Part shown: positions 1-6,972 of the stretch, piece after piece
How positions within the stretch are numbered: the stretch's first letter is position 1
How the letters are laid out: every line of letters starts with the position of its first letter
IMG/VR virus record: IMGVR_UViG_2700989366_000013
Direction: 5' to 3' (one strand)
DNA length: 6,972 nucleotides
DNA from: a virus
Lineage: Duplodnaviria > Heunggongvirae > Uroviricota > Caudoviricetes
The notes under the pieces: model-generated
What the model saw: the letters and a program-made list of their open reading frames with translations, nothing else
Database searches by the model: none
What the model was told of the DNA's origin: nothing
Position numbers and translations under genes: made by a program

Positions 1-1392
1 ATGACAACACCAGTCTGGCGTAATGATGACCTGGAAGGCGCTGTCATTGGCGCATTCTTTCTGCGTGGGGCAGATCATGAAGTGATGGATATTCTGATCA
101 CACTACCGGCGGACATTTTTTCTGTACGAGCGTATCGGGATATCTACACAGGCATCTGCAGACAGGCCCGTGTTTCAGGAGTGATTGACCCCGTGCTGTT
201 GTGTAATGAGATGCCGGAACTTGCCCCGGTGATTACTGATACCGGGCGTAAAACCTGGGTGAAGTCTTCACTGGAGCACTATGTTGCAGCGTTGCGGCGC
301 AATGCCGCACTGCGCGATGCAGAAAAAACACTGAATGAGGCGCTGCAGAAATTACGTGATGCGCATACCTGTGAAGCAGCTGAAGATGCCCTGAAGGATG
401 CGCAGAACATGATGGTCACACTGTCGACAGGAAAGGGCGTCATTCAGCCGGTACATATTGATGATGTGCTTCCGGAAGTGGTTGAGCGTGTTGAATGCCG
501 GAATCAGGGGCTGGAGAAATCCAGGACGTTGATGACCGGTATTGATGAACTGGACGCAAAAACAGGCGGTATGGAGCCCGGAGACCTGGTATTCATTGCC
601 GCCCGTCCTTCGATGGGGAAAACCGAACTTGCGCTGGACATCATCGACAAGGTGACTGAGCAGGGGCATGGTGTGCTTCTGTTCACCATGGAGATGGCGA
701 ACATCCAGATTGGTGAACGTATGGTGTCTGCGGCTGGAGGGATGCCAGTATCACGCCTGAAATCTGTGGCTCACTTTGAAGATGAAGACTGGGCGCGTTT
801 CTCACAAGGGGTGGGGCGGATGACCGGGCGCAATATCTGGATGGTGGACCAGGCGAACCTGACCATTGATGAGATATGCGCAACAACGAAACACCATCTG
901 ATTAAACATCCGGAAACGGCGCTGGTGGTGGTTGATTATCTCGGGCTGATAAAAACCCGAACCACGGGGCGTCATGACCTTGCCGTGGGTGAAATCTCAA
1001 AGGGGCTTAAAGGCCTGGCAAAATCCGGTGGTTTTCCGTTGATTGCGCTGAGCCAGCTCTCCCGCGGTGTGGAGTCCAGACCCAATAAACGTCCCATGAA
1101 CTCAGACCTGAAAAATTCCGGAGAAATAGAGGCGGATGCAGACATCATTCTGATGCTTTACAGGGATGAAGTGTACAACCCGGATACACAGGCTACAGGC
1201 ATAGCAGAAATTAATATCACGAAACAACGTAACGGTTCTCTGGGGACGATTTACCGGCGTTTTTATAACGGACATTTTCTGCCTGTGGACCAGGAAAGCG
1301 CACAGGTTCTTTCCACCCCAATGCGGCAGCCCCAGCCGCGCAGATACAGCAATACACGTACCGACAGCAGTAAGATGGAGCGTTTCTTTTGA
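1..1392 (+). CDS. DnaB-family replicative DNA helicase, phage-encoded
   Basis: 463-aa ORF. N-terminal segment resembles the DnaB N-terminal domain (DDLEGAVIGAFFL...ILITLPADIF). Walker A P-loop FIAARPSMGKTELALD, Walker B-like ALVVVDYLGLI, and the DnaB C-terminal motif block SQLSRGVESRPNKRPMNSDLKNSGEIEADADIILMLYRDEVY are present. The ATG sits at window position 1, so the true start could lie upstream. Confidence 0.85.
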   Translation: MTTPVWRNDDLEGAVIGAFFLRGADHEVMDILITLPADIFSVRAYRDIYTGICRQARVSGVIDPVLLCNEMPELAPVITDTGRKTWVKSSLEHYVAALRRNAALRDAEKTLNEALQKLRDAHTCEAAEDALKDAQNMMVTLSTGKGVIQPVHIDDVLPEVVERVECRNQGLEKSRTLMTGIDELDAKTGGMEPGDLVFIAARPSMGKTELALDIIDKVTEQGHGVLLFTMEMANIQIGERMVSAAGGMPVSRLKSVAHFEDEDWARFSQGVGRMTGRNIWMVDQANLTIDEICATTKHHLIKHPETALVVVDYLGLIKTRTTGRHDLAVGEISKGLKGLAKSGGFPLIALSQLSRGVESRPNKRPMNSDLKNSGEIEADADIILMLYRDEVYNPDTQATGIAEINITKQRNGSLGTIYRRFYNGHFLPVDQESAQVLSTPMRQPQPRRYSNTRTDSSKMERFF

Positions 1393-1403
1393 ACAACCAG
1401 ACA

Positions 1404-1646
1404 ATGACTTTTACCTCTGAACAATTGCGTAAACACGCGCAGGAAATGTTGCGACAGGCGGAACAACTGGAAAAAACAGGTGTAACAAAAGATGCCATTC
1501 GTCGGGATATGGTGCCAGCGCTCAGGGAACTGATGCAGGCGAAACATCGCGCACAAAAAGCGGTGGATGAGCTCGTTGATTGTGTGGCAGAGCTGGAAAC
1601 CAAAGTTGGAAAGTTTGAAAAAATGGTGCAGGAGGTGCTGCGCTGA
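1404..1646 (+). CDS. small hypothetical phage protein, about 80 aa, predicted coiled coil
   Basis: The ORF track starts at a TTG (1389); the first ATG is at 1404 (MTFTSEQLRK...). Charged, heptad-like sequence (QAEQLEKT...AVDELVDCVAELETKVGKFEKMVQEVLR). Its stop TGA (1644-1646) shares the A with the rusA ATG (1646-1648), and an AGGAGG lies at 1630-1635, consistent with translational coupling. No recognisable domain. Confidence 0.45.
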   Translation: MTFTSEQLRKHAQEMLRQAEQLEKTGVTKDAIRRDMVPALRELMQAKHRAQKAVDELVDCVAELETKVGKFEKMVQEVLR

Positions 1647-2017
1647 TGCGCCATGAGTTTATTTTACCTTATCCGCCGACGGTGAATACTTACTGGCGAC
1701 GTCGTGGCAGCACATATTTTGTATCAAAAGTTGGTGAGCGTTATCGCCGTGATGTGACGCTAATTGTTCGCCAGCAGCGGCTGAAATTAAACCTGTCCGG
1801 AAGGCTGGCGATAAAGATTATTGCAGAGCCACCGGATAAGCGCCGTCGTGACCTGGACAATATCCTGAAAGCACCACTGGATGCGCTGACGCATGCCGGA
1901 CTACTCATAGACGACGAGCAGTTTGATGAAATCAATATTGTGCGCGGTCAGCTCGTTCCTGGTGGGCGACTGGGCGTGAAGATTTATGAAATCACAGGTG
2001 ATAACGATGGCGCGTGA
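1646..2017 (+). CDS. rusA: RusA-family Holliday junction resolvase (crossover junction endodeoxyribonuclease)
   Basis: 123-aa ORF with the RusA family signature ([12 protein letters not shown]..., [27 protein letters not shown]) and the typical size and position for a lambdoid nin-region rusA. Confidence 0.85.
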
Positions 2018-2393
2018 TATTCAGCAGGTTATGGAACGGTGGGGGGCTTGGGCTGCAAACACTCATGAAGATGTATCCTGGGCGTCGATCGCTGCTGGTT
2101 TTAAAGGGTTAATTCCGTCGAAAGTGAAATCACGCCCTCAGTGTTCTGATGATGATGCAATGATAATTTGTGGCTGTATGGCCCGGTTGAACAAGAAAAA
2201 TCAGGATTTGCACGATTTGCTGGTGGATTATTACGTAGGTGGAATGACTTTTATGAGTCTGGCACGGAAACATGGGTGTTCGGATACCTGTATTGGCAAG
2301 CGCCTGCAGAAAGCGGAAGGGGTTATTGATGGCATGTTGATGATGCTTGATATCCGGCTGGAGATGGACAGATACGTAGAACGAATTATGTAG
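2007..2393 (+). CDS. late-gene antitermination protein Q (QuuD / Q21-like type)
   Basis: [38 protein letters not shown]...[18 protein letters not shown]...[23 protein letters not shown]... resembles, from memory, the Q-type antiterminators of DLP12/Stx-type lambdoid phages. Start chosen at ATG 2007 because AGGTG (1996-2000) lies 6 nt upstream; an in-frame ATG at 1986 is an alternative. It overlaps the rusA 3' end and is immediately followed by a promoter-like element. Confidence 0.6.
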
Positions 2394-2397
2394 GTGC

Positions 2398-2427
2398 TTG
2401 ACCAGACACATTGTCCGGGGCTATATT
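2398..2427 (+). promoter_or_regulatory. candidate late promoter (pR'-like) immediately downstream of Q
   Basis: TTGACC (2398-2403), 18-nt spacer, TATATT (2422-2427), beginning 5 nt after the Q stop codon. This is the expected position of pR' and the qut site in lambdoid phages. Confidence 0.35.
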
Positions 2428-2480
2428 CCTCACGCGCCAGCAAAATCTGGCGTCGGGATTGGAACCCCGGATAGAGACCG

Positions 2481-2503
2481 CGACAGACACACGCCGCGAG
2501 CGT
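2481..2503 (+). terminator. intrinsic terminator (tR'-like) after a short leader
   Basis: Hairpin ACACGC (2481-2486) / GCGTGT (2492-2497) with 5-nt loop, followed by TTTTTATT. It lies about 60 nt downstream of the candidate -10. Confidence 0.45.
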
Positions 2504-2702
2504 GTTTTTTATTGTCGTATGCACGCGCACATCTGAATTATGGTGGGGCGCATGGGGGAGCTGAAAAGCTCGCCGGTCGGTTTCCCGGTAGTTCCAACCC
2601 TGTGCGTCTCACCACCCGATGATTGGAACCTGACGGTGTTGACAGTTTCAGGTTTGCAGTTTACATTTCCCCGCGGTGCTCAAAACACCTCGAAAGCGGT
2701 AT

Positions 2703-2730
2703 CCACACCCGATAGCCATGTGGTTTTTTT
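2703..2730 (+). terminator. weak second terminator-like hairpin plus T-run
   Basis: CCACA (2703-2707) / TGTGG (2719-2723) with 11-nt loop, then TTTTTTT (2724-2730). Short stem, so low confidence. It sits inside the N-terminal extension of the 2676 ORF call, which argues against that start. Confidence 0.25.
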
Positions 2731-2873
2731 GTGTCCAGAATTCTTGGTTTATGACCGGGTGTGCGGCTAATACAATACCAGCAATGGAAATACGCCCGCC
2801 GACTTTCGACGGTTTTGAGCGCCCGGTCACCCTCTCAAAAGGGGTAAATCAAAATATTCGAAAGGACATGTCT

Positions 2874-3437
2874 ATGAATCGCACGTCTATTGAAAAACTC
2901 CCGTCACTTACGCATAACCATCTTCCTGTCATGACAACAGAGCTGCTGGCTGATTTGTACGGAACAGAGCGCCAGCGTTTGACAAACAATTTCAATCGAA
3001 ACAAAGAACGGTTTATAGAAGGTAAACATTTTTTCCTGATAGAAGGTGATGCGTTACGAGAGTTGAAGAACGAAAACTCTTTAAGAGTTTCTGTGAAAAT
3101 TGCCCGTAACGTTCGCTCCCTCATCCTCTGGACAGAACGTGGCGCAGCCCGTCACGCCAAAATGCTCGAAACCGATCAGGCGTGGGAAGTGTTCGAAAAA
3201 CTGGAAGACTGTTATTTCAACCAGAAACAGCCACCAGCGGCACAAAACACATCTATCGAAAATGATGGATGCGCATTACTGAGCCACTTCGATAAACACG
3301 GTCAGGTTGAGTTCACGGAAAAGGTACCCGCCGATGCGATGGTATGTACTCTGGAACGGTTTAAATTTTATCTGGAGCAACACGGGTGGATCGTTGCCCG
3401 TAAAGAGCAACTGGTGGAGCGGTTGATGCGGTTTTAA
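2874..3437 (+). CDS. ORF6N-domain protein (phage antirepressor-like / DNA-binding), about 187 aa
   Basis: The segment LPVMTTELLADLYGTERQRLTNNFNRNKERFIEGKHFFLIEGDALRELK matches the recalled ORF6N-domain pattern (L..LYG.....L...RN.ERF....F.L). Start set at ATG 2874 with AAAGGA (2861-2866) 7 nt upstream; ATG 2868 is in frame two codons earlier. The longer 2676 start would run through a hairpin and T-run and lacks an RBS. Confidence 0.6.
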   Translation: MNRTSIEKLPSLTHNHLPVMTTELLADLYGTERQRLTNNFNRNKERFIEGKHFFLIEGDALRELKNENSLRVSVKIARNVRSLILWTERGAARHAKMLETDQAWEVFEKLEDCYFNQKQPPAAQNTSIENDGCALLSHFDKHGQVEFTEKVPADAMVCTLERFKFYLEQHGWIVARKEQLVERLMRF

Positions 3438-3512
3438 AAATTTTTTCCGAAAACTTTACGATCGTAAAAAGTTGAATATCCTGTTAAGAGTGGTTACTAC
3501 GCCACACAGCTT

Positions 3513-3539
3513 AAACCCGCCGATGAGCGGGTTTTTTTA
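3513..3539 (+). terminator. intrinsic terminator downstream of the ORF6N-domain gene
   Basis: AAACCCGC (3513-3520) / GCGGGTTT (3527-3534) with 6-nt loop CGATGA, running into a 7-T tract (3532-3538). Confidence 0.55.
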
Positions 3540-3588
3540 TACCTGAAAAACGGCACAGGACGTTAAACGTGCTGGTGGTCAGATGAGT

Positions 3589-3617
3589 TTGCAGATGTGA
3601 TGACATATGGTTATTAT
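3589..3617 (+). promoter_or_regulatory. possible promoter for the tRNA cluster
   Basis: TTGCAG (3589-3594), 17-nt spacer, TATTAT (3612-3617), about 10 nt before the first tRNA. The -35 match is weak. Confidence 0.2.
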
Positions 3618-3626
3618 TCTGCCTCC

Positions 3627-3703
3627 GGCCCTTTAGCTCAGTTGGTCAGAGCGAGCGACTCATAATCGCCAGGTCGCTGGTTCAAGTCCAGCAAGGGCCA
3701 CCA
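3627..3703 (+). tRNA. tRNA-Ile2 (anticodon CAU, lysidine type; ileX/ileZ-like); elongator tRNA-Met not formally excluded
   Basis: 77 nt including CCA. Hand-folded cloverleaf: acceptor GGCCCTT/AAGGGCC, D-stem GCTC/GAGC, anticodon loop CTCATAA, T-arm GCTGG-TTCAAGT-CCAGC. Sequence closely resembles E. coli ileX as recalled. Confidence 0.85.
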
Positions 3704-3704
3704 A

Positions 3705-3781
3705 CCACCACTAGCTCATCCGGATAGAGCATCAACCTTCTAAGTTGACGGTGCGAGGTTCGAGTCCTCGGTGGTGGGCCA
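3705..3781 (+). tRNA. tRNA-Arg (anticodon UCU, reads AGA)
   Basis: 77 nt including CCA. Acceptor CCACCAC/GTGGTGG, anticodon stem TCAAC/GTTGA with loop CTTCTAA, T-arm CGAGG-TTCGAGT-CCTCG. Begins 1 nt after the previous tRNA. Confidence 0.85.
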
Positions 3782-3783
3782 GC

Positions 3784-3859
<76 letters not shown>

Positions 3860-3862
3860 TAT

Positions 3863-3937
<75 letters not shown>

Positions 3938-4195
3938 GCGAGATTTGAGACGAAGGTTGTTATTTGCACTGACACAATATTGTGTGGGAATGTCTGACTC
4001 CTTACCATCTCCTGTTCTGTGATGTTGTTTTGTTGCAGTTCCAGTGCTCTTTTTTCAGCACCAGAATGGTGCATTGTCGGTCAGGTTACGTAGTGAACCT
4101 CTGGCAGGGGACTGATGATTCATCATTCTGGTGTTGTAAATATCTCTTCGGACAACTTACAAAATATTCTAAGCAAACCCCGGGAACACACTCTT

Positions 4196-4219
4196 AACTG
4201 CCTTGGCTGGCGGTTTTTT
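4196..4219 (+). terminator. candidate intrinsic terminator
   Basis: AACTGCC (4196-4202) / GGCGGTT (4209-4215) with one G-U pair and 6-nt loop, followed by TTTTTT (4214-4219). It starts within the stop codon of the 3982-4197 ORF. Confidence 0.35.
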
Positions 4220-4550
4220 GTACAGCGCTCGGTATGTGTGAGCTGGAAATCAGATTTTGCATGGACTGGAATCATGCTGTTATTTAGGGGCGAAGAACTG
4301 GCTTTTTCTTCCGCCTTCTCACCAGTAACGATTAGAAAAATAATGAAATGCCCCCCTCCGGGGAGGAGGACCGAAGAAAAAAGGCCCCGCCAGCAAAAAC
4401 ATTGGGGATGAACAGCTTTCGCTACTCAGATTGCTGGCGGGTAAAGTTCCTCATGAATTAAGAATGCTACGCGATCTTTTTTAATGGAAATGAAAATTAT
4501 TGTCAATTAGTCGTGCGTGTTTTTTCATACAATATTGGTAAAGGTGATTC

Positions 4551-4587
4551 AGGCCATCAGAGTTTTGCTGATGGCCTTTTTTCTTTC
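4551..4587 (+). terminator. strong intrinsic terminator in an ORF-free region
   Basis: Perfect 10-bp stem AGGCCATCAG (4551-4560) / CTGATGGCCT (4568-4577) with 7-nt loop, followed by TTTTTTCTTT. There is no T-run on the opposite strand, so it is + strand specific. Confidence 0.55.
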
Positions 4588-4845
4588 CGATAGCACAGGT
4601 CTGTCGGGGGGAAAACGTTTTTTGTACATTGTGGATTTTTACATGCTGATATGATTTATTTTCAATTAAATCAATTAGATATGACCTTGCCTTTAATTTC
4701 ACTAATGAAAGTTTGGGGGTGAGGTAACGCTATAAGCGTAGAGAATTCGGTGTATGTCGTGACCGTGTCATTTACAGCATTTTTGATGCCAGAAAATGTA
4801 CATTAACAGCAGAAAGCACCAGTGAGGGGGGTGCCCCTATTAAGT

Positions 4846-4851
4846 TGTCAA
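4846..4851 (-). promoter_or_regulatory. -35 half (TTGACA) of a predicted circle-junction promoter at the IS right end
   Basis: + strand TGTCAA at 4846-4851 is a perfect TTGACA on the - strand, 6 nt beyond the transposase stop. The next 17-35 nt on that strand (+ coordinates 4811-4829) contain no -10-like hexamer. Confidence 0.35.
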
Positions 4852-4856
4852 GCATG

Positions 4857-6053
4857 TTATGACCCCTGCGGGGTATAAAAAGTCCCGTCGCGCATCATGG
4901 CGAACAGAACGTCGCAGCGTCGTCTCGCCAGGGCGATAAGCGCCTGATTGTGTCGTTTTCCCTGACTCATTTTGCGGGTGTAGTAAGCCCTGGAGAGCGG
5001 ATCCCTGAGCGCGGCGAAGGCCGACAGGAACAACGCCCGTTTGAGAGCTTTATTACCCCGTCGCGAGGGATGCTCACCGCGTATTGACGAGCCGGATCGC
5101 CGAGTTACCGGCGCAAGGCCAGCATAAGCAGCGAGATGTGCGGCAGAGGCGAAGGCGCGGCAGGCGACCTCGGTGAGGAGTCTGGCTGCGGTCCTGACAC
5201 CGACTCCGGGCATACTGGTCAGGACCGGGTAAAGAGGGTGAGCAAGAACTCGCTGTTCTACCTCAAGCGCCACCTCGTCTCTTTGCTTACGCAGCGTGAT
5301 GAGCTGGAGTGCCAGACGTGGCAGTACTACGGCAGCGGCATTCGTGCCGGGAACGACGACGGTTTGTTCGGCCAGTGCCTGAGCTATGTCTGCTGCAAGG
5401 CGTTTACCCAGACGAGGCGCAAGTTTGCAGAGCTGGGCTGCCAGCTTCTTCTCACCCAGCGAAGCGAGTTTTTCTGGTGAGGGATATCGCTGGAGAAGAT
5501 CGAGTACCGCCGGGTGCTCAAGTCTCGGACCGAGAACGCGCTCCAGTGCCGGATGTATCTGGGTCAGAAGGCCGCGGATACGGTTGCTGGCCTGCGTTGT
5601 CTGTGCGGCAAGATCATCATCGAAGCCGCAGAGCATGGAGAGTTCGGCGATTTGCTCGTCAGCCAGTTTCAGCGTGCGTAGCGCGTGAGGCAGGGTACGG
5701 GCAGCTTCGGCAATGATGGCAGCGTCACGAGCATCAGTTTTAGCTTCACCGGCGTGTAAGTCGGCTATGCGGCGCATGGCCAGTCCAGGGAGGTATCCGA
5801 CAAGGACTCCTTCTGAGCGGGCAACGGCGACAGGTAACGCACCGATGGTAGCTGGCTGATCAACAACCAGCAGTATCTGACCATGTTGTTTCAGGTCAGA
5901 TATTAGCGACCTGAGTTTGTTTTCGTCGTTGGGTAATGCTTTATCGAACAGGCGTTTACCTGAACGATTAATGGCAACAGCGTGATGCGTATCTTTACCG
6001 ACATCAACGCCGATAAAGACCTGGACGGATTCGTAATCGCTGGATTCGGTCAT
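4857..6053 (-). CDS. IS110-family transposase/recombinase (DEDD RuvC-like N-terminal domain plus Tnp C-terminal domain), 398 aa
   Basis: N-terminus VFIGVDVGKDTHHAVAI (DEDD catalytic aspartates). C-terminal block MPGVGVRTAARLLTEV...AAYAGLAPVTRRSGSSIRGEHPSRRGNKALKRALFLSAFAAL...QGKRHNQALIALARRRCDVLFAMMRDGTFY is characteristic of IS110/IS116/IS900-type transposases. RBS GGGAGA on the - strand lies just upstream of the ATG at 6053. Confidence 0.9.
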   Translation of the reverse strand: MTESSDYESVQVFIGVDVGKDTHHAVAINRSGKRLFDKALPNDENKLRSLISDLKQHGQILLVVDQPATIGALPVAVARSEGVLVGYLPGLAMRRIADLHAGEAKTDARDAAIIAEAARTLPHALRTLKLADEQIAELSMLCGFDDDLAAQTTQASNRIRGLLTQIHPALERVLGPRLEHPAVLDLLQRYPSPEKLASLGEKKLAAQLCKLAPRLGKRLAADIAQALAEQTVVVPGTNAAAVVLPRLALQLITLRKQRDEVALEVEQRVLAHPLYPVLTSMPGVGVRTAARLLTEVACRAFASAAHLAAYAGLAPVTRRSGSSIRGEHPSRRGNKALKRALFLSAFAALRDPLSRAYYTRKMSQGKRHNQALIALARRRCDVLFAMMRDGTFYTPQGS

Positions 6054-6059
6054 TCTGTC

Positions 6060-6255
6060 TCCCTTGTATATGGGTTAACCAGATAACCACGGGGAGCAGG
6101 TACCGGCATCCACGTTACAGACGGTCCCGGCAAAAGTGCCTGACCTGACCCCTATTAGCGGTTACCAGCGCCCCACCAGACCCGGTGACATCACCCCCCG
6201 GATCATGGACGACTGGGGGCAGTAATCATGCCGGGTCTGGCTGGCTAACACCCCA
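6060..6255 (-). ncRNA. candidate IS110 bridge RNA in the transposase 5' leader
   Basis: About 195 nt, GC-rich, non-coding, between the - strand TATAAT (6255-6260) and the transposase RBS. Contains a perfect 10-bp long-range inverted repeat CCAGACCCGG (6176-6185) / CCGGGTCTGG (6231-6240) enclosing a nested C6/G5 stem (6194-6199 / 6215-6219). Position and size fit the IS110-group bridge RNA; no covariance-model support. Confidence 0.3.
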
Positions 6256-6260
6256 TTATA
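6255..6260 (-). promoter_or_regulatory. -10 half (TATAAT) of a predicted circle-junction promoter at the IS left end
   Basis: + strand ATTATA at 6255-6260 is a perfect TATAAT on the - strand. In the integrated state the position 17 nt upstream on that strand reads CCCGTT, not a -35. Confidence 0.35.
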
Positions 6261-6567
6261 AGGGGTACGAATAAAGTAACGGGGGTTCTTTTATTCTGTT
6301 ATATTGCATTTTTATTCACTTCGGTTTTGTCAGGCTTGCGGAATTAGCGAGCAGAGAGCGCCGTTCTGTTCACCAATAATCTAAATTACTCATCAAAATG
6401 GCTAATATATAATCTTGAAATTATTCTGAGAGTTTCAGAAAATAACAGCTGAAATAATCTCGCGCAAGACTGTAAATAGATTAAATTTTGTGGAAATATA
6501 ATAAGTGATCGCTTACACTACGCGACGAAATACTTTTTTGTTTTGGCGTTAAAAGGTTTTCTTTATT

Positions 6568-6972
6568 ATGTCCGTAATGTTACAAAGTTTAAATAACATT
6601 CGCACCCTCCGTGCGATGGCTCGCGAATTCTCCATTGACGTTCTTGAAGAAATGCTCGAAAAATTCAGGGTTGTCACTAAAGAAAGACGTGAAGAAGAAG
6701 AACAGCAGCAGCGTGAACTGGCTGAGCGTCAGGAAAAAATTAGCACCTGGCTGGAGCTGATGAAGGCTGACGGAATTAACCCGGAAGAGTTATTGGGTAA
6801 TAGCTCTGCTGCTGCACCACGCGCTGGTAAAAAACGCCAGCCGCGTCCGGCGAAATATAAATTCACCGATGTTAACGGTGAAACTAAAACCTGGACCGGT
6901 CAGGGCCGTACACCGAAGCCAATTGCTCAGGCGCTGGCAGAAGGTAAATCTCTCGACGATTTCCTGATCTAA
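6568..6972 (+). CDS. stpA: StpA, H-NS-family nucleoid-associated DNA-binding protein and RNA chaperone
   Basis: 134-aa [36 protein letters not shown]...[27 protein letters not shown] matches E. coli StpA as recalled, including the H-NS C-terminal DNA-binding motif TWTGQGRTP. Preceded by an AT-rich regulatory region of about 280 bp (6290-6567). Complete, with stop at 6970-6972. Confidence 0.9.

Follow-up and report, generated by a model that had tools for sequence, protein, structure and literature searches.

The gene at 2874..3437 (plus strand) of the window, the 6,972-nt stretch of viral DNA analyzed here, probably encodes an AnrP-type, antirepressor-like regulator whose synthesis is gated by two tandem RNA switches and is not simply Q-dependent (probability roughly 0.6). 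Once made, the protein would relieve prophage repression and move a lambdoid prophage toward lytic transcription, the Q operon included. The first switch would consist of a constitutive late promoter, an IsrK sRNA with its terminator and a C4-class RNA, as in Gifsy-1. The second would consist of the gene's own promoter, a terminated decoy leader (b1) and an Xcc1-class RNA, the second-hairpin loop of which (b') is predicted to pair with the Shine-Dalgarno region (b2). A preliminary description of this DNA had noted an ORF6N gene at this location with an uncharacterized C-terminal domain, and that observation was confirmed. Prophage antirepressor-type genes of the AnrP/Ant kind are widespread and number in the thousands, and this one is ordinary among them; recognizing it as such disposes of the notion of an odd DNA-binding protein expressed late, or of a defense gene.

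The reading frame is intact. In the ORF listing it extends from ATG 2874 to TAA 3435-3437 (187 aa), and a Shine-Dalgarno sequence, AAAGGA, is found 7 nt 5' of the ATG. Longer frames that begin at ATG 2785, GTG 2676 or ATG 2868 were rejected because these starts are not conserved and the homologues in EC12 and O157 have an in-frame TAG 12 nt before the start. An HMM search had been proposed as the check on the ORF6N assignment and, when run, placed Pfam ORF6N (PF10543) at residues 13-97, far above the cut-off (74.4 bits vs 27.8; E 8.8e-21). The match spans model positions 5-86 of 86 (DNA 2910-3164), and Pfam found no other domain in the 187-aa protein. PHROG 2379, annotated as 'anti-repressor', matched end to end, with residues 2-187 aligned to profile positions 3-187 of 187 (E 4.4e-85).

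The N module (residues 1 to about 125) contains the Pfam match and is common to many 'anti-repressor' PHROGs, up to residue ~125-131. Part of this module is a block, ILWTERGAARHAKMLETDQAWEVFEKLEDCYF (residues 83-115, DNA 3120-3218), that is invariant in 33 homologues; relative to Gifsy-1, 11 of the 99 nt that encode these 33 residues differ, and all of the changes are synonymous. The preliminary description had split the protein at ~100 aa. The unknown C-terminal domain stands but the boundary does not, because residues up to 97 fall inside the ORF6N match and the block belongs to the shared N module, which puts ILWTERGAARHAKMLETDQAWEVFEKLEDCYF outside the unknown half. A linker (residues about 112-130), for which structure prediction gave very low model confidence, leads to the orphan C-terminal domain (about residues 131-187; 3264-3434). 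The best explanation for this layout is a two-module 'Bro-network' regulator in which an ORF6N (KilA-N-like) module and a small orphan C-module are joined at the invariant block.

As the preliminary description had supposed, the C-terminal domain carries no motif that could be matched in Pfam, among PDB sequences or among the folds in PDB and BFVD. Pfam searches at E<=10 with the C-terminal parts of three sequence types and a Rha-fused relative were empty save for a match to MCM_C (E 0.028), which was rejected as chance. NCBIfam gave no C-terminal domain match, nor did PDB sequence searches with the single protein or a profile, and the best Foldseek results against PDB and BFVD (E 0.24-1.3) were not significant. 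The AlphaFold pLDDT was 70 for the full-length model and 73 for a domain-only model, in which the folded part reached 79-90. An exhaustive search of 1.84 billion representatives with this domain yielded only 11 matches at E<=1e-3, and the Gifsy-type domain found only 16 proteins, mostly fragments. The domain is nevertheless under purifying selection, as 149 pairs compared over the C-terminal region give a median dN/dS of 0.15. It comes in three sequence types (A, B and C), which are shuffled between N-domains of the Bro type; a role of the domain in choosing a partner or in oligomerization seems plausible.

An alternative is that the protein is a sequence-specific, DNA-binding transcription factor that acts on phage or host promoters, with the C-domain as its dimerization module, and does not inactivate a repressor. 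The ORF6N, KilA-N and Bro-N modules were reportedly classed as DNA-binding domains by Iyer-Koonin-Aravind in 2002, as they are said to be in Pfam, and the best fold matches of the C-domain, which are non-significant, were to dimeric modules such as the TonB C-terminal domain. However, those fold matches have E above 1, Bro-network proteins are classical antirepressors (P22 Ant, P1 Ant and Phi24B Ant), and the gene carries RNA control of a type known for antirepressor genes (P1 c4). We therefore regard the transcription factor as unlikely and favor the antirepressor-like regulator.

Consistent with the antirepressor reading, the protein has 4,661 homologues, mostly from Enterobacteriaceae and 185-195 aa long, and is homologous over its full length to AnrP of Gifsy-1 (STM2616). 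AnrP is likewise an ORF6N protein by Pfam, and the two, each 187 aa, are 49% identical over 184 aligned residues (E 6e-58). A Shigella sonnei cluster of 106 members is 99% identical to the window protein, and Ant of the 933W/Phi24B type has residues 2-124 in common with it at 66% identity. Expression of AnrP raises the level of antQ-operon mRNA and induces Gifsy-1; the measurements covered these downstream effects only (PMC4825925). The ant gene of Phi24B has been proposed to promote efficient induction (PMC3064807). By analogy with AnrP, the window protein is likely to have antirepressor activity. The C-domains of the two proteins share only about 25-30% identity, which leaves room for a different target or activity in the window protein.

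The first of two regulatory modules begins immediately downstream of the late antiterminator gene Q (1986..2393; Pfam Phage_antitermQ PF06530, E 2.7e-52; phrog_79), which, like all of the features described here, is on the plus strand. Directly after the Q stop codon is a pR'-like promoter (2398..2427; -35 TTGACC, 18-nt spacer, -10 TATATT; 10/12 in the promoter scan), the equivalent of PisrK. The sequence from its -10 onward is conserved with the Gifsy-1, EC12, VL40 and O157 loci, and the spacer between -35 and -10 differs from one Q family to another, as a Q-binding element should. An IsrK-class sRNA (2434..2510; Rfam RF01394, 77.5 bits, gathering 50), overlapped by a c4-a1b1 motif (2421-2473; RF03163, 50.1 bits, above gathering), ends in a tR'-like intrinsic terminator whose hairpin and T-run occupy 2489-2511 (2489-2505 plus the T-run in the terminator scan). 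A C4-class antisense RNA (2536..2619; RF01695, 71 bits, gathering 45) corresponds to the STnc1160/orf45 region of Gifsy-1. The b1 site in IsrK (TTGGAAC, 2459-2465) is complementary to the b' site in the C4-class RNA (GTTCCAA, 2591-2597), as is b2 (TTGGAAC, 2623..2629), a second copy of the IsrK loop sequence, and this triplet differs coordinately from that of Gifsy-1 (TTGGCGT/ACGCCAA). A potential a'/a2 pair (CTGAAA 2561-2566 with TTTCAG 2646-2651) is without covariation support and is not claimed. In lysogens, IsrK and STnc1160 are highly and constitutively transcribed without lytic transcription (PMC7067206).

Module 1 resembles the isrK-orf45-anrP locus of Gifsy-1 in Salmonella Typhimurium (Hershko-Shalev et al. 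2016, PMC4825925), which likewise has Q, a promoter, IsrK with its terminator, the C4-like STnc1160/orf45, a 187-aa ORF6N protein and a tRNA. The two loci have almost the same sequence over the promoter and IsrK, and AUGs at 2540 and 2552 of the window are 12 nt apart, the spacing of the orf45 AUGs at +107 and +119 (PMC4825925). The loci differ in their Q families, in the C-domain type (A in the window protein, C in AnrP) and in that the window alone has, inserted after the orf45 region and ahead of the gene, a second promoter/leader/Xcc1 module (2639-2866). In Gifsy-1, the orf45 stop adjoins the gene start (translational coupling). The window has no such junction: the orf45-like frame (2540-2770, 76 codons) ends 103 nt before ATG 2874 and no longer adjoins the gene, and the second module, about 235 nt, lies between.

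The second module begins with a promoter for the ORF6N cassette (2639..2667; -35 TTGACA, 17 nt, -10 TACATT; promoter scan 10/12). At least 12 divergent leaders, the spacers of which differ, retain TTGAC and a -10-like hexamer in this position, and in Nil2 a promoter has been annotated 'by homology' at the corresponding site. A LexA box over this promoter was considered and rejected: the site (CTG-N10-CAG, 2631-2646) overlaps the -35 but is not conserved, reading ATG-N10-CAG in EC12 and O157 and being absent from L121. The promoter is followed by a short leader (2674..2730) made up of a bipartite decoy b1 site, a hairpin and a T-run (2724-2730), so arranged that it resembles a terminated small RNA. 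The two parts of b1 (GCTCAAAAC, 2678-2686, and TCGAAAG, 2690-2696) are complementary to Xcc1 2803-2820, and the hairpin stem (CCACA 2703-2707 / TGTGG 2719-2723) shows compensatory changes across alleles. Beyond the leader is an sRNA-Xcc1-class structured RNA (2753..2836), which matches Rfam RF02221 at 77.4 bits (gathering 53) over model positions 1-87 of 87 and has a 3' ACC(C) after its outer stem. No icd-like ORF is found between this RNA and the ORF6N gene.

The b' site of the Xcc1-class RNA comprises CTTTCGA in the second-hairpin loop (2803-2809) and the adjacent TTTTGA (2813-2818). These segments are complementary to TCGAAAG (2858-2864) and TCAAAA (2849-2854), respectively, which form the b2 target (2849..2866) and overlap the Shine-Dalgarno sequence, read here as GAAAGGA. 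Across the 12 alleles in which it was located, the target of the loop falls at -22 to -7 relative to the ATG. Using fixed windows, we compared loop-RBS complementarity in cognate and non-cognate combinations by permutation; MFE loop calling was unreliable on the short hairpin. Cognate combinations averaged 7.0 nt and non-cognate combinations 4.15 nt in the 12 alleles, vs 7.1 and 5.2 nt, respectively, in 21 unique alleles, and none of 200,000 permutations reached the observed cognate sum in either test. The pairing is preserved through different sequences in the 21 alleles. The decoy b1 changes along with the Xcc1 loop: among the 17 leaders listed, 11 have exact copies and most of the others have partial copies, while L011 is without any. 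One observation speaks against masking: when 2674-2880 is folded by MFE, leader sequence pairs with the 3' half of Xcc1, b1 being matched to b' in cis, and the RBS stays mostly open. Judged from the complementarities, the Xcc1-class RNA, whether in cis or in trans, appears to mask the RBS of the ORF6N gene.

This arrangement is not peculiar to the window. By BLAST, 28 loci have a member of the sRNA-Xcc1 family immediately 5' of an ORF6N gene, and Rfam recovered the family in 9 of 20 further, distant ORF6N loci; the same adjacency has been noted in APSE phages (PMC7313666). In an EHEC lysogen, the Xcc1-class RNA is abundant and not translated (PMC5331693). The sRNA-Xcc1 of Xanthomonas and Xylella (RF02221), whose covariance model the window RNA matches well above threshold, is discussed in the papers examined as an integron- or island-encoded, trans-acting, virulence-linked sRNA. 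Unlike the RNA of that account, window-type Xcc1 invariably lies 40-75 nt 5' of an ORF6N start and is complementary to the RBS. The family thereby gains a concrete candidate job, masking the RBS of an adjoining ORF6N antirepressor through allele-specific pairing, with an upstream decoy.

The IsrK/orf45 system of Gifsy-1 is a device of the same type as P1 c4. According to the summaries in PMC12197685 and PMC7313666, immI of P1/P7 has the order c4 antisense RNA, icd, ant (Citron & Schuster 1990), and the pairing sequences of c4 and its target covary between alleles, which is the basis of heteroimmunity. The system as summarized there shares with the window a structured RNA 5' of the antirepressor gene, on the same transcript, that pairs with the RBS site b2, as well as a duplicate of the target site upstream (b1) and pairing that covaries between alleles. 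P1/P7 c4-type control further involves release of the antisense RNA by RNase P and repression through icd and Rho termination. Module 1 matches Rfam C4 and c4-a1b1 directly. In contrast, the RNA of module 2 is from another Rfam family (sRNA-Xcc1, which has no clan), and its target is the antirepressor's own Shine-Dalgarno sequence, not an upstream icd ORF as in the P1/P7 summaries. The window also differs from P1/P7 in that the antirepressor is an ORF6N protein. P4 CI RNA with seqA/seqC, which the IsrK authors cite as a structural analogue, is an antisense RNA that is produced by processing and flanked on both sides by sites complementary to it, but it terminates transcription of replication genes and does not mask an antirepressor RBS.

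By analogy with P1/P7 c4-ant, the Xcc1-class RNA would keep the RBS masked in a lysogen. The balance would then tip toward translation when leader RNA is in excess (comparable to IsrK in trans) or when transcription reads through, so that Xcc1 represses and the leader relieves, a direction of control that we infer from the analogous systems. A broader reading, to which we give slightly less than an even chance, is that the sRNA-Xcc1 family is the antisense part of an allele-specific b1/b'/b2 switch, a second, independently evolved class of P1-c4-like 'immunity RNA', and that the repressor to be attacked is chosen by the C-domain type (A, B or C). If this were true, sRNA-Xcc1 RNAs would not be free-standing virulence sRNAs but an immunity-RNA class spread across Proteobacteria. 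The Xcc1 switch in the window would sit in tandem behind the late promoter's IsrK/C4 switch, and the many Shigella and EHEC prophages would form a combinatorial cross-induction network.

The gene does lie between the pR'-like promoter and terminator and the four tRNA genes, as promoter, terminator and tRNA scans show and as the preliminary description had said. Its conclusion that the gene is expressed only under Q antitermination fared less well. The second, comparatively conserved promoter at 2639-2667 directly serves the gene, and in Gifsy-1, PisrK drove anrP'-lacZ past the terminator in fusions without antQ (PMC4825925). In that locus the IsrK sRNA governed AnrP output through translation, and AnrP acts upstream of Q, because it raises the level of antQ operon mRNA (PMC4825925). 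Expression that depends on Q alone is unlikely. Nor is the position or timing unusual, as had been suggested. When neighborhood conservation was examined, a Q homologue ended 255-503 nt upstream in 60 of 148 related loci, which involve three Q families, and the place right after Q is typical of the ORF6N/AnrP family. Two spacing classes are seen, the Gifsy type at about 280 nt and the double module, to which the window belongs, at about 484-503 nt.

These results also bear on whether the gene is a late-expressed accessory 'moron', transcribed only with Q antitermination at tR' and serving a host-directed or anti-phage defense role, not the lysis-lysogeny switch. Lambdoid phages carry morons such as stx in the late-promoter region, and a gene 3' of pR'/tR' would be co-transcribed with the late genes once Q acts. 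A host-directed or defense role, which the preliminary description had called frequent for accessory genes in this position, drew from PADLOC only weak matches to the candidate PDC-S05 models (E 1.4e-07 to 2e-03, residues 19-115; the match at 1.4e-07 is confined to the ORF6N domain) and no other defense-system match. Against the moron, the gene has its own conserved promoter and leader, and in Stx phages, Nil2 among them, the promoter-leader-gene cassette of module 2 is found a long way from pR', within the ninR region. In addition, the C-terminal domain has no defense-family match, and the Gifsy-1 homologue, which is transcribed without antQ and acts upstream of Q, promotes prophage induction. 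The moron is in our view improbable. The Stx-phage antB and Phi24B-933W Ant genes share the promoter-leader-Xcc1 cassette with the window and the N-terminal 120-125 residues of the protein (66-77% identity), but they do not follow Q, being located near int or within ninR, and have other C-terminal domains, e.g. P22 Ant-like. Because the cassette accompanies Ant proteins in Shiga-toxin phages, control of Ant by it bears on the gating of toxin-phage induction and on cross-talk between co-resident prophages.

The prophage is truncated by an IS element. Phage homology ends at about 4611, just before the place of the holin gene in the related VL40 prophage, and is followed by an IS110-family transposase and then by chromosomal stpA; no late genes remain. 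The window shows no immunity region, and in a truncated prophage the protein may therefore have no cognate target in cis. Such a remnant could be taken to harbor the gene as a functionless passenger whose ORF has merely not yet degraded. That the locus retains an intact ORF together with intact RNA modules, promoters (two of each) and terminators, that the identical locus is present in several IMG/VR contigs alongside the large Shigella sonnei cluster, and that the family is under purifying selection make decay a poor explanation, and we consider it as improbable as the moron. Moreover, the account in PMC3121763 describes antirepressors of defective prophages that act in trans on other prophages, which agrees with a working antirepressor-like regulator in a truncated prophage. 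The small, LexA-controlled Gifsy antirepressors of that account (Lemire et al. 2011) were rejected as counterparts of the window gene; they are different genes in a different position, adjoining dinI in the nin region and not after Q.

Downstream, the ORF6N cassette is closed by an intrinsic-terminator-like hairpin and T-run (3513..3541; terminator scan; 8-bp stem with 5 G-C pairs). Beyond it, ARAGORN and the Rfam tRNA model identified the four genes of the tRNA cluster (3627..3937), with anticodons CAT ('Met', probably Ile2), Arg-TCT, Thr-TGT and Gly-TCC. The same cluster is annotated Ile/Arg/Thr/Gly in VL40.

The open reading frame at 2874-3437 is intact and encodes a protein of 187 aa; its ATG at 2874 follows 7 nt after an AAAGGA Shine-Dalgarno. 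In the profile search proposed by the preliminary description, ORF6N (residues 13-97, 74.4 bits, E 8.8e-21) was the sole Pfam family matched, and PHROG 2379 'anti-repressor' covers the protein end to end; on these grounds the description of an ORF6N-domain gene was correct. Homologues gave 4,661 matches, nearly all 185-195 aa, in E. coli, Shigella, Salmonella, Citrobacter and E. albertii, and the nearest cluster (Shigella sonnei, 106 member sequences) is 99% identical.

An experimentally studied relative is STM2616 of the Salmonella prophage Gifsy-1, also an ORF6N protein of 187 aa, which shares 49% identity with it across 184 aligned residues (E 6e-58) and is encoded between Q (STM2617) and a tRNA gene. 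STM2616 is the anrP of Hershko-Shalev et al. 2016 (PMC4825925). There, the IsrK sRNA is made from PisrK, a promoter after antQ; some transcripts read through the IsrK terminator into orf45-anrP but are translationally silent until IsrK, acting in trans, turns their translation on. AnrP then raises antQ-operon mRNA and the prophage is induced (PMC4825925). Window positions 2398-2635 align with the Gifsy-1 isrK region almost base for base. The gene adds one more member to an already known family, at a locus of a known type.

Four Rfam matches above the gathering score lie between Q and the ORF6N gene. Three of these, isrK (2434-2510, 77.5 bits), c4-a1b1 (2421-2473, 50.1 bits) and C4 antisense RNA (2536-2619, 71 bits), make up the Gifsy-1 device, which also bears the P1/P7 c4 signature. 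The TTGGAAC in the loop of the second IsrK hairpin (2459-2465) has a second copy at 2623-2629, and each of the two is the complement of GTTCCAA in the C4-class RNA (2591-2597). The corresponding three elements of Gifsy-1 have TTGGCGT / ACGCCAA in their place. A 76-codon frame like orf45 (2540-2770) has two AUGs, at 2540 and 2552, that match those of Gifsy-1; it crosses the second promoter, leader decoy site and leader terminator described below and ends within the 5' stem of the Xcc1-class RNA. Some database 'proteins' (P0131 and P0124 among them) have upstream starts, such that the C4-class RNA region is translated in frame with the antirepressor. Since the translated C4-class stretch of P0131 matches Pfam Phage_ASH (E 1.5e-12), that family may partly describe translated RNA genes.

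Where Gifsy-1 anrP would start, the window begins a second module. It consists of a promoter (TTGACA-17-TACATT, 2639-2667), a leader site b1 (GCTCAAAAC-ACC-TCGAAAG, 2678-2696), a leader hairpin with a T7 run (2703-2730), the fourth Rfam match, sRNA-Xcc1 (2753-2836, 77.4 bits), and the ribosome-binding region of the ORF6N gene (ATCAAAATATTCGAAAGGA). The loop b' of the second Xcc1 hairpin, CTTTCGA (2803-2809), is complementary to TCGAAAG (2858-2864), which overlaps the Shine-Dalgarno, and the adjacent TTTTGA (2813-2818) is complementary to TCAAAA (2849-2854). Together, loop and adjacent segment have a longer complementarity to the leader site than to the RBS site. The MFE fold computed for the entire leader has b1 paired in cis with b', and most of the RBS stays open. 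A LexA-like match at the promoter, CTGACGGTGTTGACAG (2631-2646), has the CTG-N10-CAG spacing over the -35, but it is not conserved in the homologous loci EC12, O157 or L121 and is therefore probably due to chance.

The pairing of loop and RBS is conserved through sequence change. Loop, leader site and RBS site read CTACTGA / TCAGTAG / TCAGTAG in EC12 and O157, and CTACTTG / CAAGTAG / CAAGTAG in phage Nil2. We compared the complementarity of each loop to its own RBS target (cognate) and to the targets of other loci (non-cognate). Among 12 unique loop alleles the cognate mean was 7.0 nt and the non-cognate mean 4.15 nt; when Rfam-detected loci from Photorhabdus, Serratia, Brenneria, Arsenophonus and Accumulibacter were added (21 alleles), the means were 7.1 and 5.2 nt. 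In neither set did any of 200,000 permutations reach the observed sum. In the 12 alleles with measured position, the target falls between -22 and -7 relative to the start codon. The leader hairpin carries compensatory stem changes (CCACA/TGTGG, CCGC/GCGG, CCAAC/GTTGG, CGCC/GGCG), and the second promoter keeps its -35 TTGAC and a -10-like hexamer across unrelated spacers.

A C4-class or Xcc1-class RNA lies directly 5' of the ORF6N start in at least 116 of 160 related loci. In the ninR region of Nil2, an IsrK/C4 module precedes antA while a separately annotated promoter and Xcc1 module precede antB. This layout explains the origin of the arrangement in the window, which looks like an antB-type cassette attached, at about 2638, to the leader of an IsrK/C4 module. 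Other loci, such as L121, share this junction. Published expression data fit an RNA expressed in the lysogen: sRNA-Xcc1 is abundant in EDL933 without ribosome coverage (PMC5331693), and in every condition IsrK and STnc1160 show high transcription with no lytic transcription alongside (PMC7067206). In APSE phages sRNA-Xcc1 upstream of an ORF6N gene is mentioned without explanation (PMC7313666), and our literature search found no paper giving Xcc1 the role of masking the RBS of an ORF6N gene.

With homology, architecture and the three-way covarying complementarity of leader, Xcc1 loop and RBS established, a mechanism can be proposed by analogy with P1 c4/ant and IsrK. The Xcc1-class RNA would mask the Shine-Dalgarno, so that the lysogen makes little protein, although the largely open RBS of the MFE fold counts against this direction of control. 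With its longer match to Xcc1, the short leader RNA would serve as a decoy able to free the RBS, and Q-driven read-through from pR' would add transcripts without being required. Once made, the protein would relieve repression like AnrP or Ant. It might instead be a direct DNA-binding activator, which is possible because repressor binding is not among the AnrP activities demonstrated (PMC4825925). The preliminary description had taken the gene to be a late one expressed only under Q antitermination, possibly host-directed or defence-related. That mechanistic reading is mostly not supported: such a gene is unlikely here, as the ORF6N gene has its own promoter, the same cassette also occurs away from pR', and no defence match was found. 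Relative to the Gifsy-1 and P1 designs, the window adds a second, Xcc1-class putative RNA switch directly on the RBS of the ORF6N gene. This stacked switch and the orphan C-terminal domain are the features worth following.

Nor is the position of the gene, from which unusual timing had been deduced, out of the ordinary. Of the 148 related loci whose upstream sequence was long enough, 60 carry a Q homologue, from one of three families, that lies on the same strand and ends 255-503 nt upstream, so a position after Q is the norm. Comparison of the late promoter (2398-2427) in the window and four related loci (L001, L002, L003 and L005) showed that the 17-18 nt between -35 and -10 differ by Q family (PF06530-type, DUF1133-type, Q82-type) and that all sequence from the -10 onward is conserved. 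A spacer that changes with the Q family is the behavior expected of a Q-loading late promoter, and the spacers look like Q-binding elements exchanged along with their Q genes.

The C-terminal part had been described as lacking a recognized motif and as starting after roughly 100 aa. The unknown domain is borne out but its boundary is not, since residues 83-115 (ILWTERGAARHAKMLETDQAWEVFEKLEDCYF) belong to the conserved N-module. This 33-residue block (3120-3218) is invariant in 33 of 33 aligned homologues, and of its 99 nucleotides 11 are different in Gifsy-1, every change being synonymous; because differences inside the block are almost all of this kind, the constraint acts on the protein. The N-module, up to residue ~125-131, is common to many anti-repressor PHROGs, and AlphaFold predicts a linker at residues 112-130 with very low confidence. 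The C-terminal region (~131-187) is a real domain. Modelled alone, it is predicted to fold as a small beta-hairpin/two-helix domain (pLDDT 79-90), with no match in Pfam, NCBIfam or the PDB and none of significance in a fold search. A search of 1.84 billion representatives gave it only 11 relatives at E<=1e-3, and its median dN/dS is 0.15. At least three divergent sequence types (A in the window, B in the VL40 prophage and O157, C in Gifsy-1) all keep a beta-beta-alpha-GW(I/F)V-alpha pattern. The domain further occurs in fusions with Phage_pRha and AntA N-domains, and some short ORFs consist of it alone.

On either side of the invariant block, residues ~30-80 and the C-terminal domain are variable, and their types combine independently of each other. 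N type 1 occurs with C type A in the window and with C type B in O157 Z869, and the Gifsy-type N occurs with C type A in the homologue P0029 and with C type C in Gifsy-1. The block seems to double as a recombination joint, and this assortment fits a C-terminal domain that acts as a partner-specific or oligomerization module.

What the window carries is the end of the right operon of a lambdoid prophage. Genes for a DnaB-like helicase (1-1392), RusA (1646-2017) and Q (1986-2393; Pfam Phage_antitermQ, E 3e-52) precede the late promoter. Between the helicase gene and rusA is a helical 85-aa ORF (1389-1646) with no significant Pfam family, which among the PHROGs matches just the C-terminal ends of families without a known function (phrog_2565, E 5e-31). 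On the other side, 3938-4611 is a 99.7% match to the VL40 stretch between tRNA cluster and holin gene. Phage homology ends at ~4611, where the holin gene would come next in VL40, and is followed by an IS110-family transposase gene (4857-6053, minus strand) and, back from ~6275, by chromosomal homology, which spans the region upstream of stpA as well as stpA itself (6568-6972). The prophage is a truncated remnant, with no genes left for lysis or morphogenesis 3' of pR'. In such a genome the ORF6N gene may be idle, although every part of its cassette is intact.

Gifsy-1 has an isrJ-like RNA downstream of its gene, whereas none was detected 3' of the ORF6N gene here. The ORF6N cassette ends in a strong terminator-like hairpin (3513-3534) with a T-run, and four tRNA genes (3627-3937) come after a promoter-like site (3588-3617); given these two elements, the tRNA cluster may have its own promoter. 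The first tRNA (3627-3703) was called Met by ARAGORN (anticodon CAT), but the identical position in VL40 carries a tRNA-Ile annotation; it is therefore probably, as in Stx phages, a tRNA of the Ile2 type with a lysidine modification.

Follow-up and report, generated by a model that had tools for sequence, protein, structure and literature searches.

What becomes of a prophage whose DNA gives way, directly after its tRNA genes, to the neighbourhood of a host gene? This question is raised by the stretch of 6,972 nucleotides analysed here (IMG/VR virus record IMGVR_UViG_2700989366_000013; the window), in which the replication and Q-region genes of a lambdoid phage are followed by an insertion sequence (IS) and by stpA. 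The initial annotation, made from the letters of the sequence, had explained the arrangement by a deletion of the phage late region and adjacent host DNA, possibly associated with the IS. Sequence comparison of both sides identified a non-homologous new joint between the prophage and the alaE-stpA intergenic region, with breakpoints that could be mapped to the base. The DNA between the tRNA genes and the IS, previously described as about 900 bp and poor in open reading frames (ORFs), measures 888 bp (3938-4825), contains only short mechanically called ORFs and is a composite of phage DNA, a 4-bp filler and the alaE-stpA spacer (Table 1).

Table 1. Features of the right-hand part of the window (positions 3627-6972).
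Feature	Position	Strand	Basis
Phage tRNA cluster: Met/Ile-CAT, Arg-TCT, Thr-TGT, Gly-TCC	3627..3937	+	ARAGORN; Rfam tRNA matches
Phage non-coding DNA, corresponding to the gap between tRNA cluster and holin gene in intact relatives	3938..4611	+	Sequence comparison
G6 run; phage breakpoint and ISEc20 integration site	4606..4611	+	Occupied in L024
Filler AAAA, 4 bp at the joint, in neither parent	4612..4615	.	Base-by-base comparison
stpA-proximal piece of the alaE-stpA intergenic region, 210 bp	4616..4825	+	Equivalent to K-12 L001 4001-4210
ISEc20 (IS110 family)	4826..6285	-	99.66% to annotated ISEc20 of E. coli 1303
ISEc20 transposase	6053..4857	-	Pfam DEDD_Tnp_IS110 (PF01548) and Transposase_20 (PF02371)
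ISEc20 non-coding left end, 232 nt, with bridge-RNA-like guide segments	6285..6054	-	Guide matches; predicted fold
Native spacer, last 282 bp before stpA	6286..6567	+	6286-6972: 98.8-99.7% to K-12 and F9792
stpA (H-NS paralogue), intact, 134-aa ORF	6568..6972	+	Pfam Histone_HNS; exact protein in 94,082 collection blocks

By its sequence, the left part of the window is best described as a defective lambdoid prophage of the Shigella sonnei type. It contains a helicase, RusA, Q, an ORF6N protein and the four tRNAs, and the assignment of the Q-family antiterminator comes from a match of its 128-aa product to Pfam Phage_antitermQ, with the tRNA cluster next to it and likewise annotated in relatives. 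In the annotation of these relatives the first tRNA of the cluster is a tRNA-Ile. Positions 1-4611 are identical to the S. sonnei-type prophage loci (L004-L013) at 4609 of 4611 positions, and the prophage part shows 99.4% identity to E. coli CFSAN029787 (99.7% over 3938-4611). The S. sonnei-type prophage had already been broken by IS elements, one lying 115 bp upstream of the helicase gene and another, an IS4, after the portal gene. Two terminator-like hairpins occur in the phage non-coding part (4196-4215 and 4551-4577), and a sub-segment of it (4237-4586) is found again, at 84%, beside Rz/iss on large plasmids.

Phage homology ended at 4611 in every relative examined. In these relatives the start codon of the holin gene lies 6-7 bp past the equivalent of this position and is followed by lysozyme, Rz and terminase genes, and about 20 near-identical loci among the matches listed continue through holin, lysozyme, Rz, HNH, terminase and portal, that is, through 6-7 kb of late genes. 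The abrupt end of the prophage after the tRNA cluster, without lysis genes, had been noticed from the sequence and is confirmed by this stop just before the holin. Searches of the window by tblastn with holin, lysozyme and Rz, including positions 3938-4856, where pieces of lysis genes had been thought worth looking for, returned chance matches only (E >= 0.95). We rejected the idea that 4611 is the natural end of the phage, an attachment-site junction, because the near-identical prophages (about 20 loci, 99.9% identical, among the matches listed) read on past it into the holin gene. The homology stop before the holin therefore leaves this prophage copy with replication, Q, antirepressor-like and tRNA genes and with no lysis or virion genes after them.

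On the host side, K-12 and 11 other E. coli loci have alaE and stpA as divergent neighbours separated by a 668-bp spacer. The window has lost the alaE-proximal 167 bp of this spacer along with alaE itself; the absence of the expected neighbour, already remarked upon, was borne out by a tblastn search of the window with AlaE that gave no match below E = 3. The retained piece (4616-4825) is 93.8% identical to K-12 (L001 4001-4210) and 98.6% identical to F9792 (L014 3001-3214), and in each of the 5,420 E. coli genomes with any match the host homology sets in at 4616. The alignment to complete E. coli genomes proposed in the initial annotation thus shows where each parent breaks off, the alaE-stpA synteny picking up at 4616 and phage homology stopping at 4611. 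At the host break the native spacer reads ...CCGTAACGGCT up to the break and CGTTTTTTG beyond it.

The sequence across the joint is TGTCGGGGGGAAAACGTTTTTTGTAC, in which the AAAA filler creates the palindrome AAAACGTTTT. Compared base by base with the phage parents (L002, L006) and the host parents (L001, L014, L025-L034), the filler was absent from both, and no source for it was found in any of the fetched loci. The joint itself could be found neither in 5,426 complete E. coli genomes nor in the genome, metagenome and viral collections, the two ORFs that span it have no exact match on record, and neither a reciprocal product, nor a circle, nor a second example of the joint was found in the genomes and collections searched. 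Exact look-ups of a lineage-specific 98-aa ORF, pattern searches for the IS/spacer junction, megablast against phages and plasmids, and the genomic contexts of the helicase, ORF6N, transposase and StpA proteins likewise led to no genome with this joint.

The ISEc20 copy in the window interrupts a G-run that precedes the stpA start codon by 282 bp. It is identical at 1459 of 1459 positions to the copy in L024 (CP179952.1), and 99.66-100% identical to annotated ISEc20 copies, among them that of LC567822. In IS-free strains its two flanks adjoin each other apart from 4 bp, TGTT, and the comparison with such strains, which had been recommended, identified both flanks as native spacer. Because it lies 214 bp from the joint and is bordered on both sides by native spacer, this copy is a simple insertion. 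S. sonnei 53G carries 12 types of IS, ISEc20 among them, and for this element 13 chromosomal sites have been mapped across the species (PMC7373316); genomes with several copies exist (CP065611.1, CP179952.1). Two of the published sites (2,791,334 and 2,812,506), 21 kb apart, fall roughly in the stpA region, their coordinates being those of an IS-free reference and not safely assignable (PMC7373316).

We next consider how the two parents were arranged before they were joined. In S. sonnei-type chromosomes the helicase gene follows stpA on the same strand, 19.3 kb further downstream (L007 1-1120 corresponds to L025 19286-20405, plus strand), and with this order a joint from phage 4611 to spacer 4616 would be head-to-tail and not a deletion. 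The right end of a block of ~24-26 kb would then be linked to its own left end, in a tandem duplication or an excised circle, an interpretation for which our confidence falls just short of even. The source order would be alaE, spacer, stpA, ~19 kb of DNA (ygaP to csiD, ygaQ, a ypjA remnant and an IS), helicase through tRNAs, and holin, and the joint could have originated by unequal exchange between sister chromosomes or as an excised circle caught in the assembly. The prophage loci with 4609 of 4611 identical positions are all found in an S. sonnei context, the best E. coli match reaching ~96.5%, and once stpA precedes the prophage a single recombination yields the observed joint only as that of a circle or a duplication. 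However, the gene order of the source genome is assumed, Shigella chromosomes are heavily rearranged, with a left context that varies between strains (L005 versus L006), large tandem duplications are not stable and rarely become fixed in finished assemblies, and no locus with two helicase copies occurs among the matches listed. Nothing relevant on a duplication of the stpA region in S. sonnei was found in the literature. An intact relative of the prophage has yecE as its integration site, the integrase being at the opposite end, but this site is uninformative on the geometry because that relative is a mosaic phage with a different late region. If the joint is head-to-tail, the late genes and alaE could remain elsewhere in the genome, at the outer edges of the block; this concerns the geometry only and is compatible with the ISEc20 mechanism discussed below.

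The single deletion originally proposed, which would have removed the lysis and morphogenesis genes of the phage plus host DNA through alaE and 167 bp of the spacer, seems to us possible rather than probable. Both missing parts are indeed absent from the window, prophages in IS-rich Shigella are most commonly lost by deletion (PMC7373316), the orientations of the breakpoints fit the excision of a giant composite element bounded by the right end of an ISEc20 at the holin site and by the spacer's look-alike of a left end, and the PPompW prophages provide a real lysis-cassette deletion at an ISEc20 site. Such a deletion needs a prophage on the alaE side whose late genes point toward alaE, yet in all S. 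sonnei-type loci listed stpA separates alaE from the prophage, an order from which no deletion could produce this joint, and at least 2 further rearrangements would have been needed beforehand; moreover, the IS held responsible is not at the joint. What stands of the original proposal is that a new joint cuts the prophage before its lysis genes and the spacer 167 bp from alaE; the deletion itself is not established, given the upstream position of stpA. That stpA might natively adjoin phage genes in a different species or replicon, the situation which was said to speak against a deletion, turned out to be true in part: the DNA is of Shigella type and not of K-12 type, and in that background the prophage is a natural near-neighbour of stpA.

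Which machinery made the joint is a separate matter, and both breakpoints point to ISEc20. In L024 (CP179952.1) an ISEc20 lies between ...GTCTGTCGGGG and CGGGATATG, the start of the holin gene, in the same orientation as the window copy, and the phage breakpoint is this very site. Runs of G or C of at least 6 nt are rare in the 11.4 kb of window-type prophage, which has only 3, the breakpoint G6 among them, and only 0.24% of its positions lie within 1 nt of such a run. In the spacer, the heptamer GTAACGG matches the outer end of the ISEc20 left end (7/7) and ends 2 nt from the host break; of 32 7-mers from the IS ends, no other occurs in the 668 bp, and the background density of these 7-mers (0.77 per kb) gives a chance of ~1% for such proximity to the break. 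The suspected association with an IS is thus supported for the phage breakpoint, an ISEc20 site occupied in L024, but not for the visible copy, which stands off the joint.

The non-coding left end of ISEc20 is putatively of the bridge-RNA type. It contains the guide-like segments TAATAGGGG, equal to its own right end, GTAACG, complementary to the start of the left end, and GCCCCC and CGGGGGG, which match the phage G-run target, all of them placed in internal loops of two long predicted stem-loops (z = -2.2). The matches to these segments span only 6-7 nt, a length at which many 6-mers match by chance. An Rfam search of 6054-6285 matched no family.

Because the phage break falls on the G6 of an ISEc20 site and the host break 2 nt from the only IS-end 7-mer of the spacer, we propose that the joint was made by the ISEc20 recombinase, an IS110-family enzyme of the bridge-RNA type, and not by general recombination, a proposal on which we judge the evidence to be evenly balanced. 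The flank of a true ISEc20 target in the phage would have been joined to the flank of the left-end look-alike GTAACGG in the spacer, in a half-site reaction of the type lately described for IS110 elements, with enzyme and RNA supplied in trans by any of several ISEc20 copies, including the one 214 bp away. The polarity of the joint fits the arrangement left by an excision-type reaction of IS110 elements, as the kept phage DNA is the flank that lies beside the IS right end in L024 and, relative to the look-alike left end, the kept host DNA lies on the side of the flank. The reciprocal joint predicted by this scheme would link the spacer, ...AATATTCCGTAACGG, to CGGGATATGTATCAG or to an ISEc20 right end. 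Against the proposal, the joint carries 4 extra bases, AAAA, unlike the clean flank-core-flank product of a site-specific reaction, the host break is not flush with the 7-mer but 2-4 nt past it, the guide matches are short, and both breakpoint coincidences were noticed after the fact. No ISEc20 was found at the holin site of the window-type prophage in about 20 S. sonnei-type loci among the matches listed; the phage partner would therefore have been an empty target or a copy since lost. The more specific scenario, in which ISEc20 recombined the empty prophage target with a one-sided donor look-alike tens of kb away and left an IS-free joint, the natural footprint of an RNA-guided recombinase on a chromosome, we consider rather improbable.

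Illegitimate recombination at the G-run independent of any IS, by replication slippage, template switching or end joining, with the filler as a by-product of repair, is in our view unlikely. In its favour, 4 bp inserted without microhomology are typical of such events and not of site-specific recombination, the AAAA can be read as a short templated copy that completes AAAACGTTTT and extends a phage hairpin (4579-4615), and two private substitutions occur 230 bp away. This explanation must nevertheless accept two independent coincidences, of ~0.2% for the ISEc20 site and ~1% for the IS-end 7-mer, both with the right polarity. That the joint is an artefact of assembly or of chimeric reads is very unlikely; its uniqueness among all assemblies and collections searched and the unrecorded junction-spanning ORFs would be expected of an artefact, but the two sides have no repeat in common by which an assembler could be misled, and the flanking sequence is of high quality, with 2 substitutions and 0 indels in 4.6 kb including several homopolymers. 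Finally, we practically dismiss an exchange by homologous recombination between an ISEc20 at the holin site and another upstream of stpA. Copies sharing one orientation are known from sites of both kinds, but such an exchange would put the IS exactly at the joint, whereas the sequence has 214 bp of spacer and filler in between and native flanks on both sides of the IS.

Prophage remnants that keep some early or Q-region genes and have partly lost the late region are familiar from the cryptic lambdoid prophages DLP12, Rac and Qin of E. coli K-12, which remain at their original attachment sites. Unlike these, the window prophage continues from its cut end, at an IS target, into an unrelated host spacer. 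A parallel is offered by the PPompW prophages of E. coli O145:H28 (LC567822.1), in which RusA, Q and tRNAs are likewise present with no lysis cassette after them and the G-run at the joint is also an ISEc20 site, known in IS-occupied and IS-free forms (RM13514, NZ_CP006027.1), occupied in some strains and empty in six genomes. In PPompW, in contrast to the window, both breakpoints are intra-phage, the ~7 kb lost begin directly behind the tRNAs and end directly behind the HNH gene, no filler is present, and the terminase and head genes were kept; since the two sites in the parent sequence are long runs of G (G10 and G9), a 9-bp microhomology could explain that deletion.

For the mechanism, the comparison is with IS110-family bridge recombination as described for IS621 (Durrant et al. 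2024, PMC11208160), with which ISEc20 shares its family, a long non-coding left end and guide-like segments. According to a preprint, the boundaries at which natural IS110 elements recombine frequently agree with only one 7-bp donor half-site, and the products are partial circles, expansions and duplications (Hu et al. 2026, 10.64898/2026.08.14.744561). The window resembles these half-match boundaries in having a true target at one breakpoint and a 7-bp right-donor look-alike next to the other. It differs from them in that no IS is left at the joint, 4 non-templated bases are present and the half-site is 2-4 nt off. The setting corresponds to the IS-driven decay of Shigella genomes (Hawkey et al. 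2020, PMC7373316), as the background is IS-rich and of Shigella type and ISEc20 is resident there; that study, unlike the present analysis, counts IS insertions and gene loss, and its supplementary tables mention neither stpA nor alaE and give no account of this joint.

Taken by itself, the locus is a further instance of a decaying prophage and altered gene order in a Shigella-type genome rich in IS elements, that is, of ordinary IS-driven genome decay, though ISEc20 may itself have made the joint. From this locus the prophage copy would be able neither to lyse the cell nor to make particles, while Q, antirepressor-like, small-RNA and tRNA genes are retained. stpA, the gene of a global nucleoid protein, is left without alaE and the distal third of its upstream region and now stands behind an IS and a phage late-transcription unit, a new upstream context that could alter its regulation. 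If ISEc20 did make an IS-free joint between a target and a half-site, such scars would be searchable systematically, their signature being pairs of a G/C-run target and a 7-bp end look-alike at rearrangement joints, and the search would measure how far IS110 elements reshape genomes beyond their own insertions. Should the empty-target scenario prove true, IS110 elements would act in trans to reshape genomes by deletion, duplication or circularisation of large host segments, and would disarm prophages by removing their lysis genes.

Comparison of positions 3938-4856 with 5,426 complete E. coli genomes by megablast revealed a composite that splits cleanly into phage and host DNA. Positions 3938-4611 are phage DNA with 99.7% identity to strain CFSAN029787, where a class II holin gene begins 6 bp past the end of the homology, followed by lysozyme, lysis protein and terminase genes. 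Positions 4616-4825 are the alaE-stpA intergenic region (4001-4210 of the K-12 locus L001), and 4616 is the start of host homology in every matching E. coli genome. In the K-12 locus, 3833 is the end of alaE and 4502 the start of stpA; since the match begins only at 4001, the window lacks alaE and, of the 668-bp spacer, the first 167 bp. Base by base, phage ...GTCTGTCGGGGGG is followed by AAAA and then by host CGTTTTTTGTACATTG...; at the positions of this filler the phage parent has CGGG and the host parent GGCT, so that neither reads AAAA. This joint was found in no other assembly among the 5,426 genomes or the genome, metagenome and viral collections.

The initial annotation had described 3938-4856 as ORF-poor and devoid of lysis, structural and alaE genes, which the ORF list and tblastn bear out: AlaE and three lysis proteins from the closest prophage (holin, lysozyme, Rz) gave only chance matches across the whole window. 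The abrupt end of the prophage and the absence of alaE are confirmed; the stretch before the IS also includes part of the host spacer, and the IS is not at the joint. The reading as a deletion tied to the IS is partly supported. Window contents, derived from the ORF list, a tRNA scan and comparisons, are collected in the table.

Features of the window and of the PPompW joints
Feature	Position	Strand	Basis or remark
DnaB-type helicase	1-1392		ORF list and comparisons
Small ORF, RusA, Q antiterminator			in that order between the helicase and ORF6N genes
c4-a1b1	2421-2473		Rfam match above gathering score
isrK	2434-2510		Rfam match above gathering score
C4 antisense RNA	2536-2619		Rfam match above gathering score
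sRNA-Xcc1	2753-2836		Rfam match above gathering score
ORF6N-domain protein	2874-3437		
tRNA cluster (four tRNAs)	3627-3937		tRNA scan
IS110-family transposase	6053..4857	minus	
stpA	6568-6972		
PPompW joint with ISEc20	L045 (LC567822.1) 6473-8290		ISEc20 at joint in many strains
PPompW joint, IS-free	L058 (NZ_CP006027.1) 3150-3260		

The four RNA matches between Q and the ORF6N gene (2421-2836), just after Q, suggest a c4 antisense immunity module of the P1/P7 type that would control the antirepressor-like ORF6N gene downstream. The first tRNA (3627-3703) was called Met (anticodon CAT) by ARAGORN and the identical gene is annotated as tRNA-Ile in related prophages, the usual ambiguity for lysidine-modified CAT tRNAs. 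Large E. coli plasmids have copies of the 350-bp non-coding phage segment 4237-4586 at about 84% identity, with Rz/Rz1 fragments and iss immediately downstream (L060, NZ_AP021947.1, 1278-1621); the segment also occurs at unannotated chromosomal sites.

The element at 4826-6285 has 99.66% identity to the annotated ISEc20 of E. coli 1303 and 1459/1459 identity to the copy in CP179952.1. In IS-free strains its two flanks are adjacent, CACCAGTGAGGGG-TGTT-TTCTTTTATTC, and the window differs only by the absent TGTT; being contiguous there, they identify the window copy as a simple insertion within a G-run; stpA lies 282 bp downstream, and the phage/host joint is 214 bp away. These native flanks and the 214-bp distance rule out homologous recombination between IS copies as the origin of the joint. 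All E. coli alleles seen at the insertion point read GTGAGGGG-TGTT-TTCTTTT, with GTGATGGATGTTTTC in K-12; the window, without TGTT, reflects either a source-lineage allele with a longer G-run or an insertion that was not fully conservative. C/G runs host all 11 ISEc20 copies considered (ten fetched loci plus the window's own).

The phage breakpoint coincides with a landing site of ISEc20, and the host breakpoint is next to a sequence resembling an IS end. On the phage side, CP179952.1 has a second prophage, sharing window 4072-4611, in which an ISEc20 copy separates ...GTCTGTCGGGG from CGGGATATG, the holin start; it occupies the very G-run at which phage homology in the window breaks off and has the orientation of the window's copy. 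G/C runs of at least 6 number only three in 11.4 kb of this prophage, which puts 0.24% of positions no more than one base away from one. On the host side, the native spacer reads ...TTCCGTAACGGCT|CGTTTTTTG in 10 of 12 E. coli loci, the other two lacking a match to the search probe, and contains GTAACGG, which is also the outermost part of the IS left end (...AAAGTAACGGGGG). This is the only one of 32 terminal IS 7-mers (both ends, both strands) in the spacer and ends 2 nt from the break; given a background density of 0.77 per kb, the chance of one so near is about 1%. The polarity fits on both sides, with the retained phage DNA being the flank of the IS right end in CP179952.1 and the host DNA that was kept lying on the side of the look-alike left end that corresponds to a flank.

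This breakpoint pair suggests, short of proof, IS110 recombinase activity in trans; as the most likely mechanism, the ISEc20 recombinase would have joined the phage target to the spacer half-site. However, a clean site-specific exchange predicts neither the four extra bases nor the offset of 2-4 nt between the 7-mer and the break, and because of them IS-independent illegitimate recombination is a serious rival. There are three possible readings of the filler: the adjacent TTTT could have been copied, a snap-back copy could have been made across the phage hairpin 4579-4615, or the AAAA could be native spacer sequence, with a 15-bp deletion in addition. Within 4579-4625 it completes a 10-bp palindrome (AAAACGTTTT) and extends the phage hairpin to a 15-pair stem followed by CGTTTTTTGT, so that the joint scores as intrinsic-terminator-like on the plus strand, in the orientation that a late transcript of the phage would meet.

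The ISEc20 left end (6054-6285, minus strand; 232 nt, non-coding) may encode a bridge RNA. It contains TAATAGGGG, identical to the IS right end, GTAACG, complementary to the left-end start, and GCCCCC and CGGGGGG, which match the phage target CCCGCCCCCCGAC. The predicted fold has two long stem-loops (MFE -87 kcal/mol, z = -2.2), and these guide-like segments fall in their internal loops, which would resemble the target- and donor-binding loops that the IS621 bridge RNA reportedly has. An Rfam scan of 6054-6285 matched no family. According to a 2026 preprint (10.64898/2026.08.14.744561), natural IS110 elements often have boundaries matching one 7-bp donor half only, and generate partial circles, local expansions and tandem duplications.

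A parallel case is PPompW (O145:H28), in which RusA, Q and three tRNAs are followed by 83 bp, ISEc20 in the same orientation, 275 bp and the small terminase subunit. In an intact O157 relative (NZ_CP038319.1, L057 2000-9060) these flanks are about 7 kb apart, separated by TerB, esterase, holin, lysozyme, Rz and HNH genes, and the parental site on each side is a G-run (G10 and G9). The same deletion is present in six complete genomes that have no IS at the joint, which there is a G7 run; IS-free joints that remove the lysis cassette therefore do occur at ISEc20 sites, with G-run microhomology as an alternative explanation of the PPompW deletion.

Many chromosomes, HE616528.1 (S. sonnei 53G) among them, encode the exact helicase protein in the same context, and the exact transposase is multi-copy in IpaH-carrying genomes. 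Window 1-4611 differs from S. sonnei-type loci only at 4374 and 4385, whereas identity to the best-matching complete E. coli genome is only about 96.5%. ISEc20 is among the IS types of S. sonnei 53G, with 13 chromosomal sites mapped in the species (Hawkey et al., PMC7373316). Taken together, these findings make it almost certain that the source is S. sonnei or very closely related to it. The two substitutions, A and C where 19/19 related loci have T and A, occur in the window only; they lie 11 bp from each other in non-coding DNA, at a distance of 230 bp from the joint. In S. sonnei-type chromosomes (L004-L012, 8657-9885 and about 19950-21280) other IS elements have already interrupted the prophage: one of the IS3 family lies 115 bp upstream of the helicase gene and joins it to a ypjA remnant, and one of the IS4 family follows the portal gene. 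The left context in strain CP032523.1, an integrase, is unlike that of 53G.

An S. sonnei-type prophage locus (L007 1-1120) aligns to the stpA-side locus (L025 19286-20405, plus strand), which places stpA upstream of the helicase gene at a distance of 19.3 kb, in the order alaE(-), spacer, stpA(+), ygaP ... csiD(-), ygaQ(-), ypjA remnant, an IS, helicase(+) ... tRNAs, holin(+). In this order, phage 4611 next to spacer 4616 is a head-to-tail joint of a block of about 24-26 kb and cannot be a deletion; it would be a tandem duplication or an excised circle. The two geometries are about equally likely, the head-to-tail one being slightly ahead of a deletion. A deletion is possible if the source carried the prophage beyond alaE with its late genes pointing toward alaE; Shigella genomes are rearranged, but none of the loci recovered has that order.

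The phenomenon is of a known kind, IS-associated prophage decay in Shigella. stpA is left without alaE and without the distal third of its upstream region, and the prophage copy would be lysis-defective at this locus. The path of a late transcript holds terminator-like hairpins at 4196-4215 and 4551-4577 besides the new one at the joint, and the Q-dependent late promoter, if active, would direct transcription toward the spacer, the IS (antisense to the transposase) and stpA.

Follow-up and report, generated by a model that had tools for sequence, protein, structure and literature searches.

Long hairpins processed by RNase III are known in phage transcripts, such as those of lambda sib and T7 R1.1, and the 3' trailer of a tRNA operon can itself persist as a regulatory RNA, as does the ~50-nt 3'ETS-leuZ of E. 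coli. In lambdoid prophages, the site between the genes Q and S hosts the Shiga toxin and other cargo together with virulence-linked sRNAs (AgvB, AsxR, the Pas RNAs, EcOnc32, and STnc100), and convergent sRNA pairs have been described at this moron site (PMC4104026; PMC8550237; bioRxiv 10.64898/2026.05.13.724894). In late operons, Q is known to antiterminate intrinsic terminators (PMC7547250). In the lambda pR'-tR'/Q and StxS arrangement, to which the present locus is comparable, intrinsic terminators within the late unit make the lysis genes Q-dependent (PMC7547250).

The window analyzed here, a stretch of 6,972 nt of tailed-phage DNA (IMG/VR record IMGVR_UViG_2700989366_000013), carries a version of the Q-to-S site that is unrelated in sequence and keeps the layout: a + strand RNA leading to a terminator, a candidate minus-strand RNA convergent with it, and a terminator at a fixed distance from the holin start.

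Anatomy of the leader

The elements considered below are the following (positions are those of the window; the source of each call is given in brackets).

3588-3617, + strand: promoter-like site TTTGCA-18-TATTAT, directly 5' of the first tRNA (scan)
3627-3937, + strand: four tRNA genes, CAT, Arg-TCT, Thr-TGT, and Gly-TCC (ARAGORN; Rfam tRNA matches)
3938-4051, + strand: moderately conserved 5' portion of the trailer 3' to tRNA-Gly (alignment)
3982-4197, + strand: 71-codon ORF with GTG start, judged spurious (ORF listing, alignment, protein search, frame comparison)
4052-4140, + strand: conserved RNA hairpin of ~89 nt, with a lower stem of ~29 bp, an internal loop on the 3' side (CUGGCAGGG), and a short stem at the apex (RNAalifold)
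4141-4195, + strand: A/C-rich linker, predicted to be largely unpaired (fold)
4196-4219, + strand: intrinsic terminator T1, AACTGCC-TTGGCT-GGCGGTT followed by T6, 7-bp stem (terminator scan, fold)
4237-4611, no strand assigned: Module B, conserved spacer (genome searches, alignment)
4336-4371, minus strand: second, weaker hairpin with a U-rich tail (scan, fold)
4377-4471, minus strand: candidate convergent sRNA of ~95 nt, ~4471->4377 (fold, conservation pattern)
4478-4506, minus strand: candidate promoter, -35 TTGACA (4506->4501), 17-nt spacer, -10 TAAAAA (4483->4478) (read from sequence)
4551-4587, + strand: pre-holin intrinsic terminator T2, 10-bp stem GGCCATCAG.../...CTGATGGCC followed by T6 (terminator scan, fold)
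4587-4611, + strand: holin-leader hairpin CCGATAG/CTGTCGG with a G-run (alignment, fold)
4612-4832, no strand assigned: junction filler AAAA, then 217 nt of chromosomal alaE-stpA intergenic DNA (4616-4832) (sequence comparison)

Within the late operon of a lambdoid prophage whose antiterminator resembles QuuD/Q82, positions 3938 to 4611 probably form the non-coding leader lying between the tRNA cluster and the holin gene S; in this reading the leader holds no protein gene and carries T1, T2, the + strand hairpin, and a probable minus-strand sRNA. Upstream of it come a Q gene, an element resembling pR'/tR', and the tRNAs, and the segment is 99.7% identical to prophages whose class II holin begins 6 nt further on (in relative L001, the holin ATG stands 6 nt past the equivalent of 4611). 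Bearers of an intact leader include E. coli CFSAN029787 and ECMA0423 and S. flexneri SFBU1023. The moron position proposed in the initial annotation is thus borne out as the lambdoid late operon site downstream of Q and upstream of S, and the region is conserved in related prophages, where both + strand terminators, among other elements, are kept. The earlier statement that the region lacks a convincing protein gene also holds, although that reading had overlooked the hairpin at 4052-4140, the minus-strand terminator-like hairpins at 4441->4377 and 4371->4336, the perfect minus-strand -35 hexamer at 4506->4501, and the end of the prophage at 4611. The site at 3588-3617, replaced by TTGCTG/TATCAT in L001, is presumed to be a Q-independent promoter of the tRNA operon.

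Searches for known elements gave little else. Besides the tRNAs, the Rfam matches amounted to unspecific noise of the miRNA-hairpin and terminator kind (E<=1 for the whole window, E<=10 for 3930-4620), neither ARAGORN nor the Rfam tRNA model found a hidden or degenerate tRNA in 3938-4200, and the regions upstream of the holins of the K-12 prophages DLP12 and Qin showed no homology to 3938-4611.

A conserved hairpin on the + strand

To judge the hairpin at 4052-4140, we compared its pairing with controls. Its 35 pairs were 97.7% paired, as against 36-56% in slid-register controls, and compensatory changes were in excess: 7 pairs and 21 cells were double-changed, compared with 2.5 and 3.9 in shuffled alignments, and 0 of 500 shuffles did as well. 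The fold is also strand-specific, at -40.2 kcal/mol (z -5.4) on the + strand versus -23.2 kcal/mol on the minus strand, and two further divergent members gave -42.7/-17.2 and -37.7/-16.5 kcal/mol (+/minus). About 8 of the 35 pairs are predominantly G-U, and because of these many G-U pairs the hairpin forms on the + strand only. As the covariation supports, the hairpin is a conserved structured RNA element of the + strand; it is undescribed, and no Rfam family matches it (E<=1 over the whole window; E<=10 over 3930-4620). It is present in 233 of 5426 complete E. coli genomes and its placement is regular: the 3' end of tRNA-Gly lies 178-195 nt 5' of the 3'-arm motif in 97 of 117 occurrences, and the hairpin sits 470-590 nt upstream of two unrelated holin families.

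Because the hairpin is a long, nearly perfect double-stranded RNA, we propose that it most likely serves as an RNase III-type processing or stability element, a role suggested by its shape. RNase III substrates contain ~20 bp or more of double-stranded RNA, and the predicted lower stem has ~29 bp. The hairpins of lambda sib and T7 R1.1 would be the nearest models: they too have more than 20 bp of near-continuous double-stranded RNA and an asymmetric internal loop, and they too lie between functional units of a polycistronic phage transcript. They have no sequence relationship to 4052-4140, where cleavage is hypothetical.

Two other readings of the same bases were weighed against a structured RNA. 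The hairpin covers most of the 71-codon ORF, which had been put forward as a real small gene or leader peptide (71 codons, or 45 from an internal ATG) with its stop codon fused to T1. This ORF does exist, the first base of the T1 stem falls within its TAA, and small accessory genes are frequent at the moron position; a true gene here is nevertheless extremely improbable. The peptide has no homologue among 5.8 billion protein clusters, and neither the GTG (...cacaatatt GTG) nor the ATG (...caccagaATG) is preceded by a purine-rich Shine-Dalgarno sequence, in agreement with the earlier remark that no ribosome-binding site is obvious. Moreover, alignment places a 2-nt indel relative to the relatives inside the ORF, and the frame is not kept: the frame-2 ORF is essentially limited to near-identical copies of this leader type, and the ORFs of other relatives are in frame 0 with varying ends. 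The same nucleotides covary so as to keep the RNA hairpin, and the Cys/Trp-rich, hydrophobic character described for the peptide is a by-product of that hairpin, since its GU-rich stems supply UGG, UGU, and UGC codons. The junction of stop codon and terminator, once taken as a mark of a real gene, is coincidental. Very unlikely as well is that the hairpin works as DNA, namely as a site of recombination, a target for an IS, or an element of replication. The sequence does form an inverted repeat within a mosaic region with recombination breakpoints, and two relatives (L028 and L055) contain its 3' half alone. Against this, the ~8 mostly G-U pairs are A-C mismatches on the opposite strand and therefore make the fold strand-asymmetric and the DNA repeat imperfect, and ISEc20 inserts elsewhere, at the G-run at 4611. 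A structured + strand RNA thus remains the preferred reading, and the ORF at 3982-4197 and the 'hypothetical protein' WP_000502162.1 of relatives were probably called genes in error. The 63-aa 'hypothetical protein' in the annotation of relatives reads through T2 and is frame-broken in the present sequence.

Two conserved + strand terminators

A terminator scan of 3400-4900 returned 7 terminator-like sites, compared with 1.5 +/- 1.3 in shuffled sequences. The + strand sites, 4196-4215 and 4551-4577, each followed by a T-run, correspond to T1 and T2, and both consist of a G+C-rich stem-loop followed by a U-tract on the transcribed strand. T1 folds with -10.6 kcal/mol (z -3.55), a value reached by 0 of 200 shuffles, and T2 with -17.3 kcal/mol (z -3.95), reached by 1 of 200. 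Of 71 unique contexts, 69 have a homologous ...GCC...GGCGG-T7/8 terminator 80-190 nt 3' of the hairpin motif, and in most relatives T1 is followed by a convergent minus-strand terminator. The second terminator is tied to the holin: the distance from the + strand terminator end to the start of the gene is 40-48 nt in 43 of 54 contexts with an S21-type holin and 25-28 nt in all 31 contexts with a holin1-type holin. The two terminators claimed in the initial annotation are therefore both genuine in sequence and conserved (T1 in 69/71 contexts, T2 at a fixed distance in 74/85 overall). T2 is common to an Stx1d prophage at 92% identity, where it lies just 3' of stxB.

We infer that T1 is the end of the tRNA-operon/hairpin RNA, of which the linker at 4141-4195 would be the single-stranded part. 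T2 belongs to the holin leader, together with the hairpin at 4587-4611, whose G-run is the S ribosome-binding region in intact relatives. The most likely function of T1 and T2 is to insulate the lysis genes from Q-independent transcription. Compared with lambda tR', they would be extra terminators far downstream of the pR'-proximal one, and T2 is tied to the start of the holin rather than to a promoter.

A candidate convergent RNA in the conserved spacer

Module B lies directly 5' of the holin in intact prophages. Of 5426 complete E. coli genomes, 1428 contain it, ST95 strains being among its carriers, and 639 of its places are on plasmids (ColV/ColBM, beside iss), the ColV ones being virulence plasmids. 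Close relatives of this spacer differ by 1-2-nt indels and by homopolymer length changes, so that it has no conserved ORF. To follow its conservation we used 14 aligned variants, which represent the 16 Module B variants among 17 distinct sequences (the 17th, L011, is without the module).

All 14 aligned variants keep TTGACA, the 17-nt spacing, and CATTAAAA(A/G) on the minus strand. The -10 element TAAAAA of this candidate promoter is weak, being without the conserved final T, and it fails the rule of our scan; the ATTATTGTCAAT motif is also found 5' of the mapped sRNA EcOnc32 in Sakai prophage Sp3. Downstream, the putative transcript would form a branched terminator hairpin, CCCGCCAGCAA ... 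TTGCTGGCGGG (4441->4386), followed by GCC-U6 (4382->4377). The loop of this candidate terminator is branched and unusually large (34 nt). Among the 14 variants, the 5' third of the candidate sRNA is variable, the hairpin is nearly invariant, and the U6 tract is invariant. The fold has -32.9 kcal/mol (z -4.04), and the homologue in L002 has z -4.29. The weaker hairpin at 4336-4371, which is not kept in the L002-type variant, is a possible read-through terminator. Because the hairpin core is almost invariant, covariation cannot choose the strand of Module B, and the informative variants differ, L141 favoring the minus strand and the ColBM plasmid copy the plus strand. From this pattern of signals, the spacer most likely encodes a convergent minus-strand sRNA of ~95 nt. 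The earlier suggestion that the 330 nt before T2 may be a non-coding RNA is thus right as to category, but a + strand RNA ending at T2 was not supported, as the conserved promoter- and terminator-like signals in this segment favor a minus-strand RNA.

Comparison with described prophage RNAs

The closest described counterpart of the candidate is EcOnc32 of EHEC Sakai Sp3 (Tree et al. 2014), an Hfq-bound RNA of ~112 nt that maps to the equivalent strand, place, and promoter motif. Both are on the minus strand immediately 5' of the holin and convergent with the late operon; both start, in the candidate as predicted, just 3' of ATTATTGTCAAT (minus-strand TTGACA), measure ~100 nt, and end in a ...GCCAGC.../...GCUGGC... 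hairpin with a large loop and a U-run. The likeness is one of architecture only (a minus-strand position between a convergent + strand terminator and the holin, with promoter-like and U-tailed hairpin signals): the two have no significant similarity beyond the 12-nt promoter motif, and the 34-nt branched loop belongs to the candidate. Esr41 (RF02676), a weak relative of EcOnc32, had no match in 3930-4620 even at E<=10; EcOnc32 itself scores only 32 bits against the Esr41 model.

PasA and PasC of EPEC E2348/69 (Pearl Mizrahi et al. 2021; Zhu et al. 2026 preprint) are Hfq-dependent sRNAs, likewise antisense to the late operon, and lie between moron cargo and holin. Two successive terminators give PasA a major and a minor 3' end, and GCCAGC occurs in its stem. 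Blastn with PasA, PasC, and PasD of E2348/69 (published coordinates) gave no significant match to the sequence, and local alignments with PasA and PasC were no better than shuffles (z 0-2.4); PasD1 reached z 3.4, only over a short A/T-rich and terminator stretch.

On the + strand, the RNA predicted to end at T1 agrees in position and polarity with STnc100, PasD, and EcOnc13, + strand sRNAs that end at a terminator facing a convergent sRNA. STnc100 (RF02076, gathering threshold 47 bits) had no match in 3930-4620 at E<=10. Among the relatives, L002 scored 114.5 bits (a true STnc100) and L007 22.9 bits; the 683R6-type relatives have a longer hairpin-to-T1 stretch with a weak STnc100 match (22.9 bits, E 0.28). 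In the present sequence, by contrast with STnc100, this stretch is only ~80 nt, and the long hairpin falls outside the STnc100 model. The conserved ~42-nt 3' region of the anti-sRNAs AgvB, AsxR, and EcOnc03 (GUAUCUCAUGC...UUGCCCGAACCCAYUCGGGC) had no match in this sequence or in any compared locus. The trailer may also be set beside 3'ETS-leuZ by analogy, as an RNA between the last tRNA and an intrinsic terminator that could be freed by tRNA 3' processing; it differs in being ~280 rather than ~50 nt long, dominated by a long hairpin, and phage-borne, and any sponge activity of the trailer would be hypothetical.

Truncation of the operon and alternative readings

The region had been described as reaching from the tRNA cluster to the IS, but prophage sequence stops at 4611, 4616-4832 is alaE-stpA intergenic DNA, and ISEc20 begins at ~4833. 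The holin S and all late genes downstream are absent, having been lost at the junction with the alaE-stpA intergenic region. A search of the GTDB species representatives did not recover this junction pattern. The leader is consequently a remnant here, and its present-day function is doubtful because the operon is truncated in this genome.

Two readings compete with the one favored here. It is possible, though on the unlikely side, that the stretch is inert debris of a decayed prophage in this genome, which would be compatible with the proposed functions in intact phage. The loss of the holin and late genes fits, as do the abutment of the prophage on chromosomal DNA at 4611/4616 near an IS and the occurrence of this junction in 0 of 5426 complete E. 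coli genomes; yet the stretch is 99-100% identical to copies in intact prophages, so its signals are undamaged, and, with (predicted) promoters of their own, neither the tRNA genes nor the two candidate RNAs depend on the lysis genes. We also hold it rather unlikely that Module B (4237-4587) acts purely on the + strand and encodes nothing on the minus strand, either forming a structured 5' leader on the holin mRNA or yielding a + strand sRNA whose 3' end is at T2. On this view, the late transcript would be where the inverted repeat 4386-4396/4431-4441 acts, e.g., as a processing or protein-binding site. Lytic growth certainly transcribes the + strand, T2 is strong, the + strand of 4226-4615 has a fold of z -2.3, in the ColBM variant only a G-U pair of the + strand preserves the stem, and in the L002-type variant the hairpin at 4350-4371 pairs better on that strand. 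The invariant U6 tract, however, follows the inverted repeat on the minus strand only, where the invariant TTGACA and 17-nt spacer precede it, and the RNA detected experimentally at the equivalent Sakai position is a minus-strand one. We considered and rejected a + strand promoter from which an RNA could run to T2: none is conserved, as TTGTCA and TACAAT are 22 nt apart here and 15 nt apart in Stx1d and Sp3. A minus-strand RNA therefore remains our preferred reading of Module B.

Proposed mechanism

In the model that we propose, the tRNAs would be transcribed from their own promoter, and the transcript, with its hairpin-bearing 3' trailer, would stop at T1. RNase III-type processing at the hairpin may then release or protect the trailer RNA and, in read-through transcripts, split the tRNAs from downstream RNA. 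Facing T1, the minus-strand sRNA of ~95 nt would run from the TTGACA promoter (4506->4501) to the U6-tailed hairpin (4441->4377) and, as a positional analogue, fill the place of EcOnc32 and PasA/PasC in EHEC/EPEC prophages. T1 and T2 together would block non-Q-modified transcription, from the tRNA promoter and from moron promoters, from the lysis genes in the lysogen, and Q-modified polymerase from pR' would pass both.

The hairpin could also be more than a passive processing site, namely an RNase III-dependent switch that ties the output of tRNAs and trailer RNA or the stability of the late mRNA to lysis timing, or a stable decoy RNA. More speculatively, and with little weight attached, the ~89-nt GU-rich hairpin may be a new family of phage structured RNA, coupled to tRNA-Gly(UCC) and lying a set distance upstream of the lysis cassette irrespective of the holin family, and may form with the convergent minus-strand RNA an unrecognised regulatory module in hundreds of E. 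coli/Shigella prophages. Two unannotated conserved elements are in any case added to the Q-to-S site, the covariation-supported hairpin (233/5426 genomes) and the candidate sRNA locus (1428/5426, including ColV/ColBM plasmids beside iss). If expressed, the hairpin and the sRNA would extend the catalogue of prophage regulatory RNAs and provide a testable model for how lysogens silence lysis genes despite constitutive tRNA and moron promoters.

Neighbors of Module B in other strains

In strain 83972, Module B lies ~2 kb from papI. PapR of UPEC UTI89, suspected from this proximity, is an RNA of ~180 nt encoded elsewhere in prophages, and nothing of it was found in the present sequence. In L002-type relatives, a PapR-like 3' terminator piece alone adjoins Module B.

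The region between the tRNA cluster and the prophage end is a late-operon leader

The window is a lambdoid prophage remnant with the following features (strand given where assigned):

1-1392: DnaB-like helicase gene
1646-2017: RusA gene
1986-2393: QuuD/Q82-like late antiterminator Q
2421-3437: antirepressor module of P1 immI type (isrK-like, c4-target and C4-like RNAs plus a KilAC-type ORF)
about 3474-3540: short promoter/terminator element, like that upstream of essD in DLP12
3627-3937: four tRNA genes
4052-4140, + strand: core hairpin (RNAalifold, pair counts, fold energies)
4506 to 4501, - strand: perfect -35 hexamer TTGACA, read from the sequence
4483 to 4478, - strand: TAAAAA as -10, after a 17-nt spacer
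4441 to 4386, - strand: branched hairpin, almost invariant
4382 to 4377, - strand: GCC-U6
4587-4607: small hairpin directly after the second terminator, then a G-run, which in intact relatives stands ahead of the holin start
4611: right end of prophage sequence
4612-4615: four A's between prophage end and chromosomal DNA
4616-4832: chromosomal alaE-stpA intergenic region
about 4833-6286: ISEc20 (IS110 family)
6568: stpA start

The stretch 3938-4611 recurs at 99-100% identity in nine complete E. coli genomes, in which a class II (S21-like) holin gene begins 6 nt past the equivalent of 4611. The studied region is therefore the leader that separates the tRNA cluster from the holin gene S in the late operon; S and all downstream late genes are gone from the window. 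The initial annotation had described an ORF-poor stretch reaching from the tRNA cluster to the IS, a boundary that is slightly off because 4612-4832 is non-prophage DNA. The two + strand terminators that it placed there, T1 (4196-4219) and T2 (4551-4587), were recovered by a terminator scan (fold z -3.55 and -3.95, respectively); the scan counted 7 terminator-like sites between 3400 and 4900, where 1.5 +/- 1.3 were expected. In 43 of 54 distinct contexts with an S21-type holin, a + strand terminator has its end 40-48 nt ahead of the holin start; for holin1-type genes this distance is 25-28 nt, in 31 of 31 contexts. Among the 11 S21-type misses, several have a one-mismatch stem, a few have no evident terminator, and in one (L046) an IS has inserted ahead of the holin. 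A Stx1d prophage carries the final 90 nt or so of the leader, T2 included, at 92% identity, just downstream of stxB.

Upstream of the tRNA genes, the module right after Q looks like the P1 immI antirepressor region. Rfam matches above the gathering score were obtained there for c4-a1b1 (2421-2473), isrK (2434-2510), C4 antisense RNA (2536-2619) and sRNA-Xcc1 (2753-2836), and these RNAs are followed by the KilAC-type ORF, which ends at 3437. The element at 3467-3540 ends in a terminator, AAACCCGCCGATGAGCGGGTTT followed by T7, and closely resembles the K-12 DLP12 sequence about 170-105 nt upstream of essD. The window and DLP12 share their Q type (quuD), and this element may be the pR'/tR' unit of a QuuD-type Q. 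The first tRNA (3627-3703) has the anticodon CAT and is called Met by ARAGORN; the same cluster position is annotated as tRNA-Ile (lysidine type) in RefSeq relatives.

The 71-codon ORF overlies a conserved RNA hairpin

An ORF of 71 codons (3982-4197, + strand, GTG start) exists as initially described. Its proposed status as a real small gene is contradicted by the lack of any homologue among 5.8 billion protein clusters, by the lack of a Shine-Dalgarno sequence before it (read from the sequence), and by a frame that relatives do not keep. In relatives of about 70% identity a 2-nt indel falls within the ORF. Of 69 distinct members of the family, essentially only the near-identical window-type copies have the frame-2 ORF, and the rest have ORFs in a different frame with variable ends. 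The ORF is not a gene, and its Cys/Trp codons (UGU, UGC, UGG) are explained by an RNA hairpin with GU-rich arms.

This hairpin belongs to Module A, the unit formed by the tRNA-Gly trailer, the hairpin and T1 (3938-4236). RNAalifold on 33 distinct members gave about 35 pairs in 4052-4140, with 97.7% of the cells paired and 7 pairs changed on both sides; none of 500 shuffles was as good, and slid registers were 36-56% paired. G-U predominates at eight positions, and three divergent members have + strand folds of -38 to -43 kcal/mol (z -5.4 to -7.9), whereas their minus strands reach -16 to -23 kcal/mol. The G-U pairs and the strand-asymmetric energies indicate a + strand RNA structure, which matched no Rfam family. 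In 97 of 117 occurrences, the hairpin 3'-arm motif is preceded at 178-195 nt by the 3' end of tRNA-Gly. A T1-homologous + strand terminator stands 80-190 nt past the motif in 69 of 71 contexts, and a promoter-like site is found immediately 5' of the first tRNA. We take T1 to terminate the tRNA operon, with the hairpin lying in the operon's 3' trailer. At most loci a holin gene, from one or the other of two unrelated families, starts 470-590 nt past the motif. The predicted dsRNA of >20 bp with an asymmetric loop suggests an RNase III-type element; judged from shape alone, the hairpin is most likely a processing/stability element of this type for both the trailer and the late transcript.

Of 5426 complete E. 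coli genomes, 233 contain Module A, as do phages vB_EcoS-683R6 and SerU-LTIIb and >100 IMG/VR prophage contigs. Among GTDB species representatives, the motif with a prophage context was present in E. coli and Shigella flexneri only; two more exact matches, on one Psychromonas and one Acetobacterium contig that do not resemble the window, were taken as chance. Some IMG/VR contigs (L028, L029, L050, L067) carry two copies of the motif or of the following Module B about 1.2 kb apart, and two (L028, L055) carry hairpin copies without the 5' arm. Such paired and truncated copies point to recombination breakpoints within the hairpin/Module B element.

Module B contains a candidate minus-strand RNA

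The segment before T2 had been proposed to be a non-coding RNA or a small gene. It lies in Module B, the spacer before the holin position (4237-4611), whose relatives differ by 1-2-nt indels and homopolymer length, so that no ORF is conserved; the candidate RNA signals are on the minus strand. They consist of the TTGACA, a weak TAAAAA -10 element, about 35 nt of variable sequence, the branched hairpin and the U6 tract. TTGACA, spacer, hairpin and U6 tract are kept in all 14 aligned variants, which are representative of 16 Module B variants. The putative RNA has a fold z of -4.0 (-4.3 for its homologue in relative L002), and in most hairpin-family relatives a minus-strand terminator opposes T1. 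Relatives have 'hypothetical proteins' annotated in their tRNA-to-holin leader, and these calls look spurious: the 63-aa WP_000502162.1 (L002 5166-5357) extends across T2 and has a broken frame in the window, and those of 683R6 (L007 2590-2907 and 3015-3140) match relatives only as fragments in differing frames.

Module B is far commoner than Module A, occurring in 1428 of the 5426 genomes (907 chromosomal and 639 plasmid places), including ColV/ColBM plasmids, where it adjoins iss. Remnants are seen about 400 nt from iss on ColV/ColBM virulence plasmids (pAPEC-O1-ColBM, L009 3001-3344) and, in strain 83972, in a pathogenicity island close to the pap operon, about 2 kb from papI (L010 3001-3348); in both, holin and endolysin are deleted and Rz fragments remain.

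Relation to known prophage sRNAs and proposed function

The window and EHEC Sakai prophage Sp3 share the motif ATTATTGTCAAT, which in Sp3 is upstream of the holin. The Hfq-bound Sp3 sRNA EcOnc32, about 112 nt, was mapped to the minus strand at 901574-901662 (PMC4104026), and its end, a GCCAGC-stem hairpin with a U-run, is similar to that of the window candidate. EPEC PasA and PasC have the same place and strand (PMC8550237; bioRxiv 10.64898/2026.05.13.724894). By these comparisons the candidate RNA is a positional and architectural analogue of the EcOnc32/Pas RNAs, not a demonstrable sequence homologue. In 683R6-type relatives the segment between the hairpin 3' arm and T1 is a weak STnc100 match, and L002-type relatives have a true STnc100 (114 bits) at the corresponding place (L002 4698-4907 region); the window, whose version is shorter, gave no STnc100 match. 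In L002-type prophages the STnc100 end opposes a minus-strand terminator that lies shortly before Module B and nearly matches the 3' end of PapR, an sRNA of UPEC; full-length PapR (about 180 nt) occurs elsewhere in prophages, adjoining a structural gene.

In a lysogen, polymerase from tRNA or cargo promoters would halt at T1 and T2, keeping the lysis genes silent, and after induction Q-modified polymerase from pR' would pass both, in line with established Q antitermination in lambdoid phages (overview in PMC7547250). The minus-strand RNA, antisense by position to the late leader, could be an Hfq-type regulator. Convergent sRNA pairs are typical of the moron site (Tree et al., PMC4104026), and both such sRNAs at the Q-S site and insulating terminators are already-known kinds of feature. 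The sequence family itself, a tRNA-Gly-linked hairpin with the Module B candidate RNA, appears undescribed, both being absent from Rfam 15 and from the EcOnc and Pas sets compared. The window copy is a truncated remnant.

ISEc20 and the prophage/chromosome junction

ISEc20 is inserted directly 3' of a G-run at two places: in the window after GTGAGGGGGG in the alaE-stpA intergenic region (4827-4833), and elsewhere after GTCGGGGGG, exactly at the 4611 equivalent just before the holin start. The latter site is used in S. flexneri SFBU1023, E. coli ECMA0423 and seven IMG/VR contexts (loci compared: window 4606-4611, L267, L270, L100, L034, L046, L051, L067, L072 and L080). The prophage/chromosome junction of the window falls at that same G-run (4606-4611), which suggests that an ISEc20-related rearrangement removed the lysis genes and alaE. 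In the window, alaE is absent upstream of stpA. The leader/alaE-stpA junction (4612-4860 plus flanks) was found in 0 of 5426 complete E. coli genomes and in no GTDB species representative. Upstream of the ISEc20 transposase, 6054-6290 (minus strand) is the long non-coding end of this IS110-family element; going by published work on IS110/IS621, a bridge (guide) RNA would be encoded there.

Follow-up and report, generated by a model that had tools for sequence, protein, structure and literature searches.

We analysed a window of 6,972 nucleotides from a lambdoid prophage of Escherichia coli (assigned by Pfam, Rfam and BLAST), in which a perfect 14-nt palindrome, ACACAATATTGTGT, lies just past a cluster of four tRNA genes. 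We consider it probable that this palindrome is the DNA image of a hairpin arm (P2) of an 82-nt four-way junction, which would form in the 3' trailer of the phage tRNA unit. As judged by sequence comparison, the P2 hairpin and the junction keep their structure in divergent lambdoid prophages (phi80, LT-II phage, and ETEC, EPEC and Shigella types).

Genomic context of the tRNA unit

The features of the window are listed in Table 1. The immI-like RNAs and the ORF6N gene lie directly downstream of the gene for antiterminator Q, an arrangement that resembles the isrK/anrP-type module in a late leader. The -35/-10 layout of the promoter that adjoins the tRNA cluster recurs in the divergent loci L004 and L005, where it ends approximately 7-10 nt before the first tRNA. 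In phi80-type loci the promoter comes after a Q-like gene, approximately 70-90 nt upstream of tRNA-Thr. The tRNA with anticodon CAU is called Met by ARAGORN and is annotated as tRNA-Ile in RefSeq relatives. The tRNA genes are followed by about 680 nt without annotated genes, and in the closest relatives (loci L001 and L002) the holin-lysozyme genes come next after that stretch. The window departs from these two loci at 4611, and the insertion of the IS110-family element (4611/4612) lies a few bases before the holin start. Beyond the IS element we identified a complete 134-aa H-NS-like ORF (6568-6972) with both N- and C-terminal H-NS domains.

Table 1. Features of the window, with the evidence for each.
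Feature	Position	Strand	Evidence or remark
DnaB-type helicase	1-1392		
RusA	1646-2017		
Antiterminator Q	1986-2393		
P1/P7 immI-like RNA set	2421-2836		c4-a1b1 RF03163, isrK RF01394, C4 antisense RF01695, sRNA-Xcc1 RF02221; all above Rfam gathering scores
ORF6N (Ant/antirepressor-like) gene	2676-3437		
Terminator	3513-3540		
Sigma-70-like promoter, TTTGCA-18-TATTAT, adjoining tRNA cluster	3588-3617	+	Consensus scan; predicted start of the tRNA and trailer unit
Four tRNA genes: CAU, Arg-UCU, Thr-UGU, Gly-UCC	3627-3937	+	ARAGORN, Rfam tRNA matches, near-identical RefSeq loci
Non-conserved A/U-rich linker, tRNA-Gly to junction	3938-3965	+	20-42% identity to relatives
P1 5' strand, GCACUG, junction-closing helix	3966-3971	+	Pairs with 4042-4047; CACTG invariant, pairs with CAGTG
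P2 hairpin, the reported palindrome	3972-3985	+	Stem ACACA/UGUGU, 5 bp, loop AUAU; MFE folds
P3 hairpin, 13-nt loop UCUGACUCCUUAC	3986-4013	+	MFE fold; hairpin in every lineage despite different sequence
P4 hairpin, GU-rich in the window	4014-4041	+	MFE folds; covarying pairs at A2 columns 113-115/124-126
P1 3' strand, CAGUGC	4042-4047	+	99% of cells paired, sequence invariant
Invariant U-run, 2-4 nt past P1	4050-4055	+	T113-T117 invariant in A2
Long near-perfect hairpin, 34 bp, about 7 G.U pairs	4052-4140	+	RNAalifold
Mostly single-stranded segment, conserved in 'type I' 3' modules (UAAGCAAAMCCYGGRAAYACA..CUUAAC)	4141-4195	+	Alignment
Intrinsic terminator AACUGCCUUGGCUGGCGGUU + UUUUGU, predicted trailer 3' end	4196-4221	+	Terminator scan
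Terminator-like site	4551-4583		Terminator scan
IS110-family element	4612-~6400		Transposase 4857-6053, - strand

The palindrome and its chance expectation

A preliminary description of the window had reported a perfect 14-bp palindrome at 3972-3985, after the tRNA cluster and about 35 nt downstream of tRNA-Gly. Both sequence and position are borne out, with a spacing of 34 nt from the 3' end of tRNA-Gly(UCC), which ARAGORN places at 3937. The accompanying estimate of about 0.4 such palindromes per 7 kb by chance agrees with our shuffles: 2000 dinucleotide-preserving shuffles gave a mean of 0.45 perfect palindromes of at least 14 nt per window, with P = 0.37 for at least one and P = 0.07 for at least two. 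The window itself contains two perfect 14-nt palindromes, ACACAATATTGTGT and TTTACGATCGTAAA (3455-3468), the latter located past the stop codon of the ORF6N gene and ahead of the terminator at 3513-3540. No further copy of ACACAATATTGTGT with up to two mismatches was found within the window. Taken alone, ACACAATATTGTGT is no more than chance expectation, and the caution of the preliminary description that the palindrome by itself is weak evidence was justified. The case for ACACAATATTGTGT mattering comes from its relatives alone.

P2 in related prophages

At the homologous position in 115 loci we identified a hairpin of 3-6 bp, located 0-2 nt past an invariant CACTG (GCACUG in the window). Fourteen stem/loop variants occur among these loci, with compensatory and wobble changes. 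The window type (stem ACACA/TGTGT, loop ATAT) is found in 25 of the loci. Other stems are ACACAT/ATGTGT, CACAT/ATGTG, GCGTA/TACGT (phi80 type) and ACGTA/TACGT, and wobble stems are GTGTA/TACGT (U.G) and GCGTG/TACGT (G.U). Metagenomes contributed the additional variants CACATA/TATGTG, GCGTA/TGCGT (U.G) and ACACA-AAT-TGTGT. From one main type to the other, both partners change in two of the five pairs (A-U to G-C and C-G to U-A), and the single-site variants are wobble-compatible; the compensatory changes trace to a small number of independent events, in essence the two major lineages and these single-site variants. P2 is weakened in a few cases, to 3 bp in L005 and L006 and by a C.A mismatch in L172. 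All P2 stems were tabulated directly from the sequences; the MAFFT alignment set the 3' arm of the window's P2 out of register.

The exact 14-mer is limited to one near-identical lineage (the 25 fetched loci and nine E. coli records with at least 95% identity), and the window's own lineage is the only one in which P2 reads as a gap-free palindrome. Loop length ranges from 3 to 10 nt between loci, and the palindromic reading is explained, on the loops compared, by loss of spacer from the loop in the window's lineage. The refuting condition of the preliminary description, a lack of conservation in homologous regions, gives a mixed outcome: the structure is kept, and the sequence is conserved only inside that lineage. 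Spacing relative to the tRNA, also raised in the preliminary description, is roughly constant: the linker from the tRNA 3' end to the start of P1 measures 22-31 nt in all lineages.

The same comparisons bear on a reading of the palindrome as an operator, a duplex-DNA site for a dimeric regulator of the tRNA cluster or of the downstream lysis genes. Such a site would suit the perfect two-fold symmetry of the 14-mer and its location in a regulatory region of the prophage, with a transcription unit on either side. An operator would be expected to keep both its half-sites and their spacing. However, the half-sites differ at the homologous position (ACACA, CACAT, GCGTA, GTGTA and ACGTA), the spacing between the arms varies over the full range of loop lengths, the motif is single-copy in the window even at two mismatches, and no regulator gene consistently adjoins it in the loci compared. 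Moreover, the changes preserve pairing at the RNA level, G.U pairs among them, and a G.U pair has no meaning in a duplex operator. We consider the operator-like binding site proposed in the preliminary description highly improbable. Because the stems covary while half-sites and loop length drift, we read P2 as an RNA hairpin rather than an operator, and comparison with the related prophages supports the palindrome functioning as a hairpin without a sequence requirement.

It is also unlikely that the palindrome arose by chance and lacks a function of its own, in a region conserved by prophage kinship. The rate of 0.45 per window and the confinement of the exact 14-mer to one near-identical lineage would accord with chance, and the window-type loop could simply reflect a deletion from a longer loop. 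Nevertheless, the hairpin persists, with compensatory or wobble substitutions and in a fixed register beside P1, where the surroundings are only 40-63% identical, and it belongs to a fold that is recovered independently in each lineage.

Structure of the junction and trailer

The same four-way junction of helices P1-P4, spanning 3966-4047, emerges from RNAalifold and from folds of single sequences, with almost zero unpaired nucleotides between helices. P1 is the same in each of the 48 unique variants and, as it never varies, contributes no covariation evidence. In an exception, GCGCUG (L074/L136), the pair is retained as G.U. The sequences of P3 and P4 are swapped wholesale between lineages, and the hairpin fold stays in each. 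In nearly every lineage the minimum free energy (MFE) fold of the sequence itself is the same P1-P4 arrangement (Z-scores -1.8 to -6), the weakest being that of the window (z = -1.8). The junction is always followed by the U-run, the 34-bp hairpin and, farther downstream, an intrinsic terminator; the pattern CAGTG[CT]-N0-4-TTTTT has 115 matching sites.

In the long hairpin, 98% of cells are paired vs 33-56% in slid controls, and changes on both sides occur at positions 152/220 and 171-173/190-192 of alignment A2. Weak microRNA-precursor-like Rfam matches coincide with this hairpin. The segment that follows it (4141-4195) was found in 142 of 5426 E. coli genomes, in none of which it is annotated as RNA. 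A terminator homologous to that of the window is present in type I loci and lies farther downstream in phi80-type loci, which carry an additional module of approximately 100 nt ahead of the same terminator.

Over alignment A2 as a whole, 98.3% of cells are paired vs 33-56% with partners slid. Cells altered on both sides number 52 vs 12.8 in shuffles, a control that related sequences can exceed without any structure. In the covariance-model alignment A4, 88% of cells are paired vs 38-51% in controls, with the window included in the training set of the model; A4 misplaces some P2 pairs of the window-like ('type A') lineages, so its P2 figures understate pairing. As expected of a conserved structured RNA, pairs are kept by compensatory changes above the controls, in few independent lineages. 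Mean folding energy is -81.8 kcal/mol for the + strand vs -44.3 for the - strand. The + strand gives the better fold in all 48 variants, and about 15 of its 74 pairs are G.U. Given this large difference between the strands, the folded molecule would be an RNA in the tRNA orientation.

The P3 loop CUGACUCCUUACC (3994-4006) is anti-Shine-Dalgarno-like and is conserved in type A lineages only. A search of the loci, the holin ribosome-binding site included, gave no target for it. The GU-rich P4 arm CUGUGAUGUUGUUUUGUUGCAG (4008-4036), which we take to resemble the GcvB R1 seed, is not conserved in relatives.

The preliminary description had offered a processing hairpin as its other reading. That part stands insofar as a hairpin is kept at exactly this place via compensatory and wobble changes; it is modified in that P2 is an arm of a four-way junction and not free-standing. 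A stand-alone 3'-end element of tRNA-Gly, acting as a terminator or nuclease-stop hairpin independent of the larger fold, would have the position typical of trailer hairpins (34 nt past the tRNA 3' end), yet we find it very unlikely. The 5-bp, A/U-rich stem has two G-C pairs and runs into GGGAAUG with no U-run, and P2 was not called by the terminator scan and does not class as an intrinsic terminator. Moreover, P2 is nested within the invariant P1, and the U-run comes after P1, not after P2.

Scarcely credible is a protein-coding reading, in which the palindrome would be part of a small gene (ORF 3982-4197 on the + strand, ORF 3889-4074 on the - strand, or an ORF from 4115). These ORFs exist, some RefSeq genomes have a 'hypothetical protein' annotated across the homologous 3' part, and a conserved AUG with an upstream GGCAGGG lies inside the 3' arm of the long hairpin. 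However, no Pfam family was found for the small ORFs of the region, and the ORF from the conserved ATG gives products of 10-151 aa, with identical nucleotides read in different frames. Within the conserved part, the pattern of substitutions follows the pairing of bases and not the codons.

Distribution and linkage to tRNA genes

Many phage records match the tRNAs alone, and a subset extends beyond tRNA-Gly. The 293 nt after the tRNA match 233 of 5426 complete E. coli genomes. Carriers include the phi80 prophage of DH5alpha (L007), the LT-IIb phage (L003, two copies) and prophages of ETEC, EPEC and EAEC (L004-L009), and a pattern scan of viral contigs recovered 107 stretches. Of 118 copies of the long-hairpin motif, 105 have the 3' end of tRNA-Gly 162-179 nt upstream, and two of the other copies also have the tRNA. 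Scans of one genome per species and of metagenomes added Shigella flexneri, E. ruysiae and more divergent variants from gut metagenomes. The covariance model R1 gives a single match per locus, adjoining the tRNA. Pattern matches in Marinicella, Gynuella and Pseudomaricurvus from the genome-contig scan were not confirmed by the covariance model and are attributed to chance.

In some loci (L051 and L069) the long hairpin occurs without the junction or tRNAs, so the modules are separable. Only the 3' half of the long hairpin is retained in L051, and in L069 a degenerate tRNA-Thr-like remnant is fused to the P1 3' strand. In L074 the tRNA genes have decayed and the junction, with its G.U pair in P1, is intact. 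An IS3-family element (2367-3790) replaces the trailer of L027 from just past tRNA-Gly to the P1/P2 border, and the palindrome is the first sequence retained after it. Two window-type tRNA and trailer units are found in different prophages of one genome in S. flexneri SFBU1023 (L119/L120) and E. coli ECMA0423 (L123/L124).

In two divergent metagenome relatives the junction-adjoining tRNA has a Gly-like scaffold and a different anticodon. That of L179 (2072-2145) is approximately 83% identical to phage tRNA-Gly genes and has the anticodon UUU (Lys) by ARAGORN. In L173 (840-912 and 156-233) the ARAGORN anticodon of the scaffold upstream of the junction is UUC (Glu), and a tRNA with the ochre-suppressor-like anticodon UUA is also present.

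Comparison with known RNAs

Searches of Rfam 15 at permissive E-values (the window, 3900-4860, and phi80-type loci) returned no family for the trailer. The tRNA model (RF00005) gave no match in 3938-4860 at E-values up to 10, and ARAGORN called nothing beyond the four genes. Although its outline is that of a cloverleaf, the junction lacks a T-loop, a D-loop and CCA features, and by RF00005 and ARAGORN it does not class as a tRNA or tRNA-like structure. STnc100 (RF02076) does not match the window; the phi80-type 3' module scores approximately 24.4 bits against a gathering threshold of 47, which was reached by no trailer in 17 loci. A true STnc100 is located elsewhere in locus L009. In RefSeq the trailer carries either nothing or 'hypothetical proteins', and no RNA annotation. 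A literature search by sequence strings and topic (phi80 tRNA; prophage tRNA trailer small RNAs) found no description of the element.

The closest analogues in kind would be tRNA-trailer small RNAs (3'ETS-leuZ), late-leader RNAs (lambda 6S and StxS) and RNase III punctuation hairpins. 3'ETS-leuZ is reportedly a small RNA from the 3' external transcribed spacer (3'ETS) of the E. coli glyW-cysT-leuZ tRNA operon. It is about 50 nt long and consists mostly of a terminator hairpin, together with a single-stranded sponge site. The trailer has the position of a 3'ETS, between the last tRNA (ending at 3937) and the terminator at 4196-4221, both on the + strand, and like 3'ETS-leuZ it would be a non-coding by-product of tRNA transcription. 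Unlike 3'ETS-leuZ, it is phage-borne, about 285 nt long, and contains a four-way junction and a 34-bp hairpin.

StxS of Stx phages is said to be, with lambda 6S, a short constitutive late-promoter transcript. In phi80-type loci the tRNAs and trailer similarly come directly after the post-Q promoter, with a terminator upstream of the lysis genes. This is the position of the pR'-tR' leader, which is read through by Q-modified polymerase. The lambda 6S and StxS leaders, in contrast, have no tRNAs and no four-way junction, and the unit of the window apparently has its own promoter, with the immI-like module between it and Q.

RNase III processing hairpins occur in phage polycistronic transcripts, for example at the early and late sites of T7, lambda sib and the N-leader. 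The predicted 34-bp hairpin resembles these as a long near-perfect duplex between functional units of a phage transcript, and exceeds the approximately 20 bp or more of near-continuous dsRNA of an RNase III substrate. In contrast to those sites, cleavage here is a prediction, and the palindrome lies outside the 34-bp hairpin.

PasA/PasC/PasD and STnc100 are accessory or unannotated small RNAs of the prophage late region (PMC8550237; bioRxiv 10.64898/2026.05.13.724894), and 3'ESTleuZ is listed in the supplement of the former (PMC8550237). Like the Pas RNAs and STnc100, the trailer lies in lambdoid prophages after the Q/tRNA region and ahead of the holin-lysozyme genes, and it would likewise end at an intrinsic terminator. 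Its sequence does not resemble the PasA or PasD2 region of E2348/69, and PasA is on the opposite strand; we rejected both as matches.

Proposed processing of the trailer

We propose that the sigma-70-type promoter at 3588-3617 (the late promoter in phi80-type phages) would transcribe the tRNAs and the trailer of approximately 285 nt together; because of the promoter placement and the intrinsic terminator, they look like one terminator-ended unit. Processing of the tRNA 3' end within the unstructured linker would free the trailer. The junction would constitute a stable folded module in which P2 is an architectural arm, and junction, U-run and long duplex hairpin together could punctuate the unit. 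The 34-bp hairpin and U-run are a plausible processing point for RNase III and RNase E. The unstructured linker, U-run and long duplex suggest that the trailer is cut from the tRNAs and possibly subdivided. The product would be a non-coding RNA ending at the terminator at 4196-4221, which Q-modified polymerase may override in lytic growth. The trailer is probably a processed non-coding RNA of the tRNA unit.

It seems rather unlikely, though we regard it as a candidate, that the P1 helix and U-run form a branched conditional terminator or insulator, or that the junction is a tRNA mimic. As a terminator or insulator, P2-P4 folding may set whether polymerase stops after the tRNAs or runs on into the long hairpin and lysis genes. 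As a tRNA mimic, the cloverleaf-shaped junction may engage tRNA-processing or tRNA-targeting defence enzymes. If either were true, the element, which phi80 shares with many prophages of E. coli and Shigella, would represent a class of regulatory RNA linked to phage tRNAs that has not been described before.

Significance

The palindrome itself is an ordinary RNA hairpin; the element that contains it is of moderate interest. The trailer of about 285 nt is apparently an undescribed structured RNA of lambdoid prophages; about 4% of complete E. coli genomes carry it, as do Shigella flexneri and E. ruysiae. Some of the 'hypothetical protein' calls over it are probably spurious. It is flanked by the late promoter and tRNA genes upstream and by the lysis genes downstream, a position also occupied by toxin genes and known prophage small RNAs. 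Because of this position, the trailer could affect tRNA maturation, late-gene read-through or host regulation in lysogens.

What the first reader, a model, noticed from the sequence alone, without database searches (positions are those of the whole stretch)
4838..6270. Split promoter halves at the two IS ends predict a circle-junction promoter and fix the element boundaries
Read on the transposase strand, a perfect -35 TTGACA sits 6 nt beyond the transposase stop (4846-4851) and a perfect -10 TATAAT sits at the far end of the 5' leader (6255-6260). Neither has a partner in the integrated state. Joining the right end to the left end with 17 nt between the hexamers would create a consensus promoter driving the leader RNA and the transposase, as described for circular intermediates of IS110-family elements. 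That constrains the ends to roughly 4829-4845 and 6261-6277, giving an element of about 1.43 kb.
Basis: partly seen in the sequence, partly recalled or inferred. Interest (0 to 1): 0.5.

Follow-up and report, generated by a model that had tools for sequence, protein, structure and literature searches.

The report
ISEc20 ends: mis-paired promoter hexamers
The two perfect promoter hexamers sit at the ends of a known insertion sequence (ISEc20), but when the ends are joined they lie about 38 bases apart, not 17, so they cannot form the proposed promoter, and the TATAAT lies in the loop of a conserved hairpin at the start of the element's guide ("bridge") RNA.

Summary
The element is ISEc20, a catalogued IS110-group insertion sequence with a DEDD transposase (4857-6053).

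Nine copies in different contexts, empty sites and natural head-to-tail arrays place the ends at about 6280-6285 and 4826-4831. The unit is about 1,453 bp.

Across about 70 relatives (73-82% protein identity):
- TTGAC in the right end is invariant.
- TAC(T/C)(T/A)T at left-end bases 3-8 is nearly invariant.
- The TATAAT position lies in the apex of a hairpin whose stem covaries. This hairpin is followed by two internal-loop stem-loops, which is the bridge-RNA architecture.

The more likely junction promoter is TTGACA plus TACTTT (6278-6273). Its spacer is 17-22 nt, depending on how many C's the junction holds, and is 20 nt in the observed junction. The transcription start would fall at the hairpin base. 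This is inferred, not shown.

The element, its bridge RNA and the junction-promoter concept are all already known. Interest is low.

The parts
4826..6285 (-). ISEc20 copy. The invariant body is 4832-6280 (GTTAC...ATAGGGGCA, 1,449 bp), with C-runs at both junctions (6285-6281 and 4831-4826). The exact crossover point inside the C-runs is ambiguous.
   Evidence: The RefSeq annotation of near-identical copies is 'IS110-like element ISEc20 family transposase'. Nine contexts share exactly this body. Tandem arrays have a period of 1,452-1,453 bp.
4857..6053 (-). Transposase / bridge recombinase, 398 aa.
   Evidence: Pfam DEDD_Tnp_IS110 (E = 6.9e-49) and Transposase_20 (E = 7.1e-22).
4846..4851 (-). 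TTGACA, a conserved -35-like hexamer in the right end, 14 nt upstream of the terminal C-run.
   Evidence: TTGAC(A/G/T) is present in 73 of 73 right ends of relatives, at 5 or 6 nt from ATAGGG, while the spacer between them varies.
4832..4840 (-). ATAGGGGCA, the right-end donor segment. It matches the 5' side of the second internal loop of the leader RNA.
   Evidence: The leader carries CUAAUAGGGG at 6158-6149. The G/A at the seventh base covaries between right end and leader in 71 of 73 loci.
4826..4831 (-). Right-junction C-run (6 C), containing the crossover core and target-derived C's.
   Evidence: There are six C's in nearly all copies and relatives. They are complementary to the invariant GGGGGG in the leader.
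6281..6285 (-). Left-junction C-run (5 C here, 3-5 in other ISEc20 copies), made of target sequence plus the core.
   Evidence: The run is preceded by G in 38 of 69 sites, mirroring YG-CCCCC in the leader.
6273..6278 (-). TACTTT, bases 3-8 of the left end. It is the candidate real -10 of the junction promoter and also part of the donor sequence GTTAC recognised by the leader.
   Evidence: TACTTT, TACTAT or TACCTT is present in 84 of 86 loci. It is the best-scoring partner of TTGACA in reconstructed junctions. It lies a constant 6 nt before the hairpin.
6249..6267 (-). The 5' stem-loop UACCCC-UUAUAAU-GGGGUG.
   Evidence: 60 of 61 relatives fold a hairpin at this place. Covariation count: 96.9% of cells paired, 4 of 7 pairs with compensatory changes, 0 of 500 shuffles reach the observed value.
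6175..6241 (-). First internal-loop stem-loop (target-binding-loop-like). Its 5' side is UACUGCCCCCAG (6224-6213) and its 3' side is GGGGGGUG (6199-6192).
   Evidence: RNAalifold finds a consensus stem with compensatory pairs. The 3' side is invariant, and the 5' side varies just upstream of the C-run.
6103..6169 (-). Second internal-loop stem-loop (donor-binding-loop-like). Its 5' side is CUAAUAGGGG (6158-6149) and its 3' side is GUAACGUGG (6118-6110).
   Evidence: RNAalifold stems show compensatory pairs. GUAACGUGGAUG is invariant in all 61 aligned sequences and is complementary to (C)CGTTAC at the left-end start.

Best explanation
The interval holds one copy of ISEc20, an IS110-group insertion sequence.

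Its roughly 230-nt left end encodes a bridge RNA made of three parts: a 5' stem-loop (6267-6249), a target-binding-type stem-loop (6241-6175) and a donor-binding-type stem-loop (6169-6103). The DEDD recombinase gene follows.

The guide-like loop sequences match the element's own ends (ATAGGGGCA and CGTTAC) and a poly-C target.

The two hexamers do not form one promoter, because joining the ends puts them about 38 nt apart. TATAAT is the loop of the RNA's 5' hairpin.

The conserved right-end TTGACA most likely does act as the -35 of a junction promoter. Its partner would be the conserved TACTTT at left-end bases 3-8, with transcription starting about 7 nt later at the base of the hairpin (about 6267-6265). 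That geometry resembles IS621. The spacer is 16 nt plus the number of C's in the junction, and is 20 nt in the junction actually observed.

Shown: the ends, the 38-nt distance, the RNA structure and covariation, and the conservation of TTGAC and TACNNT.

Inferred: that TTGACA and TACTTT work as a promoter, and where transcription starts.
For: Identity: Pfam domains, RefSeq naming, and the ISEc20;ISSfl4 cluster listed with a left-end bridge RNA in the supplement of Durrant 2024.

Ends: nine contexts and empty sites.

Real junctions: tandem arrays read GGGGCA-CCCC-GTTAC. No 16-18-nt sigma-70 pair is found there.

Promoter scoring:
- TTGACA + TACTTT is the best or second-best pair for 1-4 C's, scoring 12.2 down to 8.8. 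GTTACT edges it slightly at 3-4 C's.
- The shuffle 95th percentile is 9.6.
- TATAAT only ever pairs with CCGTTA, scoring 6.9, which is near the shuffle median of 6.0. That pairing is the same whether the element is integrated or joined.

Conservation: TTGACN in 73 of 73 right ends, TACNNT in 84 of 86 loci.

Hairpin: covariation supports it, and the distance from TACNNT to the hairpin is constant.

RNA body: 19 compensatory pairs in the two large stem-loops. The 168-nt RNA folds with z = -3.43.

Donor guide: it covaries with the right end in 71 of 73 loci.

IS621 precedent: a promoter reconstituted across the core, a -35 in the right end, a 191-bp left end and a 177-nt RNA.
Against: - In the only directly observed junction the TTGACA-TACTTT spacer is 20 nt. 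With the same junction C count it would be 21 nt in the many relatives whose right-end spacer is one base longer. Both are poor for sigma-70.
- TACTTT matches TATAAT at only 3 of 6 positions, though these are the key T, A and final T.
- TACNNT overlaps the donor recognition sequence GTTAC, so it may be conserved for recombination rather than transcription.
- TTGAC could be conserved as a protein or RNP contact.
- No transcript-end data exist for this element.
- The number of C's in a true circle junction is not settled. Different site comparisons imply 1 to 6.
Confidence: 0.55

Rival explanations
1. One reading: on circularisation, TTGACA (right end) and TATAAT (left end) come to lie 17 nt apart and form a consensus promoter. 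This would place the ends at about 4829-4845 and 6261-6277.
For: Both hexamers are perfect and lack partners in the integrated state. Junction promoters are documented in the family.
Against: All copies share 20 nt upstream of TATAAT and at least 14 nt downstream of TTGACA. The tandem-array junction gives 38 nt. Other junction states consistent with the site comparisons give 35-40 nt. TATAAT is not conserved and lies in a covarying hairpin. The consensus scan of the real junction finds nothing.
Confidence: 0.02
2. TATAAT is a junction-independent internal -10 with no usable -35. It drives a leader that starts at about 6248 and lacks the 5' half of the hairpin. The conserved TTGAC has a non-promoter role, such as a recombinase or RNP contact or a subterminal recognition site.
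For: - TATAAT is a perfect -10.
- Many proteobacterial relatives keep a -10-like hexamer with A at position 2 and T at position 6 (GATAAT, AATAAT, TACAAT, GACAAT, GATCCT) at the same place.
- Low-level expression from integrated IS621 copies is needed for excision.
- The TTGACA-TACTTT spacer is long in the observed junction.
Against: - The best -35 for TATAAT is CCGTTA, with a score near the shuffle median.
- In relatives these bases are mostly stem positions of the hairpin (GA-UAA-UC), and the stem covaries. That argues both arms are transcribed.
- Actinobacterial relatives have a longer, unrelated hairpin at this place.
- IS110 bridge RNAs are described as starting with a 5' stem-loop.
Confidence: 0.25
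3. There is no dedicated promoter. The leader and transposase are expressed by read-through from flanking genes, and both hexamers are incidental or serve recombination only.
For: Read-through transcription suffices for IS621 excision. Neither hexamer is statistically unusual in the window. No canonical promoter is found in the integrated or joined state.
Against: TTGAC is invariant across Proteobacteria and Actinobacteria while its neighbours vary. It lies at a fixed distance from the end, upstream of a conserved TAnnnT, which is the pattern expected of a promoter.
Confidence: 0.15

Closest known systems
IS621 (IS110 group) bridge-RNA system with its right-end/left-end junction promoter (Durrant et al. 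2024, PMC11208160; Hiraizumi et al. 2024, PMC11208158; PMC13626964)
   Same: - A DEDD recombinase with the same two Pfam domains.
- A long left end and a short right end.
[quoted passage not shown]
- Loop sequences that match the element's ends and its target.
- A -35-like element in the right end.
- A candidate -10 in the first bases of the left end, with the RNA starting about 15 nt into the left end.
   Different: - The recombinase is 398 aa. I recall IS621's as about 326 aa, from memory and not checked here.
- The target and crossover lie inside a poly-C run rather than at a CT core, so the junction length is variable or ambiguous.
- The match to the right-end donor segment stops a few bases short of the crossover.
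- The candidate promoter spacer is 20 nt in the observed junction.
- No RNA-seq or biochemistry exists for ISEc20.
ISEc20 / ISSfl4 as catalogued (RefSeq annotation; ISfinder names as listed in the supplement of Durrant 2024)
   Same: Near-identical sequence: 99.5-100% to many E. coli and Shigella copies. The supplement places the bridge RNA of this cluster in the left end.
   Different: Nothing substantive. This particular insertion, upstream of stpA, was not found in the 5,426 complete E. coli genomes searched.
Pjunc promoters of IS1111-group elements (ISEc11, IS4321/IS5075). They are cited in PMC13626964; the details are from my own knowledge.
   Same: The concept of a -35 at one end and a -10 at the other, assembled only in the circle.
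   Different: Those elements carry their guide RNA in the right end and have long subterminal inverted repeats. Here the RNA is in the left end and no long inverted repeats were seen.

Membership tests
IS110 family, IS110 group | DEDD-type transposase with DEDD_Tnp_IS110 (PF01548) and Transposase_20 (PF02371) domains | tested here: met
   E = 6.9e-49 and 7.1e-22, both above the curated cut-offs.
IS110 family, IS110 group | Long non-coding left end and short right end | tested here: met
   The left end is about 227 nt (6280-6054). The right end is about 25-31 nt after the stop codon (4856-4826).
IS110 family, IS110 group | Sequence-specific insertion with only a short shared core at both junctions, and no long terminal inverted repeats | tested here: met
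   All sites are C-runs. The junctions share only C's. No terminal inverted repeat was seen by eye in the end alignments, but the repeat finder was not run.
IS110 bridge-RNA systems | Left-end RNA with a 5' stem-loop plus two stem-loops that carry internal loops, supported by covariation | tested here: met
   19 compensatory pairs; 5' hairpin, 0 of 500 shuffles; z = -3.43. No Rfam family matched the left end.
IS110 bridge-RNA systems | The second loop matches the element's own ends (donor guides) | tested here: met
   CUAAUAGGGG matches the right-end TAATAGGGG. The G/A covariation holds in 71 of 73 loci. GUAACG(U)GG is complementary to CCCGTTAC.
IS110 bridge-RNA systems | The first loop matches the target (target guides) | tested here: inconclusive
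   The leader's YG-CCCCC and GGGGGG fit the G + C-run targets. For the 3 nt upstream of the run, the own-versus-shuffled comparison gives only P = 0.018. The wild-type alleles of two sites do not reconcile with the junctions.
   38 nt in tandem-array junctions. The scan at 16-18 nt finds nothing.
   TTGACN is present in 73 of 73 right ends. The TATAAT position varies and lies in a covarying hairpin.
Circle-junction promoter of the IS621 type (-35 in the right end, -10 in the first bases of the left end) | A promoter that exists only when the right end is joined to the left end, and that drives the bridge RNA | not testable with these tools
   The sequence is compatible: TTGACA + TACTTT, with a spacer of 17-22 nt depending on the junction C count. 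Activity and the transcription start need experiments.

The most novel reading that the evidence does not exclude
In this clade the crossover lies inside a homopolymeric C-run, so the number of C's left in the right-end/left-end junction is not fixed. The comparisons made here imply 1 to 6. That number sets the spacer between the conserved TTGACA and the conserved TACTTT, which ranges from 17 to 22 nt. The recombination register would then act as a dial on bridge-RNA and recombinase expression. Only some circles would fire the promoter strongly, and tandem or mis-registered junctions would be nearly silent.
Probability: 0.12. Interest if true: 0.5.

Novelty: already known. Interest (0 to 1): 0.15.

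Why it matters
It matters little beyond correct annotation. ISEc20 is a catalogued element, its left-end bridge RNA is already predicted in the literature, and junction promoters are an established feature of the family.

Three things are useful here:
- A correction: perfect consensus hexamers at insertion-sequence ends are not enough to fix boundaries.
- A concrete anatomy for this element: ends, guide-like segments, the 5' hairpin and a better promoter candidate.
- The observation that natural tandem arrays supply real right-end/left-end junction sequences without any experiment.

Tried and rejected
- The Rfam scan of the whole window at E <= 1 found no family over the left end. The RNA was therefore characterised from relatives instead.
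- The literature search for 'ISEc20' found no mechanistic paper.
- I tried to fix the exact crossover and the number of C's in the circle by counting C's at junctions against empty sites. The results conflict. The terminase allele L011 implies 6. The alpha-2-macroglobulin-family gene alleles with 7 or 8 C's imply 3 or 2. Tandem junctions show 4. Three right junctions reading GGGGCA-CGTTAC suggest 1. The number is left unresolved. Homopolymer slippage or assembly error may contribute.
- I tried a model with a 'CA' core, using the overlap of the guide-like segments. It fits the right junctions and three wild-type targets, but it fits only 2 of about 70 left junctions, so I rejected it as the general rule.
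- I fetched K-12 yfhM to count C's in an intact allele. The O55/O157 gene turned out to be a different alpha-2-macroglobulin paralogue with no match there.
- I considered pairing between the leader's UGUCA and the right-end TGACA. I dismissed it because UGUCA is part of a basal stem.
Full report
**Observation.**
Read on the minus strand, the window has TTGACA at 4851-4846 and TATAAT at 6260-6255. They flank a 398-aa ORF at 4857-6053. Two details in the finding are slightly off. Five nt, not six, separate the stop codon from TTGACA. TATAAT is not at the far end of the leader, because 20 nt of element sequence lie upstream of it. Taken alone, neither hexamer is unusual in the window: TTGACA occurs 4 times against 4.6 expected, and TATAAT 4 times against 2.0 expected.

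**What the element is.**
The ORF carries DEDD_Tnp_IS110 and Transposase_20 domains. The interval is 99.5-100% identical to copies annotated 'IS110-like element ISEc20 family transposase' (ISSfl4 in Shigella). More than a thousand complete E. coli genomes hold such copies, as do plasmids. The supplement of Durrant et al. 2024 lists the ISEc20;ISSfl4 cluster in the IS110 group with its bridge RNA in the left end.

**The ends.**
I compared the window with eight other copies in different contexts. All share exactly GTTACTTTATT...(window 6280)...AACTTAATAGGGGCA (window 4832), which is 1,449 bp. A run of 3-5 C's precedes this body and a run of usually 6 C's follows it.

The uninterrupted site of the window's copy, between alaE and stpA, is present in 5,416 of 5,426 complete E. 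coli genomes. Empty alleles were also recovered for a phage terminase site and for an alpha-2-macroglobulin-family gene.

The clearest evidence comes from natural head-to-tail arrays of ISEc20:
- two copies on plasmid NZ_CP024616.1;
- three copies in chromosome NZ_CP024056.1.

Their periods are 1,453 and 1,452 bp. Their right-end/left-end junction reads TTGACA ACTTAATAGGGGCA CCCC GTTACTTTATTCGTACCCCT TATAAT. One variant has GGGGCCCCC.

Any junction consistent with the other site comparisons gives 35-40 nt. The actual ends are about 6280-6285 and 4826-4831, and the unit is about 1,453 bp. The scanning tool finds no sigma-70-like pair at 16-18 nt in the real junction.

**What the hexamers are: comparative evidence.**
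One scan of species-representative genomes returned 80 loci. About 70 encode relatives at 73-82% protein identity, in Burkholderiales, Oxalobacteraceae, other Proteobacteria and Microbacteriaceae.

Right ends:
- The consensus is GCTTGAC(A/G)A, then 4-5 variable bases, then C-ATAGGG(G/A)CA and a C-run.
- TTGACN is present in 73 of 73 right ends found.
- It lies 5 or 6 nt from ATAGGG, and the bases in between vary.

Left ends:
- All begin with GTTAC.
- Bases 3-8 are TACTTT, TACTAT or TACCTT in 84 of 86 loci.

Hairpin:
- Six nt further on, 60 of 61 sequences fold a hairpin.
- The stem covaries: ACCCC/GGGGT, GCCCC/GGGGC, CCTCGA/TCGAGG, CCTTGA/TCAAGG. Actinobacteria have longer stems.
- On 31 proteobacterial sequences, 96.9% of cells pair, 4 of 7 pairs show compensatory changes, and 0 of 500 shuffles reach the observed score.
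- In relatives the same columns read GA-UAA-UC (mostly stem), GAGCCUC or GAUCCUC, or unrelated sequence.

TATAAT is therefore not conserved as a -10, whereas TTGAC is conserved as strongly as a functional element would be.

**The leader is a bridge-RNA-type molecule.**
Downstream of the hairpin, RNAalifold on 61 sequences recovers two long stem-loops with internal loops. Nineteen pairs show compensatory changes. The 168-nt RNA from 6267 to 6100 folds as hairpin plus two stem-loops with z = -3.43. This is the architecture described for IS110 bridge RNAs.

The second loop carries two donor-matching segments:
- CUAAUAGGGG (6158-6149) is identical to the right-end TAATAGGGG. The G/A at its seventh base matches the right end in 71 of 73 loci.
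- GUAACGUGG (6118-6110) is invariant in all 61 aligned sequences. It is complementary to CCCGTTAC at the left-end start if one U bulges out. Durrant et al. describe a similarly discontiguous pairing for the IS621 right donor guide.

The first loop carries two target-matching segments:
- (Y)G-CCCCC on its 5' side, with variable bases just upstream.
- An invariant GGGGGGUG on its 3' side.

These fit the observed targets. The left junctions end in a C-run that is preceded by G in 38 of 69 sites, and the right junctions almost always carry six C's. The assignment of each segment to a guide role is by analogy with IS621 and is inferred, not tested.

**A better promoter candidate.**
If the hairpin is the 5' stem-loop of the RNA, transcription must start within the first 14 nt or so of the left end. 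The promoter must then span the junction.

I scored reconstructed junctions with position weight matrices whose frequencies I set from memory to approximate published sigma-70 tables:
- TTGACA + TACTTT is the best or second-best pair for 1-4 C's. GTTACT edges it slightly at 3-4 C's.
- It scores 12.2 at N17 with one C, 11.1 at N18 with two, 9.6 at N19 with three and 8.8 at N20 with four.
- The shuffle 95th percentile is 9.6.
- TATAAT never gains a partner. Its best is CCGTTA-N16 at 6.9, against a shuffle median of 6.0, and that pairing is identical in the integrated and joined states.

A start 7 nt after TACTTT falls at 6267-6265, the base of the hairpin and about 15 nt into the left end. IS621 has the same geometry: a 191-bp left end, a 177-nt RNA and its -35 in the right end.

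Weak points:
- The spacer is 20 nt in the one junction actually observed. With the same junction C count it would be one base longer in the many relatives whose right-end spacer is 6 nt.
- TACNNT overlaps the donor sequence, so its conservation may reflect recombination rather than transcription.
- No transcript data exist for this element.

I put this model at about 0.55.

**What I could not resolve.**
The crossover lies inside C-runs on both partners, so the exact core and the C count of a true circle are ambiguous. Different comparisons imply different numbers:
- 6 from the terminase allele L011;
- 3 or 2 from the alpha-2-macroglobulin-family gene alleles with 7 or 8 C's;
- 4 from tandem junctions;
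- 1 from three right junctions that read GGGGCA-CGTTAC followed by non-element sequence.

The widespread wild-type alleles of the stpA-upstream site (GAAAACACCCCTCAC) and the terminase site (CCCGACCACCCCCAGC) both contain CA + C-run. That motif is complementary to the leader's GGGGGGUG. Neither allele can be converted into the observed junctions by a simple conservative exchange. Homopolymer slippage, assembly error, imprecise excision or half-match events may be involved. None of this affects the main conclusion, because the 20 + 14 nt of shared sequence between the two hexamers is fixed.

**Comparison with what is known, and verdict.**
ISEc20 is a catalogued member of the IS110 group. It works, as far as sequence can show, like IS621: a recombinase plus a left-end bridge RNA, with a -35-like element in the right end. 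The junction-promoter idea is established.

The -10 was mis-assigned, so the spacing, the ends and the length are wrong. Novelty: already known. Interest: low.

Noticed in passing
L100 (NZ_CP024616.1) 331-3240; L101 (NZ_CP024056.1) 331-3563: Natural head-to-tail arrays of ISEc20, two and three copies with periods of 1,453 and 1,452 bp. The junction reads GGGGCA-CCCC-GTTAC, with one variant GGGGCCCCC-GTTAC. They could arise from a circle integrating into a resident copy.
   Followed up: partly
window 4606-4611 (G6 run, + strand); L022/L023: In S. flexneri SFBU1023 another ISEc20 copy has its right junction exactly at this run. Locus L022 continues from the element into window 4611 down to 3740 at 99.5% identity. 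Window 4612-4825 is therefore absent next to that copy, and its left flank is unrelated. This suggests an IS-mediated rearrangement, and the run is an unoccupied target-like site in this window.
   Followed up: partly
window 4826-4831 and 6281-6285; L009, L011, L017, L018: The common wild-type alleles of two insertion sites contain CA + C4-5 (GAAAACACCCCTCAC and CCCGACCACCCCCAGC). The occupied sites lack the A(A/C)CA on the left and have six C's on the right, so the relation is not a simple conservative exchange. A frameshifted terminase allele (CCCGCCCCAGC) looks like an excision product.
   Followed up: partly
L025, L027 (E. coli ECMA0423, S. flexneri SFBU1023) about 2114-2135; L064 (Cupriavidus laharis) about 2115: Three right junctions read ATAGGGGCA-CGTTAC followed by sequence that is not the left end. 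Here the flank mimics the element's own left-end start. CACGTTAC is the perfect complement of the invariant leader segment GUAACGUG.
   Followed up: no
L006, L010, L019 (alpha-2-macroglobulin-family gene of O55:H7 and O157:H7): O55:H7 strains carry ISEc20 in this gene. O157:H7-type strains have the site empty but with 7 or 8 C's, and the gene is annotated as frameshifted. This may be a footprint or homopolymer variation. The gene is not K-12 yfhM (no match).
   Followed up: partly
window 2421-2836 and 3627-3934: Upstream of the element, Rfam finds a c4-a1b1 target (2421-2473), isrK (2434-2510), C4 antisense RNA (2536-2619), sRNA-Xcc1 (2753-2836) and four tRNA genes (3627-3934). This looks like a phage-type or island segment. 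It lies on the alaE side of the ISEc20 copy, where the first 91 nt of the flank query (window 4525-4615) did not match the E. coli alaE-stpA region.
   Followed up: no
L028-L099: Close relatives of the ISEc20 recombinase (73-82% aa) with the same leader occur in Burkholderiales, Oxalobacteraceae, gammaproteobacterial MAGs and many Microbacteriaceae. That breadth implies wide horizontal spread. In some Actinobacteria the TGA inside TTGAC appears to be the stop codon of the recombinase gene; I read this by eye and did not check it by translation.
   Followed up: no
L012 (CP042949.1), L014, L015, L016: Plasmids carry decayed or truncated left-end fragments of ISEc20-like elements at 75-94% identity without an intact transposase. 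One example lies next to ompT on ColV-type plasmids.
   Followed up: no

What the first reader, a model, noticed from the sequence alone, without database searches (positions are those of the whole stretch)
6060..6255. Structured 5' leader of the IS110-family transposase is a candidate bridge RNA
IS110-group elements encode a roughly 150-250 nt non-coding RNA in the non-coding end upstream of the recombinase. This RNA base-pairs with both target and donor DNA and programs recombination. Here the transposase (4857-6053, - strand) is preceded by about 200 nt of GC-rich sequence with no ORF. It has a perfect 10-bp long-range inverted repeat (6176-6185 / 6231-6240) enclosing a nested C6/G5 stem, the sort of multi-stem architecture expected for a 5' stem-loop followed by internal loops. 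The 398-aa transposase does not resemble IS621 as I recall it, so its guide loops and target specificity may be uncharacterised.
Basis: partly seen in the sequence, partly recalled or inferred. Interest (0 to 1): 0.6.

Follow-up and report, generated by a model that had tools for sequence, protein, structure and literature searches.

The report
Bridge RNA of insertion sequence ISEc20
The untranslated stretch upstream of this jumping-gene's recombinase very probably encodes the "bridge RNA" that guides the element into runs of C; this is an expected feature of its family, and a 2024 supplementary table already lists it for this element.

Summary
Window 4826-6285 is a copy of ISEc20/ISSfl4 (IS110 family, IS110 group). 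Its 398-aa recombinase (4857-6053, minus strand) is preceded by about 230 nt with no ORF longer than 34 aa.

Across 48 non-redundant relatives, the minus strand of about 6092-6268 keeps a 5' hairpin and two stem-loops. 19 base pairs show compensatory changes. Inside the two stem-loops lie four invariant segments with no compensatory change:
- AUAGGGG matches the right end of the element and covaries with it (G or A in both, 72 of 73 loci).
- GUAACGUG is complementary to the left end, CGTTAC.
- GGGGGG-UG is complementary to the C run flanking the right end, and to "CA + C run" in native empty sites.
- CCCCC is the probable left target guide.

Durrant et al. 2024 (Supplementary Table 5) already list ISSfl4/ISEc20 with a bridge RNA detected in the left end. 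The kind is known and this instance was predicted; the guide assignment above I did not find in print.

Unresolved: the exact crossover register, because the C-run lengths at the junctions do not add up. Expression and binding were not testable here.

The parts
4826..6285 (-). ISEc20/ISSfl4 copy including the C runs at both junctions. The unambiguous element is 4832-6280.
   Evidence: Full-length copies at 99-100% identity in more than 1100 E. coli genomes, annotated 'IS110-like element ISEc20 family transposase'. Ends defined by aligning copies in different contexts.
4857..6053 (-). Recombinase gene, 398 aa (DEDD RuvC-like domain plus Tnp domain with the conserved Ser).
   Evidence: Pfam PF01548 (E = 6.9e-49) and PF02371 (E = 7.1e-22). 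Distant match to the IS621 structure 8wt6, with SGSS aligned and KTDxxDA aligned.
6092..6268 (-). Candidate bridge RNA, about 177 nt: 5' hairpin, target-binding loop, donor-binding loop. The 5' and 3' ends are inferred, not mapped.
   Evidence: Covariance model R1, built from 48 relatives, matches 6081-6284(-) at 205.7 bits. Covariation statistics. Alignment A1.
6250..6266 (-). 5' hairpin ACCCC-UUAUAAU-GGGGU.
   Evidence: Palindrome I4. The stem covaries in relatives (CCUC/GAGG, CCUU/AAGG), though this stretch aligns poorly (helix 1).
6231..6241 (-). Target-binding loop, outer stem, 5' strand (GCCAGACCCGG).
   Evidence: Pairs with 6175-6185. 6 of 11 pairs show compensatory changes and 98% of cells are paired (helix 2).
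6175..6185 (-). Target-binding loop, outer stem, 3' strand (CCGGGUCUGGU).
Evidence: helix 2.
6215..6219 (-). CCCCC: proposed left target guide (same sense as a C-run target).
   Evidence: Nearly invariant in relatives and never compensated against the G tract. The left junctions of copies end in CCCC. This assignment is weaker than the other three.
6190..6199 (-). GGGGGG-UG-AU: proposed right target guide plus handshake-like nucleotides.
   Evidence: Complementary to the right junction CA-CCCCCC; the modal flank is 6 C. Also complementary to A(T/A/C)CA-C(4-11) in 5 of 8 native empty sites. L077 has GGGGUG together with flank CACCCC.
6164..6173 (-). Donor-binding loop, basal stem, 5' strand (GGGCGCUGGU).
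   Evidence: Pairs with 6092-6101. 7 of 9 pairs have compensatory changes, up to 18 sequences per pair (helix 3).
6092..6101 (-). Donor-binding loop, basal stem, 3' strand (ACCUGCUCCC).
   Evidence: helix 3.
6149..6157 (-). UAAUAGGGG: proposed left donor guide, identical to the right-end terminus.
   Evidence: A 9-nt identity with 4834-4842; 0.96% of shuffles do as well. The last G/A covaries with the right end: G/G in 58 loci, A/A in 14, one true mismatch. More distant relatives extend the match to AUAGGGACA(C).
6122..6146 (-). Stem-loop between the two donor guides.
   Evidence: 4 of 6 pairs show compensatory changes (helix 4).
6110..6118 (-). GUAACG-UG-G: proposed right donor guide.
   Evidence: Complementary to the left-end terminus C-GTTAC (inverted repeat I6). 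Invariant in all relatives. Chromosomal pseudo-sites containing CGTTA(C/T) are joined to the right end in 5 independent loci.
6276..6285 (-). Left-end terminus GTTAC (6276-6280), preceded by the CCCCC run (6281-6285) that holds the left crossover.
4826..4840 (-). Right-end terminus: ATAGGGG (4834-4840), CA (4832-4833), then the flanking CCCCCC run (4826-4831).
   Evidence: (A/C)ATAGGG(G/A)CA-CCCCCC is conserved in relatives from Proteobacteria and Actinobacteria.
4846..4851 (-). TTGACA in the right end: candidate -35 box of a promoter completed only across a right-end/left-end junction. The partner -10 candidate is TACTTT, 6273-6278.
   Evidence: TTGAC(A/G/T) sits at a fixed distance from the end in essentially all relatives. 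The promoter role is inferred by analogy with IS621 (PMC11208160). The linear window shows no promoter-like site here.
6059..6065 (-). Shine-Dalgarno AAGGGAG of the recombinase gene. The leader 6054-6091 is not conserved among relatives.

Best explanation
The minus strand of about 6092-6268 encodes the bridge RNA of ISEc20, an IS110-group element.

Shown by sequence comparison:
- The RNA has a 5' hairpin and two stem-loops whose helices are kept by compensatory changes.
- Each stem-loop carries two invariant single-stranded segments.
- In the second stem-loop (donor-binding loop), AUAGGGG has the same sequence as the right end of the element, and GUAACG-UG is complementary to the left end, (CA)CGTTAC.
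- In the first stem-loop (target-binding loop), GGGGGG-UG is complementary to CA followed by a C run, and CCCCC has the sense of that run.

Inferred by analogy with IS621:
- After excision, the right end and left end are joined. A promoter (-35 TTGACA from the right end, -10 from the first bases of the left end) then drives a roughly 180-nt RNA.
- The RNA binds a recombinase tetramer.
- The strands are exchanged at a short core beside the CA, inserting the element with GTTAC... on one side and ...GGGGCA-CCCCCC on the other.

Because the target is a homopolymer, the two target guides are complementary to each other. That is why a fold predicts a C/G stem.
For: Family and layout:
- IS110-family recombinase with both Pfam domains. 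The non-coding left end is about 227-233 nt and the right end about 25-32 nt, the IS110-group layout.
- Durrant et al. 2024, Supplementary Table 5, row 'ISSfl4 | LE | IS110 | ISEc20;ISSfl4'.

Structure:
- The scaffold helices covary. There are 19 pairs and 125 cells with changes on both sides, reached by 0 of 500 shuffles (the count of 19 pairs alone by 3 of 500). Sliding the partners drops pairing from 92% to 30-51%.
- The guide segments are invariant, with zero compensatory changes.

Donor guides:
- Position 7 of the left donor guide covaries with the right end: 58 G/G, 14 A/A, 1 mismatch, in two distant clades.
- The 9-nt identity with the right end has p of about 0.01.
- The right donor guide is complementary to the left-end terminus (I6).
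- Five independent junctions read ...ATAGGGGCA|CGTTA(C/T), where the right end is fused to a chromosomal pseudo-site. The mdtA case has native CCGCGTTAC and a 580-bp deletion.

Target guides:
- The right flank is CCCCCC in most of about 100 copies.
- Five of eight native sites have CA immediately 5' of the C run.
- L077 pairs GGGGUG with flank CACCCC.

Architecture:
- Both 3' sides share the pattern '6-nt guide + UG', mirroring the pseudo-symmetry of the two IS621 loops (PMC11208158).
- More distant relatives (59-71% aa identity) keep the same architecture.
Against: - There is no direct evidence of transcription, RNA ends, or binding.
- No sigma-70-like site is found in the linear window, and the junction -10 (TACTTT or GTTACT) is weak.
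- Nearly all relatives share the same ends and the same C-run target, so guide/DNA covariation rests on one variable donor position (two clades) and single cases for the target.
- CCCCC and GGGGGG could form a real helix; invariance cannot decide this.
- The left target flank of native sites does not resemble the proposed left target guide.
- Junction C-run lengths do not fit a conservative 2-bp-core exchange with any single number of donor C's.
- My covariance model does not detect the IS621 bridge RNA, so homology to the characterised RNA is by architecture and genomic position, not by sequence.
Confidence: 0.87

Rival explanations
1. The leader is an ordinary structured 5' UTR that controls translation or stability of the recombinase mRNA. 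It has no guide function.
For: It lies directly upstream of the start codon. The minimum-free-energy fold includes a hairpin over the Shine-Dalgarno region. [quoted passage not shown]
Against: The part next to the Shine-Dalgarno site (6054-6091) is the least conserved. The conserved single-stranded segments match the two element ends and the flanks, and one covaries with the right end. A UTR model does not predict this.
Confidence: 0.04
2. The conserved segments act as double-stranded DNA: subterminal repeats bound by the recombinase, as in classical transposon ends. They do not act as RNA.
For: AUAGGGG and GUAACG are copies or complements of the termini, which is what subterminal protein-binding repeats look like.
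Against: The helices around them are kept by compensatory changes on both sides. That selects for pairing within one strand, not for a duplex DNA motif. The arrangement matches the published RNA architecture.
Confidence: 0.04
3. It is a bridge RNA, but CCCCC/GGGGGG is a genuine helix (the distal stem of the first loop). Target recognition then uses other nucleotides, for example only UGAU and neighbours.
For: The tracts pair in 99% of sequences and in the minimum-free-energy and RNAalifold structures. In IS621 a short stem-loop sits between the two target guides.
Against: There are no compensatory changes. The three variants seen give G·A, C·U and U·G. The flanks of the element are exactly C runs, whose modal right-hand length (6) equals the G tract.
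Confidence: 0.1

Closest known systems
IS621 bridge RNA (E. coli; Durrant et al. 2024, PMC11208160; Hiraizumi et al. 2024, PMC11208158)
   Same: - Encoded in the left end upstream of a DEDD/Ser recombinase, and about 177 nt long.
- A 5' hairpin followed by two pseudo-symmetric stem-loops.
[quoted passage not shown] The 3' side is complementary to core plus right half, followed by two further nucleotides in the position of the handshake guides.
- A -35 box near the right-end tip.
   Different: - The recombinase is only distantly related (E = 1.2e-14; 398 vs 326 aa).
- There is no detectable RNA sequence similarity.
- The target is a C run rather than a REP-type 14-mer with a CT core, so the two target guides are homopolymers complementary to each other.
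- The core is probably CA or CC rather than CT and is not pinned down.
- No experiments exist for this element.
Other IS110-group members of the same recombinase cluster (IS110 of Streptomyces, ISBma3, ISAar2 and others; Durrant Supplementary Table)
   Same: Same recombinase cluster. ISBma3-type elements from Burkholderia and relatives carry the same RNA and the same ends.
   Different: None of substance. ISEc20 differs by a few loop-adjacent bases (UGAU vs UGUU; AUAGGGG-UC vs -CU).
IS1111-group seekRNA / bridge RNA
   Same: Same recombinase family and the same principle of dual guide loops.
   Different: That RNA lies in a long right end, downstream of the gene, and those elements have 7-17-bp subterminal inverted repeats. 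Here the right end is only about 25-32 nt and the RNA is upstream.
ISPpu10 and CazIS110-1 (bioRxiv 10.64898/2026.03.19.712850; 10.1101/2025.10.25.684509)
   Same: IS110-family bridge systems reported with variant RNA architecture or alternative strand-transfer pathways. This may bear on the irregular junctions seen here.
   Different: I used only their abstracts. No direct comparison was made.

Membership tests
IS110-group bridge RNA | Lies in the non-coding left end, upstream of a recombinase with a DEDD RuvC-like domain (PF01548) and a Tnp domain (PF02371). | tested here: met
   The catalytic D, D..D and SGSS motifs align with IS621.
IS110-group bridge RNA | The left end is much longer than the right end. 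| tested here: met
   Left end 6054-6280 (227 nt) versus right end 4832-4856 (25 nt).
IS110-group bridge RNA | [quoted passage not shown] | tested here: met
   19 pairs with compensatory changes, reached by 3 of 500 shuffles; 125 such cells and the covariation score are reached by 0 of 500.
IS110-group bridge RNA | In the donor loop, the 5' side has the sense of the left donor (right-end tip) and the 3' side is complementary to core plus right donor (left-end tip). | tested here: met
   AUAGGGG matches ATAGGGG with G/A covariation. GUAACG(UG) is complementary to (CA)CGTTAC.
IS110-group bridge RNA | In the target loop, the 3' side is complementary to core plus right target, and the 5' side has the sense of left target plus core. 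| tested here: inconclusive
   The 3' side is met: GGGGGG-UG against CA-C run flanks and native sites. The 5' side (CCCCC) matches the left junction of inserted copies but not the left flank of native sites.
IS110-group bridge RNA | Donor and target share a short core at which strands are exchanged conservatively. | tested here: inconclusive
   CA (or CC) is the candidate core. Junction arithmetic across 8 native/occupied pairs fits no single register.
IS110-group bridge RNA | [quoted passage not shown] | tested here: inconclusive
   A perfect TTGACA is conserved in the right end. The -10 candidates are TACTTT and GTTACT. Spacing depends on the unknown number of junction C's. Right-end/left-end junctions with 3 and 5 intervening C's are seen in metagenome contigs.
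IS110-group bridge RNA | Expressed as a discrete RNA of roughly 150-250 nt that binds its recombinase. | not testable with these tools
   No expression or binding data are available here.
IS110-group bridge RNA | Detected by a bridge-RNA covariance model. | not testable with these tools
   The published models are not available here. The authors report detection in the left end for ISSfl4/ISEc20. Rfam 15 misses even the IS621 RNA, so its silence on the window is uninformative.
IS1111-group seekRNA | The RNA is encoded in a long right end downstream of the gene, with 7-17-bp subterminal inverted repeats. | tested here: not met
   The right end is only about 25 nt. The conserved structured RNA lies upstream.

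The most novel reading that the evidence does not exclude
ISEc20-type elements may be bridge recombinases with homopolymeric, mutually complementary target guides whose recombination is not register-faithful.

Observations behind this reading:
- Junction C runs have near-constant lengths (left about 4, right about 6) whatever the native run length (4-11).
- Native A or T bases next to the run are replaced by C in several occupied sites.
- The right end is repeatedly fused to CGTTA pseudo-sites, with deletion of the DNA in between.

This would mean slipped or sequential, independently registered strand transfers, or guide-directed conversion of the flanks. It would also give an RNA-guided route to deletions and frameshifts at C/G runs in E. 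coli and Shigella genomes.
Probability: 0.2. Interest if true: 0.6.

Novelty: already known. Interest (0 to 1): 0.3.

Why it matters
It confirms that a common E. coli/Shigella insertion sequence carries the RNA guide expected for its family, and it gives a concrete reading of that guide: the donor is ATAGGGG-CA-...CGTTAC and the target is CA plus a C run.

That reading explains three things:
- why ISEc20 sits at C/G runs in genes and prophages;
- why the right end is sometimes fused to CGTTAC-like sites with loss of neighbouring genes (for example ibsA and the 5' part of mdtA);
- why a fold shows a C/G 'stem'.

As a discovery it adds little, because the mechanism was published in 2024 and this element is in that paper's table. 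The only open point of wider interest is how a homopolymer-guided bridge system keeps, or fails to keep, its register.

Tried and rejected
1. Rfam 15 scans of the whole window and of 6040-6300 found nothing relevant. The positive control showed that Rfam also misses the genuine IS621 bridge RNA, so this result carries no weight.
2. My own covariance model R1 scores the window at 205.7 bits but does not find the IS621 RNA. Relatedness to IS621 cannot be shown at the RNA sequence level.
3. I tried to fix the crossover by comparing occupied and empty sites: yfhM, dgcE, alaE-stpA, terminase, an alpha/beta hydrolase gene, yecD, a phage holin-upstream site and a Paraburkholderia paralogue. Models with 1, 2 or 3 donor C's and core CA, AC or CC each fit some sites and fail others.
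4. A metagenome pattern scan for right-end/left-end junctions returned 47 stretches, of which only 3 are real. One is a true head-to-tail tandem, so these cannot be taken as circle junctions.
5. I considered TATAAT in the loop of the 5' hairpin as an internal promoter. It is not conserved in relatives and has no -35 partner.
6. PGAP annotates a 56-aa 'hypothetical protein' across the left end in one genome. It is flank-dependent and I rejected it as a gene.

Full report
**What is in the window.**
- The ORF at 4857-6053 (minus strand, 398 aa) carries both domains of IS110-family recombinases, PF01548 and PF02371.
- Megablast against complete E. coli genomes finds the stretch from about 4825 to 6286 at 99-100% identity in more than 1100 genomes. 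It occurs in many different contexts and at up to 10 places per genome, always annotated 'IS110-like element ISEc20 family transposase'.
- Aligning copies with different flanks places the ends as follows, in recombinase orientation: flank-CCCC|GTTACTTTATTCG...(left end)...(right end)...TTGACAACTTAATAGGGGCA|CCCCCC-flank.
- In window coordinates, GTTAC is 6276-6280 and GGGGCA ends at 4832. The left end is about 227 nt with no ORF above 34 aa; the right end is about 25 nt.
- The rest of the window is prophage DNA on one side (isrK, C4 RNA, four tRNAs) and the alaE-stpA intergenic region with stpA on the other.

**The observation.**
- The minus strand folds somewhat better than its shuffles (z = -2.7).

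**Comparative evidence.**
- A search of one genome per species returned 80 loci encoding relatives at 73-100% amino-acid identity. They come from Enterobacterales, Burkholderiales and other Proteobacteria, and from Microbacteriaceae.
- A viral-contig scan added about 27 more ISEc20 copies, and a metagenome scan added three relatives at 59-71% identity.
- The left ends align along their whole length.
- On 48 non-redundant sequences, four helices are kept by compensatory changes: the 5' hairpin, the outer stem of a first stem-loop (6231-6241 with 6175-6185), the basal stem of a second (6164-6173 with 6092-6101), and an inner stem-loop (6122-6146).
- Overall, 92% of cells are paired, 19 pairs have changes on both sides, and there are 125 such cells. 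No shuffle in 500 reaches the cell count or the covariation score (3 of 500 reach 19 pairs), and sliding the partners by 1-3 columns drops pairing to 30-51%.
- Between these helices lie four segments that hardly vary and never change in a compensatory way.

**The four segments match the DNA they should guide.**
- *Left donor guide.* In the second stem-loop, the 5' segment UAAUAGGGG (6149-6157) is identical to the right-end tip TAATAGGGG (4834-4842); under 1% of shuffles do as well. Its last base is G in 58 loci whose right end reads ATAGGGG, and A in 14 loci whose right end reads ATAGGGA. There is one true exception. The A/A loci come from two distant clades. In more distant relatives the identity extends to AUAGGGACA(C).
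- *Right donor guide.* The 3' segment GUAACGUGG (6110-6118) is complementary to the left-end tip (I6).
- *Right target guide.* In the first stem-loop, the 3' segment GGGGGG-UG-AU (6190-6199) is complementary to the right junction CA-CCCCCC. The flank is six C's in most copies, with conservation fading away from the element.
- *Native empty sites.* Five of eight have CA directly 5' of a C run: yfhM atCA-C7, an alpha/beta hydrolase gene gcCA-C11, dgcE aaCA-C6, this window's own site aaCA-C4, and a phage terminase gene acCA-C4.
- *One covarying relative.* L077 has GGGGUG in the RNA and CACCCC in the flank.
- *Left target guide.* The 5' segment CCCCC (6215-6219) has the sense of the run.
- *Shared pattern.* Both 3' sides read '6-nt guide + UG'. 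This is the kind of pseudo-symmetry described for the two loops of the IS621 bridge RNA, where the 3' guide covers core plus right half and is followed by handshake nucleotides.
They are complementary to each other only because the target is a homopolymer.

**Independent functional trace.**
- In five unrelated loci the right end is joined not to a C run but directly to CGTTA(C/T)...ATAGGGGCA|CGTTAC... (L014/L016, L053, L149, L153, L171).
- For the Shigella/E. coli case, the left flank lies upstream of ibsA and the right flank lies inside mdtA. The native mdtA sequence at the breakpoint is CCGCGTTAC, a 9-nt match to GUAACGUGG with one G·U pair. About 580 bp have been lost.
- L153 shares its left flank with normally flanked copies (L156, L165).
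- These look like excision-type events that used a pseudo-left-end chosen by the right donor guide.

**Comparison with what is known.**
- The layout, size and logic are those of the IS110-group bridge RNA.
- Durrant et al. 2024, Supplementary Table 5, has the row 'ISSfl4 | LE | IS110 | ISEc20;ISSfl4'. Their models had therefore already detected a bridge RNA in the left end of this element cluster.
- I found no paper giving its structure, guides or target.
- The recombinase is a distant relative of IS621, and the RNAs share no detectable sequence.
- Rfam 15 does not recognise even the IS621 RNA, so its silence on the window means nothing.

**What remains unsolved.** I could not fix the crossover.
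- The five hybrid junctions, two left junctions (L032, L087...CA-CGTTAC) and the yecD site, which has an internal T marker, fit a donor junction GGGGCA-C-GTTAC.
- The yfhM site, the phage holin-upstream site, a tRNA-Ser-like site, a true tandem dimer (L103) and L142 fit GGGGCA-CCC-GTTAC. L109 shows five C's.
- In three sites the native A(A/C)CA next to the run is absent from the occupied allele and C's stand in its place. There the right-hand run is six even where the native run is four.
- In the hydrolase gene the occupied allele has fewer C's than the native one.
- At yecD one copy keeps the native T in the right flank, while two others have C there.
- Possible causes are different ancestral alleles, homopolymer assembly errors, slippage after insertion, slipped register of homopolymeric guides, or two independently registered strand transfers. 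I cannot choose between them.

**Verdict.** It is an expected member of a family described in 2024 and was already flagged in that paper's supplement, so the interest is modest. The guide assignment and the irregular junctions are the only new points.

Noticed in passing
window 4560-4620: Prophage DNA ends at a G run (tctgtcGGGGGG, 4606-4611) and is joined through AAAA to the alaE-stpA intergenic region (CGTTTTTTGTACA..., from 4616). Other genomes carry an ISEc20 copy at exactly this phage G run (L011, L012, L148, L150). In the intact chromosome the breakpoint lies 4 nt from GTAAC (CCGTAACGGCT|CGTTTT). It looks like a scar of an ISEc20-mediated deletion or fusion, but the 4-nt filler is unexplained.
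   Followed up: partly
L014 / L016 (Shigella flexneri and E. coli), with empty site L090 200-800: The right end of ISEc20 is fused to codon ~75 of mdtA at the pseudo-site CCGCGTTAC. About 580 bp, including ibsA and the mdtA start, are deleted. Similar right-end|CGTTA fusions occur in L053, L149, L153 and L171.
   Followed up: partly
L143 170-250 (terminase) and L094 200-225 (dgcE): Two alleles without the IS differ from the common native allele exactly at the ISEc20 target. The terminase allele is cccg-CCCC-A, lacking ACCA. The dgcE allele is ccagA-C10, where K-12 has AACA-C6. Both genes are annotated as frameshifted. They may be footprints of IS visits or assembly errors.
   Followed up: no
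L103 (metagenome contig SWCF01002164.1), minus orientation 1-2100: A head-to-tail tandem of two copies of a 63%-identical relative, separated by CA-CCC. It is either an insertion into the C run beside a resident copy or a dimer intermediate.
   Followed up: partly
L009-L088: Recombinases at 73-82% identity, with nearly identical RNA and ends, occur in both Proteobacteria (Burkholderia, Duganella, Ralstonia, E. coli) and Actinobacteria (Microbacterium, Pseudoclavibacter, Leucobacter). This indicates recent transfer between phyla.
   Followed up: no
window 2421-2836 and 3627-3934: The window carries a prophage regulatory region and tRNA genes. Rfam matches isrK (2434-2510), C4 antisense RNA with its a1/b1 target (2536-2619, 2421-2473) and sRNA-Xcc1 (2753-2836). 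Four tRNA genes lie at 3627-3934; a related prophage annotates them as Ile, Arg, Thr and Gly.
   Followed up: no
window 4826-4841: The right junction GGGGGG-TG-CCCC (+ strand) is itself a near-palindrome. As a result the C5 guide is complementary both to the G6 guide and to the GGGG of the left donor guide, so cross-pairing between guide segments is possible.
   Followed up: no
L002 1741-1911: RefSeq annotates a 56-aa 'hypothetical protein' on the bridge-RNA strand across the left end and into the flank. It is probably a spurious call over the non-coding RNA.
   Followed up: no
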